In this document: piece by piece, positions 1 to 64,000 of the stretch
Numbering within the stretch: the first letter of the stretch is position 1
How the letters are laid out: each line of letters opens with the position of its first letter
Source of the DNA: Hydrolagus colliei
Taxonomy: Eukaryota
Direction: 5' to 3'
Length of the DNA: 64,000 bases
Assembly (NCBI GenBank): GCA_035084275.1
Contig: CM068742.1
Span: 54,312,001 to 54,376,000 of the forward strand
Notes under the pieces: model-generated
The model's database searches: none
What the model was told of the DNA's origin: nothing
The model's input: the letters and a program-made list of their open reading frames with translations, nothing else
Translations under genes and position numbers: made by a program

Positions 1-310
1 CTCCATGTCCCCCGCCCGACCTGCCCTACCATTGGCAGATAGGCTTTCAGCCTCTCTGCCCCCACACTCTGGAACTCCATCCCACAGTTTCTTCACCTCA
101 CTTCCTCCCTTGCTGCCTTCAAGGCCGGTCTCAAGAGCCTCCTCTATGATTGTGCTTTCTGCTGCTCTCCCAACTCTCCCTCTCCTCCTTACTCTCTCCT
201 TCCCATCCCCCTTCCCCTGCCCCTCCCCCTTGCTTAGGTCCCAACCTGACTATCCAGCACCTTGGGACATCCACCCAATGGGAAAGGCACTGTGTAAATG
301 TAATTTTTGT
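1..310 (+). mobile_element. L2-type LINE 3' fragment
   Basis: ctttcagcc..ctctggaactccatccc motif and tail cagcaccttgggacatcc...aaaggcact...taatttttgttg, shared with many copies in the window. Confidence 0.7.
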
Positions 311-984
311 TGTCATCGTTGGTTGCCGCGGTCACCCACAAGATACACAGTCACTTCACTTTGCAATATGTTTCATGAAGTTCTTTGAGATGCTCTCCCA
401 ATGTGAAAGGTTGTATATGAAACAAAATTATTATTATTATTGGACATCGTATGAAACTCTTAATTTAAATAGTGTCACAGGATCTTTAACATACACCAGA
501 ATAGGCAAATGGGATCTCAGTTTAACATCTAATTGGAAATATCTATTGATGTAAATTTGCTAGTTTTGGATTTTGTTCCAAGTATCAGTAGCCTACTGCA
601 TCATTTACTTGTGAACCAATCTTTATGCAAAGGCGAGAAGTGCCGAAGACAACTCAATTCAGCTGCTTGTAATATGTAGACTGAATTTGTGTTCTCAGTG
701 CAGTAATGCAGTGAAGTTCTGCTATTATCTATAATTTTCTGTATGAATGCTACATTGTCAGCAAACATCAAAATATTGTAAGCAAAATGCAGCCGATTTG
801 AAATGTCAAATGGTGTCATTAGTTGTGATTTTGAGTCTTTTTTATATAAGATATTGACTAATTTTCCATAAAAGAGCTTTTTCATGAATATCAATCACCC
901 TTTGAAACTCAACATAATCACTATTCTCCTTCATGGGTAAATGCAATATCCACTGTGGTAGTTGTGCTGAGCAAACTGGGAAAA

Positions 985-1190
985 TCCCAGGTTGGATCTG
1001 CAGTCTGTGCTGGGTTAATTGATCTGAGCTGGGGTGGCAATAAGCTCCTACACATATCCTCGGCACCTCTGGCCTAGGGATGAGAAAGTCAGTCGGCATT
1101 CCTGTTTGCTGTCCAGTGACTTGTGCTTGATGGTTCACACATCTGAGTGTTTGTTGACAATCCACCAGACTGAGCTGTGATGCCTCCTAG
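985..1190 (+). mobile_element. Old SINE-like interspersed repeat (related copies at ~31381-31475 on - and ~59170-59355 on +)
   Basis: cccaggttggatc..gggttaattgatctgagc aligns with the reverse complement of 31421-31475; the 59189 copy has a B-box GGTTCGAATCC. Confidence 0.5.
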
Positions 1191-1369
1191 CACTGTCAAG
1201 GCTTGCTCACTAGCCTCGCTTTATTTAAGAGACTTAGGAGGAAGGACCAAGGTGCATCAAGGCAGGATTCCACCAAGAATATGTAGGAGAGAAAGCAAGA
1301 TAATTAAGATATGGCAAATTTTGGTTTAATAGTCGATAGTTAGGAGGAGAAGGAAGGATGAGGGAGTCC

Positions 1370-2362
1370 GGACCTTATCATCACCGATAAAGCCATCTCA
1401 GATCACCATTTCATTTCCCTTAATTCCTCAATGCCTCTCCCCACCACCACCCAACCCACTTCCATCTCCTACCATCCCTGGAAAAAAAATCTCCCCTCAC
1501 TCCCTCTCCATTGGAGTTATTTGAACTCCTCCCCTCTGGCCTACCTTTCGTGCCGACTTATCTTCTTTGATCACTCTCCTCCTAATCTTCCTCTCCACCA
1601 TTCTCAATGCCCTTGCCCCACCACATTATGAACCACCTCCTACCACCCTGGTACACCAGCCATCTCTGCTCACTGAAAGGTCCAGTGCATACCACTAAAA
1701 GTACCTGGCTCAAATCCAATTTAATGATCCACCGACATATCTGGCTGGACCACAAAACAATTTGCTGCTCTACCCTCACCTCCTCCAAATCGTGCTTCTA
1801 TTCCAAGATAATATTGGAGACCAAGGACAACCCCAAGCTTCTCTTCTCCACTGCCAACTGACTTCTCCATCCACCCCAGCATGCCTCGCCTATCCTCTCC
1901 GAAAATTGACGGGATCCCTTCTGCCACCTCAGCCCTCCCAAATGCCACCCCTTTCCCATCTCTCCTTCACACTGTGGCCCCTACGCATGCCTCCCTCCAC
2001 ACCTTCAAACCTGTCTTCCCCTACTCTCCAACCACCAATATAACCTACATGAAGCCCACCACCTGCTCCCTTGACCCTATCACTACCCCTCTCGTTACCT
2101 CCCAAGTCATCTTCTCATACATGCCTTCATAACATCGAAGCTCGACCATGTTCCACTGGCTCACCATCTCTCAGAGGATCGAGTTCAAAATCCTTGTCTT
2201 CACCTTCAAGGCCCTCAATGGCCATGCCCCCTCCTACCATTCCTTCCCTGATCCTAATACTCCCTTCCCCAACCTCTCAGATCTGATTCCCTGTCTATTC
2301 AGCACCTTGGGATGACCTGCAGACATGAAAGGCATTTTACAAATGTAATATTGCATTGTATT
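1370..2362 (+). mobile_element. Degenerate, internally deleted L2-type LINE (ORF2 remnants and 3' tail)
   Basis: Remnant peptides PWYTSHL, DNPKLLFST, KPTTCSLDPI, HWLTISQRIEFKILVFTFKALNG, followed by the L2-like tail. Confidence 0.75.
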
Positions 2363-2635
2363 GAAGCCTTAGTGTCCAGAAAAGAATTAGAAGACCATCC
2401 AATAGGATATTGTTTCAGCAAACCAATGCATCAGTAGCCAGATTTTAATACCATGTTCTAAGCCCCGTGATCTTCCATTCGTTCCAGAGCTAGAAATTCA
2501 TACTTACTCCCTTAGATTCAATAGAAAATCACTGAAGGTGAAACCCTTCCAGGACTGAGGGCCATTTTTTAATTATGGTAGGACCATGATACTGCTTAAA
2601 AATGTTTGTAGAAAAATGTTAGCAAAGAAAGACAC

Positions 2636-2925
2636 AACAACAACAACAACAAATTACACTTTATAAAGCGCCTTTCACGTCGGGAGGATGTCCCAAGGCG
2701 CTGCACAGAAGGCGTGTGACCCGAGCTAGGAGGGGAGTGTACGGGAAGGGGTGAAACAAGTAGGGGAAGTCGAAGAATTCGGGGTGGAACAAAAGGCACG
2801 GTCGAAGAGGAAAGTCTTCAAACCGGCCTTGAAAGACGAAAGGGACAAAACGAGACGGAGGGATTGGGGGATGGAATTCCATAGGGTCGGAAGAGAAAAA
2901 CTGAAGGCCCGGCCTCCGATGGATC
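2636..2925 (-). mobile_element. L2-type LINE 3' fragment
   Basis: (caa)n tail plus gcgcctttcacgtcgggaggatgtcccaaggcgctg; relatively CpG-rich. Confidence 0.75.
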
Positions 2926-3891
2926 AGAGCAAAATGTTCTGGAATGCTTGAATTCCATTGACTGGTGTCTCTATTTCACTGGTAACCACTATCCAGCATC
3001 CATAGTGGTTTGAGTAAACTGAAACTTACAGAACTTGCTTTGTCCCTGGATGCTGTGCACAGAAGCTGCTACTTTCCTTGGTATTCTACATGCAGCTCTC
3101 CTGAGTATCCAAACACTTCTTATACAGAAAATCAGAGACTGATGCTTCAAATCACTTCCACTTAAAAGTTGGTGTCAAGCAGAATTTATATTTAGCAAGG
3201 AGAAATGATCAGTTAAAAGGTTTCTGAAAGGGCTGCTTTTTTGTGTTCCATTTTGTATCTGATGATAAATTTGAGTGCTTGGCAAAGTGAAATTTGCTTG
3301 TCCTCTGTGCTTTTACTTGTTTGATAGTGGTTACCAGAGACTGATATCGAGGAGAGAATAGTCCTGGTCCCGCCAAGGATGGTGGAATTAGCATGCAGCT
3401 GTGCTCCTCTGATAAATGGATTCTGTTAGGTCACCGAGGGGAACACTGTGACATTAAGTGATTTACAGTCCTTTTCCTTAATGAAATTGTTTCAGTGAGA
3501 TGATGCTGAAAGCTTTTAATGGATAGCTTTTCTTGATGTAATGAAATTGCATTCCGTCGGCATTTAATATAAGGCACGGTTATTATTTACTGGAGCTTTC
3601 CTGCACTTCTCTTGCTGCAAAGCTCTCGGGAAGGACAAACGTTTTCAGGTGTTCGGTGCAGACTTCAAAACAATTCTAAGGCCAGAGGTATTTTACAGTG
3701 GGAGAGTGTGTGCTTGTGTATCTGTTGGTAACAGAGAAACAGAGAGAGAGGGAGGGGGAGGGAGAGCACCTGTAAGAGCACTTCTGCAACCGCAGGCCTG
3801 GTTACAGAGTCAGGATAGATGGAAGCTATGGGGTACCTAACACTGCTAATGTTCTGCTTCTTTACGTTTATCCTGCTAATCTGTTTAACAG

Positions 3892-3963
3892 GCAACTGGA
3901 TTACAACCTAATCAGCTGCATTGAGGATGGAGCGTTCAGAGCTTTGCGAGACCTGGAAGTGCT
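3892..3963 (+). CDS. SLIT2: SLIT2 exon ~6 (72 nt), D1 LRR: [24 protein letters not shown]
   Basis: tttaacag|G...CT|gtaagt; translated by hand. Confidence 0.96.
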
Positions 3964-6412
3964 GTAAGTACTGCTTCAATCTGGCTGTGAAAGGCAGCCC
4001 TACAGACAGGGATAACGGACGTGTTAGTTTATCTAAAGTTTGCAGTGCTTTTGTGTTAGGCTGAGAGCTGGAAAAGATTTATGATACATTCAAGAACAAT
4101 TCCCATTCCACATTTCATGCTCTGCAAAAATCCCAGAGACTGAAGAGACGCCTCTGCTATATTTCTCACTTAACTGCCCATGCAGGGGTGAGTAGGCATG
4201 CACATTAGGTATTATTGAGGACAAAGTGATACTCGTGCTACCTGACAGAGATGGCAGGTCAAAGAAAAAGAATGGACTTTCATTTTTAGGCCACCTCATC
4301 GTATCAATTAATGACCCAAAATGCTTCACATTTATTGTTGTCCCATGTAGTGACATTGGTTTCAGATTTCAAAGTAAGACAAACGTGAGTCGCCCGCAGA
4401 CGTCTACTGTGGGTCAACTATACTTGTGATGAAGTATAGACTGAAGCTCAATGAGCTTATACCGAAAGCATTAGTTAGAGTCACTGCACAAAACTGAAGG
4501 GAGTTTATGAACAGTACTTAACAGCTGGCAATAGAAACTATAGGGAGTTGCCAGTTCAATAGAATCTGATGAAGAGAAAAGCTAAGGCTGGGAAAATCTT
4601 ACACATTCCTGTCATCTTTGACCTTGTGACTCAGTGGTTTACATTCTTTGGGTACTGGTAGGTATGTGAGGAAGCTAAGAGTAAGTTCCTCTTTTTGCAA
4701 GTATTTTAATCACCCAAATATTTGAAACAAAGGCTATCTCACTCCTCAATTAACAGGGTGGAAGTCTTGCCCAGAGTAGCTCCTTGGCTCCATTGATTTG
4801 CGAAAGGTTAAACCTTTTGGTTTCAGTAGCTGTCAAAGATCAAGTCAATTAATTCTAAACTCTTGATGTAGAAGAAGGAGCCTTGCAGGAAATGGCACAT
4901 ATTAACTCATGTTAAACTGCTCAAATAAAGGGTTTCCAAGCACCTGATTTACTGCACGCAGTTAAAATGTCTGCTTCTTCTGTTCTTTGGGGGAAGGATT
5001 GTGGTGCTTTTCTTTGCAGCTCTGGATTCGGGAGGTGGGGTGGTGGGGGGGAGGGATGTCTGGGTTTTTTTCTGCTCACTAGGCTGAATCTAGGGCAGTT
5101 CATACCGAATTCTCTTATTTATAAAAACAAAGCATTGATTTAAGTCCTTGGCTTGCTGTCCTTCAACATTACAGTTAAGATATCTCAACAGGCAACTATA
5201 GGTCTGCTGGAGCTTCACAGGATAAAAGGTCAAAGAAAATTGCATTCAGTTTCCAGCCCTCTAGTTCATAAAATGGCTGTAAAATGGAAACGCTGTGCAT
5301 GTCCTTGAGGAGGTTGGTCCCTCTGTGTAATCCAACTGAATGGTTGTAAATTGCAGTGACTGGTTAGAGAGAAGGAATCTTACTGAGCTCAGGCATCTCT
5401 GTATCAATTGCATTGTGATAACTGTCGGGATTCAGTGAGGTTCTTCTCCAAAAATGTATGTAAGCTTCTTGCAAGAATGTCAGAGGGAGAGGGAGAGAGA
5501 GAGAACAGCTGTCGATATGGTGGGCAGGGAGGTGACCTGGCCATCAGAGGTAGGTTGAATTTGTTCCGAAAGCAAAATTCTGCTGTTATTCTGACCCTAT
5601 TATTTTCAGCCGGTTCATCTTCCCAAGTGATTCAAAATGGAGTTGCTTGAAGACATGGTTATTTTACTGACCTGAATTTTAGATTCTTTCCTTTGCAACT
5701 TCATTTGGTACAAGCATCTGACAATATGGAGTTTGCCTTTTTCAGAAAGCACAGGAGCTAAACTGTTGCCCCTACCAGGTAATGAATAAACCAAGGTCAG
5801 GAACCTCCTTAAAGGCTGGCATCTTTAATGGTTACCACATTTCACCCAAGGGCATGCATAATGAACTTCATTTGAAAATAAAATTTAATAAAATGTCACT
5901 GATTTTTGTAGTACAGCTGAAGTTTGCTTGGTAACATACAGACTGTTATTATGTCACTGGAAACACTGAAAACAAAGTTGTCCAAGCCTTTATAATTTGC
6001 ATCTAAGTGTTGCCGTGCATTGTAATTTAATTGTTAAACAGAGCAGGCAGGCACTCAGTGAAGGCAAGCAAGTGCTATCAGCATTTCAAAGTGAGATAGT
6101 GCACAATTGCTGCTGGTGTTAGAAGGCTGCCCTGTCTGCCTTTTGAAAGCCCACATTTCCATTCTGCTATGAAGCATACAGTCATGAATAATGATCTTAT
6201 ATTAAATACTCAGTCTTTGTACAGAGCGAGAGTATTTAAAAACAGTTCGATCACAGTTCTTTGAACCTCCCATAAAATGAGAATACATTCCTTTCCCTCC
6301 ATCGCTAGTCATAGACAGCTTTATTGTCAACAAAGAAACCTCTAGAATAAACCCAATATCAGATAGACTTTGATAACCTTGTGAAATTTTAGCATCTCTT
6401 CTTGTTTTACAG

Positions 6413-6484
6413 CACCCTTAACAATAACAACATCTCCCGACTTTCAGTGGCGAGTTTCAACCATATGCCCAGGCTCAGAACCTT
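6413..6484 (+). CDS. SLIT2: SLIT2 exon ~7 (72 nt): [24 protein letters not shown]
   Basis: ttttacag|C...TT|gtaagt. Confidence 0.96.
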
Positions 6485-7906
6485 GTAAGTAAAAAAAAAT
6501 TTCAATGTATTTTTACTTATATGAACTGAACCACAGAGTAAAACAAAATGCTTCACAATAGAAACAACTAACAAAATTAGAAACTGTATCAGCATGTATA
6601 ATCTTTCTTTGGGTTTAAATCTTGTTGCAGCTGCTTCTTAGAGATTATCCTAAAGATATAAATTTTAGGGGTCAGAATCAATAGAATGGTCCGTACAAAA
6701 CACAATGAAAATATCTATTATCTAAGATGTTCACTCTTTATACTACCTTGATGCAAAATGCTAAGTATTAATATACTGCACTGATGTATGTTTGATCTCA
6801 GTTGCACTGGGATGCCTATATTGCAATGTACAGTACTTAATTAAAAGTAACTGTCTATCCAATCATCTCTCCATAGTGGAACATTAGCATGCTAGACTGC
6901 GGCCAATGCTTCAATACCCATTAGGGTGTATTTTGTTAGGATTGAATGCATTGACTAAAAGGATCTGATGAAATTACATTACATAGTCAAAGAAGCGTTA
7001 CGAGCAGGCAACTTGATTTATGGTTCTCGGCGTCCTTTATTTTACTTTGAGGAACAGGAAAGCCAGTCTAAAGTAATTTACCTAATTTAAGGGATACATT
7101 TATCTGATATTTTATTGATGGTGAGGTGCTCTTTGCTTGTTGGAAGGGAGCCATATTCCTATGAAGGTCCTGCCTGGAGAAGTAACTGACTTAATTCCCC
7201 TGCTCGCTGCCATTTGCGTCTTTTAATTCCACAGATTGCACTGAGCATGAGTCTCGAGGGAAAGGAATCTGTTAATCCTTTCTCTGTGATTAAACAAAAA
7301 AAAGGAGGAACTCAGAAAAGGATATGAAAGGAGTACTTTATATTGAATTATCATTCTATCTTGTTTAGAAGAAAAGAAATGTCATTTGCTAAAAGGATTT
7401 TGGAAGCAGTTTCTATAGAGGCTAATAATGACAAGACTTATTGGTATTTATAATTGGGAGCCAAAGCTTCTATTAGCATTATTTTTTTCTTGCTGACAGT
7501 ATGTTACCACTGAGATGCAATTTACTTTTCTTGTCTTTTGTTAGACTTAAGCTTCCGAATTCCATAATTGGTTTTTTGGCTCTCACATGTTTGCTGAGCC
7601 TGTAATACAGTCAAGGGGAAACGCTCTGAATTGATTTTGTGACGGCTGAGCCAACTTTTATTAATTAATTAATCTCCAGCTAAAAGGCTGCTGTCAGAGG
7701 AGTGTTGCTAAAAAAAATCTCGCAACTATTGGAAATGGTCCTGTCAAGGAGCTTTAAATTTACAGATGAGCTTAAGGGATTGATACCTCATTTGTTCTCC
7801 TTATTACACTAACCTCGGGTCTCTGAAATTGTGCTGCTTGCTCTCCTTTGCTCATTTCAATGTATTGACTTTATTCCTTCTTCTTTTTCGTCGTCTTCTT
7901 CTTCAG

Positions 7907-8070
7907 CCGGCTCCATTCAAATAATCTGTACTGCGATTGCCACTTGGCCTGGCTCTCTGATTGGCTGCGGCAGCGTCCGCGGGTTGGGCTGTACACACAG
8001 TGCATCGGACCGGGACACCTGAGAGGTCATAACGTTGCCGAGGTGCAAAAGAGGGAGTTCATTTGCTCTG
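7907..8070 (+). CDS. SLIT2: SLIT2 exon ~8 (164 nt), D1 LRRCT: [54 protein letters not shown]
   Basis: cttcttcag|C...TCTG|gtaaga; overlaps ORF 7944..8153. Confidence 0.97.
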
Positions 8071-8973
8071 GTAAGAGTGAGAAAGAACTGTTACAACTAA
8101 GAGAAATCAGTTGCCTGAGGCACTCTTGTGCCGTGCTAACCTGGTTCTTTTAGAAACTGTAAACAGCCACTTTTATAATATTTTCATTTAAGTCTGTACG
8201 GGATAGGTATGAGGCAGAGGCACACAGCAGCGTTTATAGAAAGAATCACTGAGGATTGGGGTTTGTATTAACTGCACATCAGTGTTTAACCTGAGTTGAA
8301 TTTTTCAGTGTAGATTTGAAATGTATAAATGTACAACACTTATTTAATATGATCTCTCCGTTCTACATGCCTTTTTTAATTAATGCTTATTTTTGACTAT
8401 GATGCTGTATGATATCTGTTTTCTTAGAACATTTCTAAACTAACATCTTGCGTGACTGTCTAAGCTTACTCCCTCCTATTTTGATCTCAATAAAACTGTA
8501 GGATGAATGCTTTAATAGTTGCTGTGGTTTGTTCACCATTACTTCTCTTGGTGATCCCAGAGATATTGAACCGAACATCACAGCGTTACCTCTGTAACTA
8601 TAATTTTGTGTTGGTTCTAAGCTTGCTGTTTCTTTTGGTCTTCAAAGTGGACCCATACCGCTGATTCTATCACATCTCTGGAGAATACAACCACCTCCGT
8701 AAATTAAAATGTCTTGGTTTTTTATTTTAATTTTGCTAACAAATCAAAACATAACACTTTAGATTTGCAATTCCCCTCACAAGGTGGCCCTTCACGGCAT
8801 GCATAGAATGTGATTTTGCTGAGATTGTGCCTCGATCTTGCCAAAGTGTATATTTATTCAGGCATCGGATAGTGAAAGGCTGCTCCATGACCTGCTTGTT
8901 GGTAGTCCCGGTGTGCTTGCTTTTCATTACTGCGGTTGACTAGCAAATTGCTCTTAGACGTCTTTCCCCTCAG

Positions 8974-8979
8974 GTTTTG
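8974..8979 (+). other. Candidate 6-nt phase-1 microexon (adds GF)
   Basis: tctttcccctcag|GTTTTG|gtaagt; keeps frame between exons 8 and 9; sequence-only prediction. Confidence 0.45.
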
Positions 8980-9162
8980 GTAAGTATGAGGCGAGTCTTT
9001 GCGTTTATATTGCTTTACTTTTGTACTGCTTTTCTTACTGTCTAAGGAAACCTGTAACCGATTGCTTGGAATGTTAACTACACGCCTTTGCCTGCAGTCT
9101 GCGGAAGGTACTTGCATGGCACTAATCTCATTGTGTTTTCTTTTCTCTCTCCCGCTTTCCAG

Positions 9163-9174
9163 ATGAGGATGAAG
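9163..9174 (+). CDS. SLIT2: SLIT2 alternative 12-nt microexon (DEDE) with a GC donor
   Basis: actaat...ttttcttttctctctcccgctttccag|ATGAGGATGAAG|gcaagt; same position as the mammalian SLIT2 DEEE insert (recalled). Confidence 0.88.
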
Positions 9175-12130
9175 GCAAGTTTTATTTCTGTTTTGTATAC
9201 TGTACTTTGCATAAGATGTGTTGACAGGGCCACTCTTTATTATGCAGGAGTATCCAGCATTCTGTACAGATTGTAAAGCTTTTTAGAATATACCTGGATC
9301 ACATTGACACCCCTGTTTGTACAAACTGGCTTTGAACAATTGCATTTACTTTCCTTGTCGCTGTTTAACACCCTCATCCATCACCTTGTAGAAGGCATGG
9401 GGCTTCTGCCCTGTAGTTGATAATAGGTACTCCTCAGTGAATTGAGAGCAAGTATTTTAATTGAAGAATCATAAGGGCTAGCTAAAATTCTGGTTGATAT
9501 TTTATATCGAAGCATTATAATCACATTAAATGCAGGGAAATTTTGTATTTTGTATTAGAACGCAGTAATATAAAACATCAACCAGAATTGAAATATCTCA
9601 AAGCACTTTATAAGATCTACTGTAAAGTGCGTTGGTGCTGGATTCGTTGGAGAATGCAGTAGCCAACATGCGCTTGGCAATGTTGGATTTCCACATTACA
9701 GTTTTGCATCACCAAAGGTGCTACACGTAGCGCCGATAGGAATTTCAGCCCGCTGTTGGATGTCCCAGAGCATAAGAGCAAAGCTCTCAGGTTCAGCACA
9801 TGAACTGAAAGATTTGATCGTCTTTCTTCTCATTCACTGAGACTTGCCCGTTGTGCTTCCCAATATTTGAAAGGTTGTAAATTATCCTCACATTTATACA
9901 GACTCTTCTTGACCCCTTGCATTTCTGTGGACAGCTAAAAGCGCGCTTTGATCTAGGACCAATTTTAAAGATAACGTAGCTAAATGTTATAGTGTGATTC
10001 CAATTTGCTTGTTTTTTTTAAATATATATATTTTCTATTTGCATCAACTTTTCTCCTCTCCTCTTTTGAAAGTGTTTTGGCTTTTGCTTTCCTTCTCTTG
10101 GGTTGTGATTCCATAGGTGCCCAATCATATCTTGCCCAAATTTCCACTGAAACAATGATTGTTCAGCACCTTGGGACATCCTCCGGATTTGAAAGGCGCT
10201 ATACAAGTGTAATTTTGTTGTTGTTGTATTCATGTGTGAACCTTGACAGGGAGTGTTAGTATTACCGAAGATATCGCAGTCAAACCTGATCCTGACATTC
10301 ACATACATGCAATCACATACATGACATTCACATACATGTAGCATCTAGATCAGAAGAAGAATGAATGCCTGTCTGACTTTTCCCTCCCAAACTCAAGAAT
10401 GTCAAAGTCATTTGTAGCACCCTCAAATACTTTCTTATCTATGATCAGATCATTTAGTTTAGATGGGATTAGAACCTGGATTGTTTTAGTGCTTTACCGG
10501 GTGGTGTTTTTACTTATTAAACCATCCTTTGTGTGGGTTCATGTACAGTAGTTATTTTTGAGATGACATACAGAGAAATTTCATATTTTGCCCATATATC
10601 ATATTTTATATTGTTAATCACCCCATAATTTAGATCCACACTCCTCACACAGTCACACTGCAGGGAGAGAACAGACATGTCAATAATACTTGTCAGGGCA
10701 TTACTACAACTTGTCAGACACCAGTCATACTGGGATGTGCACACACTATTTTTATAGCTAGGTTCTATTTCTCTCAGAATACCATTTTCTGGACTTGACA
10801 GCAAGCTTTTGTCCCCGACAGACTGGGAAGACATGCTGTTATGGTTACTAGTCATGTGGATGAAACATACACACACAAAAAATGCTGCATCCATTTAACC
10901 GGAGTGAATTTTTAATTAGAATGAAGTAGTGTTCAAGAGAAAGTCATTCAATCCCCTTTGTCAATTCAGCCTGCTGGGTTTATGTGTGTGATACAGTATC
11001 ATCTGTTTAGTTGGATAATCTCAGGTGCTGATTCTAATGTTTTGTTCTATATGACCCACATTGCACACAGGAAATGTAGCTGTGTTAGTACTTGAACTCA
11101 TTTGTGTAAACGCCAGATTTAAAGTTCCAAGTACATCCCTTGAGGCTTTTACAACTCAGTATTAAACGCCGGGGATAAAGCAATCTCCTTCTTCCTCTTC
11201 CACCTAATTTCAATTTGAATAGAAGTCATCATTTTCTTCTGAAATGAAGCTTCCTCCTCTGGTTCGGCAATTGTAGGGGAGCCGTACAGACCATGGTGGC
11301 TCAGATTTGATTCCTGGACTGTGCTCAGTTAGCTCATCTTTGCTAGGGCAAATTGAAGGTGCTTCATTTGACTTCAGTTTCGCAGGGAAAATCATTCAGG
11401 GTTTATTCAGGGACCCTTTGCTGGAAATACATATGTGTAGGGATGGGACCAGATCAGACTTAGATGTTGTGATTCTCTCCTCCCCCACATTCAAATAACT
11501 TTCAACGACTCATATATGAACAATAGCAGCGCGGATAAATTTGGGGGCAGCCCGTTATAACATAATGGTATAGGTCCATTAGCGGTGAAATGGAGTGCTG
11601 ACAAATGACCGTCGGTTCATGAAACCATTGCTGACACCACATCCAGCCTGTGCACTATGCATTAGATATCACCTCCTTTGCAAAGTGCATTTTGCGCATA
11701 ATGTAAATGTGCAAGAAGTGGCAACCTAATAACCCAGACGGGCTGTATTTTTAACAAGGGAAGCCCCTTAAGTACTCCTGGGTCAACGGTGGACAGGCGT
11801 TATCAGTGTATTCATGTTTAACAAGGACAAAGTCTAATGGGGCCCCCTGTACCTGTGAATCATATTCCAGTGGAAAAGAAAATTAAAGTAGGAGGTGAGA
11901 AAAACAGAACCCAGATTTTATCTCGCTGTTATGGCTCTTGTCTGTTCACTGCGATTCAGCACTCGTTATATATTTATGGTTGTGAATTGATGCAATTCAC
12001 ATGAAAGGTAGGTTGCTTAGTAAACAGTTGCGTGAAAGTTATGCAATATCCAGTGTGAGCAAGGGAGCCAGATCCCTGAGAATCTCGAATGATCAAATGT
12101 ATAGCCTGTATTGTATTTCCCCTGCTGCAG

Positions 12131-12275
12131 GCCACCAGAGCTCTCTCACACAATCATGCAGCGTCCATTCGAAGTCTTGCCCTGCCGTCTGCACGTGCAG
12201 CAACAGTATTGTGGATTGTCGTGGCAAAGGCCTCACCGAGATACCCATCAATCTCCCGGAGACGATCACTGAAAT
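12131..12275 (+). CDS. SLIT2: SLIT2 exon ~9 (145 nt), D2 LRRNT: [49 protein letters not shown]
   Basis: ctgctgcag|GC...AT|gtaagc; overlaps ORF 12001..12279. Confidence 0.96.
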
Positions 12276-15177
12276 GTAAGCCCTCAGCTTCCTTACTCGT
12301 GTCATGTGGTGTGCATGCAACATCTGGTGTGCTTACTTTGTAATTCCCTGGCAGATGCCCTCTGCCCCGTCGAGCCGAGCTCAGGAACTCAAAAGATTCA
12401 CACCGGCTACACAGTCAAGATAGAAAGCATCGGTTGGGAAGAGGATTTGCATTTTTGTGCCAAAGAGATTATCTCGGATCTTGTAAACTCAATCACAAAC
12501 TGCACTCATGAAAGTTTCAGTTTGTTCCTGAACAGAACAGTTTTTTTCCAGCTGAATACAACAGTTGTTATTGTTTACAAATATGTGAACACTTGATTGC
12601 TATTCGGTTATATCATCGTTCATGACCTCCCCATGTTTTGCCGACTGACTTAAATTCAAGCCCCAGAAATCAGAGGTAAATTGTTATTCCTCAAATTATA
12701 ATAATAATAATCTTGGCATTTGAAATAGTACCGGTCAGAAGGATATATTAAAGAGATTTGCGGGATTTACTGTAAGATGTAGTGACTATATTTTGTAAGC
12801 AACTGGCATTCAAGTGTGAATAAGATCAATAAACTCAAAATCTAATAGTGGTCAAAGGAGGCGTCAGACTCATAAACATTATCATGAAGACAGGAAAGGG
12901 GAGGGATCGCCCACCTGTGAGACAGTTTTTAATTGTTGATTGTCTCGACTGTTTAGCAAGGTTGGAAAAAATATTGCCAGTGATAATTATCACATCTTAC
13001 ATACCAATTTTTCTCACAATTTGACACCACTGCTTTGAATTGGCAGCTCACTCAAATTCAAATGAGCAGTATTGCTCCCCTCACCCTTTTTGGTCAGCCA
13101 AGTGTCTGACCCGTGTAAAATCCATCACCATGCTTACGTGTATCTATATCAGACTGAGAGTTCCATCCATGTCACCTACACATGGAAACTTCCCTGTATC
13201 AGGAAAGGAGTGCACACCTTCTTTCTGTAGGTAAGCAGTTTGCCAACATAATCCAGGAGACTATTAGGCACAGATTAGCAAGAGGCTACTAGACCCCTAA
13301 GTGTGCGTTGGGATACTGCTGAAGTTTAACCATCTGAAACCCAAATAAAGTGGCATAGAGAGCATTGTATTGCAAGCTTTCTGCTGTTTGGCCATCTAGG
13401 AACACCCTTTAAGGCTTGTTGGGTTAACCAGAGTTGAATGGGTATAAATCCTGCTCCTCACTACTATAGTGATCTGCGCACAAACTCCAATTCTTTGGTG
13501 CCACAATGAAATTAAGTGCCAATTATGAGTTTGGTGTATCTGTGGAGGAATCATTAGGAAGGAGAGTGTTTCCTGCTTTGGGCATTCAGTTTCTCTTGTG
13601 GGCTAAGTCTATTTGTCTGTGTTTCATGATTTATCCCGTGCCTTTCTAAACCACAGTTTGAAGAGTGCAAACAGTTCAATTACAAGAAATGAATAGGAGA
13701 GAGAGACCGAACCAGAATGCAAAATGTTGTGATGAGTCCAGCAAGTCATGCTAGTAGGGCCTCTGAGAGTGAGGTCTTCAAAGGAAAGCGGGAGGAGATT
13801 CTTGGATTAGGCGAATGTGATAGATGAGTTTGTTAACAGTTTCCCCCCTTTGATATACCAGAACCAAGAATAAACAAACAATCAGAGGGAAACTAAAAGC
13901 CCTCATTTAGATGGATGGTCCCTCACTGGGCGGGTGGCCTTGCCTGCTGGTACTAATATTCACTGAAGAGTGTGTGGAGATGGATGGGGTGGTGTAGATG
14001 CTAAAGTTACTAAGCCTTACTCTACCGAGAAAACAGGTGGACATTGCCAGCAGATAATACATTATCTTTAAGGAGTAAAGTGATCTCTCCACCGCCCCCA
14101 TCTCATCTTCCACTTCCCCTCCCTTTGATGACTGACCTGCAAGTAGCAAGGCTGAAGTGAGTTCTAACCAGAAGCAAAATCTCAGAACAGATTCATTCAG
14201 CTATGGATGGGTTTCTTTAGTTAACTCGTCATTCATAGGTGGGCTTGACACCAAGAGAGGCTTTAATGTTCCAAACTTCCATATTGTATCTCTCACCCTC
14301 ATGGGCTAAGTCATAGCATAATGTACATCTTACCCTCATGTACCTCTGTGTTGTTCATTCTAGTATATCTACTCAGCTCCCCATATCGCCTACCATTATG
14401 TACCTACTCTATCTCCCGACTATTTGTCGTTCTCAGGTCCATTGTCCAACTCCTCTGTATCTCCGTGTCTCTCATTTTCATTCACACTATGTTGTGCAGA
14501 CACAATGACATTGTATTTCCAAGCCTGGAAAGCTCCCCTGGTATCAGTCAGTTGGCCTGTCTTCCTCTCTTGTCTCCCATGATCCTGTAGATGTTTCACC
14601 ATAACGAGATTTTACCTGTGTGTCAGGAATCTTTGGAAGCTTTCAGCCCAGAAGCTTGGATAAATCCCCAGTTGCCTTTTAACAGTCTGTCTTCAGCTTG
14701 CTCGCACATGCTTTTGCCATTTACTGTGCGGAGCAGCTGGGAAAACGTGAACAAGTTGTTAGCTTGCAGCGTGAAGTGTACAGATGCTGATGGGGCACGG
14801 TTATAAAACTGACACTCAGCTTAATCTCCCTTATGGGAGTCTTAGATTAAAGAGGTGAAACGGTTGAAGTTTGGACCTGCTATGTTTTATGCAATAGTAG
14901 AAAAGCAGGCTTAGGATACAATTTTTTCTTTAAAAAGCTTCGCAAAATTCAAAAAGTATCATTCAAAATGCTTTAAAAAATTCATGGATTTACATGGGCA
15001 TAGACTGTTACAGCATGTAATAGGTAAATCTGACGAACTACCCCATGCCAATGTTTCTAAGCCTCTATGTAGGATTCCATCTTTTCTAAACCCCTTTCCT
15101 CACTCTCCCTCTATTTCCTTTCCCTCATCTATGGTGGCAAATAAAATTTTAAAAAGCCTTTGTTAACTTTTGTTCGT

Positions 15178-15444
15178 GGAGTCCTGTAGCATATTGGTTA
15201 GCGAACTCGCCTCACCAGGGGAAGGACACGAGTTTGATACCTGGGCAGGACAAAACCTTTTTCCAAAATGTGTTCACTCAATCCATGACTGTTTATGGGA
15301 CACTGCTGTGTGAAATTGGCTTCCACATTTCGCCTGCCAAATATACACTCAATTCACTTTACAGTAATATTTTGTGAGACGCTTTGATTTGCCTCAACTG
15401 TGTGATCAGATGTTAAATCAAATGCAAGGATTATTATCATTATT
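15178..15444 (+). mobile_element. tRNA-head/Deu-core/L2-tail SINE, diverged
   Basis: A-box-like tagcatattggttagc, B-box-like gagtttgatacc, core gggacactgctgtg..aattggct, tail aaatgcaaggattattat. Confidence 0.8.
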
Positions 15445-18400
15445 TTTTATAACCTGACTCTGAGGGCTGTTCTGAGCTTCTACTGTCTGGAGAGCACCCA
15501 CTTGGATAAGGTAGAGGAGGGCATCTGTTGCGCACAGATTAAGAGTGTACTCCCAGCATGATCCACAGTCTTCAGGAGGGGAGAATACAGGAGGGAGATG
15601 TGTTCACTTTGACACTACTGTATTTCGCTTTGTGTCCTAAATGATGTCCCTTCATGGGCTTGACAGAAGTGACCCTACCCACAGTAAAGAAAGAGCTTGC
15701 ATGTTAAAACACCTTCCCATATAATTTCACAGCTAATTTCGATCAAGCTTGCCTTCACATAGGATAATGCTTCATAGCACTGTACAAAGACAGGGTTGAA
15801 CATCAAACAGGTGTGGGCGACGAGAAGGGAGAAGTGACCTTAGGCATGGTGAAAGATTTTAAGATTGGACTTAAACAAAGTTAGATCAGGGACAAGGGAG
15901 AGGGAAGGAATTCCAAAGATTGGAAGATTAGACTCTGAAAATGACTGTATTTCAGCAACCATTTATAACGACAACGATCCATAAATAGCATTGATAACAA
16001 CAAATTACATTTGCGCAGTGCCTTTCACATTGGGAGAACTTCCCAAGGAGCTGGACTGTCAGGGATTTGCATGTACATAATCAATTAATTTGGAGGATCA
16101 TTGGCCAAAACACTATGAGAAACTCCCTTCTCTTTTCATATCGTGTCATGGAATGTTTAATTCGCATCTGAATAGGCAGAACCTTGATATAATTCCTCTT
16201 CTGACAATGTAGCACTCCCTCAGGATTGTACCCTACAGCCAGTGGTTAACCTGTCCATTGCTTATGGCACTAATATTTGGTCTGTTTCTATGGAAATTCA
16301 TGTAAACTGGCTAATTTAGTCTCTGGATTTGCGGTACCATCTGCAACAGAATACTCCACCCCAATGAGTAGTGAGAGAGGTTTGTGAAAATATACACTAT
16401 TTGCCTGATAAGTGTGTCAATTTTCATTAACCCACCACTCCCTAGTGTCTGTTGTGTATCACAAGGATGTGGTTTGTGTTCATTGTTGTCTGGATCTTGT
16501 TGACAGTTTATCTGTGTTAGTGGATATACTTAGCTCCACCCTATTGCCCAGCCCCCGTCCATCCACTTCTGCTAGTCTATTATTCACTTCCGCTCCTGTC
16601 TCTTTCCCAACTTGTTCTCTGGTCTTGTGTGGGCCTGTCTTGCCTTGTATCCCTGGCCCATGCTGCTGTGCTCAATCCAGTTTGATTGCACAGCAACGGG
16701 GAAACCTGTAATGGAAAATATATTAACGGGGATGAGTTGAGATAACTCACTCCGAGATAGTGCCTGAAGGCCGATGTTTCACATGTCTCACTTTTCACAT
16801 AACATGTCTCCAGCTTCTTTGCCATATATTTGATGGAAGGGGAGAGTTGCAGCTGGGTATGAGACATACAGGGAATGGTGAGAAATCTGAGTTTGTCACA
16901 AGCTGATTCACTCCTCTGAGAGCTGACGAGTGCTATGGCGATACATTGACCATCACTTCTGAATAGTTTACCTCCCAATAATCTGCCTTGTCCTGTCATT
17001 ATTCCCTGTGCATATGTTTCGGGAGGAGGGGTTTGGTCCGCTGGGTATCTGGGAAACCCATCACCATGCTTAACAGTATCCAAACCAAACTGGGAAATCC
17101 ATGCATCTCACCTGCACATGGAACTTTCAGAGATAAATTGCTGCCATTATGCTCTGTAATGCGGGGATTCACTAGTGGGGCAGAATAATGCTTAATTGTG
17201 AATAGCTCTGCCCTGATCAGGATGACAAGGGAAAACAAGAACAACATTTTGCATTTATACATTGCCTTTCATGTTTTCATGTCAGGAGAAACGTAAAAGC
17301 GTTTGACTGGGAGTCGCGGGATGGGTGGGTGGGAGGAGGTAGTAGGGAAATGGATAGGAGAGAAGGTAGGTGCCCAAAAGCACAGTAAAAAAAAGTAACC
17401 GGTTTTGTACCAGCTTTGTTCGTTTGGGCAGGATGGGTCAATCTGGATCACTTTCGCACACATACATCTTCCAGTGGCTTTTATGAGACCTGATACTAAA
17501 CTTCTGGGTAGCACACTTAGCCATAGTACATTAAGCAGGGTAGCATCTAATAGAAAGGGAGAGAGGAGAATATAAGCTTATTGTGTGTCATTAACTAGAC
17601 CAGCATGGGTATCTCAGCTAAGGACACTTGATGTGATCAACTCACCTGGAATGAATTAGATCTGACTTTAATGGGCACTGTTTGTTTTAGTAAGTTTGGA
17701 ATTTTTGAGGAAAGTGTGTGAACCTTTGAATGGAAGGAGTTACATTACCAATGAGGCATGACAAAGGAAGGATTTGGTTTTCCTCTCCGTATGCTTTGAT
17801 CAAAGTCATGCAAATTTCTGTTCGCGTTCTCGTTGTGTTCCAGAAAAATTGTGGCCGATTGCAGATGGATAAGAGGAGGATTGGTGATTATACAGAGGAG
17901 AGAAACATATGAATTTGATTTGACTTGCTTTCTTAATAAACAGAGAATACGTCTGCATTGTTGGAATCCTTTTGTAGTGCTGTAATCTAAGCTTGAGTCT
18001 AGTGTTTTTCCTTCTTTCATCGTATCTGGGTGTTGTGAGTGAATCACTGTTATCTAGATAAATCCTACACAAATAGATTGTGCAGATGCAGAAGCCACTA
18101 TGTTAAGTAAGGGATCAGAGAGGGGTGGAAAGACGGGGGCGGTGGGGTGGTGACGAGATTGCTGATAACTCTGGTCTGGTTCTCATTCACTCCAGATAAG
18201 TGTTGTGAAAGTCCACTGAATGTTCTCATTCTCTTGTGGGAAGGTAAACTAATGATAAGTATCTGGAAGAGAGGAAGGACTGTTGACCGGCCAAGGCTGT
18301 AGCTCTAATTCTCAACATAGTAGATCTGCACTAAACCTAGTGACATTGAGCTATTTTAGAAATGTTTTATACGGAGTTAGTTAGTGCAGACCTTTCCTTT

Positions 18401-18834
18401 CTGAACTCCACTGTAGAATTTTAAAAAGACGCGAATCATCCGTATCTCTTTCAATTAAAATGAATTTGTTAAGCCCTTTGGCGGTGAATGGTTTTGTCCT
18501 GTTAACTGCACGTGCAGTTGAATAACCATGTGAAGAGTTTGAAATTATTAATGTGAGGAAGGAACAAAATAAGAATGTTGACTGGCTTCCAGCAAATGGT
18601 TATGAAAAGCTTATTGCACATAGGGGGAAAAAGGTGTGCAATGTGATACGATAATTACCACCCACAATAACAACAACAACAACTTTGATTTATATAGCAC
18701 CCTCCATGTCAGACGGCGTCTCAGAGCACTTTGCTAATTATCATAACTGATATGATGCATTTCCCCTCATGCTGGCAGTATTGAGAATAAAGATGATTTA
18801 AAAAGGGCGATTTAGGGGTACTTATTTTCTTTTC

Positions 18835-18869
18835 TCCCTCCCTCCCTCCCTCCCTCCCTCCCTCCCTCC
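18835..18869. repeat. (CCCT)n microsatellite
   Basis: Direct reading. Confidence 0.9.
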
Positions 18870-18997
18870 ATACCCCCACTCACCCCACATACCCATGTAG
18901 ATGTTGATTTAGAAAAGCATTTCTTTCTTTACAATGGTAAAATTGCTTGTCAGTAGGCTTAGAATTGAACAGCGGCATTTGTCTATGTAACAATACA

Positions 18998-19135
18998 ATA
19001 ATAATATTTACATTTGACACAGCATTCTTATCACATCGAGACATCTCAAAGCTCTTTGCATGCTGTAAAGTGTGTGACTGTGAACAAATGCGGCAGCCAA
19101 TTTGCGTACAGCAATGTCCCACAAACACAAATAGT
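18998..19135 (-). mobile_element. Partial Deu-core SINE
   Basis: gcggcagccaatttgcgtacagcaatgtcccacaaaca core with diverged tail. Confidence 0.7.
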
Positions 19136-20329
19136 GGGCGTTTGTCCATATTTGCTTTCAAAAACCAGAGATATCTAAAATGGAGCAATTTGTAAGGATT
19201 TGAGGAAAAGGTTAGTAATTTCAACTCAATGGATTGCTCTTTGATATAGCCCAAAACAGAAACCATGGGGCTGAATAGTGTCACTCTGTGCTGTAGAGTC
19301 GTATCATTCAAAAATGAATAAGGAAACATAAATGTTCAGTACAGACACAGGCCATTAAGCCTATCAAGTCCATCTGCTACTTGTATAACTAAATTCACCC
19401 TATTTTTATTAATCCTATTTTGTAGCTGTTTCTTCACATAGCCTAATATTTTTACAGCTCGCACGGTGTGAAATTGTTGCCTTGAAGGGGGATGATAAGG
19501 TCAAGGAGAGAAATAGAAGAGGAAAAAAGTTGCATTTAAAATATTCAAGCAGTGGCAGTGGAGAGGATTCCTAGACCCTGATGGTTCTCTGTGCTTTAAA
19601 CGGAACCTTCTTGGCTTTGCAGCACTGAGCAAGCTGAGTGCAGGGTAAAATATGCCATCTTCACAAAAGGATTTGTAACTAATGAATCTCGGGTGTGTTG
19701 GAGCCAATGAACTCTGCTCAAATGTTAACTTCACAGGAACAAAAATTGAGATCCAGTTGCATTTTCCACCCTTGTCCCGCCGAGTCTCCTTTAATCCAAA
19801 CAATTTGACTCAGTTGGTTTCACTCTCCCTTCTGAGTCAGGAGGTTGTGAGTTCAAGTCAGGTCAAGACTTGGAACTGAAAAGACACTCCAATGTAGTGC
19901 CATCCTTTGATGATGAAGACCCTTTCTGCCTCTTCAGATGGATGCTAAAGATCCCTCGGCACTATTTGTAAACAGTTGGTAGTTTTGGCCGGAGTCCTCA
20001 CCAACAATTTCCCAGATAAAATTGGTTGCTATCTTCATGGCTGTTTATGAAATATTGCTGTGTGCACATTGTTCACCTGCAATACACATTACAAATTTAC
20101 TTTTAGATGTAGAAATTCACCTCAGAAGTATATCAACAACAACTTAAAAAGCGCCCCTGATGCAGGGTAGATTCCAAAGGGTCCCATGTCCTAAGTTGCT
20201 TGCCTAGAAGATAAATTCACAGCATTTTATAGTAAATCCTGTAAAACACTTTGAGACATCCTCCTGATGTCACTTTGAGACATCCTTCTGGTATATCACA
20301 TCACAAAATTGGTTTGGATGAAGAAGGTC

Positions 20330-20545
20330 CTCAGCCCATCTGATCTCATGCCTCCAGAACACCCAGCCTACCATTCCCCCAAACTGTATCAAGCTGCTTT
20401 TTAAATGAGTCCAGTATCCCAACGTCTACCACCTGGCAACCTGTTCCAGTCATTGATTTCCCTCTGTGCAAAGAAAAACTTCCTCTATCTGTCTTGAAAT
20501 TGACCTTCACAAATGTAAATCTGTATCCTCTTGTTCTATTGTCAA
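20330..20545 (-). mobile_element. CR1-type LINE 3' fragment
   Basis: ORF 20346..20552 contains RTRG...VVDVGILDSFKKQLD, typical of the CR1 ORF2 C-terminus. Confidence 0.7.
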
Positions 20546-21903
20546 AATACATTAAAAAAAATATTGACCTGGGCTTACTAAAATGTATGGATTTTTTTTT
20601 TTTTGCAACTTGACCCCTCCTTCATTCTGAAGGAAAATTTAAACAACCAAAGCACTCAACAGCAAGAAACAATACAATCACACATCGCCAAAAGTGCCAC
20701 ACATGCAGTGAGTGGCATTTCATCCCAAATATGGTTATGAAGCAGCTGCTGGTTTGGTGTTGACTAGACAGGATAGATGGTTTCATAAAATAGTGGTAGA
20801 CAGGTCGTGCTTTATGTGAGATTGTGTTTGATTCCTCTCGACAGTCTCAAGTGTAATCCTCATCAGAACAGGTTTCCAGGTTCATCCTGTACTTGATATG
20901 TTCTCGGATGTTTATTGTAATAATCTCTCTTCTGACAGCTTTGCCATTGTTGAATTTCTTCCTTTATAAGTCACCAATACTATTCAAGCAGTTACTGGCT
21001 TGCAATCGATGGTAGGCAAGCTTGAAGCCATTCTTCCCCACTCCCTGGAACGGAAACCCCCCATAATCCTTCCAATCCTTCCCTGATGAATCTTAATTTA
21101 GTCTAAAACCTATTTCAGTTACTGAAACTCATCTCCACCCCATATGATGCATTTAAAATTTTATTACTATGCTGCCAATTCCAATAACCATCCACAGACA
21201 TACATACAGATACATACACACACCCGCATACAGATACGCAGACATACGCACAATTCCGTGATAGTTCATTTGTCATAGAGATAATCTTGGAGTCGGTAAC
21301 TTGAAGTGAATCACAGTCCAAAGTGGGAACAGATTCTTGTCCCAGCAAGGATGAGAAGTGAATCATAGTCTGATATGCGAGGACACTGCTCTCCAAGCAA
21401 TCATGTGGAATGAGAACAGTTTGAATCAACAATTAACCCACTGTTTCCTCAGGCTCTCGTATGAATGCTCACCAGCCCACCACTCCTAGCACACACCCCG
21501 CCAGACCATGCTGTCCTTACAGTGCCCAAGTGGACTTTGACTCGGTTTGGATTTTGGAGCAGGATAGCTTTTTCACTATATTCTGATAGTGAATAAGCTA
21601 ACTGATATTCTATGGTCATCCTTGTTCAGCCATTTACAGTGTGTGATATGGACACACGTTAGTGACCAGGACAAATGGCTAGATTACACGTTTGTCTACA
21701 AAATAGCCATTTACAAAACATTATAGTAAATCGTGTGAAGCTCTTTGAAACATCCTCCTTAGGAAAGTGGCTATATCAAAGGCAAAGATTATTCTTACTA
21801 CTGATTATTATGTGACATGGATGGAGGCTGAGCACAGACCACCACTGCATTGCGCTTCAGTGAAGGAATACATTTTCAACATCAAATTATGCTTTCTCCA
21901 CAG

Positions 21904-21975
21904 ACGTCTGGAGCAGAATTCAATCAAATCCATCCCTCCTGGAACCTTCTCCCCCTACAAGAGATTGCGAAGAAT
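21904..21975 (+). CDS. SLIT2: SLIT2 exon ~10 (72 nt): [24 protein letters not shown]
   Basis: ctccacag|A...AT|gtaagt. Confidence 0.96.
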
Positions 21976-23514
21976 GTAAGTAGAGAGGGAAAAAAAACAA
22001 CTTTAGCAGATTATGTTCCATAAGAAACGCTTAGCTTTGAATAAATTGGGGGCAACATGCGGTATGTGATATTATCACAAGCATGTTTTCACGAGCAATT
22101 GTGTGGAGACAATAATGTTGGGTACACTCAGATTACAGCTTGTTCTCTTTTCAATTTGAAGATATTTTTCATTACATTAATGTGTATAAATCTTAGAGGT
22201 TAAATACTTCAGCCATTTTACATTAAAGAATAGCTGTAGTTAGAAATACTGTACAAAGTTTTGCCTCTCAGGGTGGATGACAAGTCTATTCCTGGGCCAG
22301 TCAGGTGATTCACCATCAGGAATCCTTTGGTTTTCTACTGACCCACTTTCAATGAGACATGATAAATCCTGGGGAGACCTTGCTTAACAACTCCTCCCCA
22401 TCCCCACCACCCCACCTTGTTGGTTTCTCAGAGCAGATATTTTTTAGACTTTAGTATCAGTTAAGAATCAAAATCGGTTTGATTGATTGTGAAGAATGCA
22501 ATTCCTTGGTATTAGAACTTGACTCCCTGGAATCTATTCAGATACTATCCCAAACTGGTTTGCTACTCTACCAACCGAATTTCCCCTCAAGACATTCCCC
22601 CAACTATCCATCCTGCAGAAGGCTGTGATATCTGCTGAGTAACCAGAAGCCTCCCCATAGCCCACCCAAGTGAGGTCATGCTTTGTGTGAGACCCTGGCC
22701 GTTCAGTGCTGGCAGGACATCAAAGGCAAGCCCAACTGTCTCAGCCAATGTGCACACACAAGGGATTTCCAGCACGTTTTGCAGTGAACTCTAGGTGGCT
22801 GTTTTCCTCCCTTATACAGAGTTGCTTTTGACTGACTGGTATATCTCAACCACCATACAGGCTGTTAGCAGTTAACTCATTGCAGCCCAGTAATCCAACA
22901 TAAAATTACTTGAACTTTGTGGTTCAGTGTCATTTAATGCATTCGCACATCAAAAGAAGCCATCTTCCAATAAGCATCTGAAGACGAACACTTTTTTCCA
23001 GCACTCCTGATACTTCCTATTAAGCAAATCAATATACAACTCACTTTAGTGCTTTACATTAAAAGATATCCAGTGTTTTTTTTTGCTGAATCCATTTGTT
23101 TTTATTCAGGAATATCCTGCTCCCAGTTCCGTGAGATGAAACAAAATGAATCATTTTTATGATGGAAAATTGTTACACAGCTGTGTTTCTCCCCCCCCCC
23201 CCCCCCACCACCCATCCCCCACCGTCCAATCAATTAAACTTTTATTTGTCACTCATTTTGATATCATCAAATCCCTTTCATGTGAAGTTTATTCCTTTGG
23301 GACTTCTTAAGGAAATGGCGGTAATATTTTACTAGCTGAATAATGCCATACTCTGAATGCTTTGGAACTCTCAGCAGAGAGCAGTAGTTATAAGTTGCAG
23401 GTAACTGAGAAAGAAGAGAGTCAAGACTCTCTAAATTTTAAAGGGGTCGTGTTTTACCCATGATCACATATGGAGCTGGCAACCTGGCAGAATGAAAAAA
23501 AATCTATGGTTACT

Positions 23515-23630
23515 CAACAACAACAATTTACATTTATAGAGCGCCTTTCACGTCGGGAGGACGTCCCAAGGTGCTGAAAACAACAACAAAATGTGTATTA
23601 ATAAAGTGCCTTTCACAGAGAGTACTGTTC
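23515..23630 (-). mobile_element. Two tandem L2-type 3' tails
   Basis: caacaacaacaatttacattt...gcgcctttcacgtcgggaggacgtcccaaggtgctg, followed by a second caacaacaaaatgt...gtgcctttcac. Confidence 0.7.
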
Positions 23631-24285
23631 ACAGCGGTGGGAACAAATAAAGTGGGAAAGGGAGGTGGCCATTGACATAGTTGAACAGGTAGGTTTTAAA
23701 GCAGGACTTAAGACAGATAATAATAATACTTGCATTTGATGCTATGATATTCAAGTCAGGGGAAGGTCTCAAAACACTTCACAGGATTTATTCTAAAGTG
23801 TAGTGGTGGTGTATTTTTAGGTAAACTTTTTTTGTAAATAGAGAGGCAGTAGGATGGAGAGTTGAGAGGGGGAATTCCGGAAGTAGGGGTATTTAATTGG
23901 AAAGTTGAGCCACTGATGGTGGCATTGGAAAGTATGGAAAGTCGCAGGAAGAGATCTTTCTGCAGTATATGGCTTTGTAAATAATAAACAAAACTCAGCT
24001 GAGTTCCTAGTGCATGGGCTTCAGTGAAAGGCCTTCACTGGTCTTATTACCTTATCTGAGGTTGTTTGGCTATAAAATATAGGATGGCGGGGCAGAGAGT
24101 AGCAGAAAAATAAGAAACAAATGCAAGCGTGGGTATTCACAGAGTGGGAAGCCATTCTAAGTGCTTCTGACCTGGTTTGGTAACTCTTATTAGGAGGGTA
24201 TACAGTAACTGATGTAACCAACAAACCCTTGGCACCTTATTGAATAGTTTAGATTAACCTTGTAATGTTCTCTTTGTCCTTTCAG

Positions 24286-24357
24286 AGACCTGAGCAACAA
24301 CCATATCTCTGAAATCGCACCGGATGCTTTCCAGGGATTAAGGTCACTTAACTCTCT
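24286..24357 (+). CDS. SLIT2: SLIT2 exon ~11 (72 nt): [24 protein letters not shown]
   Basis: cctttcag|A...CT|gtaagt. Confidence 0.96.
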
Positions 24358-25220
24358 GTAAGTTATTTACAAGCACATTTCAGGATAAGATTTTAGTGCG
24401 GTTGTTTCGAGTGTGTCGGTGTCCTGTGACATGCCATTTTTTAAAAAAAACGCCACTTGTTTGCTGTATGTTTTCCACTTTGTTTGCTGCTATTGTAATT
24501 TGTCATTTGTGAAAATTTATTGCAACAAATTCTATTTTGAAACTAACGGCAGAGTGTTGAGAGAGCTTCATAGAGGTTATTAGACACAATTGATCATTTT
24601 AATCCTGCGCGCCACTAGTTATCTTTTTCCCTTAAAATTAGTCGAACTCGGCATTGCTTAATGTGAATGTTTTGATTCCACCAACTGTGAGCAATAGCAA
24701 AAATACGTTAATGTAATTCAAAGACAGCGTGGAAATCTGGATCAACGGAAGCCTGTGAAGGGAGGTTGTCCTCATAACCCGCTGCACTCTTTAATATTTC
24801 CTTGTGACATGATTGCAGTGCTGCTCATTGCTCTGTAGGCTAAACCCAAAATAATTTGCTTTGGAGACTTCAGGTCTCCAGATTTTACTTCAATATCACA
24901 GCCACACTCAACAAGTGGAGTTGGTGTCTGAGGTTTGGGATATTGTTGCACATGGTCACATGAAAAAGAATCTGGTGGCATTGTACCAGAGTGTGATTTT
25001 TATTTCCTCTTTATGAATCTTTTTCTCTCTCCATCTCTCTTTCTACCGCCGTACACAGTGTTGTATTCTCTTGTTGGTCTGTTCCCAGACCCTTTTATTG
25101 CTATTCTCAATAAGCCTAATAGCTTTTACTATTGAACAGCTATTTTGATTCTTACCATTGTACCCTGCCCCCCAATGTGGGGGAAAGTGCCATACTCTGT
25201 GTTCACTGGCTCAGATCTCA

Positions 25221-25345
25221 ATAATAATAATAATAATATTAATCCTTGCATTTGATATAGCGCTTTTCACGTCTTCTAGACGTCTCAAAGCGCTTCACAG
25301 AATATCCTGTAAAATTTATTGATTGTATATTTGTGGGCGAAAAAC
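25221..25345 (-). mobile_element. 5'-truncated Deu-type SINE (3' part)
   Basis: (aat)n ccttgcatttgatatagcgcttttcac...gcgcttcacag. Confidence 0.8.
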
Positions 25346-26329
25346 CCGTTTGTGAGGATGATACAGACTAATCTAGCTCACCATTGCAGAACAGGTTCAA
25401 GGCACAAGCACTAACAATCGTCTTGCTTCACATCACCATCCAAGGTTGTTTGCACATCTGGAAAGGCAACTCATCCCTGATACTCATGTCCTATATTAAA
25501 TGCAAGGATTATTATTATGGACAATTGTCAATAAGCTTTTGTTTAAGTTGGACTGAACGTTTAACAATTGTTGTCTATCCATTTCTGCCGGTGTAGACAC
25601 TCCAGGGCTCGTTTAACCTGCTTCTTTGCCTTCACTAACAATATGCTCTGCAGAATCTAGCATCATTTACATGATACAAAAGCATGCTAAACTAACACGA
25701 ACAGCTGTTGGATTAAAGAACTGGTTATCTTGTGAAAACGTTTAAGGCCACTGCAACACAAACATAAGCATAATTTGAGGGCCAGCTGGGAGAGCTTTGA
25801 ATTGATGGGGCCAGACTAACCAGATGAGCATTATTTATAGTATATGGGTGATCAAAACAAAATACAGCACTTGAACTCATTTGAATCTGTGAAGGTATTC
25901 TGGAAGGAGATGGGCTGGAAGGCCTTCTTTAATTAAACTTGTGATGTCCTTTCAGTGCATGTTTGCGTTTGCCCTTATCTAGTAGTACAGATCGATGGAT
26001 CTTACCTTGGGGATGGGGTACTGATTAGTGTAAGGAGGTGTATTGCTGTGCAGCTCCCTCTGCAGTGATCTCAGAGCTACAGTCTGCTCATCAAGACCTT
26101 CACATGTTAACTATTTCCCCAAATAACTAAACGCTTTCAATTTGGCCCAAATAACAAAGCCACTTTAACTGGAAGGATCATTCAATTTCAATTTTCCGCC
26201 GCAATAGTTTGTTTTGAAACATTGTGATTTTTGAATGTAGGTTTAAATGCAGATTATTCTGGTGCTGGGTTATAGATTCATGATGATCATATTTGGCACA
26301 TTCCAAGCCGGATTTATCAAATTTAATAT

Positions 26330-26500
26330 GGATTTTTCAGAAAGAGATAGACAGATACTTGAGTCGTAGAGGTAAAAAGGAATGTAGCAAAAGGCTAGGG
26401 CAATGGAATTAAAAGATCTGCTAAAAACCTATTAAACTGGTGGAACAGTCTCAAATGGGCTGAATGGCCTCCTTCCTCCTGTTCCTATCTTCCTATATTT
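26330..26500 (+). mobile_element. CR1-type 3' end fragment
   Basis: gatgg/aatgggctgaatggcctccttcctcctgttcctat-type terminal motif; similar to 63300-63450. Confidence 0.55.
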
Positions 26501-28619
26501 CTAACCCTGCACTACTTTTCTTTTCCGTGCCCTACCTGAAATATTTACAGAAACGTGACCAGTATGAATGCTACCCATCGCTATCCCACACTCCTTTGAA
26601 CCCTTTTTCTGCATGGCTAGCTGTGTTCAGCTGATGGGCCATTATGCTTTCATCATTGAGAAAGCAGACCTACCACGGGCCACAGAGAGACTTGGCTCCA
26701 CATCTGATGAGTTTCAACACTGAAAACTCCACAATGGCCAAAAAACGCTGATTCCAAGTTCCCTAAAGACATGTGGTTTTCATATTAAAGAACACAAATG
26801 TTTACTTACCACATTTTAAAGTAGAGTAATACTGCTGGTAATTCAGAATTGTTTTCATAGACATTACTGATGAAATTGCATTAATGAGGCGAGGCTGTGG
26901 CAGATGCAATCTGAGTCCCTCTGTTTCCTTCACTGAAGTCTCACAGGGGACTACAAACGGACACTTTGATGTTCTGTGAATGTTAATGTCATTGACACAC
27001 ACACAGAAAGAAAAGCATGAACAACCCGAGGGAATCAATGCTGCCTTCGGTACCACTATTTATTTTTGTTCATTATTCATTGGCTGTAATTGGGAACAAT
27101 ATTCCCAACACATATTGGACAAGCTCTGCAAACCACTGTTTGTTTTTGAGAGAAGTGCCAAAGTGTGTAGGTTTCTGCTTATTTACCCTACGTCTTCCAA
27201 TTAACTGGGATTCGAAGCTCACTGCCTGACACCAGAGAGACTATCTTGTACTCAGTGAGTGAATTAATATTGCACATCTACTCTGAATCCCTGGGTCTTT
27301 TAGGATGATTTCAACAAAACTATTATGTCAAAACAAAATACACATTTGATACAGTATATTTTGTAAAGTGCTTTGAGACTTCTCAACAACGTGATATCAA
27401 AAACGCTATATCAAATGCAAGGATTATTAATATTATTATTTATTTGGTTTTCACTCAGACTTTTGTTTGCTTTTAATTTTTTTCCTCTCCTAACCTCCAC
27501 TGAGACACACACACCTCAGGCAAGCAAGTGCCCTTTGTTCACACAGGGAGTTTGGGCAGACTATTCGAGCGTGATCACATCACAACTGAACTTGACCCTG
27601 TCCTCACTTGGCACATATACACACACACGCACACACATGCATGCACGCATCTTCAGCAAGCGTTGTTGTGTACAGTCAAGATCAGGAATCTTGCTTAGAC
27701 TTTTCCCACTTTCTAACCTAGAGGCACTAAAACCAGCTATCGATGCCATATGCTACTTTTTCAGCTGAAATCATTTAACTCAGCACAGGTCGACTGGGAG
27801 GTTTCTAGTTTGTATGAATCTCTTCTGCAACTAAAACTGCGGAACAGACATGATTATTCTTATAGACTGAAATGTTCTTTTTACAGCTAGGACTCTTTTC
27901 TATGAAATGCATAGTTGACTGGGCTGTGGTGCTTCATTTGCAAGTAACAATTTTAGCCCTGTTTATGCGCTGACCACTAACTCTATGAATCATTTTGTTA
28001 AGGGCTTATAATGTGATCAGAAAATCTTAGAAATCTGATTTTTGAGCCATTTAAATTTGTAGCTCTCCAAGGCACTGTTCATAAAACAAACAGCTTGCCG
28101 GGCTCATCATCAGTAATTGGAGGTGCAGACCAGTCACGTGGGACAGTGACTCTTTCCAGGCAGCTCCTGTTAACTCCGCAAGGCAAATCCCCAATGGGGA
28201 GGATGGTCCAAGCTGAACAGCAGCAGAAAGCTTGCTAAACTGTGCAACCTACATGTTTACTACACCAGCACCCTAGTGCATAGTCTGGCATCCACAAGCC
28301 TTGCCAACTGTTGTCAAATACTTTCTCGGATAAGATAAGATAAGCTATCCTCCAGGGAAAGAATGAGCACTCTATTCTGGGAAAGGGAAATTTCCATGGA
28401 TTTATGGAGTTCTCAGTCTGGATTGGATACTCTTAAACACAGGGATGGATTTCTGTATGTGTCAGATACTCAGTTGACCAAAAAGCAATAAAATTATAAT
28501 ACATTAGAATGCATAATAAGTTGCATGTGTGTTTGATGGGTGTAGAAAAGAAGCTGATCCTGTGTGTGGATTTTTTTTTCCATTTGACTGCTTACTGTAT
28601 TGTTTTGCTTTCTTTTCAG

Positions 28620-28691
28620 TGTGTTGTATGGGAACAAAATTACAGAGCTGCCCAAAGGCTTGTTCGAGGGTCTCTTCGCTCTGCAGTTGTT
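28620..28691 (+). CDS. SLIT2: SLIT2 exon ~12 (72 nt): [24 protein letters not shown]
   Basis: cttttcag|T...TT|gtaagt. Confidence 0.96.
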
Positions 28692-29071
28692 GTAAGTGTG
28701 CATTTTCTAGCTTTTCATCACTAGGTTGAGAAAGAACATTACCGGGCACCTGATACTATCTGTACCTTCACAAATTTTGGCTTAAGGCATAGGGATAGTT
28801 GTGCAAAGAAAATCCATCTAGACTGCTACATGTACATTTTGTATGTGCAAATAGCTGTGTGGTTTCAATCATGAAAGGGATGAATTGCTCTCTTGGCTTC
28901 ATTCTTAGCCTGCAGGCTCGGCACTGCAGATAGTGCAATATCCATGAATAATATTAGATAGAGTTTAGAAGTAAAGAGCAGCTGGGCCTGGTTGGAGCAG
29001 ATGGGGCAATCTCCAACATGTAAAATACAATCCAAATGTGATCAGCATAGGCTAGAGACGTGCAGTGTTTC

Positions 29072-29109
29072 AGTTCTAAATTCAATCAGGATGGATTGAA
29101 TTTAGAACT
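29072..29109. repeat. Perfect 16-bp inverted repeat with a 6-nt loop
   Basis: AGTTCTAAATTCAATC aggatg GATTGAATTTAGAACT. Confidence 0.95.
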
Positions 29110-29379
29110 TTCCCCCAGCTCCTACCCTCGGCTATGTGCATAGGAAGAAACAGTTATCCATATCACTTCCAGTGCACTGTATAGGAAGCACAATAAGTCA
29201 CTTTCCACCTGGTCAGTATGTGTAAAGTGAACTCTGCAGTGTCTCAATAACCTGGAAGCCAGCTATTGTTTTGCACTTTGCTTATATGTGATCAGTGAGA
29301 CACTGGATGTACCTAACTGGGTTGTGACTAGATTTGGCTATACTTTTTCTGACGGTTGATTTAGTATATATTTGTTTAT

Positions 29380-29870
29380 TGATCTTGTGTTCAAATACCT
29401 TCCCTCTCTGGCAACTCCCTACCTTTTTGACCTCCTGACTTCCCAATCCACCACTTGGTGCCTCCTCACGATTGGCACCGGCCACCTGCTCATCCCTCAC
29501 ACCCTCCGGTCCACCATCGGAGGTCGTGCTTTCAGCCACTGTAACCCAAATCTCTGGAACACTCTCCCTCCAATCCCTCTGCCTTGTCCCCTGTATCCCC
29601 TTTTTTTGGTATCCCACCTGAAAACCCTCCTCTTCGACTGTGTTTACGGCCACCTCCCCACATCCTCCCCCAGGCTCCGCCACTGTGAAGTGCTCTGAGA
29701 CGCGACCCTCTGTGGAGGGAGTTATAAAGGTGTAAGTTGTTGTTGATGAATGCGCCAAAATTCAATCCAAATCCAATGTAGGTATGGTTAAAGATGAGAG
29801 TACCATTTGAAGTGCTCTGAGACTCCGTCCAGCGTGGAGGGCGCTATATAAATACAAGTTGTTATTGTTA
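29380..29870 (+). mobile_element. L2-type LINE 3' fragment with a second tail copy at ~29810-29868
   Basis: ORF 29372..29698 has STIGGRAFSHCNPNLWNTLP...SHLKTLLF; tail gaagtgctctgagac...gtggaggg...aagttgtt occurs twice. Confidence 0.8.
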
Positions 29871-32810
29871 CACTCACACTTCAGGTCAGAATCCATACGA
29901 TTCCAGGAAGAGCTGTTCGATTGGTGAAAGTCCTGTCCTTTGGATGAGATGTTAATTTAAGATCCTATTCAGATGGATATTAAAGACCCGTTGTCCCTAA
30001 AGTAATTGGTATAAAAAAGGAGATCTCACAATATCCATAATAATAATACACTTGATGCAAATTCAGCCCCCAAAATCATATTGCTTGCTGTTAGTGGAAT
30101 CTTGCTGCTCCAGATCAGCTGCCATGATTTTTTACACATCAGTCACTACAGTTCAAAGGAATTGATTTTGTGGAGCCCTTTGAGATATTTCTGTCTGATA
30201 AAATGCCATGTGAAATGTAAGTATTATTATACTTGTTAAACATCAAAGCCCTCCAAATTCAGTATAGATTAAATATGTTCCCTTAACTCAGTCATTTCAT
30301 GCTAATTAAGCGCTATGAAATGCTTTGTCTCTTGTGTCGGGTGAGCCTCTCGGCGAAAAGATTATTAACTGAGCTTTCACTACAGAAAGGGAAATACGGG
30401 CTTGGGAATCAGACCACCGGAAACATACTCCTTACCCGAAAGGGCACAAGAGGGTTTGCATCAGAATCCTACAAAACAATGGGTGCTATCTGTTGGGCAT
30501 GTTGATTTGGCATTATAGTACTTTTGTTTTCACTGGGTTTGTACAGTACAGACAAAGTGAGCATGGAGAATTTGTGGAATCCACTCTCTCATTCTGTCTC
30601 TCTTATGGTGGGTGAGCCTGTTGTGGAAGCTGTCATATTTGCTGACCTCGTCCCTGCTGGATGTCTTAGTTTGGACTCCGCCATGTGTGAACGATGTTGA
30701 TGTGTTTATCACACACTGTCAAAGCAAGCAGCAGGAATGAAGATGGATCAGAAGCTGGGCCTGACTGGAAAGAAAATAGGATGTGTATTAAAGGGCAATG
30801 GCATTCTACGACCGATTATCTGGGAATTATTGGCTCCTGCACTTGCATGGAGAAATGAGCTGAGACAGAACCATTCATTTGACTGATTGGCAGTATTTAT
30901 CTCTTGGAATGTGTGAAGCCAGTGATCTGTGGCAGAAATGAAGCCTAGAAAGCACACATCTCAGTCTAATGCTCTGGCTCACAGACCACTTTTGAGGCGT
31001 TAGCAGTGACCTGCCATACACCTGCACCAGCCCAGGGAAGCCCTGCTCCATATCAGTACCTTGTTTCCAGCAGCTACTGAGTCACGATGTCCATGGCTTA
31101 GCCATAAATGAGGAAAAATTAAATAAAGAAAAATATGTTATTTGGGTTGACCGACCAAGCAGGTTGGCCATCACTGTTCTATAGCAAGATTCTTAATCCA
31201 TCAGTCTTAACACTTACATTTAATGGGTGCTTCACATAGGGTCTGACACTGTCACATAAGTGAGCCAGATAGTGAAGGTTAGCAAAATGGAGCTGAGAAG
31301 ATAATGCAAATGTATACATTTATATGCACTTTCCACTGGATTAGGAGTTAGAAACCCAATAGATTTTATCCCTCTTCAAGCCTAGGGTTGCTGACAGCAA
31401 TTATAATGTCCCTTTTGCTGTCTTGGCTGAGATCAACTAACCCAATCAAATTGAGGATCAAACCTGGGACCTTCTGAGGCTCAATTTCACGTGGTGACGT
31501 TGCTAACTGAGGTGGCAGCTGAGGGGGGGGGGGGGTGGAGGAGAGAAATTAAAATTATAATTAAAAGATTTGGAGGCCATTAAACGAAGGAAGTAAACAA
31601 AATTTTGAGTGAATTTTAAAACCCTGTCTGTTTAAAGAATCAAAAAATAGTTGGGTTCTGTTGAAGTTCAGAGAATGCCAATCAGCAGAAGCCATTCTGA
31701 TCTGTGTGCACCTCAGTTTAGCAATTCCTGAGGAGCTGGAGGATTGGAATGACCAGGTGTTGTGCATGGAGTGTTTTCCAGTGAATAGAGAGATTTACTA
31801 CAGATGTGGTGGCTGCATTAGCGAATTGTTCTCCCACAAAGAGATGCCAAACGAGCCTTCCCACAGGAGAATGTGAAGCCCTGCAGGCAACTCCGTCTGT
31901 GCAAAGAGCTCTCGCTATTCCCTTTTGTTTGCAAAAAAATATTGTGTTGAAATTCAGAACACTTGGATGCCTTTTCCAAATCCGTTCTCCTGAAATGGCT
32001 CATTCGTGCAGAGAGCTATTTGTAGTTTTGGTGCAGACGACCAGTAAAACGCTTTGGCTGTCGTGCTTTTCACTGGGATTTCCTGGGCATGATCTGAGAT
32101 GAGCTAGTGTTACCTGGAGATTATAAGTAAGTCAACAATCTTTCAGGCCTATCAGTTTGAGAGAAAACAAACTGAGCTCACGATGCTACTTCAAAGAGAT
32201 TTGATTATTTATTATGGGAGAGGAGCCCTAAATGTTGGGGAGTTAGCATGAAGGTGGATTTTGCTAACCTCTAGAGAACATTTTGTATAGGAAGCATTTC
32301 TCATATTCCTTACTCCATCTGCCTCTCAAAGGAACAGGATGTGATTTTCACGTCAGATCGGATTGTTAAGCCCACGCTCATCCCAGCCTGGATCCGAGCC
32401 AAAGGGCCAAGAATAAATTTTCTATGCTACAGAAAAGATTTGTTTGCAGGCAACAGTCTCAGTTCTCACACGGGATGGGGGTGGGGGAAGCAAGAGATAC
32501 ATCCTAGAGTATGTCTGATTCTGAAATCCTGGGTAATATGTGGTTTGAGGAACATTATGCACGGATTTGCTGGTAAAGAGAAAATGAAAACGTCATGCTG
32601 AGAGTATGTTCCCTGGAACTCCTGAAGTCACTCACTGAATAAATCATGTGAGGATCATAAGAAACAAGCAGCACATGGGATTGATTTGCATATTATAACT
32701 CCCATCAAACCAGCTTTGTGACTTCAATTCAACCCTCATTATTTGGGGTTACTGGGCAATCAGCAATAGATGATAGACTCAAGTGACGTTTCAGTTGGTA
32801 TTAACTAAAT

Positions 32811-33108
32811 TAATAATAATAATAATCCTTGCATTTGATATAGCTATTTTCACATCTTCTAAACATTTCACAGAGTATACTGTAAAGTGAATTGACTGTA
32901 TATATGCGGGCGAAATGCTGCAGCCAATTGCGCACAGCAGTGTCTCACAAACAGTCGTGGATTGAGATGGCCAATTTTTTTTTTTTGAGGGAATATTGTC
33001 AGGCATGTGGAGTAAAGGAAACTTACCCAAGGTTTTGCCCTGCTTGGAATTGAACCCAGGTCTCTTGCTTGTAAGTTGAGTGCTCTAACCACTGAGCTAC
33101 ATGACTGC
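32811..33108 (-). mobile_element. Full-length tRNA/Deu/L2-tail SINE (resembles elephant-shark SINE2-type elements)
   Basis: The minus strand begins gcagtcatgtagctcagtggttagagc (A box) and has gggttcaattcc (B box), core actgctgtgcgcaattggctgc and a (tta)n tail. Confidence 0.9.
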
Positions 33109-34173
33109 ACGAGATTTATGCAGTTAATTCATATATGCAGGTAATAGCATGAGACCAGCACTGTGACTGTGACCAGCACTCAGTGAGGAGTGACTTTCTC
33201 TTCAAAATGTAATTTTATTTTGCAGACTATCTGTTAGATTTGTGTAGCTGTAATTCTGCTGGAGCTTGCTTATCTAACGTGTCTTCTTAGTTAATATTAG
33301 TTTGGAATTGTCACTGTATGACAAATAGATCTTTTCCTGCATCAATTCAGATCAAACATAATGATAATACTCTTGCATTTGATACAGTGCCTTTCATTGA
33401 GGGAAGACATTTCAAAAATTTGCTGTAAAGTGTAGTAACTGTATTATTGTATTGTCAGTTGTAGCACCCAAATTTCCACACAGCAATGTCCCACAAATAG
33501 CCATGAAGTGAATGACCAATTTCATTGGGATGGGGGTCGTTAGGCCAGATACAGAGAGAAATTGCCTTCTTTCCCTTTTGAATAGTACCATCTTTAATGT
33601 CCACCAGAACAGGCAGATGAGAATCATTTGATCCGAAGTAATAAGATGATGGACATTTTAAAGAGTTTATGTGAGCTACGGGCTGCACAACAGGTAGCCG
33701 AGGGGTATCAGTGCAGACTGAGCCTTAGAGTGCCTATCATTTCCTCCTTTAGTTTCAATACTCAGAGACACTATCCCATTTGAAAGGACCGAGATAAATG
33801 CAAGTTGTTTTTGCTGTAAGCCTTTTCCAATATACTTTTGCCATTTCACAGCCAGACCAGCAGGTGGAGCAGCATGTTCTGGTAAGCTTGAGAGACCCAG
33901 TTAAATGTTGGCCAGACATGGAGATCCATTGGCACTGACCATGGAGAATGAAATAAAAGGCAGTTCTGTAGGAACAAAGCCAGGGATTTCAGAATATACA
34001 TTCCAGGCAGAGAAATAACAGGAAGTCAAAGCGCAATTGGAACAGGCAAAGCACTTCCACCTGCAAAGGAATTAAACTCTCCCCTTGGCAACAAACTGTA
34101 TGGCTGTCTTGTATGAGATTTAGGTTTGTACTGTGGTTGTATGTTTAGTGATGAGTATGTTTTTTTCTGACAG

Positions 34174-34317
34174 GTTGCTGAATGCCAATAAAATAAACTG
34201 CCTGCGTGTGGATGCCTTTCAAGATCTCCATAACCTGAACCTTCTCTCTCTGTATGACAACAAGTTACAAACTATTGCCAAGGGAACCTTTGCCCCTCTG
34301 CGAGCAATCCAAACTCT
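34174..34317 (+). CDS. SLIT2: SLIT2 exon ~13 (144 nt): [48 protein letters not shown]
   Basis: tctgacag|G...CT|gtatgt; overlaps ORF 34133..34369. Confidence 0.97.
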
Positions 34318-35797
34318 GTATGTATTCCCGGCTTCTCTCGGCTCAATACACCACGCATGTTATTTATGAAGTGAATGATGCTCAGATAGGTTTCAGTTTA
34401 CTTATGTTTAAGCTCTGCCTTAGGGAGGGGGATATCAGCCAACGAACTTGTTAATCATTGCTGTCCAGCAGCTGCTACTAGAAAGCTGCCTTGCGTGGAC
34501 ACAAACTATGACCAGTGCTTTGATTTCCGTCCATGGTTGGACTGGACATTTTAGGTTTACATGTGAATTAGGGTGGAAGGTGGCCGGTGCATGTGGAACC
34601 ATACTCCCCATCTTGAGCCAAGACATATCTCTTTGACTGCGCTTCTTGTCATCTATCCCTTCCTTAACTCCTATGTCTCACAACCCAACTCAGGTTCTTA
34701 GCCAGCAGCGTCAAGCGCTTTGAGAAATACTCCTGACATGAAAGGAGTTATATAAATTGTATTTAAATATACTCACATGCTCCTCAAGGGGGATAGGAGA
34801 ACACTGGAGGAAACATAATTGAATTGAATTTCCCTGGGCCATGTGTCTGTGCCCCATCCAGCACTCCCAAGCAAGACAGTTCTTGAACCACCCACAATGA
34901 GGTTCATGGGCAGATATGGGAGCATGAATAGCATAGTGTGGACCCACATCTTGACACTGTAATGGAGCACAGAGATACATTTAATTGTCACAAGTTGCTC
35001 TCAGATAGAAAGAACCTAAGAAAATAGTTTTAGACTCAGTGATAGATGGGATTGGAGAGACTCAAAAACATTAAATACATTAAAACTGAAGCTGGGTGCT
35101 GTATTGAGTGATTCAGATAAGAATAGTGGAATGTGTGTCAGAAGCTATCATCTATAAGTTTGCTTATATATCTTTTATGGCAAGTTACAGCACACAAGAC
35201 CATTTGATGCTTCAGGTCCAAACTTTGCCAAGTGTATAATGTTTGATCAAATTACATTATTTAAGAAAAGCAAAGCTACAAGTTAAATGTGCGTACCCCA
35301 AAACATAGCATCACCCCTTAACACTGAGCACGTCATTGGATTCCCTTCAGTTTCGGAAAGTCACTTGTTAAAAAGGCTCATTTCCTAAAGCTACCAGCCG
35401 TGCTCTGGAACCTGCCGCATTAGTGTATCTTGGCAAACAAACACACTTCCAGACAGAATTTGCATTAAATAATTGAGAAGGATGCATTGTCATCTTGCCA
35501 TGGCCCATCAACTTGGGGGATTGGCCGTTTCAAAGTGGACACGCACAGTTACTGCTTCCATTGCCAAGATGCACATTATGAATTCTTAATGTTTCATCGG
35601 ACTCCCAATAAATGCAAGTCAGCTGCAAATAGCGATCGTCAACATTGCTCAGATCCACCCGTTCCCAGCGAGTTACTCCGGTTTCCTTTCAGGAGCCTCC
35701 CAGCACTGCTGCTTCATATTTGTTCCAGCGCGCGCCTTATGTTCCTGGTTGACTTGACCCTGGTGTCTACTTTATTTGCTTCTCTTCCTCTCAAAAG

Positions 35798-35961
35798 GCA
35801 TTTGGCGCAGAACCCATTCATTTGTGACTGCCACTTGAAGTGGCTTGCCGACTACCTGCACGCAAACCCCATTGAAACCAGTGGTGCCCGCTGCACCAGC
35901 CCTCGCCGCCTGGCAAACAAGAGGATCGGGCAGATCAAAAGCAAAAAGTTCCGCTGCTCAG
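35798..35961 (+). CDS. SLIT2: SLIT2 exon ~14 (164 nt), D2 LRRCT with basic patch: [54 protein letters not shown]
   Basis: ctctcaaaag|G...CAG|gtaatt (AAG acceptor); overlaps ORF 35487..35969. Confidence 0.97.
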
Positions 35962-36299
35962 GTAATTGAATTCCGGCAACTTCATTATTATAGAAATGTC
36001 TTTTTTTTTAAAAAAAATAACTCTCTTGGTTTGATGCTGATCTCACGTAGATTCTGAAAATGCGTCTGTTTCGCTGTTGAATTTTTAAGGCTTTCAGCAG
36101 CTTTTCCCCTTTGTTTCATGCTAACCACAGTAGGTCAGTCAAGTTCAATTTGACTTTGCCTTTTATTTTGCTGCTGTTGACAAGACAGTAATGGAGTAAT
36201 CTGTGGATTTAATGCAAAGTAAATTGTTTATTTTTTTCTCTGGCCGCTAACATTCAGGTGCATCTCTTCTGTCTTTCTCTCTTTTTGTTGTGTTTGTAG

Positions 36300-36323
36300 C
36301 GAAAGAACAGTATTTCATTCCAG
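36300..36323 (+). CDS. SLIT2: SLIT2 exon 15, alternative 24-nt microexon AKEQYFIP
   Basis: tgtttgtag|CGAAAGAACAGTATTTCATTCCAG|gtaggt; peptide matches the known SLIT2 exon-15 cassette. Confidence 0.95.
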
Positions 36324-36384
36324 GTAGGTTTTCCTGCAGTGGGGCTAATGAGCTATGGATTTCTAATAGGTTTTAGTGGAGTGT

Positions 36385-36468
36385 TGCATGCTGTAGTTGT
36401 GCGGTGAGTCTCCCTTTAGATAGCCCCTTGCTTAGTCTTCCAGTAGCCGAATCTGTTGCTAATGCATG
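36385..36468 (+). promoter_or_regulatory. Two TGCATG (RBFOX-type) motifs downstream of microexon 15
   Basis: TGCATG at 36385-36390 and 36463-36468. Confidence 0.5.
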
Positions 36469-37099
36469 TGCTCTGTTAGCTACCTAGCCAAATCCTTAGG
36501 ACCCTGTGCTTCCTATGCCTGCTATACAGTTGCCAATATGATGGAGTTCTATTTATTCTCATTTTATTTTTGTGCCACTCCCCCACCTAGAGACCCTTTT
36601 TTAAGGTGGTTAATCTTGATGTATTCCCCAGACTTCTTTATTTGACTGGGGAACTTCCATGTATTTTACACACACACAAACACATACACAGATGGGAGAA
36701 TACCAATATTTGAAACTGGGAAGAAACAACTGGTGCTGACTTTGATTCACAGGTTTCCTCTCTCATGGTTCAGAAAGGGAAAGGAGAGCTTCTGGCCTAG
36801 GATAGTTGGAAAAGGCCAGATTAATGTCTGGACAATCCTGTGGGATTGAGGTACACAAACATTAGCAGTGGGCACAGTGAAGTAGGGGCCTTCATTCCTG
36901 AAAACAGGTGGAAATTCATGTGCACTCAATTTCTTCAATCCTCTGACTTGATCTGAGGCATCCGCTGTGCCTCTCTGAACCAAACACTTGAAGGTATCTT
37001 GAGTGTGCTCTTGGTTAATTGCCATTTGCATTTCCATCTTCACCTCTGCTCTTTCCATCTACAGGCTGAGATTGTAAGCTTCCCTTTCAGTTGGGCACC

Positions 37100-38020
37100 A
37101 TAGAACTATAGTTTCAATGGAATTGACAGCATAGTTGGAAGGCCATTTAGCCCATTGTATCTGCACTGGCTCCTTCGAGAGCCATCCTTTCAATCCTATT
37201 TACCAACTATTCCCCCATTCTCCTGCAGTTGACTCATTTTACTTATTTATCTAGTTCCTTTTTGAAAGCCATATGGATTTTGCCTCATTCCCCGAACATG
37301 GCAGAGCATTCCATATCCTAACATCCCTGTATGTGGAAGAAAAATTCTCCTAAACTCACCCATTTGTTTGTTTGCTAACTATCTCCCAGTGCCTTGGGAT
37401 GTTATCCCGACATGAAAGGCATTATACAAATGTAATGTTGTTGTTAAATTGATGCCCGCTCGTCACTGACTCACTGCCCAGTGGTAATAATTTCTGACAA
37501 TTAACATCTATCAAAATTTTAATGGCCTCTTATCAGATAATAATAATAATAATCCTTGCATTTGATATAGCGCTTTTCACATCTTATCGACGTCTCAAAG
37601 CGCTTCACAGAGTATACTGTAAAGTGAATTGACTGTATATATTTGTGGGCGAATCGCGGCAGCCAATTGCGCACAGCAGTGTCCCACAAACAGTCGTGGA
37701 TTGAAAATGACAATTTTTTTTATTATTGTGTTTTTTTTTGGAGGGATTATTATTGGGCGTGTGGAGTAAGGAAACTTGCCCAAGGTTTCGCCCTGACCTG
37801 CCTGGATTCGAACACATATCTCCCCAGCTTGAGTCTCCCCAGCTTGCAAGACAAGTGCTCTAACCACTGAACCACAGGAGCTTGAGAGATCACCTCTCAA
37901 CCATCTTTGTTCCAACAGAAAAAGACCCAGTTTCCCTAGTCTCTCCAGTATCATCTCCTCCGCACACACTCTAGTGCCTTCCTAAAGTTGGTTGAGAAAT
38001 ACTGCACACAATATTGTAAC
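37100..38020 (-). mobile_element. CR1-type LINE 3' fragment interrupted by a SINE
   Basis: ERLGKLGLFLLEQRWLRGDL (37885-37945) continues as LI beyond the SINE; CR1-like 3' UTR near 37120-37260. Confidence 0.7.
37537..37882 (-). mobile_element. Full-length young tRNA/Deu/L2-tail SINE
   Basis: A box ggttcagtggttagagc, B box gttcgaatcc, CpG-rich Deu core, (tta)n tail. Confidence 0.9.
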
Positions 38021-38028
38021 TATGCTCA

Positions 38029-38102
38029 TACTCACATTTTGTGGAGTTGAGGGAGTTTCTTGAAGACCCCAGTGGCTTCTAGCACTGTAAATTCATTGTT
38101 GT
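38029..38102 (-). repeat. Inverted partial duplicate of exon 17 plus its donor site
   Basis: Reverse complement matches 42794-42867 at 70/74 nt, including GTGAGTA. Confidence 0.95.
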
Positions 38103-38235
38103 GGGATGGAATTCCAAAGGCTGGGGGCAGAGTGGCTGAAGGCTTGGAGCGGATAGATTGGTAGGAGGTTAGGATGTCACAGAGAAAGGGTTGGACAAAG
38201 CCATTGGGCTTTAAAGGTGAGGACCAGGATCTACA
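38100..38235 (-). mobile_element. L2-type fragment fused to the inverted exon-17 copy
   Basis: The minus strand reads gccttcagccactctgcccccagcctttggaattccatcccac, matching the L2 copy at 44-86. Confidence 0.7.
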
Positions 38236-38337
38236 CCCCTATTTAGAACCTAAGATATTGTGAGACTCATTTTCTGGTGATTTTCAGAATCACTTCTGTT
38301 TCCTGAGGTGTGCTTTCTCATCCCTACTGCGATAGGA

Positions 38338-38426
38338 TTTACCAGATGCGTTGTTATGCAAAGTAGAGGCACTGACCAGGGCTGGGAGTGTTCAGTCACT
38401 TTGAATTTCAGTAACTAATTCAAAAG
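38338..38426 (+). repeat. ~90-nt direct repeat, copy 1 (copy 2 at 40312-40401)
   Basis: tttaccagatgc.ttgttat..aaag.agaggcactgac...ttcagtc.ctttgaatt.cagt.act.attcaaaag; about 11 differences in 90 columns. Confidence 0.85.
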
Positions 38427-39473
38427 TTGAACGGTGCCAAAAAGTTCCACCTTTAAAGAATTTATGAACATTGCGGGAGAGTGGGGTGGGAGGTGGGGTG
38501 GGGGAGGTTGGGGTGTATGAAAATGATCCATCTTCATATTTTTGGCAACAGTGTAGCTGTGCTGGTGAAGTGTAATTCTCTTACTGCTCTAGCTAATGAA
38601 GATTAGATTGTTCCCAGCAGACAATTTGATCTGAATAGACTAGCTAATCTTCATGTCCATTAATAAACGATGATGTGTGTTGTGTGAATATGAGTGGTGC
38701 ATATCGCTAATATGCTTGCGTACCGTTATGAATGCACAGTGAGCGTATTCTGACCTAACCCAGAGTGGAGCTACACGAGTAGTAAATCCCCAAGTACAAT
38801 CGAGATTGATTGCAGGAACTGTTTTGACTGTTTTTCAAGATTTAAGCCTTGGTTTCCCAGAGTATCTGACAAATATGTCAAGTGAATGAAATATTTAACG
38901 TGTCCGACAGCAGGCTGTAGGCATTTTTTATAGCCAGAGGCAGTCCGAGTGAATACTGAAGTTCTTCTGATGTGCTTTGGTGCAACATCCGTGAAGTGGC
39001 CTCCCTTGTGTTTACCATCATTAGCTGTAGACACCCATGGTTCATGTACAATGGAAGGATCTTGAAAGTGGTGCCACAGTCCAGTGCCTTTCAGGTTATA
39101 GATCAGGTAATAATTAGGGGATTATTCCCAGATATCCCACACCAGCAGGGAGTGCTTGCCTGGCACTCTATAACGTGCTGCTGGGAGTTGTTAAGACGTT
39201 TGCCTGACGGGTTCAGTGTATCTTCACAATCGTGCTGTACCCAAGTGGAGTCGAATCCAGGTTAGTGCAGCATTGCATTGTTTAAGTGCTTCCTAGTGAA
39301 GGTTACCTGAGCCAAGGATCTCTTCTATTTAGTCAAATTGACAACTAATGCCCTGTGAGAATCTTAACACAAATTTGGATTGGCTTCTTTGCTTTCCTGA
39401 ATATAAATGCAATTGCTTTCTCTTTCTCTATCCCCCCCCTCTCTCTGTCACTTCTATACTTTACTTTTTTCAG

Positions 39474-39491
39474 GAATTCACCATTTTGGCT
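39474..39491 (+). other. Candidate 18-nt phase-1 cassette exon
   Basis: AG-free, pyrimidine-rich tract 39360-39471, then cag|GAATTCACCATTTTGGCT|gtaagt. Confidence 0.3.
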
Positions 39492-40311
39492 GTAAGTACA
39501 ACTGAGATCTTTATTTCCCACCTCTGGCACCGATTTCTCTTTCCCTCCAGCTGTTTTCCCCCTATATGTTCTGAGCTTGATCCTTCACCCACCATTCCTC
39601 ACCTCTTCCCTCCGCAGTTCTCAACAAATCATTCAAGCCTCAGTAACAGTGCCCCTAACCCACCCCAGTACCATTCACGTGACCTCTCCCTGTTTTGTAA
39701 GCAGTGATACTAAGCACCAAGCTGGGGGCACTTAGAAAGAAAGAACTGCTCTTTCATTTAGGCATGTTTACTGCTTGTGTGTAGGGTATATTCTCATTAG
39801 CTGGTACACTGTTCATTGTTACTGAGTCTGAAAGGCAATGTTTTGGCTGTGAATACCAGTGCTTTAGTACCCTTGACCCCTAATGCTACATCCTCTACCT
39901 TTTAAATGCTGTGCCTTCTTTCCTCTAATACTTCCCCTCACACTTTTACCTGGCCTAGCTGATGCGGTTCTGAGACTCAGCGGGATTTTTCGTTGTGCTT
40001 GATCTAACCATGTGGTTGCAAGGTACGAATAAAACATGGTTCTGTCAAGCACCATGGAACGTCACGTAGCCTTCTACAGCAGGCTCTCATCTACAGCAAA
40101 TTCAGTAGATATATTTAGAGCGAGCCTGTCAAAGGCCACCACGACTTGGGATAGTAGTATTGCAGGTGGAAGATGTTAGAGCCAGGAACCTGTTTTATTG
40201 CATCTGTATTGAGGTCACAGCTGATTGAATTTCTCCAATAAAAAACAATGGATAAAAATGATAGATGAGGTATGGAGTGGAAAGACAGGTGAGGAGGGTG
40301 AATGCAATGAG

Positions 40312-40401
40312 TTTACCAGATGCCTTGTTATAGAAAGGAGAGGCACTGACACAAGGCTGGAAGTGTTCAGTCGCTTTGAATTCCAGTCACTGATTCAAAA
40401 G
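40312..40401 (+). repeat. ~90-nt direct repeat, copy 2
   Basis: Aligns to 38338-38426. Confidence 0.85.
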
Positions 40402-40782
40402 AATGGCTCAGGTGGGAGCAGTAAATTGAATTAGATAAGGCTTAGTAACACATGATTGCACTGGTTACGGGAGAGTGGGAAGTCTGCTAGCTTTGTAGTA
40501 GACAGTTGCATTGGAAGGTGTCTGCATTGAAAGGTCAGATTGTAAATGTTACCTCTTCTCTTCCGGACCCTGACTTTCCTTTGTCATAAAGTTCAAGATC
40601 TAGGTGCTTAGGTCTTGAAGTTTTGCTATCTGTGTGGTTTTAATTAAAGTTATCCTGAAATTCTCCTGCCCTGACATTTTGTTTAATTCCCTTGTACATT
40701 TCCACTTCTCTTATGGTGTGAATATGTTTTTTCCAACGTGCTTACTAAATAATATCTGCATTCTGACTGGACTCATCTGCAG

Positions 40783-40933
40783 GCACAGAGGATTACAGAT
40801 CCAAGCTCAGTGGAGATTGCTTCATGGATCTTGCTTGCCCTGAGAAGTGTCGTTGTGAAGGAACCACCGTGGACTGCTCCAATCAAAGACTTACTAAATT
40901 CCCTGACCACATCCCTCAGTACACCGCTGAGCT
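40783..40933 (+). CDS. SLIT2: SLIT2 exon 16 (151 nt), D3 LRRNT: [51 protein letters not shown]
   Basis: catctgcag|GC...CT|gtaagt. Confidence 0.97.
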
Positions 40934-42785
40934 GTAAGTTAACACAGCAGGGCTTGCTTCTTTACACACAAACTCATACATACAACAGACACTCTCTCTC
41001 ATCTGCATCTTGGCAACAAAACAAAGAAATTTTTAATTCATTTAGAAAACAGCTACAGGCAATATCCCAGCATCCCCTCCAGCTGAAAGAAGCAAATGTA
41101 CTCAGGGGAGAAGGGCTGTTGGATGCACATGATGACCAGCAAAGAAAGCAGGGGGAGAAACACTTAGGCTCCTGTTAGAAAGCATTGATGCCAGCAGTGT
41201 GCTGGTCCATCACTCTACAAAACTTGATTCAGACAATAACAAGCTTATCACATTTAACTGAGTAGGTTTTCTTTCTGTTTGGTCGCTTTGGAGGTGAACC
41301 TTGAACCTACAAGTTATAAAAGATTAATGAAGCAATGGCTAAGTATAAGCACTATCTACACTAGTCATACTTGTAGTCCTGATAAATGGCAGTCAAATGT
41401 AACCGTGTCATTATGAACTGATATACCAAGCGAGGGTGAGACAATTTTTAAATGAGGCAGTAGTGGAGGTTGATGCATATGAGGGAGAAAGTCAGTCTAG
41501 ATTTATGCTATTTCTGTAACTATTTAGAGTATCCCCAATTTGGCAAATGTTTAAATACAATGCAGTCCTGTTACAGTGTGCTTCTCTATAGTGTGACTGT
41601 GCTTATACCTCAGGTGCATTGGGGATCTCATGCATTGTGCATGAGCACACCTACAGTCCCCTCATTTCCTATAGATCTGCCAGATTTTCACACTAAAATG
41701 GCCAGCTTCCAGTTCATTAGGATGATTTCTCAGTCACTTCTTGCTTTCTTGCAAGTGCACAAAATAGGCAGTGACATACCACCTATTGATTCTGGTGTCA
41801 ACCGTTTTAGCTTTCCAAAAGCACTCGCAAAAAATGTACAACTTCCAGGTCTTCAGAATCACCATTAACACTACTTTTCATTTTGTCCATATACACAAAA
41901 AACAGGAAATGATATTGCAATGATTAGCCAGCCTGGAAGTTGGCTGTTTGTTTCTTTTCAACGCTTTCTCTACATGCCGATCGATTGTGCACATGAATAG
42001 TCAAACCGACTATCACACCACACTAGAATGCAGGAGATGATGTTATAGATCCAAACAACATGTTTTAGCAAGGCTGCAGAATACAGCTTTAATTTTGTAG
42101 CGGTTTTCTGTAAGTTTTTTTGAAGAAAATACAGAAAACCAAATGAAAGATAAGATTGAAATTAACCATTTGCCTAATTTAGCTCACTCTGAAATCTGTA
42201 AAGACGTAGGGTAAACAGTCGTATCTTTCAGAGTAAAGGTATTAGTTCTGTATATCAGAAGGATTCAGTCCCACATTTCCATGTAGAGATAATGTGATAA
42301 AACTCACTCCCTTAAACCACAGTGTGATGAACCAATCCTTGTTCACAAAGTTGATTGTTTAACTTTCTGCATTTACCAGTAACGTTAAACAGTTTGGTTT
42401 TGAAAGCACAAGATGTGTGACCCTTCAGTTAACATTCAATCAACATGATTGAGTCCTGTGTTCGTAAGTGTAGGTTGTGTAATGTAGAAATGCACTCAAT
42501 GATGATACAAACCTACCGGCAGTAAGCTTGCATCTGGTTTAGAATGATCTTCCATTTGTAATAAAACTGAGTGGGTTTAGAATTATTGTAAGTGTCACTC
42601 TAGCAGTACAGCATTATCTGAGAATAATTTGAAGTGATTTTTTTTGGATGAACTTCATTAAAGCTACCGCAAGAAAGGCTATGCCAGCTGCAGGAGAACT
42701 GAGTGGTTTCCTGAGTGAGTAAAAACACTATTTTCCTATGAATGAATGACGTTTCCTAATTTATTTTTTCCTTTGAATACTTTAG

Positions 42786-42860
42786 GCGTCTCAACAACAA
42801 TGAATTTACAGTGCTGGAAGCCACTGGGATCTTCAAGAAACTCCCTCAGCTCCGCAAAAT
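42786..42860 (+). CDS. SLIT2: SLIT2 exon 17 (75 nt): [25 protein letters not shown]
   Basis: tactttag|G...AT|gtgagt. Confidence 0.97.
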
Positions 42861-44109
42861 GTGAGTACAACTTGAGCTTCGAGGTGCGATTTTCTCTGAG
42901 CCCACAGCAACCCCTGCATGTCATGCACCTCTGTTAGCCAGACTGTCTTAAAGACATTATTTGAGGCCGTGCACAATTAAGCAAGTGACCTGTAATGTGC
43001 CTTTGGCACAGCTGCTGAAGCAGAGTGGAGTTGGCAGCTTGTCCCTCTGTGGACTTAACTGTTGCCAAATAAGCAGCTCTTGGCAGGTGGATCACTGGCA
43101 TCTCCCACTCTTCCATTTGGACAGTTGGCTTCTTCTGCTGCCACAGCAGGGCCCTGCTGGCCACTACAACCCTACAGCAATTGCTGTAATCTCATTTAGC
43201 GTTCTGCAGTCCTCCTCAAACTACAGCCTTCGGCTTCCTCCAGAACGGCATCAACACATGCCTCGGGTTTCTTTAAATGACGATGCTTTCATTGAGAGAA
43301 ATGGTAAAGAGAATTCACTTGATAATTGCTGTTACCACCTGTCTGACATTTAAATCCCAGTAACATCTCAGGAGGCTGCGCTATAAAAGTGTAAGGGCTT
43401 GAAAGTCAAAGTTCACTTGCTCAATGAGCCAATAAAAGCAGGTCATGGGGTGAGGGAAACATCTTCACAGCTCTTTCCCTGCTCTGTACCCACAAGAACA
43501 AGCCCACAGACTCTAATTAGGAAATTAAGCAGTGTAGACTAGGTGCCAGCACAGCACAAGGAACAAGAATTAAATGTAAATGTTGTCTGACAATAACAGT
43601 GGCATTTAACCAAATGTTGTTATACACGGCCTGTAAATCAATGTAAGCACTGTCCACATATCAATAGTACTGATTGACTCTGTTTGTGATGCAGTGGCAT
43701 GCTACATTAGTTAGTTGTTTCACTGAGGTTCGGTATTTAACCGGAAAATCACTAATTCACTGCTCTTTTCAGACACGTTCCTCCCTCCCAACATTCAGGT
43801 TCCCTCTTCACAGCGTGGGCTACGTGCCCTTTTGTAATATGGTATTGTAGACAACTTGTCTCTTTATTGCAAATGCTACTCCACACTGCTGGTCATTTTT
43901 CATGCAATGAGCCTGGATAGTGAGGGGTAGTGTATGTTGATGGGGACTTCAGACTTGAGCTAACCCTGCTCTCACCTAGCATCCTCAGGACTGGACAGCT
44001 GGTAGTTATCTTTCTTCTATCCCTCCCATCCCAAGGATATTGATGCCACATGCTAACAGCAGTCCCACATGCTTTATTAGATTTCAGCCTGATTTGGTAC
44101 TCGGGGATT

Positions 44110-45330
44110 ATAGTATAGGCTGACATTCCAATGTAGTGCTGTGGCATCATTGTACAGCTGTAGATGCCCTTCCTTCACATGGGACACCAAACCGCGGTCC
44201 TGTTCAGGTGGGTGTTCAAGATTCTGAGGCACCATTTGAAAAGAGAAGGGAGTTTTTCCTGGTGTCCTAACCAATAATTTTCCCAACAAAAATCAGTTAT
44301 TCACTTAATGGCTGATTGTGGGTTATTGCTGTGCATAAATTGCCTGCCAAGTTTGCATATGAATACACTTTACAGTCACTACACTTTACAGTAAAGCCTG
44401 CGAATCACTTTGAGATGTGTCATAGATGTGATAAATCTCTGCAGCAAATGCAAGGTTTATTATTATTATAATAACTGCTTTATTAGGCTCATCAATACAC
44501 TATTAGTGCATTTACACATTGAGCCATGCAAGCGGGTATACACTTTATATTGTATTATGAACCAATTGCAGCATTCTCTGCTGTGAGTATATCAGAGCAA
44601 AATGTATTTCCCCTGAATTAGCCATTGATGTGACCAAACAAGGCTTATGATCGTGCTTCAATCGCCAAAATCTTCAATAAGTGATTAACTTGATTAACTA
44701 CCTAATTATAATCTCTCAAAAAAATCACAATAATAAAATTGGTCATTTGAATCCACGACTGTTTGTGGGGACACTGCTGTGCGCAATTGGCTGCCCTGAT
44801 TCGCCACAAATATATACAGTCAATTCACTTTACAGTATATTCTGTGAAGCGCTTTGGGACATCGATAAAATGTGAAAAGCGCTATATCAAATGCAAGGAT
44901 TATTATTATTATAACTTTAAATCCAATAATAAGAATAACCCTTGCATTTAATATAGTGGTTTATCACATCTTCAAATCGACTAACAACCAGTTTCCTTCT
45001 TACTGTCTTAATGTTAGGTAAACACAGAGGTGCGGAGTAAAAAAACTTGCTCAACATTTCACCCTGCACAGCTTCTCACTTGCGAGATGAGTGTTCTAAC
45101 CACTAAACTATGGGACTCCACTGCAAAAATTACTATAATTCAATCACTTAAATTGGTCCTTCACGTTATAGCTGTTGTGGGACATTGCTGTACGCAAACT
45201 GATGTGTTTGTCTACAAATACAGTCGCTAAACAAGTTGCAAATCCTGTGAAGATTTTTGAAATGTCTTCACAGTATGAAAGGCACTATATCCAATACAGG
45301 GATTCATCATTGTTATTATTAATAATAATA
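44110..45330. mobile_element. Cluster of 4 or more SINE fragments in both orientations, including a young + copy at 44730-44912
   Basis: Repeated Deu core and aaatgcaagg(att)n tails at ~44450, 44890, 44940 (-) and 45290; tRNA head (-) at ~45090-45120. Confidence 0.8.
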
Positions 45331-45680
45331 ATACCCAGACAACACTGAATAAACATTACTCCTGGCTCTAGGGAGGAAGGTTAAACATGTTGTAGATGGA
45401 TGGGTGTGGGGGTGGAGAGGGGAGAGAACTGCATCGCTGTAAATGTTATTTATTGTGTTATATGATTGTCTTTAGTGCACTTTAATTAGACCTTCTAAAA
45501 TCCTTACATTGCATTCTGCTGACACTTCTAACCTTAGACTGCTTGTTCTACATCTGCACATTAAGCAACACTCACATGTGGGAAGTTGACATAATTCAGG
45601 CCTGATTTTGTAAGTGTGCTTTCAATTACAGGTAATAATTCTCTGATTTTTTTTTCCTCTACTCCCTTGTTCCATTTTAG

Positions 45681-45824
45681 AAATTTAAGCAATAACAAGA
45701 TCACAGACATCGAGGAGGGGGTTTTTGAGGGAGCTACAGGTGTCAATGAAGTACTGTTGACCGGCAACCGTCTGGAAACTGTGCATCTCAAAATGTTCAA
45801 AGGATTGGATAGTCTTAAAACTCT
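45681..45824 (+). CDS. SLIT2: SLIT2 exon 18 (144 nt): NLSNNKITDIEEGVFEGATGVNEVLLTGNRLETVHLKMFKGLDSLKTL
   Basis: cattttag|A...CT|gtgagt; overlaps ORF 45616..45828. Confidence 0.97.
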
Positions 45825-46079
45825 GTGAGTCAAAACAGTAAACTGTGTCTCTAATTTTCCATTTAGTAAAGGACTGTTGGCCAGAACAAATGTTCTTTTT
45901 GAGCTAATTATGGAATTTTCCATTACCTGTGGAGCTCTCTCCAGAGATTTATTTTTAGACTATTGAGTTGCCTGATGCCATGAGAAGGTTTTCGGTCTGG
46001 ATTATTGCCATTAACCCCCATGTACGATCTTTTTCTACGATTGTTTATATTATTTGCGTTAAGTTTGAATATTTCAAGA

Positions 46080-46480
46080 GAATTTCTTAAAGTGCTTCAC
46101 ACAGATGTATGGGAGCTGAGCTGAGAGGAGAGGGGAGGTGGCAGAAAGCATGGAGGAAAAGATAGGTCCTAAAGCGGGTTTTGAATGTGGGGAGAGAGCG
46201 AGTCACCAATGTTTGAGATGTGAAGCAGCCTTGTGTTCGCTAAGCAAAGGGAGCAGATGGGGAAGAAGATTTACAAGAAGTCACAGAGCTAGGGTGGGGC
46301 GAGGCCACAGAGGGATTTGAACTGAGGGGATCAGGATCTTGAATTAGTTGCATTGGGGAATTGGTAGCTATTCAAGCTGAGCAAGGATGGGAGTGTTGGG
46401 CTTATGGAGTGTGGTGTGGAAGAGGCTACAGAGGTCTGAATGGTCTACAGCTTGTGTAGGGAAAAGTTGCAGAGCCAGCG
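46080..46480 (-). mobile_element. Degenerate L2-type fragment
   Basis: aggatcttgaatt...ttggggaattggtagcta is the reverse of the HWLP..RI.FKIL motif region. Confidence 0.55.
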
Positions 46481-48622
46481 AGCAGTGAGAGGAATTTAGC
46501 AAGTAATTTATGTTGATGATGATGGTGCATCTTTGAAATGAAAGACCTTAATACTGTAAACTCATGGTGGAGTTCGAAATGGAGCATGCAGTTTGTGGCT
46601 GGCTGATTGAGAGTTCAGTGGGATGTTGGCTTAGACCAATCTGTACCAACAGTGATTCTGTGCATGACCTGTGGGCGGCCATAGAATTCAAAGAAGCAGT
46701 GTTGAGATCTTTGAGATGGCCTCCTAACATAGACATTATTTGAATGTAAATTGTATTATATGCCATTGCAAATCTTCATCCTGAATCCATTTACACTCAA
46801 TAACATCTTCACACACATAATATTCACTCCTAAACTACTTGCTGCAAGTTCTCATGGGGATGAAATGAGCAAAATAATCAACTCTTCGAAAATAGTAAGC
46901 ATTGCTAATGTCTCCCTCCATTCACATTGTTATTAAAATCCATCTCCCATACATTTGGTGGATGGAATGGAATTCTGTTACATACAACACATGCATAGAA
47001 TAAATTGTATATAGCACTGTAGAAATTGGACATTGCATAGAAATTGCCTACAATTTGTCTTGAGTGGTAAGACATCATCAAAATCCCATTCAACTCACAT
47101 TAAACAGCTTTTCATGTGTTGGCCTACACACTTCACAGTTTGATCTAAGCCAATGTTGCCTAGAAAAGACATATTCCTGTAAATACACTGACATGTAGCA
47201 GGTTCTTTAATAAACCTGATTTGTTTTCTAACAGCCTCGAAACGCCGCTTTGTTTGAAACACAAGAAAAAGAGGGGAATCAGAATTGGTCTTAATGACTA
47301 GGTTAGGAAAGGAAACATCTGCTATGCACTGCTTACCAACCCCTCCTCCCCCACTAGAGAATCCATATGCATAGGCGAAGATAGGTTAAAGCTCTTCTGG
47401 GTTCTCCCCCCCCTCACAGTTATTCTGCCTCCAAACAGTCACAAACTTGGATCACCAGTGGAAACTTGGGCAGGTTCATGCAGTGATTGGCAGCTGTGGA
47501 ATCACCGAGAGCGGAAAGGAAGGGAGAAAAATGCCGCACAACAATAGGAAACACAAAAATACAAATTAAACAATCATGCCTTCCCACAGCAATGCTGAAA
47601 TTTTGTAACACTGAAGAAAGATTTGTTCCATTTGAAGCCACTGACTGGTTGCTAGGAGTCTTTCAATTTTGCTGAGCTGAGCATGTTTCTTCAAATACAA
47701 AATCTGCAAAATTGTTATCATTGGCTTTACAAATGTCACCATCATTAATCTATCAATATTCCTGCATCCAGTGCAATTTCAAGATATAAAACTAAAGGTC
47801 AGAGTATTCAGCGAAACCTTTCAGTTGTGTGTGCTGATAAAGTGGTGGATTTGCAATGTGTCTGGCTGGATATTTGGGCTATTATAACAGCTGGACTACA
47901 GGAAGGAGTTGGCATTAAGGAATTTGGTTCCCCTGGTGTGAAATGTAAATATTTCCATATACCAGCATCATCTGTTTTATCTTTTATATAACTAGAGGCT
48001 GGCTGCTTCAGAAGCACAAGCAGGTTGTGGTTGTAAGTGCTTTAGGATTGGAGCTGAACCCCAGAGCAAACGGTGCTTCTTATTGTATAGATAGCATCAT
48101 AAAGAGTGTGTTTGCATAGCCTAACACAGGAGTCTCCTGCTGCCAAGGCAGCTCTTTGGCTATGTCTGGTGTCCATTGCTCCTATTCATTTCAGTGACAA
48201 GTGTAAAGCTTCTGTTTCTTTCAGTAAAGTAGCTTAATTTATTTTTTTGGGAATTCCAGAGCATAAATCAGTCTTAATTTTGATAACGATTTTGTGTATG
48301 ATTGAAAAAAAAACTTCCAACAGTTGGCCAAATTCTCTTCAGGCGAGGATAATAGAGTAAATCTTGACTCTGGTGGAATTTCGCCCCATATATTTCTAAA
48401 TGTGATTCTATGTTTTATAAGCAGTTTGATAATTTCAAGTCTGGAATGAGTACACTTATAATTTTAGCATTTTACATACATGCTTTATGACAAACCACAC
48501 TTTTTTGACTGAAGTAGATATATTTCCATCTCTTTAACAGAGTTATTTTCCGCAGGACTGAAATAAGCCTGTGTAGTTGCCTCCGGCTGCATTGTAACAC
48601 TTGTTCTTTCTCTATCCTGCAG

Positions 48623-48766
48623 GATGCTGAGGAGCAATAAGATTAGCTGTGTGAGCAATGACACATTCACAGGGCTCAGTTCTGTCCGCCTGCTCTCGCT
48701 CTATGACAATCAGATCACAACCGTCTCTCCAGGAGCCTTTGACACACTTCATTCACTGTCCACATT
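48623..48766 (+). CDS. SLIT2: SLIT2 exon 19 (144 nt): [48 protein letters not shown]
   Basis: tcctgcag|G...TT|gtaagt. Confidence 0.97.
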
Positions 48767-49940
48767 GTAAGTTGTGGTGAGAAACCTGAGATGGGGTGGG
48801 GATGGAGAGGGGGAAGAGTGGTGTTATTATAATGCAACTTCATTTTCGGAAAAATTATGACTTGGATGACTTCTTTAGACGTGGACCAAAAAACATTTTA
48901 ACGTGTAATTTAATTTTGCATAATCGAACAAACATTCTCAATGGACCTTCACGTCAATGGATTTTCTGGCAGAGAGTTGATTATTTATTGAAGGCACCAG
49001 GATCTCCAGTTAGAAATTCATTTTTTGCCACTGACAAGTAATCAGTATGGCTGTCAGCTCCGATGGAGAACCTATTCACTTGTGCAAATAAGGAATGGAA
49101 GTCTGGAAATGACATGTTAATGAAATAGCCCCTTGTCAACTCAAAATCCAATCTGAGAGTCATCTTCGGATTGAATTACCATTTTATTATTTCAGCTCAG
49201 TTTGACAATGGAGCTGGAGCTTGTCAACAATTTGAATTACATCCAAGTGAGCTGTAACCAATAACGCATTGTATTCTGGATTGGACTCTTTCAAATCGTA
49301 AAGACGTCAATGTACCAACTTTTATGTTTTTTCATACAAATTTTTTTTGTGTGTGGAGGAATGTTAGTGCTCTGCAATAGAACACATTATAGTGACCCAG
49401 TTACAGCACCAAACACTCCAAGCACAGAGTGAAGTTCTCTTTATTGTGTCCAGAGAGTGGGGTTAATCTGCTCTTCGTATGTTAAATTAAGTAAATTAAG
49501 TGATGTGTGCTGAGTTCTATCCTACTTTGGTTGCTAGGCTTTGTGAAAAAATCCCTGTGCCTTTATATGAATAGCTTTACTGCAATATATTATAAATAAT
49601 TTACTACATAGTACTTCGAGGAGGATTTGTTGCACCTATATACAGTAGTTTGCAGCATAAATTAGATTTTAAACATTGGCATGAGATCCTTCAGAATATG
49701 CATTCTGCGATAATGATTTGTATTGATCAGAAAAGAATAATAATCTTTTTCTTTATGTCCTTTTCAGTAGGGTTTCCAACCCTAAACATTTACTGGAAAA
49801 GTGCTGCTAGTAACAATTTGCATATGTTAAATCCCCAAACTCTCTTTGTGTTGGATGTTGCTCTCTGATGAGCTACGATCAATTTTAACTCACTTGTTAA
49901 GATCACTGATCCCATTCTTGTCCCTTTTGGTTCTCTTCAG

Positions 49941-50107
49941 GAATCTGCTATCTAATCCCTTTAACTGCAATTGCCACCTGGCCTGGCTGGGCGAGTGGCT
50001 CAGAAAGAAACGCATTGTGACCGGGAATCCTCGCTGCCAGAAACCCTATTTTCTGAAAGAGATTCCTATACAGGACGTAGCAATCCAGGACTTTACCTGC
50101 GACGATG
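49941..50107 (+). CDS. SLIT2: SLIT2 exon 20 (167 nt), D3 LRRCT: [55 protein letters not shown]
   Basis: ctcttcag|G...GATG|gtaagc; overlaps ORF 49846..50250. Confidence 0.97.
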
Positions 50108-52730
50108 GTAAGCACTTATTTAACATGATGTTAGCTAATCATAAATTTATTTTGACCTCGGTGTCTGAAAAATGCATTCTCCGCAAAATTTTCAAGGAAT
50201 TTCCTGTACAGTGCACAGAAGTGCAAGGCTTTGTCTCCATTGAAATCTGACTACTCTGTGAGGGGTATATTGCAACCCCTGAAGAAACCCTGTTTGCATC
50301 ATGGAGATATCCGTTGGTAATTTTGCAGCAATTAAATGCAAGTTTGTAATATCATCGTGGGTGATGTTGCTAATGAAGTGAGGATGAGGAGTTAATTCCT
50401 GGATCATCTCTGCATGAAAAAGAGACAATGGTCGTAATTGTTTTTCCAATTCCCCCAGACTGAGTAATTTAACCTTCAGAATCCAAACCCTTGCTTAGGT
50501 TGTTAATATTGCTGAACATATTGCTGGTGATAAATAATGTTTGAGTGGTGAAGTCTCACCTGCTTTCTGGAATATGACATCTGGAAGTTTTGCAACACAT
50601 GGCAACCAGCTTGTAAGAAGCATTCATTGATGTTGAGTTATTACAAAGAAATTAAAACTGTTGCAATTAAACAATTAATGGGCCTTCTATGCATATTGTT
50701 GTTCTGTTTAAGTGGAGCATATATTTCTTCCCAGTGAGCGGAGAGTTCAGTGCTGGAGCAGAGAGCTTGTTTACTGAGGATTATGTGTGCATCCTGTGGA
50801 CGTGAGGTTTGCGAGTGAGCAAACGGCTCTGACTATTTATTCATGTCTGTGCTTCCTGTCACACACGTCTCAGTGTGTACAGTTTTAGTGCTGTGATTTC
50901 CTGGGAACATTATCCTGGGCATTGACCTGCATTCATTCAGTGACATGAATAAAACATTGGATATAGTTTGTGGTTGCGCTGTAACCCACACTACTATGGT
51001 TTTCCCTCATAGCTTTAATATAATGATGTTTGCTCCAAGAGCAGTGTTGTCAATTTGTGTCAACTACACAGATCCAAATGCATCTAGAGTGTAAGTCACA
51101 TTCAAAAGACAGATTTTCATTATTAGATATCTGTTTTAGGGAATTAGCACTGTGAGAGGGGCAGATTCATATGGCTTAATACTGAGTTGCTACTTAGGTA
51201 ACTTCCCACACACCTTTGACTCTCATCACTTTTTTAATGATATACTATATATATTTTTAATGGTTGGATGTTTTCTCCACAGTAAGGACAAGTGTCAATA
51301 ATGCAACCCTCCCCACCGTTCTCAAGACACCACTCTATAAAACCCGCCCTTGCCATTGATTTCAACCATTTACTCTTATCACCTAGTGGAGAGTTCAAAG
51401 TAGAATCCCCTGAACCTCAAATTCAAGTCAAATACAATCTCCAGAATATCTATTATTGAAGCTTGTTCCCCATTTCTTTTTAAAAATAATATGGCCACCC
51501 TGCCCTACCCCTGTTCCCATATCTCTGGTCCCTGCAGCATGGATATCAATGTACCACATGGATTATATGACAGTCTGCAGAATCTTCTGATACCATTCTC
51601 AAGGAGATGCGTTGTACAATAGGTTACAAGTGACATATAGATGAAAAAAACCCTCTTGTCACTTGTAGATTATCTGTAGCTGTAGCTTATCTTTTTTTTA
51701 AATAAACACCTTGGTTTCTGTTCTAAGGCTGCTGTTCAGATCCCTGAATCTGGGCTCTCTAGTCCTACTGCCTAGGGCCGATCAAACATAATCAGTCCTT
51801 TTTTAAATGATGCAGCATAATTTTATTGTTTTTCTACCTATTAGTTTCATGTGTTTTTTTCTCTCTCTGACAATCTCTAGTTGTAGTTGAGGTTTGTAGC
51901 CTCCTTGATTATATGCAATAAATACATACAATTTTAAATGGGATTAAACGTTAAACCCAGAATAAAACGTTACAAACAAAAAATAAAATTGTCATGTCGC
52001 GAGGACGTCCCAAGGCACTGAGGACCAAGATAGCAGAGCAAGAGGACACAGGTATAGAGTTGTAAGGGCAATTTCAGGAGAGTTCCAGGAAGTATTTCTT
52101 TACCCAAAGGGGAATTGGTTGGCAGGAAGATAGGTTGAAGGCAGGAAAGTGTACCCATTTTAATGAAAAATAGTTTGATGTTGTGATATTTGGTCAGGAG
52201 AGTAAATATTCTGGAAGGATGACCAAAAGGTCGTCTTCACATCCAAACCAACCTTGTTATGTGTGTCATCACCTCACCATAAAGGGAAACTGGATAAAGC
52301 AGAGAGTTTTTAATGTTTTCTGCCTAAACCATCCAGACTCCTCAATTAGATTACAGCATGTACTCACTCTCAGGTATCCATAATTCTCTATATAAACCAT
52401 TCAAACCCCTTGATAATAATCCAGTTTGTGAATTACTCCCAGATATCCAGTACTTTCTGTCTAAACCATCCAAGCCCTTTAGTTAAATTTTTAAGCTTTA
52501 ATAGCTCCCAAGAAACTATTCTATTGCTCTGTTTTCAATTTTTTAATCTTGTTACATTTTTGATAGAGAAATGCTATAATGCTGTTCAGTGGGTTCACAT
52601 CGACAGCTTGGATCCATTACCTGGAACAATGGGTTCTATGTGTTTAATTGTCCTTTAGAACCATTCTCGGGGGTTTGAGTATCGATATTTATTTCTTCTT
52701 TCTAATAATATATTTTTGTCCATAACCCAG

Positions 52731-52863
52731 GAAATGATGACAATAGCTGCTCACCACTTGCCCGGTGCCCTGCTGAGTGCACTTGCTTAGATACTGTGGT
52801 ACGTTGCAGTAACAAGGGACTTAAAACCTTACCCAAGGGCATCCCCAAAGAAGTGACAGAACT
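52731..52863 (+). CDS. SLIT2: SLIT2 exon 21 (133 nt), D4 LRRNT: [45 protein letters not shown]
   Basis: taacccag|GA...CT|gtaagt. Confidence 0.97.
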
Positions 52864-54164
52864 GTAAGTATAATTACTTGTTTCTTCTTTCAAGCCTTTA
52901 ATTTCAAAACAAGTAGCCAACAGTTCAGAGTTTAAGCAAAACACAGTTAGGGCAATCAAACATAGTGATTGGGGACTCGCAAGATTTCATCAGATGTCAC
53001 TCCTGTTCACTTTATGTGCAGGAAATTGATATTTTATGAGGCAGAGGAAGGTGTGATTGTACTAACTAAAAGGTCAATTGCAGTGGAGTTAGAAGGACCA
53101 TTCCCTAGAGCAACATCCAGCTGACACTGGGAAGAGTTCAGGTCCATTTTTACTTATCGGAAATCTCACCGCTACAGTGAGTCCCAGGAGCAGAGATTTC
53201 CACATTTCAGTCTGTGTTTTGCGTAATTTGAAGTTCTGTCCCCTGGTACTTCAACCCTTATGAAAGGGATTAGAGCAGGGTATGCAATGTAGAGAGAGAT
53301 TCAGAGGCAATTCTGCTGCTGGGGAGCTCAGTATTTTGTCTGACTTCTTATTCATCATGTAGACACAGTAAGCTCAAACAGCACAAGTTTTTATAACCTC
53401 GGGATACAAAGGCATGGTTCAAAAGGCTGCAGATTCCTCAATTATGTTAATTGCTGTGTGCGTGTGTGTGTGTGTCTGAAAACACTGACATTAGAAATAT
53501 TTTTAGAAAATATATAAACCTATGATTAACCACTTCAGATTTCCCGATGATTTAGTCAGCAACAATTGGAACTTATAGCAGTTTGGCAAAAATGATTGGT
53601 TGATTTGAAGGTACCCACTTTAGTTATTATTTGGTCAGCCAGCTGTCTGACACACTCCAAAACTCACCACCACTCTTGATTTCATCCTTACCTGTGGTTC
53701 CTCTCGTACTGAGCAAGATTATTATTGTAACGACACATCATCATAAAACTAACCTGTGTCGAAACCAGACTGAGTGTTCCACATATATATGCCACCTACA
53801 CATGGAAATCTCTCTGTGTCTAGAATGGAATACACACTCTCTTCTTGGAACCACACACTGTTTATCTAATCCTGGAGAGTTTTCATCACAGGTTAGGAAA
53901 GAACAAGACTTGGAAACCCCAGTGTGCTCTGAGTGTGCACAATTTTCATTAGCGAAAACTGCATAGCTAGTCATTGCAAATACATTCTGACACTGCTTAT
54001 CCAGCTAGGACCATCTGACCCACTAGAGCTTTGGTTTACAGGGTCAATACAAGTTGAGTTGGAAGAATATTTGCCTCAGTGACTGATCTGCCCTATTAGC
54101 CGTTCAACCAGAAACTCCCTCTTTGTGAGCCTCTCCAATTTTTCCTCCAAAAGCTGCAGATCAT

Positions 54165-54560
54165 CTAAAACTTTGCAGCTCGTGTCCTCTCCCACATATG
54201 GCTCCATGATCCCATGATCCCCAGAGGATATAATTCACATTCCTCGTCCTTATTTTCAAGACCCTCCATGACCTTGGCCCCTCCTGCCTCTCTGACCTGC
54301 TTACCCCCTATCAACCTGTCCGCTCCCACCTTTCAGCAGGCTCCAGCCTGCTTCTTGTCTCCTGCTTAAAGCGCAATACCATTGGTGGTTGGGCTTTCAG
54401 CATCTCTGCCTCCTCTTTTCAACCATGCCTTCAGCCACCTCCCACCTCCCTCATCCCAACGCTGCTATCGCCACATGCTAGGGTCCTGACCCGTGACTGT
54501 TCAGTGCCTTATGATGCCCTCTAGACACGAAAGACGCTCTACAAATATAATTTTGCTGTT
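54165..54560 (+). mobile_element. Degenerate L2-type 3' fragment
   Basis: ctttgcagctcgtgtcctc, attcctcgtccttattttcaagaccctccat, ggtggttgggctttcagc and tail. Confidence 0.7.
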
Positions 54561-56155
54561 TAAAAGGAGTATGGATGCACCTGCCTCACTTGCTGCTCTG
54601 GCTGTAATTTTAAACTTTGCTGATATCTGACTCCCTTTCCCTCACTTCATCATTTCAGAAGGTCTCTGGATTGGGTTGGGAGTTTGCACAATCACACGGC
54701 CAATGTTATCTTTAATTGCATTGAAAAGTAACTGCTTCTGCAGTTTTCAGCATACACAGAGCTGGATGATATGTGTTGGGCTCAGAAATTGGGTTGTAAT
54801 TTATTTAACAGGCCCAATGCAATAGAGAACAGAAAGGATAAATCAGACTGCCTGGTGCATGTTGCAGTATCACTGGGAGATATCACTTCACTCCCAGCAG
54901 AATATGCAAAGCGTTGAAGCAATCTCAGTGGAGTGTGTGGCTTCATGATAGATATCCCAGCTGTTAGAACAGAGACACTAACAATAACTAAGCAATTAAG
55001 AATTGCAATTAAGAATCAAGAATGTTCACATTTTCTTGCTGATGGTTCCTTTGTGTCTTATCACATCTAGCTATACAAATGTAAATTGTTGTTGTTGTTA
55101 GCTATGAAGAAAAATATGTTTATAAGGTGTGTGTTAGTTATGAGATTTTTTCCAAAGTCATTCAGAGATTATCGGAACTAGCAGTAATTAATATTTGAAG
55201 TAGGCAATGGTAGCGCTCAGTCTTGCTGAAAATGTGGTCCTATTTAAAATCTCTAGGATCAATGGCCCACAAATCACAGTAATTAATATTTAAAAGAACA
55301 AGTTCCAGTTTCACACAGGAGCTGTATTAATATTTAACTCCAAGACGGCCATTAACAACCTTGCATAATCAACCATAATAAATATTTTAGAGCCACAGTA
55401 ACAATTAACAGTCTCCCAGGAGCCCTGATAATTAGAACTTAAAACAACTGTAAATGAAAGCCTTCCTCAGTGGATAAAAAAACTACAGGATTAAAAAGGA
55501 TTTTCCAACCCTCCTGTTAGGTCCTCTAGGTCCTATAGGACATAATAAATAATGTGTAGGATTTTTCATATTTGTTTTATATGACTTATTTTTGACAAGA
55601 AACCTGCAGGGATTTTACTAAATAGTTTGGTGCATGATACTCTCTGACGCACAGGATTGACAGATGTCTTTTTTGTGTGAGAGGCTGTATTTGACTCGTT
55701 GTTGGAAGATAGAAAGTTGTTTGCGTTTGCTTGTTTTCAAGAAAACTTTAAAGATCAAAGCCAGACTGAGAGATCCCCATATGTATTCCATCTATGCATG
55801 GAATGGTATGTGCCCCCTTTCTATGCAGGGACGCACCCTGCTTATCTAATTCTAGGGAGTGTTAGGTCCAGTTTGGGTTAGAGCCAAGACTTGAGGAGTG
55901 TGATTTGGTGGTATAGCTGGAATTTAATCCGCTGAAACTGTATAGTTTGTCAATTAGAGCAATGCCTGGCAAGCTTATTGCTGCTTGTCCAGCTGGCTTA
56001 ATGCCTTGATGTGAATATAGTAAGGTGGGTCTTCCAGAAGGATGAAATCAAAATTGGCTGAAGGACCTTCCTCATCGGACCACACCTTGTGAGGATCATT
56101 CTACCAGTTAGGACTTTTCTTTTCCTTCCCCTGATATGATTCTTCTCTGTTTCAG

Positions 56156-56224
56156 ATATCTGGATGGAAATCAATTTACCATGGTAGCCAAGGAGCTGTC
56201 CAACTACAAACACTTATTACTAAT
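56156..56224 (+). CDS. SLIT2: SLIT2 exon 22 (69 nt): [23 protein letters not shown]
   Basis: tgtttcag|A...AT|gtaggt. Confidence 0.96.
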
Positions 56225-56774
56225 GTAGGTACTTTCAGGGTTATAATTAAGATAGTTTGAAAAAAATCAGATTCCTTTGTTTAAGATTGATAAATAAGCG
56301 AGGGCAGGAAATGGGGAGTCCTTGATAATCAACGTTTAGTTCAGAATCAAAGTGCTTTTAACTGAGTTGCTTTTACTATGTTGCAATTACTGTAAATAGT
56401 TGTTAAGATTGAATTTGTACAGTGCTGAGATACACAATTGATAAAGCGATTGTACAGAAATGTGTCTGTGTCCACGCAGTACTGAGATGGACACAGTCTA
56501 GGGTGATTTCACAATCACAGAGTATATAGTCTGCATCTCTGTTATTTTCTACGATATTTCAAACATAACTAGAAATTATGTTGTTAATTTCAGTTGTTAG
56601 GTTGCTTGATAAGAAGCAGGACCGGAGGTCTGGTGCAAGTTGCCTGCCTACTCACTCGTCCAAGGAAAGATTGATGTAATGAGAAGAAAATAGGCAGAAT
56701 AGATAAATTGTCTGTCCCATAGGGTAATACTATTGTCGTACAGCCTGAGCTGCAACATTTACAGTAACTCCAAA

Positions 56775-57105
56775 TTGCACTTGTTTATAGTGCCTTTCAC
56801 TTTGGGAGGATGTCCCAAGATGCTGAGACATATTCATAAATAAAACGTCTTGTAATCCCCTCCTCTGCTCACCCCGTCTCTTAACTGTCACCATTGGTGG
56901 GCATGCATTCTACCTCTACCACCCTCCCCACCATTTCTGGAACTCCCTGCCTCAATCTGTACTTCTTGTGCCCTCTTTATCTATCCTTAAATCTAGGGCA
57001 TACCTCTTCGACCGTTCCTATAGTAGCTCCCGCTAATCCCTTGATTGGCATCCAACACATGACTTTCCTGCAGAAAGGTCACTATATAAATGCAAGTTGT
57101 TGTTG
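56775..57105. mobile_element. L2 tail (-) followed by an L2 3' fragment (+)
   Basis: gtgcctttcactttgggaggatgtcccaag (-); ctggaactccctgcc...aaatgcaagttgttgttg (+). Confidence 0.65.
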
Positions 57106-57171
57106 TCTTGTGAATCTGTGGAGAAATGTAGCTATCTGTGCTTCTCTGCCATTTGTCTCCTGTTTTTCCAG

Positions 57172-57243
57172 TGATTTAAGCAACAACAGAATCAGTACAT
57201 TGTCCAACCAGAGCTTCAGCAATATGACTGACCTCTTAACTCT
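57172..57243 (+). CDS. SLIT2: SLIT2 exon 23 (72 nt): DLSNNRISTLSNQSFSNMTDLLTL
   Basis: ttttccag|T...CT|gtaagt. Confidence 0.96.
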
Positions 57244-57965
57244 GTAAGTATTGATCTTCTAGCTTCAGTTATTGGGTCCTATGTTTGCTGTAAACATGCT
57301 GAAGAAGCATATTGGGTCAGTGAGAGGGGAAGTTGGGAAACAAAGTTGAGTGGGATTGATTTGACTCCAAGGTAATATGACTGTCAAAGGCAGAGCTGAG
57401 TCAAGTTTCAGTGTTCGACTCAATGATTGGATTCCTGATCCAGGCACATTTTCAGTAGTCCAGGAAACTGCTGATGATTTATTAGTCCGCCTGTCTCAAC
57501 AATGAGATTGGGAGACAAAGTCAAATCACTGGAGCTTAGGAATTCCTCCTCTTAATAACCCTTCGTAATGGGTACGCGGACAACATAGATAAGCAGCAGA
57601 CTGCTACCTAGTACATCATTCTGGTACTCTGCACAGATTTAGATAGCCAACTCCAATGCATCTTAGGATTCTGAGTAGCTTAACATCTGCCAACTTGTGC
57701 ATATGTTCTCCACACATAGACAAACAGGATATGTTTTTCTCTGCCTTTGTGATTTCTTAGTTCCTGCTTTTGGACCTTCTTAAGCACTGCAAGGTGTTTG
57801 CACATGTCTCAGACACCCAGCTGACCTCTACTGAGTGTTTTCTGGACACTTCCTGAAGAAACTGCTGTTTGAACTCTGTAGCAAAGATTCGCACTGGAGA
57901 AATGTTTCACATGTGGAAGTTTGTGCTATTCTGGTTACAGGGATATATGTCTTTGGTTTTCACAG

Positions 57966-58037
57966 AATTCTGAGTTACAATCGTCTGAGGTGCATTCCAG
58001 CTCGGGCATTTGATGGCTTGAAGTCTTTGCGTCTGCT
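57966..58037 (+). CDS. SLIT2: SLIT2 exon 24 (72 nt): [24 protein letters not shown]
   Basis: tttcacag|A...CT|gtgagt. Confidence 0.96.
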
Positions 58038-58984
58038 GTGAGTATTAGGAAAATGACACAGATTGGTTGATTGCTGTTGACTTTCAAGCTTAGTATTTCA
58101 GATAATTAGGCCGGTCTACACATCTGGCCACATTTAGACCAGGACTGTGTGTAGAATTTCATTTTTGAATGCTGTAGATTGATTGCAATATTGAGGACAA
58201 TTTTTAAAAAAAATGTCTACTCTGGGTGGCAACTTCTGCAGCAGGAAGAAGAAATGCACCACTTACACACAATCCCATCCTTCTTCTTCACTGTAATGTG
58301 TGTGGCACCCCTTCGGTTTTTTAAAATATTATGTTACCACAGCTTAAGCAGGTTGCCGCTCACATAACAGTGGAGATGATTCCCCTTTGCTACCAAGTTC
58401 CATCTACACACACACATACTTTATTTTTGACTGATAAGACAGACTGATGGAGGAATCTGGCATAATGTGTGAGTATCTGACTTTGACTTCTATGTCAAAG
58501 CTGAATGTATTTTCTTAGCACTGTAAGTGGTAGAACAAAACTGGCTAGAAATTCTGATCACAGTAGGCAGAACTTGGTACTGTCATAGGTTTTTTATCTC
58601 TAACTAATAGTTGGCAGGATTGAACTTATTGTAGTTAGAGAAAGCCTTGAGGGCGCTGACTAGCTCTCTGTATTCCATCTAACATGCAAACATGATTTAA
58701 TTATTGCTTGAGGCCAGGTTCCTGAAATTTTACATTGAGTTAGCCTGATACTGTTTAAGTGAGGAATCTTGGAAAATTATCTTAATTTGAAAGATGTACT
58801 CACAGTATCCTGAACAAACTGAGGGAAATTAGTTTCTAAATTAAGATTGAATTTCAGAATGTGTTCCATAATTTCTCATAATCTTGCATTTTAAGACAAT
58901 CAGAAATGTTGGGCTTCAGAAGAGTAGAGACTGAAATGAATCTCTGGCAAGCTGTATTCATTGTTCATTACAATTTCTTTCCAG

Positions 58985-59056
58985 GTCTTTGCATGGGAAT
59001 GATGTCTCCACTATTCCTTCAGGAGTTTTCAATGATCTTTCCTCATTGTCTCACTT
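58985..59056 (+). CDS. SLIT2: SLIT2 exon 25 (72 nt): SLHGNDVSTIPSGVFNDLSSLSHL
   Basis: ctttccag|G...TT|gtaagt. Confidence 0.96.
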
Positions 59057-59599
59057 GTAAGTTCATATTCCAATATCTTTTCATTATTTCAGTGCTTCCA
59101 CTTTCTTTCTCTTGGATTGCAGTGATAAAATTACCCCAACCCCTCGCTGATGTGGATTAAGCTGCAGGTTGTAGACCAGGAGTTTGCTGGTTCGAATCCT
59201 GGTTTGTGCTGAGCCTGTGGGTCTCACCTGCTATATGGGGAGGCTAACCTCCAAGAAGCCTGCTCCTGTTCTCTCTTCAACACCAGCATAGTGGCAGAGG
59301 TTGTGTGCGTTTGTTATAGCTGGGTAGGGAGAGGTCAGGTTTGGCTGGATCTCCCTCTACAGTACAGTGGCTTGCCAATACTCACTGCCAACTTTCAAGG
59401 GTGAATAAACAGCACTTAGGCATAGTATCGGAGAGCAATATCCTTGCCTATAGAACCTTACCAAGCAAGTTGAGGCCAGACCAGAAGCAGAGATATGGCA
59501 TAGGGGGAAAAGATTGAAAGTATAAATGATATTAAAAAGAATGGTTATCAATAAAAAGAATGCATCGACAGATGTAAAGATGACTGGTGCAATATTTTT

Positions 59600-60030
59600 T
59601 GTGTAGCACTTTCTACATCGGGAGGACATCCCAAAGCTCTAGTCAGTGTTTCAGACATGAGCTGGGTGTCAGGAGGATGGAGGGCATGGAGAAAAGGAGG
59701 GTGACCAAAAACACGGTTGAAGAGGAGGGTCTTGAGACAGGTCTTGAAGCAGGCAATGGAGAAGATGTAGCAGAGTGACAATGGGATGGTGTACCAGAGG
59801 ATGGCAGCATAGTGGCAGAAGCCTCACCCACTAATGGTGGGGTAGGCAAGATGGAAGATATGAAGCGGGCCGGAACCCGCTGAATGAAGGGAATGGGCAA
59901 GTTGGTAGTAGGTTGTAGAGGTAGTAGGGGGAGTGAGGCAATGGGGGTTTGGGGGATGCGGACCAGGATCTTGAACTGTTTCCTCTGTGAGATGGGAAGC
60001 CAGTGGAGTATCAGGCTTGGTTTCAGTCTG
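59600..60030 (-). mobile_element. L2-type LINE 3' fragment
   Basis: ORF 59643..60056 has [16 protein letters not shown]; ORF 59548..59781 has FKTCLKTLLF; tail at 59600-59640. Confidence 0.8.
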
Positions 60031-60119
60031 GTCAAAGGTGTAATTATACTCTGCAAATTAAATATCAGATATCAATTAACTGGCTCAAAATGGACTAAAG
60101 AACATTCTTGTCCCTACAG

Positions 60120-60283
60120 GGCCCTTGGAGCAAACCCTCTACACTGTGACTGCAATATGCAGTGGTTGTCTGACTGGGTGAAGTCTGGCTACAAGGAGCC
60201 AGGTATTGCTCGCTGTGCAGGACCTGGTGACATGACAGATAAGCTCCTCCTCACCACTCCTTCGAAGAAGTTTGAATGTCAAG
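60120..60283 (+). CDS. SLIT2: SLIT2 exon 26 (164 nt), D4 LRRCT: [54 protein letters not shown]
   Basis: ccctacag|G...AAG|gtattg; overlaps ORF 59884..60351. Confidence 0.97.
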
Positions 60284-60549
60284 GTATTGCCATAAATTCT
60301 TCACTTTCTCTCTGCTTCATAGACATCTTTGATATCAATGCGAGGAATTAAATAAGAAATGTCTAGGTTATCTATCCAATTGTAATTAGTTATTAGTGAA
60401 TGGCGAACTTTGATTGTAAGAGTGGCAAAGGGAGCTTTCTGTAACCTTTAATCACCCTTTGACTTTCTTTTCTTGCCTTTTCTTGCTTGTAATCTAATAC
60501 TCTTTAATCTTTCACTTGCGACCTCTGTCATCCCAATCCCTGCCTATAG

Positions 60550-60582
60550 AGATTCCAGGGCCTTGCGGGTTTTTGGTGCCAG
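60550..60582 (+). other. Candidate 33-nt phase-1 microexon (EIPGPCGFLVP) in the D4-EGF1 linker
   Basis: 113-nt AG-free pyrimidine tract, CTAAT at 60494, TGC at -9, tag|AGATTCC...GCCAG|gtaagc; in frame, no stop. Confidence 0.55.
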
Positions 60583-61319
60583 GTAAGCCAGCCGAGCAGC
60601 CCTTGGCAATGATGGATGGTGTTAAACGGACCTTCTGCCTCTCCTTAAATGTGACCCAAAACAATTACCTAAATCCCTCCAGCAGATATGTTTTCCCTAG
60701 ACTAGCAGTGTCGAGTTTGGAAAGAATGTACAGTTTTCACACTTTCAGTCCTTGACCTCTGCCTTCAAACACAAGCTGTGTGTGGGCTTAAGCCTAGGTT
60801 GAGTGATGATTGTGGAGCATTTTGTGTTTGTCTTGAAAGCTGTATTACTTCTGTGTACACTTTGAAGTTTAATTTCAATTAAAAACAAACTAATTTTTGT
60901 GGATTGCAGACTATTTTTTAACAATGGGGCCAGTGATGCCTATTTAACACAAAAACAACCTCTGTATGCATCACTTTGACTTTGTTTGACACAGCCATTT
61001 GCCAGCAATTGTCCACTTATAATCCTTATTGACAATTTCGGAAAGTAATCTGCAGAAAATTCACAAAAAGAAACAGTAAAAAAATGGTTAATATTTACCT
61101 TGTCCTTGTAAAAATGCTCTGAGATCATAGCCTATATGAAGGACGCAATACAGATTGCGTGGGTTATTTTTGCTGCTAATGTTTGATACTGGAAAAGGAG
61201 AAACCTGGTCTTTGATAAAAACAAGTCGATGTCAATGATAAAACAGCCCACTGCATTCCTGGTTCTTATGCTTTGCACCACACCTGCAGTATATGAGCCA
61301 ACACTTGCAAATGTTTATT

Positions 61320-61468
61320 TCACTTCATTTTGTTTGTGGGACATTGCTGTGCACAAATTGGTTGTTGTGTTTGGCTGCAAAACACAGTCATAGTAAACCC
61401 TTGAAACCTTTTAAGATATTCTTCTGGTGTGAAATGTGCTATACAAAATACCAGGATTATTATTATAA
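61320..61468 (+). mobile_element. Partial Deu-core SINE
   Basis: tgtttgtgggacattgctgtgcacaaattgg...aggattattattat. Confidence 0.7.
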
Positions 61469-61759
61469 TTTCTGTCCAAATGTTACTTGTCAAACATTAA
61501 ATGGCTTCAGGTCCTTTGGGCTCATGTGCTGCACTGCTATTTAGATGTAGCAAGTTTTAATTTTGCTTAACGCAAACTATGCTAATGTGCGATGAAAATC
61601 AAACAAACGATGGGGAAGCAGTGCACTAGCCCCAAATAGTCTTGTGATTTTGTTGGCAATTCAATGAGTTCCATATTTCGTAACCATTTCCTAGTACAGT
61701 ACTAACCCTTAATGTAGAACTCACTTGACTTAAACAATTTATTTGTTTAACTTCTGAAG

Positions 61760-61884
61760 GTCCGGTTGACATCGCTACTCTGGCCAAGTGTAACCCTTGC
61801 CTTTCAAATCCATGCAAAAATGATGGAACTTGCTCTAATGATCCTGTGGATTTCTACAGATGCACCTGTCCTTACGGATACAAG
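61760..61884 (+). CDS. SLIT2: SLIT2 exon 27 (125 nt), EGF1: [42 protein letters not shown]
   Basis: ttctgaag|GT...AAG|gtatgt (AAG acceptor). Confidence 0.96.
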
Positions 61885-63299
61885 GTATGTTTGTCACTTG
61901 AAATGGAGCAATCTGAGTTGTAAAATTAGTGCTTGCTGTACACCCATATCTTATCATCTGGGAAATTGCTGTGTGCAGAATTCAGAATCTGCATTTATAA
62001 TTTACATTAAAACACAATCACATTAAAATGCTCTTTCTACACCCAAAGAAGGCAGAAAATTAGATACAGATATATTGCTTGCACGCTCTGCCTGGTCCGA
62101 GAACTCCTAGATTGCTCCTTTCTAATTGTGCAATGAGATCTTCAGAGTCCACCTGCACAGGCAGACAAGACCTTGTTTTAAGGTATTTTCCAAAACACAA
62201 GTCCTCTGCCAATGCAACACATCACCAGCACTTCATTGGAGCATCAGCTTAGACCAACTAGCAGCTCACGGGCCACTTCCAGCCTCCCTCCATTTCTTCT
62301 GGTCCACCCACTCCTTATAGAACCTGTAAATGTTATGCTTCATAAGGGAAACGCAAGTATTGCTTATGATTCCCATGGACTTTCCTCAAATAGGGCATCT
62401 GGCCCGCAGTAGTCAAAAGGTTAGACCATCCTAGAGACAAGGTTAGTGAAATCCCAACAATTTCAACCTAACTATTTTCTTGGGTCAAAGATATTGCCTT
62501 GGATTACAGTAGACCAATCAGTAACTGCCCTCCATACCCCACTCCCTGCCCCCCCCCCCCCCCCGCCCCCACCCACCCACACACAAAAATAATAAGTTTC
62601 CCTCACTCCCATTGTTTGCATGGGATCATTGTGAATCAAAAGAAAGGTACATACATCAAAGTTAACAGGAAGCAAAAGCCATGAGTCTTTCAGGATGGTA
62701 GAGAAAATCTTGGAACGATACTGGACTAATAAACTGAGCCATTTCTGTTTGCTAGCTGCAGTACATCTTACAAAATTTTAAATCTTGCGTACTTTCAATA
62801 GTTTTTGTTGAAAGCCATTGCGTTCTGAGCCATGAGCCAAACTGAAGTTTTGAGTCCAGGCTTGCACCTGCAACTTGCTGTTTGTTTCCTTCCACCCACT
62901 CACTCTGGCACGTGTAAGCTGAAAGCGCAGTGTGCTGTCTGTCACCGGTTACAGAAGGCTCTGTAAACACAATCTTTAGTAGAACACTGTGCAGGACAGG
63001 CAGTGAACTGATGGCATTTCCAGACAATATTTTTTTTCTTATTGTTGCTCCAGACATTATTATTATTCTTGTTCCAGTCAAGAATGATTGTATGCAACTG
63101 CAACAATAACCCAAGAGGGCTGAAACCTTAAATAAATATTTTTGCATGCTGTGTGCATTGAATGTTATAACAGGTTTATTCTCCCCCAGTCTGTGAAATC
63201 GAAACAAAGACGCCCTCGTTTTTTTTTTTTTTGTTTGGAGAAACTAAATCATATATGTGATCCCCAAGAATACCCTGTGTTGATTACTTTTCTCTTGCG

Positions 63300-63450
63300 T
63301 TTAATGGGTTGCTTGGAGTCCATTGCTGAAGGAATTGCATACATGAAGGAGAAGGGAATAGAGGGATATGGGTAGATTTGGAGGTTCACTTGGAGTATAA
63401 ACAGGGACTTGGACTCATTGAACTGAATGGCCTGTTTCTGTTCTGTAACG
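63300..63450 (+). mobile_element. CR1-type 3' end fragment
   Basis: tacatgaaggagaagggaatagagggatatgg...gaactgaatggcctgtttctgttctgtaa. Confidence 0.65.
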
Positions 63451-63996
63451 TACTGTGTAACTCTATGAATTGTATGTAGGTTTGTTAGACTGACTATCCT
63501 GATCTCTTTCCAATGCTTTCCTCTATATATATATATAAAAATCTTTCCCGAGATTATATCCAAGAAATTGGTCAGTGGTTTCCTTCATCCTCCTCTCTCC
63601 ACAATGAGTTAAGCCTTCTGCTTCTATGAAACAAAGTGGCTAAGACATGGAGGAAATTTCTGTTCTAGCAGGACTTACATCCATGGCTAAGGACTTGGTG
63701 TAGTAACCTCATTCATTGCACATGCACTGCACTGACTGGCTCACCTTTAGGGTGCTGGCTGGTTTCTGCACTGAAAGAAAACTGTTGAGGTCACCATGAC
63801 TGTGATTTCAGTACATGTCTTTGGTTCCTGATCTCAACATACCCTGCCACCTGTAATAATCTTCCATTCAAGTCCTCCACATGTGAAAGGCGCTATACAA
63901 ATATAATTTTGTTGTTGTTGTTGTATTCCTGGCTCCAAAATAGCCTAATTCTATAATTACTGCTTAGTAACTGCCATATGCTTCATTTGTCCACAG

Positions 63997-64000
63997 GGTC
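63997..64000 (+). CDS. SLIT2: First 4 nt of SLIT2 exon 28 (GGT C, expected GQDC...)
   Basis: catttgtccacag|GGTC at the window end; phase 0 matches the exon 27 end. Confidence 0.75.

What the first reader, a model, noticed from the sequence alone, without database searches (positions are those of the whole stretch)
8900..8990. Candidate 6-nt microexon (Gly-Phe) just upstream of the DEDE microexon
Seen: tctttcccctcag|GTTTTG|gtaagt at 8974-8979, with a clean pyrimidine tract and a consensus donor. It is phase 1/1, giving ICS-GF-DEDE-GHQ or ICS-GF-GHQ. Several TGC motifs lie upstream (8914-8951), and a 183-nt intron separates it from the 12-nt exon. By eye, 8930-9160 keeps more CpGs than the surrounding intron, hinting at constraint. 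Aligners routinely miss 6-nt exons. Against: an upstream AG at 8956-8957 could compete.
Basis: partly seen in the sequence, partly recalled or inferred. Interest (0 to 1): 0.7.

Follow-up and report, generated by a model that had tools for sequence, protein, structure and literature searches.

The report
Possible 6-base Slit2 exon, unconfirmed
A six-base stretch in the axon-guidance gene slit2 of a cartilaginous fish (likely a chimaera) has strong splice signals 183 bases before a known 12-base exon and would add two amino acids to a hinge of the protein if spliced, but no RNA or related-species evidence for it turned up, so it is roughly an even bet.

Summary
The window holds slit2, likely of a chimaera. 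The described motif is there: tctttcccctcag|GTTTTG|gtaagtat at 8974-8979, in frame, 183 nt before the 12-nt DEDE exon (9163-9174).

For: its donor is the only GGTAAGT on the sense strand. Dinucleotide shuffles give 0.05 equally strong pseudo-microexons per 54 kb. Slit2 already has a tandem microexon pair in its next linker.

Against: the antisense strand has one equally strong 6-nt pseudo-exon. The AG-free zone is 14 nt, shorter than in all 25 mapped exons. 0 of 301 scorable Slit proteins carry Gly-Phe, while 34 carry the acidic insert. A mouse microexon catalogue has no 6-nt exon in this intron.

No RNA run or other vertebrate genome was available, so splicing and conservation are untested.

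Verdict: about 45% a real, probably lineage-restricted, minor microexon; 40% chance; 15% decoy or poison exon. If real, it is a new member of a known class. Earlier scan notes describe other Slit2 microexons in other genomes, not this one. Side result: the DEDE exon's GC donor is also present in mouse.

The parts
7907..8070 (+). slit2 constitutive exon ending LRR domain D1 (…EFICS + 1 base), phase-1 donor
   Evidence: 54-aa peptide 100% identical to Callorhinchus milii Slit2 models; boundaries
8914..8951 (+). Cluster of four TGC motifs; predicted branch A at 8939 (TTGAC); AG at 8942-8943
   Evidence: branch point is a yTnAy pattern match only
8956..8957 (+). Competing upstream AG; its use would give a 22-nt frameshifting exon (8958-8979) with a premature stop
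   Evidence: acceptor score -2.4 vs 8.9 on the window-trained matrix; translation
8960..8973 (+). Short pyrimidine tract and CAG acceptor of the candidate
   Evidence: sequence; score 8.9, within the range of mapped exons (3.6-13.7); AG-free zone 14 nt
8974..8979 (+). Candidate 6-nt microexon GTTTTG; would add Gly-Phe; splicing not shown
8980..8987 (+). Donor gtaagtat; 9 of 11 matches to the recalled U1 consensus, tied for best among the 26 donors compared
9113..9118 (+). Single TGCATG (RBFOX-type motif) between the candidate and the DEDE exon
   Evidence: motif meaning from PMC4317164 passages
9163..9174 (+). Known 12-nt microexon (DEDE) with a GC donor
   Evidence: acidic insert in 34 of 301 scorable proteins, shark to mammal; mouse sequence with the same GC donor
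12131..12275 (+). slit2 constitutive exon starting GHQ… and the N-cap of LRR domain D2
   Evidence: D2 crystal construct matches from residue 279 of P0133, about 15 residues after the insert

Best explanation
The six bases at 8974-8979 sit between a pyrimidine-tract acceptor and a near-perfect donor in slit2 intron 8 and are, on balance, likely a minor cassette microexon probably limited to cartilaginous fish, which would add Gly-Phe to the hinge between LRR domains D1 and D2, alone or ahead of the DEDE insert. Shown: the signals, the reading frame and the position in the linker. Inferred: U1 binding at the very strong donor compensates for the tiny exon and the cramped acceptor, so inclusion would be low by default and raised by a tissue-specific factor (RBFOX at the downstream TGCATG, or SRRM3/4 at the upstream UGCs). 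Also inferred: the 183-nt intron is long enough for both exons to be included, giving four linker forms (none, GF, DEDE, GF-DEDE) that would change hinge length and charge next to D2 without touching the D2 fold. That D2 is the Robo-binding domain is recalled knowledge.
For: The donor is the only GGTAAGT on the sense strand and the only GGTAAGTAT on either strand; about 0.3% of positions have an in-frame YAG with a strong pyrimidine tract 3-27 nt upstream. Shuffles give 0.05 equally strong hits per 54 kb. On the sense strand only the candidate and the known 18-nt exon reach both scores. The insert is in frame, has no stop, and falls in a linker that tolerates 2- and 4-residue inserts. The gene has a tandem pair in the D2-D3 linker (24 nt + 18 nt) in shark and Xenopus models. 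The 18-nt exon is also absent from the mouse table, so absence in mouse has a precedent. The flank shows CpG and TGC excess.
Against: One equally strong 6-nt pseudo-exon lies on the antisense strand, and sense and antisense counts are similar at looser cut-offs. The AG-free zone of 14 nt is shorter than in all 25 mapped exons (16-131) and the four known microexons (40-113), with an AG between the predicted branch point and the acceptor. 0 of 301 scorable proteins carry GF, including 21 chondrichthyan Slit2 models, of which only 1 has the acidic insert. The mouse MicroExonator table has one row in this intron, a 23-nt extension of the 12-nt exon. The human SRRM4-response sheet lists only the 12- and 24-nt SLIT2 exons. 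The CpG and TGC excess may belong to the DEDE exon's regulatory flank. The matrices were trained on 25 exons only.
Confidence: 0.45

Rival explanations
1. Chance pseudo-exon: a consensus donor and a short pyrimidine-AG happen to lie 6 nt apart inside the slowly evolving upstream flank of the DEDE exon and are not used above splicing noise.
For: Equally strong 6-nt hit on the antisense strand; similar sense and antisense counts at looser cut-offs; shortest AG-free zone in the gene; no protein model (0 of 301) and no mouse row; a genome-wide scan will meet such coincidences.
Against: Shuffles give only 0.05 per 54 kb. The hit lies within 200 nt of a real microexon, in a linker intron where the insert is in frame, and has a donor tied for the best consensus match.
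Confidence: 0.4
2. Functional but non-coding element: the strong donor acts as a decoy or poison exon that engages the spliceosome upstream of the weak GC-donor DEDE exon. It would tune that exon's inclusion or intron 8 removal, or be spliced from the AG at 8956-8957 as a 22-nt exon that triggers nonsense-mediated decay.
For: All 14 other upstream acceptors scoring above 1, and the 22- and 36-nt forms, give a stop or frameshift when paired with this donor. The neighbouring exon has a GC donor, also present in mouse. The decoy-exon model is published (PMC6097662, PMC7373989; search listing and abstract starts only).
Against: The 8956 AG scores -2.4 against 8.9 for the in-frame acceptor. The in-frame product is not a decay target. 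No retention or decay data exist here.
Confidence: 0.15

Closest known systems
SLIT2 12-nt microexon (DEEE/DEDE; human HsaEX0060157, identity with this exon inferred from its length and position)
   Same: Same intron, same phase, same D1-D2 linker. Human inclusion rises from 46 to 97% with SRRM4 and from 26 to 54% from progenitors to neurons (PMC7935315 supplements).
   Different: That exon is in gene models from shark to mammal, has a 53-nt AG-free zone and a GC donor. The candidate is half as long, has a strong GT donor, a 14-nt AG-free zone and no transcript evidence.
SLIT2 D2-D3 linker pair: 24-nt exon 15 (AKEQYFIP) plus 18-nt exon
   Same: Two optional in-frame microexons in one inter-domain linker of the same gene. 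Exon 15 isoforms differ in activity (PMC6406468 passages).
   Different: Both are in RefSeq models and lie 3.1 kb apart; the candidate pair is 183 nt apart and only one member is documented.
PTPRD meA microexons (meA3 + meA6 = meA9)
   Same: Combinatorial inclusion of two neighbouring microexons in an extracellular neural protein (PMC7821500 passages).
   Different: meA splicing and its effect on partner binding are demonstrated; nothing of the kind is shown here.
6-nt vertebrate microexons such as the one in a CACNA1 gene (Li et al. 2015)
   Same: Same size, missed by annotation (PMC4317164 passage).
   Different: That one has reads and splice sites conserved to Xenopus; conservation here is untested, and a mouse catalogue shows none.

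Membership tests
Neural (SRRM3/4-type) microexon | Length 3-27 nt, frame-preserving, no stop | tested here: met
   6 nt, phase 1/1, open frame in both contexts
Neural (SRRM3/4-type) microexon | Strong 5' splice site | tested here: met
   9 of 11 consensus matches, tied for best of 26 donors; matrix score 9.6, mid-range among mapped exons
Neural (SRRM3/4-type) microexon | UGC between branch point and AG | tested here: inconclusive
   One TGC (-25) lies downstream of the predicted branch A (-35); the other five within 100 nt lie upstream. The motif is present in only 74-79% of such exons (bioRxiv 2024.09.17.613571 section 10).
Neural (SRRM3/4-type) microexon | Strong pyrimidine tract and branch point set back from the AG | tested here: not met
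   The tract is short and abuts the AG, and an AG lies 17 nt upstream; feature as described
Neural (SRRM3/4-type) microexon | Spliced into mRNA, neural-enriched, SRRM3/4-responsive | not testable with these tools
   No RNA run was available to lay; only a DNA run could be laid
Neural (SRRM3/4-type) microexon | Conserved across vertebrates | tested here: inconclusive
   No orthologous intron DNA reachable. Indirectly negative: 0 of 301 proteins, no mouse row.
Tandem linker microexon pair (PTPRD meA type) | Two in-frame microexons in one intron, far enough apart for joint inclusion | tested here: met
   183-nt intron with its own branch motif and acceptor; sequence level only
Tandem linker microexon pair (PTPRD meA type) | Combinatorial isoforms observed | not testable with these tools
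   Needs junction reads or RT-PCR
Recursive splice site | Splicing to the AG rebuilds a usable donor | tested here: not met
   The AG is followed by GT, but the rebuilt donor scores -4.1
Poison or decoy exon | Inclusion gives a premature stop, or the element promotes intron retention | tested here: inconclusive
   The 6-nt form has no stop; the 22- and 36-nt forms do but use weak acceptors. Retention is not testable.

The most novel reading that the evidence does not exclude
Cartilaginous fish have an unannotated 6-nt slit2 exon that, with the GC-donor DEDE exon 183 nt downstream, forms a four-state switch for the D1-D2 hinge. The single RBFOX site between them would promote the hydrophobic Gly-Phe exon and repress the acidic one, swapping hinge chemistry next to the Robo-binding domain by cell type.
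Probability: 0.15. Interest if true: 0.5.

Novelty: new member of a known kind. Interest (0 to 1): 0.3.

Why it matters
If real, it adds one more optional piece to Slit2's inter-domain hinges and shows that tandem microexons can be gained or lost by lineage next to a deeply conserved one. That is useful for Slit-Robo and microexon-evolution specialists and is cheap to test with public chimaera or shark RNA-seq. It would not change the general picture: 6-nt microexons and tandem microexon pairs are known. The firmer result here is about the neighbour: the 12-nt exon has a GC donor in both this fish and mouse, which GT-AG-only discovery tools would miss.

Tried and rejected
Whole genome: none held. 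RNA runs: no RNA holder listed; my 4.5-kb, mostly intronic query left exonic words near the tool's 1/20 threshold, so this blank is no evidence. DNA run X1: too few differences to test constraint, and its listed joints come from repeats. Metagenome scan for the 12-nt exon pattern, hoping for host DNA: 51 loci, none matching the window by blastn or Slit2 by tblastn. Earlier-findings look-ups by place, sequence and the words Gly-Phe: nothing. RNA folding of 8880-9200: z = 0.42, no structure beyond shuffles. Recursive splice site: rejected on donor score. Longer exons ending at the same donor: all stop or frameshift, acceptors weaker. PDB search with exon 12131-12274 alone: no hit. No structure model of the D1-D2 hinge was obtained. 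Supplement searches with no Slit2 hit: PMC12626420 (file 13 not searched), PMC12868881 (1 file), PMC4317164 (file 1 not searched). PMC12626424 lists only the 27-nt zebrafish slit2 exon. Paper searches with no result: 'tandem microexons' and Slit2 + 'insert A' + 'splice variants' + 'leucine-rich repeat'.

Full report
Gene and context. Six-frame motif searches and tblastn place 25 slit2 exons on the + strand between 3892 and 61884. The peptide of exon 7907-8070 is 100% identical to Callorhinchus milii Slit2 models, and other exons differ from C. milii at a few residues, so the source is likely a chimaera. The window carries four microexons already seen in gene models of other species: 12 nt (9163-9174, DEDE), 24 nt (36300-36323), 18 nt (39474-39491) and 33 nt (60550-60582). 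All four lie in phase-1 linkers between domains.

The observation. The motif is as described: acceptor AG at 8972-8973, GTTTTG at 8974-8979, donor gtaagtat, and 183 nt to the DEDE exon. In-silico joining gives FICS-GF-GHQ or FICS-GF-DEDE-GHQ without a stop. A contig of DNA run X1 covers 3800-10176 with two substitutions elsewhere and one unplaced gap letter, at single-copy depth around the site, so an assembly error or repeat is unlikely. X1 may be the source sample.

Is it more than chance? I trained simple matrices on the window's own 25 acceptors and 24 GT donors, excluding the candidate. The candidate scores 8.9 (acceptor) and 9.6 (donor), both mid-range. On the sense strand only it and the known 18-nt exon reach both scores among 3-27-nt intervals; on the antisense strand one 6-nt interval does too. 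Forty local dinucleotide shuffles of 53,861 intronic bases gave 2 such hits (mean 0.05). At looser cut-offs sense and antisense introns gave similar counts: 8 vs 10, 5 vs 7, 3 vs 5, 2 vs 1. The donor is the only GGTAAGT on the sense strand (2 on the antisense), and about 0.3% of positions have an in-frame YAG with a strong pyrimidine tract within 27 nt upstream. So the chance rate lies between about 0.05 and 1 per window. Landing within a few hundred bases of one of four known microexons lowers it to roughly 0.2-4% (my estimate, after the fact). That is unusual for one window, but expected now and then in a scan of many windows.

Flank. 8930-9160 has 8 CpG (intronic mean 2.8; 1.9% of windows reach 8), but other parts of the same intron have 7-8. 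Four TGC lie in 40 nt (0.5% of intronic windows). Only the one at -25 lies between the predicted branch A (8939) and the AG. The AG-free zone is 14 nt, shorter than in all 25 mapped exons (16-131 nt) and far shorter than in the four known microexons (40-113 nt). The SRRM3/4 architecture described in bioRxiv 2024.09.17.613571 (passages and section 10 read) has a strong donor, a pyrimidine tract and branch point set back from the AG, and usually a UGC in between. The candidate meets the first feature, not the second, and the third only loosely. One TGCATG lies at 9113-9118, downstream of the candidate and upstream of the DEDE exon; RBFOX binding downstream of an exon is reported to raise inclusion (PMC4317164 passages). 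The region does not fold better than shuffles.

Protein evidence. Three homologue searches and three cluster listings returned 333 proteins, mostly Slit2 with a few Slit1. These are representatives and at most 15 listed members per cluster, for example 15 of 103 in the shark cluster, so the sample is incomplete. 32 lacked the anchor motif and were dropped. Of the remaining 301, 224 have no insert, 34 have an acidic insert (33 of four residues, and one of two residues in guppy), 43 are read-through or unclassified, and 0 have Gly-Phe. Among 21 scorable chondrichthyan Slit2 models only one has even the acidic insert, so the test has little power in the relevant lineage.

Published catalogues. 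The mouse MicroExonator table (PMC7821500, supplementary file 2, searched by coordinate prefixes and transcript id) has three Slit2 rows: 24 nt, 27 nt, and one row in intron 8. That row is a 23-nt entry with a coverage of 1, made of the 12-nt exon read on through a GCAAGTT donor to a later GT. There is no 6-nt row. The method looks for GT-AG microexons (passages), so it could have found a mouse equivalent of the candidate. The row also shows that the GC donor of the 12-nt exon is shared between this fish and mouse. The 18-nt exon seen in shark and Xenopus models is absent from that table as well, so absence in mouse does not exclude a fish exon. In human data (PMC7935315 supplements) the SRRM4-response sheet lists SLIT2 exons of 12 and 24 nt only; I saw only the first hits of several other sheets. 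Zebrafish tables list the 27-nt exon only (PMC12626424). PMC4387716 (passages) discusses the 27-nt exon. None of my ten paper searches listed a paper whose title or abstract start describes a 6-nt Slit2 exon; the library lacks most subscription papers, and VastDB was not available.

How it most likely works. If used, the exon would be defined mainly by its donor, which matches the recalled U1 consensus at 9 of 11 positions, tied for best in the gene. The cramped acceptor would keep inclusion low unless a tissue-specific factor helps (inferred). The 183-nt intron has its own branch motif and a strong acceptor, so joint inclusion with DEDE is possible (inferred). The insert falls just after the last cysteine of D1 and about 15 residues before the part of D2 covered by the crystal structure 2V9S/2V9T. 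It would therefore lengthen the hinge rather than alter a fold (inferred; no model was obtained). This works like the PTPRD meA pair (PMC7821500 passages) and like Slit2's own D2-D3 pair, but membership in the SRRM3/4 class is not established: one feature failed and the decisive ones are untested.

Rivals. Chance pseudo-exon (0.40) rests on the antisense hit, the short AG-free zone and the empty catalogues. Decoy or poison element (0.15) rests on the strong donor beside a weak GC-donor exon and on stops in every longer form; the decoy model I saw only as a search listing. A recursive splice site is rejected because the rebuilt donor scores -4.1.

Verdict. Observation confirmed; interpretation open, about 45%. 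At best this is a new, probably lineage-restricted member of a well-known class. Interest 0.3.

Noticed in passing
window 9172-9181: The 12-nt DEDE exon has a GC donor (AAG|gcaagtt). The mouse MicroExonator row for the same exon continues with the same GCAAGTT, so the GC donor appears shared by chimaera and mouse. GT-AG-only tools would miss the 12-nt form.
   Followed up: partly
window 37065-37073: 9-nt pseudo- or poison-microexon candidate with acceptor 13.0 and donor 9.5, between the 24-nt and 18-nt linker exons. In phase 1 it reads Gly-stop.
   Followed up: no
window 39474-39491 and 60550-60582: 18-nt and 33-nt cassette exons, each adding one cysteine, present in shark and Xenopus RefSeq models. 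They were not in the 7 C. milii models checked.
   Followed up: partly
window 19841-19846: Weaker 6-nt ag-N6-gtgagt motif (8.3/8.9) in a phase-2 intron inside an LRR; probably chance.
   Followed up: no
window 59023-59056: Strong internal acceptor (10.7) inside exon 58985-59056 that would give a 34-nt frameshifting exon.
   Followed up: no
proteins P0154 and P0270: A guppy Slit2 model has a two-residue insert (EE) at this linker, and a Xyrauchen Slit2-like model has DFNS. Gene models can therefore carry a 6-nt insert here.
   Followed up: no
window about 9900-10500, 12350-13600, 14800-17250, 18460-20900: Very high contig depth in run X1 marks high-copy repeats in these bins, while 5633-9298 is single-copy.
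   Followed up: no

What the first reader, a model, noticed from the sequence alone, without database searches (positions are those of the whole stretch)
60435..60588. Candidate 33-nt neural-type microexon between D4 and EGF1
Seen: no AG from 60435 to 60547 (113 nt, pyrimidine-rich), CTAAT at 60494-60498, TGC at -9 to -7, then tag|33 nt|CAG/gtaagc. It is phase 1 on both sides and gives FECQ-EIPGPCGFLVP-GPVD without a stop. A second acceptor (cag ending 60558) gives an in-frame 24-nt version. Established: a UGC just upstream of the 3' splice site is the SRRM3/4 microexon signature. Inference: a Pro/Gly-rich spacer with one extra Cys beside the D4 dimerisation domain, which could change Slit dimer geometry or allow a disulfide. 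I do not recall this insert among described SLIT2 isoforms, but could not search.
Basis: partly seen in the sequence, partly recalled or inferred. Interest (0 to 1): 0.75.

Follow-up and report, generated by a model that had tools for sequence, protein, structure and literature searches.

The report
Ancient retina-specific SLIT2 cysteine mini-exon
This is a real 33-base optional exon of the axon-guidance gene SLIT2 in a likely chimaera, matching an exon already catalogued as retina-specific in human, mouse, chicken and zebrafish; it adds one conserved extra cysteine that would likely form a new disulfide in retinal Slit2, a function we did not find tested in print.

Summary
The exon is real. 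The same insert is in database SLIT2 models of sawfish, catshark, teleosts, frog, birds and a primate (19 of 222 junctions; Cys in all 16 clean copies), and contig ends in a relative's RNA-like run fit its inclusion.

It is already catalogued. Ciampi 2022 supplements list it as retina-specific in human, mouse, chicken and zebrafish (PSI 60-73 in retina, 0.1-4.8 in other neural tissue), and human retina long reads contain it. The 24-nt form was never seen.

Still open: its function and regulator. It makes the N-terminal Cys count odd (40 to 41). A sister 18-nt exon (39474-39491) adds another Cys, and one human retina transcript carries both.

The parts
60120..60283 (+). Upstream constitutive SLIT2 exon (exon 26 by my own count; C-terminal cap of LRR domain D4), ends in phase 1
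   Evidence: phmmer to 2WFH, E 9e-31; tblastn; spliced contigs in X1 and X2
60435..60547 (+). 113-nt AG-free, pyrimidine-rich zone; U-rich tract set back from a weak C-rich acceptor
   Evidence: Acceptor score -0.8 vs 7.7-14.9 for the 21 constitutive exons the matrix was trained on. 5.5% divergence in a relative over 60399-60655 vs 13.2% in other intron pieces
60494..60498 (+). CTAAT, candidate branch point (A at -53); inferred from consensus only
   Evidence: five other weaker candidates lie in the same zone
60541..60543 (+). TGC at -9..-7; resembles the SRRM3/4 motif, but the orthologous exon shows no SRRM3 dependence
60550..60582 (+). 33-nt cassette exon, phase 1/1, encodes EIPGPCGFLVP; orthologue of HsaEX6083753 / MmuEX0043692 / GgaEX1053891 / DreEX0073460
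   Evidence: identical insert in Pristis RefSeq isoforms X4 and X6 and in a frog model; position match; X1 contig ends
60557..60558 (+). Internal AG that could give a 24-nt exon; no sign of use
   Evidence: 0 of 222 protein junctions; simulation gives contig end 60284, observed 60283
60583..60588 (+). Donor GTAAGC
   Evidence: score 8.1, inside the constitutive range 2.2-12.7
61760..61884 (+). Downstream constitutive exon (linker Cys and most of EGF1)
39474..39491 (+). Sister 18-nt cassette exon in the D2-D3 linker (reads ..GIHHFGC..); also adds one Cys; part of the novel case
   Evidence: an 18-nt exon at the matching position is in human retina long reads

Best explanation
This is the cartilaginous-fish copy of a conserved 33-nt SLIT2 cassette exon that is included in retina and skipped elsewhere in four bony vertebrates, is likely retina-specific here too, and inserts 11 residues with an extra cysteine that likely forms a new disulfide in secreted Slit2.

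Splicing. Shown: weak acceptor, long AG-free tract, normal donor, skipping and (indirectly) inclusion in a relative, no SRRM3 dependence in zebrafish eye. Inferred: skipping is the default, and a retina-specific factor other than SRRM3 or MSI1 alone switches it on, likely in inner-retinal (amacrine) neurons, the main Slit2 source.

Protein. Shown: the insert starts one residue after the last Cys of the D4 dimerisation domain, doubles the D4-EGF1 linker from 11 to 22 residues, leaves the Robo-binding D2 sequence untouched and makes the Cys count before EGF1 odd (40 to 41). Inferred: the linker is normally tethered to D4 by an LRR-Cys/linker-Cys bond, so the insert bulges from a closed loop. Its Cys would cross-link Slit2 to the other protomer, to the Cys added by the 18-nt exon, or to a matrix partner, and so tune shape, avidity or spread in the retina.

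Odds: real orthologous exon 0.97; retina-specific in this fish 0.8; not SRRM3/4-driven 0.75; amacrine source 0.6; new disulfide 0.45. The confidence figure is for identity plus retina-specific splicing.
For: Protein models: 19 of 222 D4-EGF1 junctions carry an insert. The 16 clean 11-residue copies span sawfish, catshark, teleosts, frog, jay and a primate, with G4, C6 and P11 in 16 of 16.

Ciampi 2022 (PMC9303857; supplement rows and main-text passages seen): retina PSI 66.2, 72.6, 63.3, 60.1 in human, mouse, chicken, zebrafish vs 0.08, 0.04, 0.08, 1.2 in other tissues. The human event lies between an exon holding a whole LRRCT and one starting an EGF domain. srrm3-mutant eye dPSI is -3, while two other slit2 exons fell by 26 and 50. 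Ectopic SRRM3, SRRM4 and MSI1 gave dPSI of 0.4 or less, while the 12-nt SLIT2 exon rose 17-19 with SRRM3/4 in the same HEK293 data.

Human retina PacBio atlas (PMC11450717, supplement rows): a transcript with 6 full-length reads includes it, with a 339-nt upstream intron against 266 nt here.

Relative's runs: X2 joins 60280 to 61757 (skip). X1 contigs end or start at 60283, 61758 and 60555, a triple reproduced by 1 of 10 simulated isoform mixes as long contig ends (skip + 33-nt inclusion + downstream intron).

Slit2 source: amacrine layer from 48 hpf in zebrafish, starburst amacrine cells in mouse, and higher in photoreceptor-less Aipl1-/- retina (log2 WT/KO -1.78). Cys layout: 10 per LRR domain, 40 in all.
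Against: No eye or brain RNA of this species was available. The tissue of X1 and X2 is unknown, their RNA status is the tool's guess (though they hold spliced contigs), and the inclusion junction itself was not printed in the cut tables; it is inferred from contig ends, assuming k=31 and using the window's sequence in place of the relative's.

The ectopic-expression test is weak: the 27-nt SLIT2 exon, which is SRRM3/4-dependent in vivo, also failed to respond in HEK293 (0.54 and 0.16). srrm4 was intact in the mutant rows I saw. TGC at -9 and a distant branch point do fit the SRRM profile.

The cell type is inferred from gene-level expression only. No peptide for the insert was found in the retina atlas supplements (0 hits; one file was cut when stored). 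The LRR-Cys/linker-Cys tether rests on the Cys pattern and on recall of Slit D2/D3 structures; the D4 crystal construct stops at Cys907, before the linker. Models gave pLDDT of about 50 or less over the insert. The human exon's letters were not seen.
Confidence: 0.8

Rival explanations
1. Classical pan-neural SRRM3/4-activated microexon: UGC before the acceptor recruits SRRM3/4 in neurons.
For: TGC at -9, branch point about 53 nt upstream, long pyrimidine tract; these features mark neural microexons (PMC12871342 passages). About 60% of zebrafish neural exons of 28-51 nt respond to srrm3/4 loss.
Against: Neural PSI is 0.08-4.8 in four species; it is not in the zebrafish neural list; it is unchanged in srrm3-mutant eyes; it does not respond to ectopic SRRM3/4 in five cell lines; TGC also occurs at 4 of 21 constitutive acceptors.
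Confidence: 0.12
2. Photoreceptor exon driven by Musashi (MSI1/2) binding UAG downstream.
For: It is filed among the retina-enriched long exons, a class partly MSI1-regulated; eye inclusion rises from 2.6 at 48 hpf to 36 at 5 dpf as the retina matures.
Against: MSI1 expression in HEK293 gave dPSI 0; there are only 2 UAG in the 200 nt downstream and none in the first 100; Slit2 is higher in photoreceptor-less retina; Slit2 does not occur in the 6 ASCOT supplements searched; the exon was not among the 4 Slit2 rows of the Murphy 2016 table, which was cut when stored.
Confidence: 0.15
3. The insert works without a new disulfide: as a spacer or hinge that moves the EGF arm away from the D4 dimer, or as a short hydrophobic binding motif (CGFLVP), with the Cys conserved for packing.
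For: G4, P11 and the hydrophobic positions are as conserved as the Cys; the other Slit2 linker exons (12 nt, 24 nt) carry no Cys; both models hint at a small two-strand hairpin over the insert, at low confidence.
Against: An unpaired Cys kept in 16 of 16 copies of a secreted protein whose other 40 N-terminal Cys come in an even, repeated pattern is hard to explain without a bond (inference).
Confidence: 0.4
4. Chance or non-functional cryptic exon in this species.
For: Very weak acceptor score; only the skip form was seen in X2; none of the 8 Callorhinchus models seen includes it.
Against: 11 of 11 residues are identical to sawfish and frog models; the flanks are as conserved as coding exons in a relative (5.5% vs 13.2%, Fisher p 4e-4); the X1 contig ends fit inclusion.
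Confidence: 0.02

Closest known systems
SLIT2 33-nt retina-enriched long exon ('RetLONG'): HsaEX6083753, MmuEX0043692, GgaEX1053891, DreEX0073460 (Ciampi 2022, PMC9303857, Datasets S1, S4, S6, S10 as seen in supplement rows)
   Same: Same gene, length and position (LRRCT exon | 33 nt | EGF exon), short upstream intron (339 vs 266 nt), same peptide family in database models.
   Different: Here in a cartilaginous fish, a lineage the paper did not cover. Tissue pattern in this species is untested. The paper's main text never names slit2 (0 occurrences).
RefSeq-predicted SLIT2 isoforms of elasmobranchs and teleosts (e.g. XP_051893373.1, XP_051893388.1 Pristis; XP_038647427.1 Scyliorhinus; XP_021331538.1 Danio)
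   Same: Identical or near-identical 11-residue insert at the same junction.
   Different: Automatic models with no tissue or function attached; none of 8 Callorhinchus models seen has it.
Slit2 27-nt (9-aa) SRRM4/NOVA2-dependent microexon in the EGF region (PMC4387716 and PMC4930328, passages seen; HsaEX0060156, DreEX0073464)
   Same: Short in-frame exon in Slit2-N, retina-enriched, found on the same human retina transcript.
   Different: A different exon, beyond this window's last exon; no Cys; also included in brain; srrm3-dependent. That NOVA2's 'exon 28b' is this 27-nt exon is my inference.
Slit2 exon 15 (24 nt, AKEQYFIP) splice variants (PMC6406468, abstract and passages seen)
   Same: Short in-frame exon at the matching place in the linker after an LRR domain (D2); shows that such linker exons can change Slit2 activity.
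   Different: Widely included outside the retina, no Cys, functionally studied.
SRRM3/4-regulated neural microexon programme
   Same: UGC near the acceptor, distant branch point, extended pyrimidine tract, frame-preserving, deeply conserved.
   Different: 33 nt; near-zero inclusion in non-retinal neural tissue; no srrm3 dependence in the eye.

Membership tests
SRRM3/4 neural microexon | Length 3-27 nt | tested here: not met
   33 nt; definition
SRRM3/4 neural microexon | UGC between pyrimidine tract and 3' splice site; distant branch point | tested here: met
   TGC at -9, candidate branch A at -53; weakly specific, 4 of 21 constitutive acceptors have TGC
SRRM3/4 neural microexon | Enriched inclusion across neural tissue | tested here: not met
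   Published values for the orthologues: neural PSI 0.08, 0.49, 0.31, 4.8; absent from the zebrafish neural list. Not measured in this species.
SRRM3/4 neural microexon | Dependence on SRRM3/4 | tested here: not met
   Published values: srrm3-mutant eye dPSI -2.6, +1.1, +11.0, -3.0 over four stages; ectopic SRRM3/4 at most 0.38. Double mutant not seen.
SLIT2 33-nt retina-specific exon (orthogroup of HsaEX6083753) | 33 nt, in frame, between the D4 LRRCT exon and the EGF1 exon of SLIT2 | tested here: met
   gene is SLIT2 (91-97% to SLIT2 of bird and cartilaginous fish, 72-73% to SLIT1)
SLIT2 33-nt retina-specific exon (orthogroup of HsaEX6083753) | Peptide homology across jawed vertebrates | tested here: met
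   16 clean copies with G4, C6, P11 invariant; the human exon's own letters were not seen
SLIT2 33-nt retina-specific exon (orthogroup of HsaEX6083753) | Alternative: both skipped and included forms exist | tested here: met
   Skip contig in X2; inclusion inferred from contig ends in X1, both from a relative; both forms in shark and ray models
SLIT2 33-nt retina-specific exon (orthogroup of HsaEX6083753) | Retina-restricted inclusion in this species | not testable with these tools
   No tissue-labelled RNA run was listed
Musashi-dependent photoreceptor exon | Downstream UAG cluster | tested here: not met
   0 UAG in +1..+100, 2 in +1..+200
Musashi-dependent photoreceptor exon | Response to MSI1, or loss in photoreceptor-less or Msi-knockout retina | tested here: inconclusive
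   MSI1 in HEK293 dPSI 0; exon not in the stored part of the Aipl1 table; knockout data not seen

The most novel reading that the evidence does not exclude
Retinal Slit2 carries a splicing-built disulfide clamp. Two separately regulated short exons, conserved since the first jawed vertebrates, each drop one unpaired cysteine into the tether loop behind an LRR domain (18 nt after D2, 33 nt after D4). When both are included, as on human retina long reads, the two cysteines bond (within a chain or across the D4 dimer) and lock the LRR array into a retina-specific shape or covalent dimer that resets Slit2 range or Robo avidity in amacrine circuits.
Probability: 0.15. Interest if true: 0.7.

Novelty: already known. 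Interest (0 to 1): 0.35.

Why it matters
The exon itself is catalogued, so the discovery value is modest. What this window adds is depth and a testable handle. The exon and its weak-acceptor layout reach back to cartilaginous fish. It is one of the most retina-exclusive exons listed (specificity score 74-132 in four species), yet it escapes both regulators usually invoked, SRRM3 and MSI1 alone, which points to an unexplained retinal splicing route. Retinal Slit2 shapes horizontal-cell lamination and direction-selective circuits (PMC12998706, PMC12553481; neither main text uses the word isoform), so about two thirds of retinal Slit2 transcripts may encode a form with an unpaired cysteine beside the dimerisation domain that I found no study of. 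One Cys-to-Ser construct and a non-reducing gel would test it.

Tried and rejected
No whole genome is held for this window, so no genome search was possible. The run search listed no holder on record as RNA.

Structure prediction of D4 + insert + EGF1 (sawfish sequence): with 6 sequences it was uninformative (pLDDT 36); with 100 sequences the LRR core was confident, but the insert was about 50 or lower and EGF1 unfolded. It says nothing on disulfides. No complex prediction or fold search was run: the D4 dimer is already solved.

RNA folding of 60430-60640 showed no stable structure (z +1.9). A search of shorter proteins gave one skip-form fragment. Earlier scan findings: none.

The 24-nt form is rejected as unused. 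Co-occurrence of the two Cys inserts in database models (12 both, 7 D4 only, 10 D2 only, 182 neither, of 211) was not used as evidence, because models are combinatorial and species repeat. The left-over depth in X1 over 60439-60619 (about 10x over 37 nt) fits an inclusion piece but could be a repeat match; not counted. No insert in lamprey (0 of 15 models) or SLIT1 (0 of 10 by my labelling) is only absence from predicted models; SLIT3 was not sampled.

Nine paper searches listed no study of this exon's function. Most subscription journals, VastDB itself and bioRxiv supplements could not be seen, nor could the supplements of PMC10987577; any of these may describe it.

Full report
OBSERVATION. 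The window holds 22 consecutive SLIT2 exons on the + strand that join into one open frame of 796 aa, 97.4% identical to Callorhinchus SLIT2, 93-95% to sharks and rays and 72-73% to SLIT1. The source is therefore likely a chimaera. All sequence claims hold: a 113-nt AG-free zone (60435-60547), CTAAT at 60494-98, TGC at 60541-43, and a 33-nt phase-1 exon at 60550-60582 with donor CAG/gtaagc that reads FECQ-EIPGPCGFLVP-GPVD. Each motif alone is unremarkable: TGC occurs at 4 of 21 constitutive acceptors and 2 of 21 have longer AG-free zones. The acceptor is very weak on a matrix trained on the window's own exons (-0.8 vs 7.7-14.9); the donor is normal.

IS IT AN EXON? Yes. Of 222 database Slit proteins with a readable D4-EGF1 junction (the last search was aimed at insert-bearing forms, and species repeat), 19 carry an insert and 203 skip. 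Sixteen have a clean 11-residue insert: sawfish and a frog are identical to the window; catshark, teleosts, a jay and a primate gene model differ at 1-4 places. G4, C6 and P11 are invariant. Three more are mis-started models containing the same peptide. None has the 8-residue form.

RNA OF A RELATIVE. Three runs were laid. X3 matches the window's DNA. X1 and X2 come from a relative (6-8% different in exons) and hold spliced contigs; their tissue is unknown. X2 joins the flanking exons directly and has an unspliced piece over 60399-60655 with 14 differences in 255, against 106 in 804 for four other intron pieces (Fisher p 4e-4; two pieces left out as overlapping or partly exonic; the table was cut). 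In X1, long contigs stop at 60283 and start at 61758 and 60555. Of 10 isoform mixes simulated as a k=31 graph, only skip + 33-nt inclusion + downstream intron gives those three long-contig ends with no extra split. The 24-nt form gives 60284, intron retention alone gives 60285 and 61757, and adding a full pre-mRNA or both exon lengths adds further short pieces. This is indirect: the junction itself was not printed and k=31 is assumed.

WHAT IS KNOWN. Supplement rows of Ciampi et al. 2022 (PMC9303857) list a 33-nt SLIT2 exon as retina-enriched in all four species studied. PSI in retina / other tissues / neural is 66.2/0.08/0.08 (human HsaEX6083753), 72.6/0.04/0.49 (mouse), 63.3/0.08/0.31 (chicken) and 60.1/1.2/4.8 (zebrafish). 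The human event sits after an exon holding a whole LRRCT and before one starting an EGF domain, which in Slit2 is only the D4-EGF1 junction. A human retina long-read atlas (PMC11450717, supplement rows; 2 of 5 SLIT2 rows seen) has a transcript with 6 full-length reads that includes it and marks its junctions as known. Ciampi's main text does not mention slit2, and nine searches listed no functional study, within the library's limits. The well-known SRRM4-dependent Slit2 microexon (9 aa, EGF region) is a different exon.

REGULATION. The exon is not in the list of 708 zebrafish neural exons, where only the 27-nt slit2 exon appears. In srrm3-mutant eyes it is unchanged (32.8 vs 35.8 at 5 dpf) while the 27-nt and a 21-nt slit2 exon drop by 26 and 50. 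Ectopic SRRM3, SRRM4 or MSI1 do not induce it. That test is weak, since the 27-nt exon also failed in HEK293, though the 12-nt exon responded. srrm4 compensation is not excluded. There is no downstream UAG cluster or RBFOX site; six YCAY and many CU-rich elements lie upstream, in positions the paper links to repression outside photoreceptors. Retinal Slit2 comes mainly from the inner retina: amacrine layer from 48 hpf in zebrafish (passages), starburst cells in mouse (figure legend), higher in photoreceptor-less retina. Eye inclusion climbs from 2.6 at 48 hpf to 18 at 60 hpf. I infer default skipping and activation by an unidentified factor, likely in amacrine cells.

PROTEIN MECHANISM. D4 is the homodimerisation and a heparan-sulphate-binding domain; Robo binds D2; the crystal construct ends at Cys907 (PMC2693880, first third of the text and passages). 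The insert begins one residue after that Cys. Each of D1-D4 has ten Cys: four per cap, one in an LRR and one in the following linker. This pattern, and my recall of Slit D2/D3 structures, suggest an LRR-to-linker tether bond; no call showed it. The exon doubles the D4 linker (11 to 22) and makes the count before EGF1 odd, 40 to 41. The most likely role is a new disulfide that alters shape, dimer stability or matrix attachment of retinal Slit2 (about 0.45); a spacer or binding-motif role without a bond is nearly as likely (0.4). Structure prediction did not decide it.

A SISTER EXON. An 18-nt exon at 39474-39491, after exon 15 in the D2 linker, also adds one Cys. With both, the count is even again (42). 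The human retina transcript above carries an 18-nt exon at the matching place together with the 33-nt and 27-nt exons; a second transcript, also 6 reads, has the 18-nt exon alone. The zebrafish 21-nt exon that depends on srrm3 is likely its orthologue, judged by length and order only. Pairing of the two cysteines is the boldest reading (0.15); the lone-18-nt transcript shows that they need not come together.

VERDICT. A real, ancient exon, correctly spotted from raw sequence, but already catalogued and retina-specific rather than a neural SRRM3/4 microexon. Novelty: already known. Interest 0.35, for an unstudied, cheaply testable cysteine switch in retinal Slit2 and an unexplained splicing route.

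Noticed in passing
window 39474-39491 (+): 18-nt cassette exon after SLIT2 exon 15 that adds one Cys (..GIHHFGC..), with a 112-nt AG-free zone. Present in shark, ray, teleost, frog, lizard and bird models (22 of 211); a matching 18-nt exon is called novel in the human retina long-read atlas.
   Followed up: partly
window 9163-9174 (+): 12-nt exon (reads DEDE) in the D1-D2 linker with a non-canonical GC donor (AAG/gcaagt); likely the orthologue of human HsaEX0060157, which responds to SRRM3/4.
   Followed up: partly
window 36300-36323 (+): Known exon 15 (AKEQYFIP) is present, with 11 UAG in the 200 nt downstream, the most of any exon in the window; a possible Musashi-type cluster.
   Followed up: no
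window 8070-12131, 35961-40783, 60283-61760: Three of the four phase-1 introns that follow an LRR C-terminal cap host short in-frame exons (12; 24 and 18; 33 nt). After D3 only two sturgeon models show an 11-residue insert, also with a Cys (P0012, P0046).
   Followed up: no
window 60555-61074 (+): The intron downstream of the exon is also fairly conserved in the relative (5.4% substitutions, 21 gap letters in 501), so regulatory elements may lie there.
   Followed up: no
window about 57000-57106, 59600-60010, 61330-61470: High-copy repeats: depth in the thousands to hundreds of thousands in the laid runs; not identified.
   Followed up: no
P0054 (primate model) and P0070, P0174 (cyprinid models): The primate insert starts GL instead of EI/EV, and cyprinids have PC to TC and L to P changes, but the Cys stays.
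   Followed up: no
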